Assembly: GCA_001179505.1 (NCBI GenBank)
Contig: CDMY01000826.1
Location: forward strand, 1 to 17,099
DNA length: 17,099 bases
Direction: 5' to 3'
Source: Vitrella brassicaformis CCMP3155
Lineage: Eukaryota > Protista > Chromerida
Shown: piece by piece, positions 1 through 17,099 of the stretch
How positions within the stretch are numbered: position 1 is the stretch's first letter
How the letters are laid out: every line of letters begins with the position of its first letter
Made by a program: the position numbers and the translations under genes
Notes under the pieces: model-generated
Told to the model about the DNA's origin: nothing
Database searches by the model: none
Seen by the model: only the letters and a program-made list of their open reading frames with translations

Positions 1-223
1 CGGCAGTCACATCGTCGGCTGCATGTGGACAGCGCAGACGTCCCTTTCTCGTTGCATGCGCAACAGGGGGGCCCGCCGCCGTCTCGCGGGATGAGGGTAG
101 GTGGAGGGGGTTGAGTGTAGTCCGATACACGCTCGCTCATCCGAAAAGGAGGAGAAACAGCCGAGAAATCACCAACTCAATCATGGGGGGTAAGTTTAGC
201 TTAATATAATATAGCTGTTCGAC

Positions 224-368
224 ATATTGGCGTGTCTGTAGTAGTGCAAGCAACACAGCCCCGCTACCGATTTCCCTTTTTTCTTCCATACGATCGTGAT
301 CGAACGTTTTGTCTGCCGAACGTGTTGTTTCTTAAAGACGCAAATTGGGCTCTAGCCCAATTCGCGGA
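224..368. repeat. Dispersed non-coding repeat, copy 1 (inverted relative to 4827-4947), ending in a hairpin
   Basis: ATATTGGCGTGTCTGTAGTAG...CGATCGTGATCGAACGTTTTGTCTGCCG...AATTCGCGGA aligns to the reverse complement of 4827-4947, with a 22-nt and a 2-nt indel. Hairpin AATTGGGC-tcta-GCCCAATT at 343-362. Confidence 0.85.
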
Positions 369-546
369 TGAAACGGGCGACGAAGTTCGTCTAAGCATCA
401 GTTCGTATCAAGGAAGCGAAGGGAAACAATACATGCAGAGACAATGGACAACGTTCGTCGACTGTGAAAACATGTCGCACACTGCAAACAAGCGTGAGAC
501 ATGCAACATGACACACACATTCAGAACCCAGGTCCAGCCAGCCATC

Positions 547-1224
547 TCACAGCCCCGCAGCGGGGCTGGTATTTGGCCTGTATGGCCCGCGGCTGACGAA
601 GTCCTCCGGAAACGCGCTGGCCCTCCGTGGCCCTCTGGCGGCCGCCGCGCGCTGCGCACGACTCGCCACTTGGAACGCGTTGTGCTTCATCAGCTCGACG
701 GACAGGAGCTGGCTCCAGTGGTTGACGATGCTCTCTCGGAAAGCTGTGTCCTCCTCCCTGGGAATGGATGTGGGGCGAGGCTTTCGCTTGGCGAGCATCT
801 TGAGAAAGTCCATGGTCTTGTCTCCCCATCTGCCGAATGTCTCAGCAGCGAGGGGCACGAAGCGGAAGCCGGCTGCTTGGGTGATTGGTCCATACTTGTC
901 GATCTTGTCTTTCTCCGCAAGCTGAGCCGCCTTGCCACCTGGAAGCTGTGCACTACGCCGGTTGACTATTCGGTGGAAGGGGATGGGGGAGTTGTCAGGG
1001 CGGCAGGGGTGGGCGATGGTGACATCGATCAGGTAGTCACGGCCGTCGATCACGCAGTAGATGTTCATACGCTGGCTTTTGGGGTTGTCGTCGGGCGGGG
1101 TCATAGCGAGGCTGTGCAGAGACACGTCCACATTGGAGGGAACATCTGCCTCAGCCAGGATGCGAACAAACAAGTTGCGCATGTTGTTGTGTCTCGTGAC
1201 TGTTTTTTCAAGATCTGGAGTACA
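547..1224 (-). mobile_element. 5'-truncated non-LTR retrotransposon remnant: restriction-like endonuclease (RLE) C-terminus (CRE/R2/NeSL type)
   Basis: The ORF 547-1353 contains C...TRHN, RMNI...YLIDVTIAHP, AEKDKIDKY and FVPLAAETFGRWG, the motif order of PD-(D/E)xK RLE domains. No RT domain and no complete CCHC knuckle are present. The 3' UTR may extend to ~371. Confidence 0.85.
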
Positions 1225-1688
1225 CCTGACCGACTCACGGACAGACGGAGGTAGTCGGTCAGGTGGACTGACCCTCGACCTGGATGGTTCGCTTCTCCAG
1301 CTGTGAGTCAGCCACCACACGCTATGAGTCGTGACAACCGGTTTATTGGTCACGACATGAAGTAGACGATGAGGGAAGAATTCTCAGACTGATTGCATGT
1401 GTTTGAATGGCTCAATACATGCATTCATGTGTTGCGCGAATCCGTTCATTCGATGACTTCGAAAAAAACCAGCAAATCCGCTTCGGAGTGGGTAACCGAC
1501 GCACGCACCCTCAGCAATACGTAAAACTAGCGCCGGCCAGCCTGTGTTCATGTTTTCAGCGTGACAGACCATGAACTGTCTTTCTTCTCTGCTACTGCTT
1601 TGCTCTGCCCAACTTTCAGCACAGACCTTGCCTTGCCGTGTTCAGATCCCATTCCACGGAAGCAAAACAGACAGGCGGCCAGGCAGCC

Positions 1689-4600
1689 TCACCTCATGTC
1701 TTCTAGGCAGTTTCTTCGCCCGGATATCACCCCTTTCAGCGAGTGCAGCCCTCCCCTTTTCTTATCTCTGGTCTCATCCAGTTCACATTCGCCAGTGTCT
1801 TCGAAGAAGAAGAAGGTTTCGCATGTGTCGCTGGTCATACACAATTCGGCACACTCATTGACGGCAGCCATGTCCACAACAGCACTTCCTGCCCCGGACT
1901 TAGGTCTGTCCATGTGTTCTCGCCTCCCGATGTCGGGCTGGTAGCAGCTGCAGGGCACCGCAGTCGCGGGAGGGGACAGAACACCAGCATAGCCCGGCTC
2001 ATCATAGGATGACAGGATCATGGGCACTGAGGAGGAGCAGAGATACAGATCCTGAGGCGTGGGGTAGGCACGGTACACATTCTCGCCCACCTTCGAGTGT
2101 CTTTGACGCTCGAAGTAGCTCGTCGTCGCCCTTGACGGGCACCACACGCACATACAAGTCCGCAGACGAGGTGTCACTGTTAGGCGTCACAGTGAAGTTC
2201 TCCGCCGCCATGGCGTCTACAAGCTCCTGCAGTGTGATGATCTCCTCGAATGCCGTCTTGTCGCGCTCAATAAGGGGCTTGTCGAGAGGAACATCTCTGT
2301 CGGTACCCACATACAGGCGCCACTTGTTGATGCCTTCATTAGAGGAGAATATCCGAAAAGACGGAGAGGTGGAGGGAAATACAGAGGTGATTGCCGGCAC
2401 GTACCTGTAACCCCATTGAACGAAAAGTGGAGGGTCCAGTCCTGCAGCTGGTCAATCGACCCGTTACGTGTCGAGGCTTCCCCGTTTGCGTCGCTGCAGA
2501 GAAGGAGTCGCGGCGCTTCAGTCGAAGAGCCTTCCCAGGGGTGCAAAAGCGGTCGATGACCACGAAGGCCCTCGAATTCGCGGACTATGCGGGGGTTGTC
2601 TTCATATGTCACTTCAGTGAAGAAAGGCCCTGTATAGCCCCAGCCAATCAGCATCGTCGCAGGTTGGCCTCTAAAGGAGAGAGAGAGAGAGAGAGGCAGG
2701 CTCCAAGCCGCAATTGGACAAGAACACATCTACCACCTTCCGTTGTCGATCATCTGGAGCCCACCACAACATTTGCTCTTCAGCCTGGACACAAGGAAAA
2801 GACACGAATGGCGCTGCTTTTGTGCGCCCGCGAGTGTGATATACCCAGATGGGTGCGAAAAGGACCACACTTTCGTGGCGGTCATTTGATCCAGGTCCAG
2901 CTGCAGCTCGAGCACCCGAGAGGGCCGCGGCGACCCGTGCTTCACATGGCGTCCGTTATCATACCTGTCACAACCGCATACATTCATCTGCATATAGTGC
3001 AGACAACACAAATCATTTGGTCCCCTGACATGATGATGTTCCCATTAAAGAGTTGGTGAGCATCGTGCTGGCCGAAGAAGGGAGGATCCATGTCATCGCC
3101 GACGAAGGTAAAATCACTGCGTAGCAGATATGAAATGCATGGGAGCAAACATCAACCGCTTGCGTTGACATACCTTGTCTTGCCCCCCAAGCGCCAAAGG
3201 ATCTTACCGGTCTTGCCGCTGAGCAAGACGATCAGTCCGCAGCCGTGGAATGAGAGGATCAGATTGCCTAAACGCACATGACCAAAATAAGTGGTCAAAC
3301 TACATGCGGTATGCCGAGCGGTCTTCTTTACCATCGGGTGTTCGCTGAGCGTTGTTGATATGATAGTACTGGCACAAACATGCTCAAAGACAGACGATTG
3401 CATAAACAATTTTGTTTCTGAGATAGGTGTACATCGTTTGGGCTTTCTCTTAGGTCCATCAGCACGGGATCGGCTTCTTGCACAAAGTCATCGATCGTCC
3501 GCCATTCGAGCACTACATTCCTGTCAGCGTCCAGAACCTGCACTACTGGAGACAAGAACCCGGAAAGACGTGTGCGTACTGGATGAAGAGTCTCACCGTT
3601 ATGTATGACGCCGTCGGTCCTGGTGAGCGCTGCCAGAATCGTGTTGCCATAATCGAAAAATATGCTATGGCCGTCTAATTTATAGCCATGGCCTGAAATG
3701 ATGAATCTGCAAGTAGACCAAGGTTGGGATTCACCATTTGCGTACCGGGATTGTGCCTAGCGACAGCCTGGTATGTGGAGTTGAGCTCGTATGCCTTGAG
3801 GCTGGTGTCTTCTGGTCTAGTGTCCCACACTGCCACATGGCCAGTCGGCGCCACACCCAGCACACCCGCCGCGAACGTAGATGTGTGAGTCCACCATACT
3901 AAGACACCCTGCACACATACGTGAAAGAATAACCAAGAATCTACAAACACGTGTTCGTGATGTGATCACTTTGTTTACATCACGTGTAGTGATGATATGC
4001 TGGCCTGCATGTTCTCCCCTTGCGTGCCCGACACCAAAAAAATAGAGGTCTCCTTCTGCGCCAGTCGCATCATTCCTCTCGTCCACGGCGGCCTTCTCGC
4101 CCTCGGGAGATGGCTTCAACTTGGCAGCCCATGTTGGCAGTGTGCGGTAGCGATCCATCGGTGTGGGCCCCTTAAGCCCTTCCTGCTCGTCTGGCTGCTC
4201 GCTCTCCCGATCCAAATAGTCGAACTTAGCTGGAACGCTCGCTGCCTTGTACTTCGTTCGTATCCGAAAGCTCCACTCGTAGGGGCCTGCCTCACGCTCA
4301 GTGAAATTCTCAGAGCGTCGCACGCGCAGGCCGGGACCGAACTTAACGGTGACCTTCTCGTTTTCGACGAAAGGCCGGCCAGCATAGAAGACCACTGTTT
4401 TGTTGTCGCGGGCCAACACAACCGTTCCCTTGACAAGGCCACTTTCTTGTCCAGTGACGTTGAAGAGGCCGTACAAGTCGGCTGGAATGACCTCTTCGCC
4501 TTCTCTGATGGCGATGGAAGTCAACTCCGACACGTGCAGCGCATCTGCACGAGGATGGATGTACTCATACTGTCCGTCGCCATACGGCCTAACGGCACCC

Positions 4601-4716
4601 TCCACGATAAACCGCTTCTGAATCACTTCGAGCGCTGACGCAGGCGGACTCAACATGCACAGCATGCCGAGGCTGATGCCCAGCGTATACCTCCCTCCTG
4701 CAGAAAAGACCACCAT
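1689..4716 (-). CDS. Gene A: secreted arylsulfotransferase-like protein with N-terminal Ig-like domain and C-terminal Apple/PAN domain (~780 aa, 12 exons)
   Basis: Exons (minus): 4716-3979, 3908-3746, 3692-3597, 3545-3433, 3368-3332, 3267-3174, 3116-3030, 2964-2845, 2784-2737, 2670-2405, 2333-2091, 2026-1689. All introns are GT-AG (51-71 nt), phases are consistent, total 2343 nt. ASST motifs: DGH, VLEW, YYHINN, WRLGG, FGQHDAH, YDNG, LIGWG, FSFNGVT. Hydrophobic N-terminus ending PASA. Six-Cys domain at 1946-1707. Confidence 0.9.
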
Positions 4717-4826
4717 AACACTACGAGGCTACAGAAGCGGGAAGGATCCCTGTCGCGCGCTTGCCGTTTCTCGACAATCCGGCTGACACCGGAAAAAGGA
4801 AGCGCTGCTGGCAACTACATAAGATG

Positions 4827-4947
4827 TCCGCGAATTGGGCTGTGCCAATTTGCGGCAGACAAAACGTTCGATCAGGATCGTATGGAAGAGAAAAGGAAAA
4901 ACGGTAGCGGTGATGTGTTGCTTCCAGTACTACAGACACGTCAATAT
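4827..4947. repeat. Dispersed non-coding repeat, copy 2, 110-230 bp upstream of the gene A start codon
   Basis: Reverse-complement match to 224-368. Hairpin CCGC-G-AATTGG-gctgtg-CCAATT-T-GCGG at 4828-4855. Confidence 0.85.
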
Positions 4948-5370
4948 CATCATCATCATGACCATCCCACGGACCACTAGACGGACGGGTCGTTTTACCG
5001 CGAGCTTTGGCGAGCTTTTGCAAAAAACCCGTGGAAAAAATTGCATCCATTGCCCGCACGGTTTTTGCACGGCAGCAGCACACAGCAGACCCCCACACCT
5101 CAGGGCGTCCAGGACGAGCGAAAGAAACGGTGAAAACAGCACCAGAAACGGGGAACAGACCAAGACAAACAGAGAGGGAACCAAAGGGACACTGCAGAAG
5201 GCACGCAGGAGGCCACACAGCAGCGAACGAAACTCATAGAGCACGCTTGGCGCAAGAAGGGTGTAGCCCGCGTTTTTCACGTTCCGAAAGGAAAAAGCAA
5301 GAGCGATGAGTCCTTTTCTCAGACCAAACTTGCTGGGACGTGTGTACCCTCCACAGGGTATGCGTACACG

Positions 5371-5409
5371 TCCCCCGTCGGCTTTCCCGCCGGGAAAGCC
5401 GACGGGGGA
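5371..5409. repeat. Perfect 18-bp GC-rich inverted repeat (hairpin) within a cluster of hairpins
   Basis: TCCCCCGTCGGCTTTCCC-gcc-GGGAAAGCCGACGGGGGA; the arms are exact reverse complements. Confidence 0.95.
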
Positions 5410-5572
5410 GGTGGGTGGGTGTTTCTCTATATGGTGGCCGGCTATGGTGACCACGTATGGGTGATGTGAGACACCCATGGCCGGCCACCTCGTGGCCAGT
5501 CGGGCCAGGATCACGCCCGTCTCCCAAGCGAAGCAACCGAGGAGGGTTGTCTGTAGTGATGCAGTGATTCAC

Positions 5573-5592
5573 TGAATGAATGAATGAATGAA
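5573..5592. repeat. (TGAA)5 microsatellite
   Basis: Read directly. On the minus strand it lies just upstream of an acceptor-like CACTACAG, so it is probably intronic. Confidence 0.95.
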
Positions 5593-6295
5593 GTGAATAA
5601 ATTTATTGATTGACTGACAAGCAAGCACACACTTATGTGACTCGACTGACGCCCTGTCATTGCGGAATGGCGAAGTGTCTTCTCCTCGCGTCATGGCTCG
5701 CGTCGTTTGTGAGTTTCGCACAAGCACTTCACTGCAATTGCGTCGCATTCGATTCATTGGGGCCTGTACGGGTTCAAGGCTTGCCTGACGCTGGCAAGGA
5801 GTCTGTAAGAGTCCGTTTCACGTGATAACGAATTGATCCACACGTTTGACAACCCACGATGCACACCGTTTGGTGGTTGGGGTGTGTGTACCTTTATTGG
5901 TCGGTTGTCCTTTGAGGCGAAGAGAGCGACGGCCACATGCGTGAGGACCGAGGTGGGAGAGGTGTATCCACATTATAGTTTGGGATTTTTGACGGCTGTC
6001 TAAACTTTCGGTGACGGTTCTCCTTTTGACGGGGCGGAGAGCGATAGCCGTTTGCGTGTGAATACAGCATAGCGAGATGTATCATGCATTGACACAATCG
6101 TGCTGATTTAGGTTGGCGGCTGTGTGAACTTTCGGTGGCTGGAAGACGGCGCAGGGCGATGGCCGCTGGCGTGCAGACACAGCATGACGAGATGTATCAC
6201 ACATACATGATTTTGCGTCGAATGAGTGAGAGTCCCGAAAGAAATCAGCACAAATCGCCGAATTCCGTGTAACCGACACCAGTGTTCGCCACCTT

Positions 6296-6684
6296 TTACC
6301 CGAACGACAGGGCGCAATTGCAACTAGAAGCAAACTCGTCTCTGGCAGCGTCCGTCCGTGCGCATATATTTTCGTCAACCAGATCGACCTTGAAGCGTTG
6401 CAAGGAGATTGCGGTGGAGCTAGCGGTGAGCAAGTTTTCAGCGGCTATGGTCTCCTTTGCGGGGACGAAGAGCGACGGCCGCTTGCGTACGAAGAGACCG
6501 TAAAGCAGTGTGGCGTGGCGCAAGGGCGCGCTTTCTAATGAAATTTGGGGGGCGACGGGAGTGATAGGTAACTATAGGTGCATCAGGACCGCATCGATGC
6601 CCGCTTTCACATGAGACGCGTGCGGCCCCCAGTCTCCTTCAGGCAGAGGATGGTACGGAAGGGGTTTCGAGGGCAGGTCAGCCA
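6296..6684 (-). pseudogene. Possible decayed exon of an unidentified gene
   Basis: After acceptor-like ATGCAAG the frame reads ADLPSKPLPYHPLPEGDWGPHASHVKAGIDAVLMHL*LPITPVAPQISLESAPLRHATLLYGLFVRKRP...SFG, with one TAG (6574-6572), and ends at donor-like GG|GTAAAA. No family recognised. Confidence 0.3.
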
Positions 6685-6782
6685 CTTGCATGTGCCAATT
6701 GGGTGAGAGCCAGAAGGTGCAAATGTGAGGAGGCCTGACGGTTGAGCAGGGTCAGTGCGGTGAAGGGCGCGCCTTACGGCTC

Positions 6783-6850
6783 AGACCGGTCATCTGAGTG
6801 GCGGAGGAGTTCGTGTCGTGATCCGAATTGTCCCGAGTTCGAACCCAACG
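6783..6850 (+). other. Degenerate tRNA-like sequence (possible SINE head or tRNA pseudogene)
   Basis: An A-box-like CTGAGTGG, an anticodon-arm-like TTCG..TCGTGA TCCGAA and a B-box-like CCCGAGTTCGAACCC occur at tRNA-like spacing. Acceptor and T stems do not pair. Confidence 0.35.
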
Positions 6851-6865
6851 CAGCTACTGAAAAAC

Positions 6866-6900
6866 ATCTAGGGGAATAAAAATCTAGGGGAATAAAAATC
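6866..6900. repeat. 16-bp tandem repeat (ATCTAGGGGAATAAAA) x2.2
   Basis: Exact copies at 6866-6881 and 6882-6897, then ATC. Confidence 0.95.
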
Positions 6901-7470
6901 GACGGCGGAAGACTTTGGAAAGATTGCATTATTGCTTCTGCAGATCAGATTTTTCCGACAAACTTGACAGAATCGTTGACTTTGACAGATTTTTCGTTTT
7001 CTTTGCATATGATGGACATAATCGTTAATGTGTGTGCATCCCCCGCCACCCTGTGTGGCAGCGTTCATTGAAGAGACGTGCGCGACCACCAGTGGGCGTA
7101 CACAAGCAACCTCAGACTCAACAGAGAGAGACATCATCGCGACCAGGTGACTCAGGTGAGCATCAAGCTTACGCACTGACCTCATAGTGCGAGAACCTTA
7201 AGCGAGGGTAAGCACAAGTGACACATCACTGACAGACAGTCGCACCAAGCGAGCGACAGACATACCACGCGTCGCGACAGGACGCCAATCAATCGACCAC
7301 CAACCAAGGAGGGAGCCCTCGTGCAACGAGTACGGCATGTAAGAGGTGTGGCATGTGAGGCACCCCTTCGCCATTCCCGCCTCGTCCAGTCGTGTCTCAC
7401 CCATCCGAGGGTGGATTGACTGTGTCTCGGGCACTCGAAGGCGGTGGCGGTGGTGGGGGGAGAGGTGGAG

Positions 7471-7770
7471 NNNNNNNNNNNNNNNNNNNNNNNNNNNNNN
7501 NNNNNNNNNNNNNNNNNNNNNNNNNNNNNNNNNNNNNNNNNNNNNNNNNNNNNNNNNNNNNNNNNNNNNNNNNNNNNNNNNNNNNNNNNNNNNNNNNNNN
7601 NNNNNNNNNNNNNNNNNNNNNNNNNNNNNNNNNNNNNNNNNNNNNNNNNNNNNNNNNNNNNNNNNNNNNNNNNNNNNNNNNNNNNNNNNNNNNNNNNNNN
7701 NNNNNNNNNNNNNNNNNNNNNNNNNNNNNNNNNNNNNNNNNNNNNNNNNNNNNNNNNNNNNNNNNNNNNN
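7471..7770. other. Assembly gap (300 N) flanked by G-rich low-complexity sequence
   Basis: Run of N. Flanks GGCGGTGGCGGTGGTGGGGGG and GGTGGTGGGGTGGAGGGGG read as poly-Pro on the minus strand. Confidence 0.99.
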
Positions 7771-7931
7771 GGTGGTGGGGTGGAGGGGGCGCACCTGGAG
7801 GAATCGGTTGAGAGTCTCCCCCTGGGCTAGAAGAGGGGGATATAATACATAGCCCCCATGAGTGACAGGCGGTTGCGGTTTGCTGCGGGGTTTGCCGTAG
7901 ATGGAAAAGCTCCCCCATAGGGTAATGGGGA

Positions 7932-8882
7932 ACGGCCTGCCCCACCAGGACATGCCAGGCAAGTGCGACGGCGAGCGCCCAAATGGGGCGAGGTGCGGTG
8001 CCGACTTCACCGTCCAACACGCGCTTGGCTGCTCCCTGGGCGGGCTGGTGTATGCCAAACACGACCGGCTCAAGCACAAGGTTGGCGGTCTGTGTCAGCT
8101 GGCGGGCCTCAAGGTGGCGTACGAGCACACGGTGTGGAAGGAGACCGCCCACACCGCCGCCGCCCGCGATCCCCGTGCCGTCCCTTTGGGTGTGACCCCC
8201 TGTGACGGTGCCGGCCACCCTCATCCCTCTCCCCCCCTCCCCACCCACCTGACCCTCCGGACCCGCCCGACCCACACACTGCACCCGACGAGCCTGATGG
8301 TGTCCACAACGACCCCTCCGTCCGCACGGACCTGTTCGTGTCGAGGTTTTGGCCAAGCGGCCGCGAGCTGTGGATCGATTTCTGCGTTACCGACGCTGAC
8401 GCTCGCTGCAACCGGGGCAACCGGCGCGATCACCCGCGAGAGGGAGAAGCTCAAGAGGGACCACCATCTCGACGTGTGTCGGCTCAACCGCATGGACTTC
8501 ACGGCTTTCATCGTGACGTGTGACGGCGTCTACGGGAGGGAGGCCGATCGCTTCATTCGCCGCTTGGCCGAGCTCATCAACAAGAGGGGCGGATGGGACA
8601 GATATGGCACTGGTCGGGTCGAGCAATGGATCCGGGCGCGGCTGTCAGTGTGCCTGGCTCGTTCGGTGTCTGCGTGTCTGCGGCGGCCCCGGAGGAAGGG
8701 CCGGTGGCACTGGCTGTATCAGAGGGGGCGCTGGGGTGATGGGGCTGGGATGTTCGTGCCTGGGGAGCCTCTCGTCTTCTGAGGGTGCCCCCCCTGTGAG
8801 TAGACGTGTCGAGATAGTACGTGTTGATTGGCCTGGATGTCTGTCTGTCTGGTTGGCCGTCTGTCTGTCTGTCTGTCTGTCT
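7932..8882 (+). mobile_element. 5'-truncated, frameshifted non-LTR retrotransposon remnant (CCHC knuckle + RLE) with (GTCT)n tail
   Basis: GLPHQDMPGKC...RCGADFTVQHALGCSLGG...KHD (zinc knuckle). RTDLFVSRFW...LWIDFCVTDADA lies in a second frame (8323-8400). The reading returns to the first frame for EKLKR...FTAFIVTCDGVYGREA...WIRARLSVCLARSVSACLR, with stop at 8782, followed by GTCT repeats. Confidence 0.85.
8839..8882. repeat. Interrupted (GTCT)n microsatellite: 3 units + 6 units
   Basis: GTCTx3 at 8839-8850 and GTCTx6 at 8859-8882. Sits where a retroelement 3' tail is expected. Confidence 0.95.
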
Positions 8883-9435
8883 GGCAATCTGCATGTCTGT
8901 CCATTGCATTCACGTGTGCTGCTCGTGAGCATCGTTTGTCCATTTGAGTGTCTGTAGCTCGTTATCATTACATCACGATCGACTGTTCATGTTTGTTCGT
9001 GCCGTGGACCAACGAGTGTGTGGCCCCCGGCGCATCGTTACACATCAACCACAAAGTGAGGCGCTCGTAAGAACCGGTGAGACTTGATCAAGTGCGAAAC
9101 CGAGGGGAACCCGGAGAAACCCCGTAACGGCTAGCTAAGCTCGCACGTTCCAAAGCTTCTTTCGGAAGGACGCTTTGACAAAGGGCGGGAGGCGATATGA
9201 GCGCACGGGCCCTCATTCTTCATCGTCTCACAGAGGTTGAGAGAAAGACCAAAAAGCGGCACACAAGCCCGTTAGAAAACGCTACACGTTAGAATTGCGG
9301 GAATTTGTGTTTCACCTGGGATATTTCAAGGGCCCCATTTGGTAGTTTAAGTATATATTTGGTAGGTTAAGCGGCCTGCGTGTACATAGTGGCGTGAAGT
9401 GGGTGTTTTATAACATAGTGAACTCTCATAGTGTC

Positions 9436-12318
9436 ATGGATGTCTCGTACACGCTGGCCATCAGCTTCGGCATAGTGTGTATCTTGAGTCCGCCTGCGTC
9501 AGCGCTCGATGCGAAGCGCTTCGTTGTGGAGGGTGCCGTAGGGCCGTATGGAGACGGGCAATACGAGTACATCCATCCCCGTGCAGATGCGGTGCATGTG
9601 TCGGAGCTGACGTCCATTGCCGTCAGGGAGGGCGATGAGGTGATCTCTGGCAACTTGGCCGACCTCTTCGACGTTACTGGAGAGAAAAGCGGCCATGTGA
9701 CGGGTAGAGTTGTGTTGGCCCGCGACAACAAGACGGTAATCTTCTATGCTGACCAGCCCTTCGCCCAACGGGAGAAGGTCAGTGTCAAGTTCGGCCCCGG
9801 CCTGCGCGTGCGGCGACCTACCAAAGGTACACGTTATCGAGTGGGCGAGTACACATGGCAATTCCAGATACGGCGGCAGTTTGAGCGAAAATTCAAAGAG
9901 CAGGAAGGTGCAAAGGGAGAAGAGAAGGGGACAGCGCCGATGGATCGCTATCGCACGCTCCCGTCGTGGGCTGCACGGGTGAGGCCGTCTTCCGAAAGCA
10001 AGAAGGCGGCCTTGGACAAGAGAAATGCGATTGGCGGGCAAGGAGACCTCTGCTTTCTCGGTGTCGGTCACGGGAGGGGAGAACATGCTGGCCAGCATAT
10101 CAGTATTACGCGCGAGGTGAGCAGCACAGTGTTTGGGGAGAGGACGGTTATGCGTATTGTCATCTGTAAAGGGTGACTTAGTGTGGTGGACTCACACATC
10201 TACCGCCCAGGCGGGTATGCTTGGTGTGACGCCGACTGGTCATGTGGCAGTGTGGGACAGGAGATCGGAGCACGCCAGCCGAGAGGCATTCGAGCTTAAC
10301 TCCACATACCAGGCTGTCGCTAGGCACAGTCCCGGTAAACAATTGACGGGCTCCCCAACCTTTGCTATCTGGCAGGTTCATCACTTCAGGTCATGGCTAT
10401 GAATTAGACAGCCATAGCATCTTTTTCGATGATGGCAACACGATTCTGGCAGCTCTTACCAAGATCGACGACGTAATACATAACGGTGAGTCTTTTCCGC
10501 CATGTACGCACAAATCTTCCCGCTTTCTTTTCTGCAGTAGTGCAGGTTCTGGACGCTGACAGGAATGTGATACTCGAATGGAGGACGACTGAAGATTTCG
10601 TCGGAAAAGCCGATCCCGTGTTGCTGGACCTAAGAGAAAACCCCCCCGACGTACACCTATATCATAAGCATCTTATACATGGAATCATCTGTCTTTGGAT
10701 ATGGGTGTGCCAGTACTATCACATCAATAACGCGCAGAGGACACCTGATGGTAAGCCTAGCTGCTCAGCTGACCATCAGTAGTTTGACAACTTCTTCTGG
10801 TCATGTGTGTAAGGCAATCTGATCGTCTCTCTTTACGGCTGCGGACTGGTCGTGTTGCTCAGCGGCAAGAGCGGTCAGATCCTTTGGCGCTTGGGGGGTA
10901 AGACAAGGTACGTCACTGCCAGGGGCCGACATTCGCTCCCATGCATTTGCATGAGTGCTACGCAGTGACTTCACTTTCGTCGGCGATGACATGGATCCTC
11001 CCTTCTTCGGCCAGCACGATGCTCACCAACTCTTTAATGGGAACATCATCATGTCAGGGGACCAAATGATTTGTGTTGTCTGCACTATATGCAGATGAAT
11101 GTATGCGGTTGTGACAGGTATGATAACGGACGCCATGTGAAGCACGGGTCGCCGCGGCCCTCTCGGGTGCTCGAGCTGCAGCTGGATCTGGATCAAATGA
11201 CCGCCACGAAAGTGTGGTCCTTTTCACACCCATCTGGGTATATCACACTCGCGGGTGCACAAAAGCAGCGCCATTCGTGTCTCTTCCTTGTGTCCAGGCT
11301 GAGGAGCAAATGTTGTGGCGGGCTCCAGATGATCGACAACGGAAGGTAGCAGATGTGTTCTTGTTCAATTGCGGCTTGAAGCCACTCTCTCTTTTTTCCT
11401 TCAGAGGCCAGCCTGCGACGATGCTGATTGGCTGGGGCTATACAGGGCCTTTCTTCACTGAAGTGACGTATGAAGACAATCCCCGCATAGTCCGCGAATT
11501 CGAGGGCCTTCGCGGTCATCGACCGCTTTTGCACCCCTGGGAAGGCTCTTCGACTGAAGCGCCGCGGCTCCTTCTCTGCAGCGACGCGAACGGGAAAGCC
11601 TCGACACGTAACGGGTCGATTGACCAGCTGGAGGACTGGACAATTCACTTCTCCTTCAATGGAGTCACAGGCATCAGCAAGTGGCGCCTCTATGTCGGTA
11701 ACGACAGAGACGTCCCTCTCGACAAGCCCCTTCTTGGGCGCGACAAGACGGCATTCGAGGAGATCATCACACTGCAGGAGCTCGTGGACGCTTTGGCGGC
11801 CGAGAACTTCACTGTGACGCCTAGAAGTGACACCTCGTCTGCGAACTTGTATGTGCGTGTGGTGCCCGTCAAAGGCGACGACGACCTGCTCAGGCCGTCG
11901 AAGGCACTCAAAGGTGGGCGGGCGAGGCCGTGTACCGTGCCTATCCCACCCTCAGGATGTGTATCTCGTCTCCTCTTCAGTGCCCATGACCCTGTCGTCC
12001 TATGATGAGCCGCGCCGTGCGGGTACTCTGTCCCCTCCCGCGATGGTGGTACCCTGCGGCTGCTACCAGCCCGACATCGGGCGGCGAGAGCACTTGCACA
12101 GACCTAAGCCGGGGGCAGAAAGTGCTGTTGTGGACATGGCTGCCGTCAATGAGTGTGCCGAATTGTGTAATGCCAGCGACACATGCGAAACCTTCTTCTT
12201 CTTCGAAGATAATGGCGAATGTGAACTGGATGGGACCAGATACAAGAAAAGAAGAGGGCTGCACTCGCTGCAAGGGGTGATATCTGGGCGAAAAAACTGC
12301 TTGGAAGACACGAGGTGA
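9436..12318 (+). CDS. Gene B: inverted paralogue of gene A; arylsulfotransferase-like protein with Ig-like and Apple/PAN domains (~761 aa, 11 exons)
   Basis: Exons: 9436-10116, 10172-10334, 10390-10485, 10538-10650, 10714-10750, 10814-10907, 10966-11052, 11118-11237, 11298-11345, 11405-11913, 11981-12318. All GT-AG, total 2286 nt. Exon lengths after exon 1 equal those of gene A (509 = 266+243). The ATG context aligns with the gene A start. PAN domain at ~12061-12300. Confidence 0.9.
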
Positions 12319-12968
12319 AGCGGCCTAGTCGCCTGTCTGTTCGCTTCCGTGGAGTGGGATCTGAACACGAGAAGGCAAGGTCTGTGCTGAAAGCTGGCGA
12401 GAAGCTCAAGAGAGACAGTTCATTGTCTGTTGACAGGTTTTTGCAGTCATTCTGCCGCGCCAAGCGCAGGCTGGCGCTAGTCCTACATACTGCTGAGAGT
12501 ATTACAAGAGTGTTTTTCTTTTCTTCCCTTTTTCTCTTTCCTGTTCCTTTTTTCTTTGTTGCGAGGCTGGAGGGGGTTGGTCACTGACCGGTGTGCGTTT
12601 CGTGCTGTGTACTGTTGTGCGTGGACCGCTCTCCCCCAATTATTGTGAGTGAGAAGGTCATTCAGTCATTTATTTATCGGGCGTACACAGTGACTCCCAA
12701 ATTTCCACATCCTAATGACGCATACATGCTTGGCATACGGACCATACGCTACCACAGATCAATCGACACACACATACTGGGGGGCTAGGAAGGGAGGGCA
12801 GGGTGGAGACAAAGACCTTAGCCAAGGAAACCTTGGTAGCGGGAGGCTGCACGCAGCGTGCACTGTGTGTCTGCAGTGTGTGTGCGCGCTTCTATCGAGC
12901 CTTTGTATCTTTGCTTCAGTTCATTTCTGAAAGACGGCATACACTGTGCCTGTCTTCTGAAGATTCAG

Positions 12969-15485
12969 CTACCCACATGGCTTTGTCTCTACTGTAGACG
13001 ATCGGCTCATTTGCTTTCCCTCAGCATCAAGAGCGACAGCTTGGAAGTACTGGCATTTCTCGGCGCCCTCTGGGACATCCACCCAGTGCTCGAATTGCTT
13101 TCTCTCAACCTCGGCATACACTACTGTCACCGGCTTATCATATTGACCCATGAAAATCCGCCATTTCTGTGTGCGAGTATCACCATTCCACGAGAAGTGA
13201 AGCCGGAGAGTCTTCGCTTTGTTATTGTCATCCAGGAGGGCTGTCGACGGCCACGCAGGGGTCCCGATCCAAGGAGCCTTGATCGTGCGATACGCCCAAA
13301 GATTCCGAGACGCAAATTGCATTTCGACCACCGATTCTCCCTCGTCAGTCACTTCAAGGTAAAAAGGGTTTCCTCTACTGTATCCTGATTTCATTTGAAA
13401 CCCCAGGGAAATCGCACGATTGGCGTTGGACAGGCGCCTGTATCCACCGATGGCGTAACTGACACGGACAGGCACGCAAGGAAATGGAGGTATCAGATCC
13501 CGAAAGTATCAGCTGCAAATATCTTTATTTCCATACGACGGAAGGCCGGAGTTGAACGATGACACGAGACGAGCAATCTTCTGCGTTGCGTTGACTTCGA
13601 GTTGATAGTCCACAGCGCGAGCCGTCCCGATTCCAATTCGGTAGTGATTGTCGAAGAGTGTAATCTTGTTATCTCCTATATCTCTCCCGTCGTGTTGTCC
13701 AATGAATGTGCCCCTTGGGTCGCCGATGATCCTGCCACACAACGCCGATCTCAGAAGACAGTCTGGCTTCCTTCCCGGCGTTACCTGAAGTTTGCACCCC
13801 TGCCCCCGAGCCGCCATATGATCTCGCCTGTATCCCTATGTATCTTGACCAATTGACTCAAGATTCGCAGCGATATGAGAATGCTCCCGTCGTCCATCTC
13901 CTCCAAAGAGTTTGCATGTGCAATATCCCATACGCGCCTGTCAAGAAGTATGCATTGAACGGCATGCATATGTACCGGACGCCATCTATTTTTCGAACTC
14001 GACATACGTCCGGGCTCTTTCATCGGCATGACCGTGTACGACACCCTTCTTTCGCACATTTGAAGTGCTTTCCCACAGTAGGCGAGGCATGTGGTCCCAA
14101 CTTCGCCATTCCAGTATGACTTGCCCTGGAAGGAACGTATACCAGACAGAGACAGAATTCGACTGTCTCGTTACGAATCTTGTGGTGTGATTTCTTGAAC
14201 GATGAATCCAATTAGCGACGCCATACTCGATGATCCGCCAAGCTTCAGCTTCCCGTTTTTCTTGTCTACCTTAATTGGCTGAGGGTCATATACCATGATA
14301 AGGCCAGTACCCTTCCTTGCTAGCTGGAAGTCATGATAATTCCAGCGAGCCCCGTGATCCGCCGCGAAAGCAGCGTCTTCTGAGTAATCAGCCCCACCAA
14401 TGACGATCGTATCGTTCTTCTCCCGAAGAACGAGACGCTGGTCACGTGTTGGGGAAAATGCCCTCAATGGTAGTGGTTCGTAATAGACAGGATCACCGAG
14501 GGAGGTAGTGATCATTCGGAACTTATCGGATTCAGAGGAGATGTTGAGGTTCCATGAGGAGGTGAACACATATCCAGGGGAGAGTCTGGTGAGGTCCCCA
14601 GCTGTCACCTCCATTCGTGGGTATCCGGAAGGGAGAGTCCTGCACATCCACACACCCAACAAACACATTTGACCAAAACAAACAGATTGACCACCTGTAG
14701 GCACAGCTTGGAGCATAAATAACACTATCATCCTCCCCTTCGTCTTCACAATCATCACTGCCCATGATATGCCTGGGGTCTTCGGGGACGGACGTAGTGT
14801 TGCCATCGTTGGCCCCACCTAGCAGCCACATCATATCATTCATCTTCCTCAGAAGCTGCACATCCTCTGGACTCGATACAGATTTGCCTGCGAAGTCGCG
14901 GGAGTCCGTGTTGGAAGAAGAATATGTATCTTCTCTGCGCCATGAGATTGTGAAGCTCCATTCGGCAGCGGGCAAGATGTCCCCGCTGACCCTGATACCC
15001 GACCGAACATTGACGTAGGCTCTCTCGCCGGGCTTGAAGGGTGTGCTGGGCCTGAACCATATTGTTCGGCCGTCCTTGAGGATGAGGATGCCTTCATCCG
15101 AGTGTTCGCCCGATTCTTCACCTCGGACGCTAATCTTGCCCTCGATGCTGTCTTTGTCGGGGTTGCCATTCGGTCGGAAGGCGATGGTCGTGAAGGGCGA
15201 GACGAGTACCGCGTATGGAAGGGGGTGCGCATAGACAAAAGGAGTAGTCTCCTTCAAAACTTGAAGGTTCACACAAGGCTGCGGCTCACTGTCTTCATCC
15301 CGCAGCTTAGGTCCTGCCTTCGGGTCAATCCCATTCGTGCGAAGAGAAGACAACAGCTGTTCTGTATTGCGTCGAGACACAGCTTCATCACTGATCGCCT
15401 TGCCTCGGCGCCCCAGCAAGGCAACAGCAACAAAGAGAATATTCACACTGTGCAAGACCGGTGAATTGAGGTTTCTGGTACACAT
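12969..15485 (-). CDS. Gene C: divergent arylsulfotransferase with N-terminal Ig-like domain, canonical active-site motifs, no PAN domain (6 exons, ~736 aa; one unresolved phase conflict)
   Basis: Exons (minus): 15485-14695, 14639-14175, 14125-14008, 13937-13785, 13731-13537, 13458-12969. Motifs: YRTLP, NYHDF, VQEI..GQVILEWRSWDH, WDIAHANS, ISLR, WRLGG, GQHD, LFDN, FSWNGDT. Total 2212 nt is 3n+1 because of the exon 2/3 junction. Confidence 0.8.
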
Positions 15486-15737
15486 ACACAGGAGGCATCG
15501 ACGAAGCCGTTACACTCGACTAGCCGTTTTTCCAGAATGCTGTACAATGAAGAGAAAGTTGTCCTTGACTTGCTCGTTTTGCTCTTTTGTGCAGCTTTAA
15601 AAGCCTACCAAACAGATGCGAAAGAACGGAGGCCGCCGACCCAAAGGAACCCGAGAACTAGGGCATGAAGTGTCTGCGGCAGACACAAAAATGGACGTAA
15701 GTCGCCAGGTATGGGTCGTGAGCGGGTGATTGTTGGA

Positions 15738-15814
15738 TGATTCGACAGCTTATGCACAGACAATTTGCAATTTGATTTGATTCGACAGCTTATGCACAGA
15801 CAATTTGCAATTTG
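15738..15814. repeat. 40-bp-period tandem duplication upstream of gene C
   Basis: TGATTCGACAGCTTATGCACAGACAATTTGCAATTTG (37 nt) is identical at 15738 and 15778. Confidence 0.95.
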
Positions 15815-16057
15815 CATGATGGTAACGGCAAGTGCCTCGGCTTTCTGCATCAAGAGAAGCAGGGAAGGTAAGTGATTGCCCCATTCAGCTTTCCCTGCGT
15901 GTTGGTGCTTGATGGATGAAAGACCAGAGACATCAACTTCTGCGCCAACAGAATAATAATTGCGTTCGACCGACCGAGACAGACATACGCAAATGCCACG
16001 AGATCTTGATCAAGATAGACGAGGAAAATATGGTTAGCAATTCATATCTTAACCTAC

Positions 16058-16255
16058 CTGCCGCCACAAAAATCAAACATGCCGATGGTTTGACGCCTCA
16101 GTGCCTCTCATGCTTCTCGCCAGATCGTCTCCAAAAAATGCTGCTGTTGCGAAAGCCGAACTTCCTCTGGCAGGCGCTCTCATAACACACCCAACTCGAC
16201 CTCGAGCTTGAACCAAGCCACCTCGATGAGGTAGATGTCTTCTCTCAAGGAGGCC
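16058..16255 (-). pseudogene. Possible decayed exon of an unidentified gene
   Basis: 198 nt between acceptor TGTTACAG and donor AG|GTAGG, phase 2 at both ends. Reads ASLREDIYLIEVAWFKLEVELGVL*ERLPEEVRLSQQQHFLETIWREA*EALRRQTIGMFDFCGG with two TGA stops (16182, 16110). Confidence 0.35.
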
Positions 16256-16605
16256 CTGTAACACACAACAAGCACCAGCACACGGGTTGAATAGATTGTC
16301 GACAGTCAGGGCCTTTCCTGCTGCACAAGGCTTGCTTGCCTTCAGGAATAGCGTCCTCAGCAGCCGCGACACGAGAGCATATTGGCGGATAGTCAGAGAC
16401 CTCTGTGAGCGCCTCAAGAGGGTCGACTATGAAACATTTGTGCGATTTTATGGACGGAACCGGACAAAAGCTGCGGTTTTGTGCACACGGGGTGTGGAGG
16501 AAATACCGACAAGACGAAAATGTTTGGTAAGACCGCCGAAGATGAGTATGTGCGGTGGAGAACGGCGGTTTTGAAATGGTGCGGTTGGAAAAAAGTGCGT
16601 GTCAG

Positions 16606-16643
16606 GCGTGCATCAGCGCTGATGCACGCGCGCTGATGCACGC
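16606..16643. repeat. Perfect 24-bp palindrome followed by a tandem copy of one arm
   Basis: GCGTGCATCAGCGCTGATGCACGC (16606-16629). GCGCTGATGCACGC occurs at 16616-16629 and again at 16630-16643. Confidence 0.95.
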
Positions 16644-17026
16644 TTTTCGAACCCAAGTGGTACGATGCTCGCGCTGCTTCGTGTCTGTCGACTCTCTCAG
16701 CGAGCGGGTCTTAGTGGAGAATGCTGTGGGAGGACGTGATGTGATGTGAAGTGAAGGATACAAGACGTCTTGTCGAGTGTGGGTCTGAGGTGCAGAATCA
16801 ATCAAGATGGATGTCCGCACACACACAGGGATGCTGGGAAGGACTGCCCAGTTCTTATTCAAGCCACAAACAAAGAAACGAAACAACACAGAAGTCAACC
16901 AGTCAGAATAAGGGGAGGCGCCATGGCAAAAAGAAAGCTCTGCCCCGGCGTTCTGTCTCCCTCTCCCAGCCGTTTTGTCTCCCCCACGCAAACAGGGGAC
17001 CTTGACACACCATCATTCCCTGTTGC

Positions 17027-17098
17027 TCAGAGCCCCTGCTGAGAGGCCTCGAGTTGGTTGTGCTCGACGATGACGGCCGGCCAGTTGCGCCGCCCACC
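17027..17098 (-). CDS. Possible 3' end of a gene entering from outside the window
   Basis: GGRRNWPAVIVEHNQLEASQQGL* with GC3-rich codons. Too short to identify. Confidence 0.3.
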   Translation of the reverse strand, partial: GGRRNWPAVIVEHNQLEASQQGL

Positions 17099-17099
17099 G

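What the first reader, a model, noticed from the sequence alone, without database searches (positions are those of the whole stretch)
1689..15485. Candidate system: one canonical ASST (C) clustered with two PAN-fused, active-site-altered ASST paralogues (A, B)
Seen: three ASST-family genes with signal-peptide-like N-termini within 14 kb. C has an intact catalytic motif set and no extra domain. A and B gained an Apple/PAN module and lost the conserved Arg. Known: ASSTs transfer sulfuryl groups between phenolics without PAPS; Apple/PAN domains of apicomplexan microneme proteins bind glycans or host receptors. Inference: a secreted module pairing a working sulfotransferase with surface-binding enzymes or pseudoenzymes that recognise sulfated or phenolic ligands. 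I know of no description of this combination, but I could not search.
Basis: partly seen in the sequence, partly recalled or inferred. Interest (0 to 1): 0.75.

Follow-up and report, generated by a model that had tools for sequence, protein, structure and literature searches.

The report
Vitrella sulfotransferase-like paralogue cluster
Three genes for secreted, bacterial-type sulfotransferase-like proteins do sit together on this small scaffold of the coral-associated alga Vitrella brassicaformis, but they look like local copies from a large gene family first noted in 2015, not a dedicated three-part system.

Summary
The window is the whole scaffold CDMY01000826.1 of Vitrella brassicaformis CCMP3155.

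**What holds up**
- All three ASST-family genes are real.
- A (CDS 4716-1689, minus strand, 12 exons, 780 aa) equals CEM34579.1. A fully spliced cDNA contig matches it at 100%.
- B (9436-12318, plus strand, 11 exons, 761 aa by my model) is A's head-to-head inverted duplicate.
- Both are built as signal peptide, Ig-like sandwich, Cpz4/ASST-type propeller, C-terminal sandwich, PAN/Apple.
- Both keep the three catalytic histidines and two asparagines.
- The sulfuryl-binding Arg is His390 in A and Tyr371 in B. It is Arg in about 90% of 174 homologues.
- A versus B gives dN/dS 0.31, so both copies are under constraint.
- C (15485-12969, minus strand, 719 aa) has the full motif set and no PAN.

**What does not hold up**
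- PAN was gained once at the base of a Vitrella clade whose other members mostly keep Arg. Gain of PAN and loss of Arg are separate events.
- C is a distant, long-branch paralogue (28% identity to A). Its exon 2/3 junction is suspect.
- No recurring unfused-plus-fused pairing appears at six other family loci.

**Other points**
- The N gap (7471-7770) lies in the A-B spacer, outside all three genes, but A's linkage to B and C rests on it.
- The scan had already found ASST-PAN genes on other DNA of this genome.

The parts
1390..4971 (-). Gene A transcript (CDS 4716-1689, 12 exons, 780 aa, = CEM34579.1 / A0A0G4GV94). Layout: signal peptide, Ig-like sandwich, ASST propeller, C-terminal sandwich, PAN.
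   Evidence: My exon model equals P0172 exactly. The spliced cDNA contig L002 (JGI 3300017297) matches all 12 exons at 97.6-100% in BLAST pieces, mostly 100%, and it translates to exactly the 780-aa protein. Pfam. AlphaFold2 model pLDDT 82.9. Best fold match is Cpz4, 9kf6, E 1e-28.
1689..2026 (-). A exon 12: linker plus PAN/Apple domain, with Cys at residues 694, 696, 727, 731, 737, 749, 775.
   Evidence: PAN_1 28.1 bits for the ORF that holds this exon, 25.4 bits in the full protein. Cysteine positions.
3245..3247 (-). A codon CAC = His390, in place of the sulfuryl-coordinating Arg (E. coli Arg374, Salmonella Arg335).
   Evidence: The role of the Arg is taken from bioRxiv 10.64898/2026.10.08.757629 and PMC13426309.
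9436..12318 (+). Gene B CDS (11 exons, 761 aa by my model; annotated as 638 aa). Inverted duplicate of A with the same domain order.
   Evidence: All introns are GT-AG and colinear with A. L003 shows the 5' UTR plus exon 1 spliced to exon 2. MMETSP protein P0175 has the same length, with B-specific N- and C-terminal parts.
10834..10836 (+). B codon TAC = Tyr371 at the Arg site.
   Evidence: This is the only Tyr at this column among 174 homologues. No transcript that carries this codon was found.
12969..15485 (-). Gene C CDS (6 exons, 719 aa in the only in-frame canonical model). Unfused ASST-like paralogue with the full motif set (His366, His448, Asn450, Arg465, His505, Asn520).
   Evidence: The model length equals the annotated product length of 719 aa. 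Motifs.
14125..14227 (-). C exon 2/3 junction zone, from the last base of model exon 2 to the first base of exon 3. The model's intron (14126-14226) still encodes the conserved segment SMASLIGFIVQEITPQD. The short intron GTAACG..CCAG that homology calls for leaves the frame off by one.
   Evidence: The segment lines up by eye, residue for residue, with P0009 RINAAVFTEQDKYG... (sequences). The family HMM scores 577 bits with the segment kept (X at the break) against 553.5 without it.
7471..7770 (.). Assembly gap (300 N) in the 4.7-kb spacer between the divergent genes A and B. It is flanked by G-rich repeats.
   Evidence: It lies outside the transcripts defined by L002 and L003.
2690..3135 (-). 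Gene-conversion tract of A, 96% identical to B 10947-11392. Introns 7 and 8 within it are 100% and 96.7% identical.
10947..11392 (+). Partner arm of the conversion tract, in B.
2334..2404 (-). A intron 10 (71 nt), precisely absent from B (B junction at 11670/11671).
   Evidence: The same intron position is occupied in the genes of paralogues P0005 and P0003.
7925..8782 (+). Annotated 285-aa ORF in the spacer with no Pfam family. Unidentified, possibly repeat-derived; not part of the family.
547..1182 (-). Annotated 211-aa ORF inside a repeated element. It has copies on another Vitrella scaffold.

Best explanation
The locus is a product of local duplication within a large family found only in Vitrella in my searches. 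I saw about 19 gene models. The family encodes secreted, bacterial-type, PAPS-independent sulfotransferase-fold proteins of the Cpz4/ASST type.

Shown:
- A and B are a young head-to-head inverted duplicate pair.
- They still exchange sequence by gene conversion.
- Both are kept by purifying selection.
- A is transcribed and correctly spliced.
- C is an old, fast-evolving, unfused paralogue lying tail-to-tail with B.

Inferred mechanism: each protein enters the secretory pathway. The propeller takes a sulfuryl group from a sulfate-ester donor onto His431 (A numbering), helped by His309, His373, Asn375 and Asn446, and passes it to a hydroxyl acceptor. The C-terminal PAN/Apple module tethers the enzyme to a glycan or protein ligand at the cell surface or wall. 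Bacterial relatives appear to do the same with CBM_4_9 modules.

In A and B the Arg that clamps the sulfuryl group is replaced by His and by Tyr. I think this most likely retunes donor choice, pH dependence or rate, rather than abolishing catalysis. I put that at about 60%.

The three genes are neighbours because of how they arose, not because they need each other.
For: - Identity of the window and of gene A.
- Spliced cDNA of A. Partial spliced cDNA of B.
- Inverted duplication with a mosaic of 72-96% identity, and introns 7 and 8 at 97-100%.
- dN/dS is 0.31 overall, 0.27 and 0.09 in the propeller exons, 0.53 in the PAN exon.
- Sequence and fold match to Cpz4 (9kf6: phmmer E 1e-28; Foldseek E 1e-28, TM 0.79) and to E. 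coli ASST (E 1e-12).
- Active-site table.
- All 15 Vitrella rows form one 100% supported clade against bacterial and metagenome sequences. Ten of them, holding most PAN-bearing members, form a nested 100% clade. A and B are sisters. C sits on a long branch.
- Other family loci are singletons or duplicate pairs.
- Bacterial relatives carry CBM_4_9 or T9SS tails.
- Woo et al. 2015 (PMC4501334, Appendix 5) already report a Vitrella-specific amplification of a predicted secreted protein with an 'arenylsulfonase' domain.
Against: - No enzyme activity, localisation or ligand is known for any member of the family.
- I found no mutational data on how the ASST Arg tolerates His or Tyr.
- One other locus (unfused P0007 next to a Trefoil-fused copy) also pairs an unfused gene with a lectin-fused one. 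A functional pairing is therefore not excluded.
- C's expression and true splice form are unknown.
- A's linkage to B and C crosses an unverified scaffold gap.
Confidence: 0.7

Rival explanations
1. C is the working sulfotransferase. A and B are PAN-anchored readers or pseudoenzymes that bind the sulfated or phenolic products, so that the three act together as a writer-reader set at the cell surface.
For: - A and B have lost the Arg that is conserved in about 90% of homologues, and C keeps it.
- All three have secretory-type N-termini.
- The genes are adjacent.
- A second locus also pairs an unfused copy with a lectin-fused copy.
Against: - The catalytic His and the other four active-site residues are intact in A and B, and the propeller is under purifying selection.
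- PAN-fused paralogues with Arg exist, so PAN does not mark dead enzymes.
- C is the most divergent Vitrella member on the tree and has a doubtful splice junction.
- Other family loci do not share the arrangement.
- There is no expression evidence for C.
Confidence: 0.1
2. C is a decaying or dead copy, and only A and B are functional genes at this locus. The 'canonical' motifs of C are leftovers.
For: - The canonical short intron leaves the frame off by one.
- The only in-frame model deletes 17 conserved residues, including the family's Q-E motif.
- C is on a long branch of 1.81.
- C lacks the conserved WG motif after the NGN motif.
- No transcript was retrieved.
Against: - An uninterrupted 719-aa reading frame with six GT-AG exons exists and was annotated.
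- All seven active-site residues are kept.
- The off-by-one could be a single-base assembly error in a GGG run.
- The two empty scans also missed a known expressed paralogue, so they say nothing about expression.
Confidence: 0.15

Closest known systems
Cpz4, the ASST-type sulfotransferase of caprazamycin biosynthesis in Streptomyces sp. (PDB 9KF4/9KF6)
   Same: It is the best sequence match (phmmer E 1e-28 over A residues 287-624) and the best fold match (Foldseek E 1e-28, TM 0.79). It shares the propeller plus C-terminal sandwich, the three histidines, the HxN motif and the QHD motif.
   Different: Cpz4 is a 472-aa bacterial protein with no signal peptide-Ig-like N-terminus and no PAN. It has Arg where A has His and B has Tyr. 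Identity is about 24%. Its acceptors are reported as liponucleosides (bioRxiv 10.64898/2026.10.08.757629). That its donors are sulfated polyketide pyrones is from my own memory and was not checked here.
E. coli CFT073 aryl-sulfate sulfotransferase (PDB 3ELQ, 3ETS, 4P04-07)
   Same: Same propeller fold (Foldseek E about 1e-12). Same catalytic residues: His252, His356 and His436, and Asn358.
   Different: Only about 14% identity. It is a periplasmic bacterial enzyme. Arg374 is present there and replaced in A and B. It has a different N-terminal domain and no binding module.
Bacterial ASST-like proteins fused to CBM_4_9, Big_5 or T9SS tails (Bacteroidota, Ignavibacteriota, Chloroflexota and similar)
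   Same: These are the nearest non-Vitrella relatives by sequence and by model. They share the Big_5-like N-terminal sandwich and the design of a propeller plus an appended binding or sorting module.
   Different: The module in Vitrella is a eukaryotic PAN/Apple domain (Trefoil in some paralogues). The Vitrella genes are intron-rich nuclear genes.
Other Vitrella ASST-PAN paralogues (CEM02383.1; the proteins held here as P0005, P0151 and P0012; CEM03341.1; CEM22862.1), which appear to be the 'arenylsulfonase-domain' amplification of Woo et al. 2015
   Same: Same family, mostly the same architecture and the same organism. A and B are nested inside this clade.
   Different: A and B are the only members seen with His/Tyr at the Arg site, apart from P0151 (His, arising independently) and P0012 (Lys). 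They also form an inverted, converting pair.

Membership tests
PAPS-independent aryl-sulfate sulfotransferase (ASST; Pfam PF05935 / PF14269) | Profile match above the curated threshold | tested here: met
   A: 54 and 58.8 bits against cut-offs of 24.2 and 27. The ORF holding C's exon 4 alone: 43 bits against 27, and the annotated C product hits both families. B: shown through the B/A mosaic protein P0175 and colinearity with A. B's own joined model was not sent to any database tool.
PAPS-independent aryl-sulfate sulfotransferase (ASST) | Beta-propeller fold like the solved ASSTs | tested here: met
   AlphaFold2 model of A: pLDDT 82.9, pTM 0.80. Foldseek hits: 9kf6 at E 1e-28 and TM 0.79; 3ELQ and 4P05 at E about 1e-12. 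Not modelled for B or C, which have no sequence reference.
PAPS-independent aryl-sulfate sulfotransferase (ASST) | Catalytic histidine that carries the sulfuryl group (E. coli His436) | tested here: met
   A His431, B His412, C His505. The column is invariant in 167-174 homologues.
PAPS-independent aryl-sulfate sulfotransferase (ASST) | Two further conserved histidines and the HxN asparagine (E. coli His252, His356, Asn358) | tested here: met
   A: H309, H373, N375. B: H290, H354, N356. C: H366, H448, N450.
PAPS-independent aryl-sulfate sulfotransferase (ASST) | Sulfuryl-coordinating arginine (E. coli Arg374, Salmonella Arg335) | tested here: not met
   A has His390 and B has Tyr371. C meets it with Arg465. 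So A and B are ASST-fold family members with one canonical active-site residue missing.
PAPS-independent aryl-sulfate sulfotransferase (ASST) | Sulfuryl transfer between a sulfate ester and a hydroxyl acceptor | not testable with these tools
   Needs an enzyme assay.
PAN/Apple domain (PF00024) | Profile match above the curated threshold | tested here: met
   A: 25.4 bits in the full protein, 28.1 for the ORF holding the last exon. B: 29.2 for the ORF holding its last exon. The cut-off is 21.4.
PAN/Apple domain (PF00024) | Six-cysteine Apple pattern and fold | tested here: inconclusive
   Seven Cys sit at 694, 696, 727, 731, 737, 749 and 775, spaced like an Apple domain. The model is weak here, with pLDDT 36-80.
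Functionally linked gene cluster ('system') | The same combination recurs at other loci or in other genomes | tested here: not met
   Six other family loci were checked. Three are singletons. Two hold fused copies only: the P0154/P0003 head-to-head pair, and P0005 with P0151 on one contig. One is an unfused plus Trefoil-fused pair. No relatives with PAN were seen outside Vitrella.
Functionally linked gene cluster ('system') | Co-expression of the members | not testable with these tools
cDNA contigs show A, and the 5' part of B, in two different samples. Nothing was found for C.

The most novel reading that the evidence does not exclude
A and B are ASST-derived proteins that have moved away from ordinary aryl-sulfate transfer. 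They would be either PAN-anchored binders of sulfate esters, or enzymes with a different donor or a different chemistry made possible by the Arg-to-His/Tyr change. With C (or another Arg-bearing paralogue) they would form a writer-reader pair that patterns sulfated wall or surface polymers in a photosynthetic relative of apicomplexan parasites.
Probability: 0.07. Interest if true: 0.7.

Novelty: new variant of a known kind. Interest (0 to 1): 0.33.

Why it matters
PAPS-independent sulfotransferases are regarded as essentially bacterial. Here a free-living relative of Apicomplexa has a large, intron-bearing, expressed family of them. Many members are fused to PAN/Apple, the adhesion domain that apicomplexan parasites use on host surfaces.

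If these proteins sulfate or bind surface glycans, they would bear on how the proto-apicomplexan cell surface was built. They could also add eukaryotic enzymes to the ASST biocatalysis toolbox.

The natural Arg-to-His and Arg-to-Tyr variants, kept under selection in a young duplicate pair, offer a ready test of what that Arg does.

The specific 'three-gene system' claim does not add to this. The cluster is explained by duplication.

Tried and rejected
That left four things untested: the gap, C's junction, B's Tyr codon in RNA, and co-expression.

2. Retrieving C's annotated protein.
- A word search with paralogue P0009 did not return it.
- A word search with an alignment of P0009, P0183 and C's six exons given by reference did not return it either.
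- C was therefore handled exon by exon, plus a joined model used only in local scripts. The joined B and C models have no reference and were not sent to any search, fold or look-up tool.
- As a result there is no Pfam scan of whole C, no structure model of B or C, and no exact look-up of C's cDNA.

3. Transcript contigs of C. An exact 35-mer of exon 4 and a degenerate protein scan in metagenome contigs both came back empty. The second scan also missed the known cDNA of P0009, so the collection probably lacks these samples and the blanks mean nothing.

4. Literature. No paper holds Vitrella with arylsulfotransferase, or ASST with 'PAN domain'. The supplements of Woo et al. held as text have no Pfam entry for the family, but the main text has the 'arenylsulfonase' sentence. 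Templeton & Pain 2016 is not held.

5. Intron-position comparison with P0009 to settle C's junction. P0009 has no intron at that place, so the comparison is uninformative.

6. Rejected: reading transcriptome proteins P0175, P0179 and P0152 as evidence for real recombinant genes. They are mosaics of paralogues, most likely assembly chimeras.

7. Rejected: the ORFs that span the gap. They are artefacts of N being translated as X.

Full report
**Origin and gene models**

The window is the complete 17,099-bp scaffold CDMY01000826.1 of Vitrella brassicaformis CCMP3155, assembly GCA_001179505.1. ORFs are short and interrupted, which points to a eukaryote with introns.

I aligned the two strands and read the splice sites.
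- Gene A is on the minus strand. It has 12 exons, all GT-AG, CDS 4716-1689, 780 aa.
- That model is identical to CEM34579.1 / A0A0G4GV94, held here as P0172.
- A 2,897-nt contig from JGI sample 3300017297 (L002) is a fully spliced cDNA of A. It matches the 12 exons at 97.6-100% in BLAST pieces, mostly 100%, translates to exactly the 780-aa protein, and spans window 4971 to 1390. A is therefore transcribed and spliced as modelled.
- Gene B is on the plus strand, 9436-12318. By the same logic it has 11 GT-AG exons and 761 aa. The public annotation gives 638 aa.
- Gene C is on the minus strand, 15485-12969. It has one in-frame canonical model of six exons and 719 aa, which equals the annotated product length.

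The joined models of B and C have no reference. I used them only in local scripts and sent them to no search, fold or look-up tool. C was searched exon by exon.

**The gap**

The 300 N at 7471-7770 lie in the 4.7-kb spacer between the divergently oriented A and B.
- The gap is about 2.5 kb from A's cDNA 5' end (4971) and about 1.55 kb from B's (9323).
- No gene of the finding crosses it. The ORFs that seem to span it are N read as X.
- It does mean that A (left contig) is joined to B and C (right contig) only by scaffolding.
- Both edges are G-rich GGTGG-type repeats on the same strand. That fits one simple repeat broken by the assembler, but it is weak evidence.

**What the proteins are**

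Domain and fold evidence for A:
- Full-length A passes the Pfam thresholds for Arylsulfotran_2, Arylsulfotrans and PAN_1.
- Against solved structures its only sequence hits are 9KF4 and 9KF6, at E 1e-28 over residues 287-624.
- An AlphaFold2 model from a 70-sequence alignment has pLDDT 82.9 and pTM 0.80.
- Its best fold matches are Cpz4 of Streptomyces (E 1e-28, TM 0.79), then E. coli ASST at E about 1e-12.

The model shows this order of parts:
- a hydrophobic N-terminal helix, taken as the signal peptide;
- an Ig-like sandwich (about residues 50-155, weakly Big_5-like);
- a disordered linker;
- the propeller (about 220-560);
- a C-terminal sandwich (about 577-675), which Cpz4 also has;
- a low-confidence linker;
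- the PAN region (about 720-775), with seven cysteines in Apple-like spacing.

There is no room for a plastid transit peptide between the hydrophobic stretch and the first conserved domain.

**Active site**

Published structures name His252, His356, His436 (the residue that carries the sulfuryl group), Asn358, Arg374 and Thr501 in E. coli. The Salmonella equivalents are His242, His317, His401, Asn319, Arg335 and Asn421.

I aligned 255 retrieved homologues to a family HMM; about 174 of them cover the active site. The table reads across the sites His1, His2, Asn, Arg site, catalytic His, Asp, Asn.

| Gene | Seven-site pattern | Residue at the Arg site |
|---|---|---|
| A | H-H-N-**H**-H-D-N | His390, codon CAC at 3245-3247 |
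| B | H-H-N-**Y**-H-D-N | Tyr371, codon TAC at 10834-10836 |
| C | H-H-N-**R**-H-D-N | Arg465, codon CGA at 13865-13867 |

- The Arg column is R in 157 homologues, H in 5, K in 4, L in 3 and Y in 1. Three of the five H rows are A itself or the mosaic P0175.
- Among columns conserved at 85% or more, the Arg site is the only one where both A and B differ from their nearest paralogues.

**A and B as a pair**

- They are inverted repeats from about 1604-4690 to 9447-12402.
- Identity is mosaic. Exon 1 has dS 0.69. Exons 7-10 have dS 0.14. Introns 7 and 8 are 100% and 96.7% identical. This is the mark of a recent gene-conversion tract at 2690-3135 and 10947-11392.
- dN/dS is 0.31 overall, 0.27 for exons 2-6 (which hold the Arg site), 0.09 for exons 7-10 and 0.53 for the PAN exon. 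Neither copy is drifting like a pseudogene.
- B precisely lacks A's 71-nt intron 10. That intron position is filled in the genes of P0005 and P0003, so B lost it.
- Evidence that B is expressed: L003 (JGI 3300017148) joins B's 5' UTR and exon 1 to exon 2 at my junction.
- MMETSP protein P0175 has B-specific ends but an A-type middle. I read it as an assembly chimera. P0179 is a similar chimera.
- I found no transcript that shows B's Tyr codon.

**Gene C**

- C shares only about 28% identity with A, and 30% with the unfused paralogues P0009 and P0183.
- Its closest relative is a 727-aa ASST-plus-Trefoil gene on another scaffold, at 37.5%.
- In the tree it sits on a branch of 1.81, against a median of 0.74.
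- It departs from the consensus at 11 of about 58 highly conserved columns, as many as B and more than A.
- It lacks the conserved WG motif after the NGN motif.

The exon 2/3 junction is the main problem.
- Homology calls for ...IVQEITPQD joined to GQVILEWRSWDH. By eye this lines up residue for residue with P0009 (sequences).
- The short intron that would do this, GTAACG...CCAG, leaves the reading frame off by one.
- The only in-frame canonical choice uses an upstream donor, A|GTATGG. It removes 17 residues that still read as conserved coding sequence, including the family's Q-E motif.
- The family HMM scores 577 bits with the segment kept (X at the break) and 553.5 without it.
- Three readings remain open: one extra G in a GGG run is an assembly error; it is a recent real frameshift; or C really makes a shortened blade.
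- I found no transcript of C. My two scans for one were uninformative.

**The family**

- Word searches, the full-library search and cluster look-ups show about 19 Vitrella gene models. They cover.
- The models seen are A, B, C, P0005, P0151, the P0152 locus, P0184, P0154, P0003, P0006, P0012, P0015, P0040, P0024, P0025, P0009, P0007, the Trefoil-fused neighbour of P0007, and a partial A-like copy, CEL92060.1.
- In a maximum-likelihood tree of 52 sequences, all 15 Vitrella rows form one clade with 100% support against bacterial and metagenome proteins.
- Ten rows, holding most PAN-bearing members, form a nested 100% clade; P0015 and P0040 are PAN-bearing too but lie outside it. A and B are sisters inside it.
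- Most members of the ten-row clade keep Arg. P0151 reached His independently, and P0012 has Lys.
- PAN fusion and Arg loss are therefore separate events, far apart in time.
- I saw PF00024 together with ASST domains only in Vitrella.
- The nearest Atlas clusters are all bacterial. Several carry CBM_4_9 or T9SS tails. 'ASST propeller plus a binding module' is thus a common bacterial design, and Vitrella uses a eukaryotic module for it.
- Woo et al. 2015 (PMC4501334, Appendix 5) already state that Vitrella has a lineage-specific amplification of a predicted secreted protein with an 'arenylsulfonase domain'.
- I found no paper on function or on the PAN fusion.
- Earlier notes of this scan report ASST-PAN genes on at least four other pieces of this genome.

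**Is it a system?**

Three family genes in 14 kb is far more than chance for a family of about 19. But clustering is the family's habit.

| Locus | Layout |
|---|---|
| P0005 and P0151 | share one 31-kb contig |
| P0154 and P0003 | head-to-head |
| P0007 and the Trefoil-fused copy | head-to-head |
| P0009, P0012, P0015 | each stands alone |

Only one other locus repeats the 'unfused plus fused' layout. With C's integrity in doubt and no co-expression data, local duplication is the sufficient explanation.

**Mechanism proposed**

Shown: the architecture, the retained catalytic set, purifying selection, and expression of A.

Inferred:
- secretion;
- ping-pong sulfuryl transfer through His431;
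- tethering by PAN to a glycan or protein ligand;
- a retuned rather than dead active site in A and B.

Support for 'retuned': His and Tyr can still hydrogen-bond a sulfuryl oxygen. The same column changed independently in P0151 and P0012. The catalytic nucleophile has no reason to be conserved in a pure binding protein. My odds are about 60% still catalytic, 25% binding only, and the rest open.

That the nearest solved relative, Cpz4, sulfates a sugar-type hydroxyl of a liponucleoside, using a sulfated polyketide donor, is from my own knowledge beyond what states. It hints at non-phenolic acceptors.

**Verdict**

The domain and motif reading is supported. The 'system' and 'pseudoenzyme' inferences are not. 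This is a locally duplicated part of a published but uncharacterised Vitrella family. The pair carries an interesting natural active-site variant. Interest is modest.

Noticed in passing
window 2334-2404 (A intron 10) against B 11670/11671: B precisely lacks a 71-nt intron that A has. The paralogue genes of P0005 and P0003 keep an intron at the same position. This is a clean intron loss inside a young duplicate pair, as expected from recombination with a spliced cDNA.
   Followed up: partly
window 2690-3135 and 10947-11392: This is a gene-conversion tract between A and B. It is 96% identical overall, with introns 7 and 8 at 100% and 96.7%, while exon 1 has dS 0.69. Earlier scan notes describe similar converting palindromic pairs elsewhere in this genome.
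   Followed up: partly
proteins P0175, P0179, P0152 (MMETSP / UniRef transcript entries): Transcriptome-derived 'Apple domain-containing' proteins are mosaics of different paralogues. P0175 runs B-A-B. P0179 is a P0152-like N-terminal half joined to an A C-terminal half. P0152 ends with A's exact PAN exon. These are probably assembly chimeras, so such entries should not be used as gene evidence.
   Followed up: partly
protein P0173 = CEL92060.1 on a 3,648-bp scaffold: A 255-aa product is 94% identical to A's exon 1. It is either a third A-like copy or an uncollapsed haplotype.
   Followed up: no
window 224-318 and 4853-4947; window 709-1200; ORFs 547-1182 (-) and 7925-8782 (+): Repeated-element sequence flanks gene A. 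There is a 95-nt inverted repeat at 91%, and the first part of the window is about 85% identical to two places on scaffold CDMY01000435 (L008). The two annotated ORFs here have no Pfam family.
   Followed up: partly
L006 5966-9612 (CDMY01000783.1): A 727-aa ASST-like gene with a weak Trefoil/P-type hit lies head-to-head with P0007. It is the closest paralogue of C (37.5% identity). So the family uses at least two different lectin-type modules, PAN and Trefoil.
   Followed up: partly
L007 (CDMY01000682.1), around P0005: The Arg-bearing ASST-PAN gene P0005 sits among genes with Branch (core-2/I-branching), GT_PLOD and Glyco_transf_43 domains, plus a separate PAN protein. P0184 is annotated as Branch plus ASST plus PAN. 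This hints at a link with glycan synthesis.
   Followed up: no
window 12319-12968: B and C are convergent, with only 650 bp between their stop codons. If B's 3' UTR is as long as A's (about 300 nt), the two transcripts end within a few hundred bases of each other or overlap.
   Followed up: no
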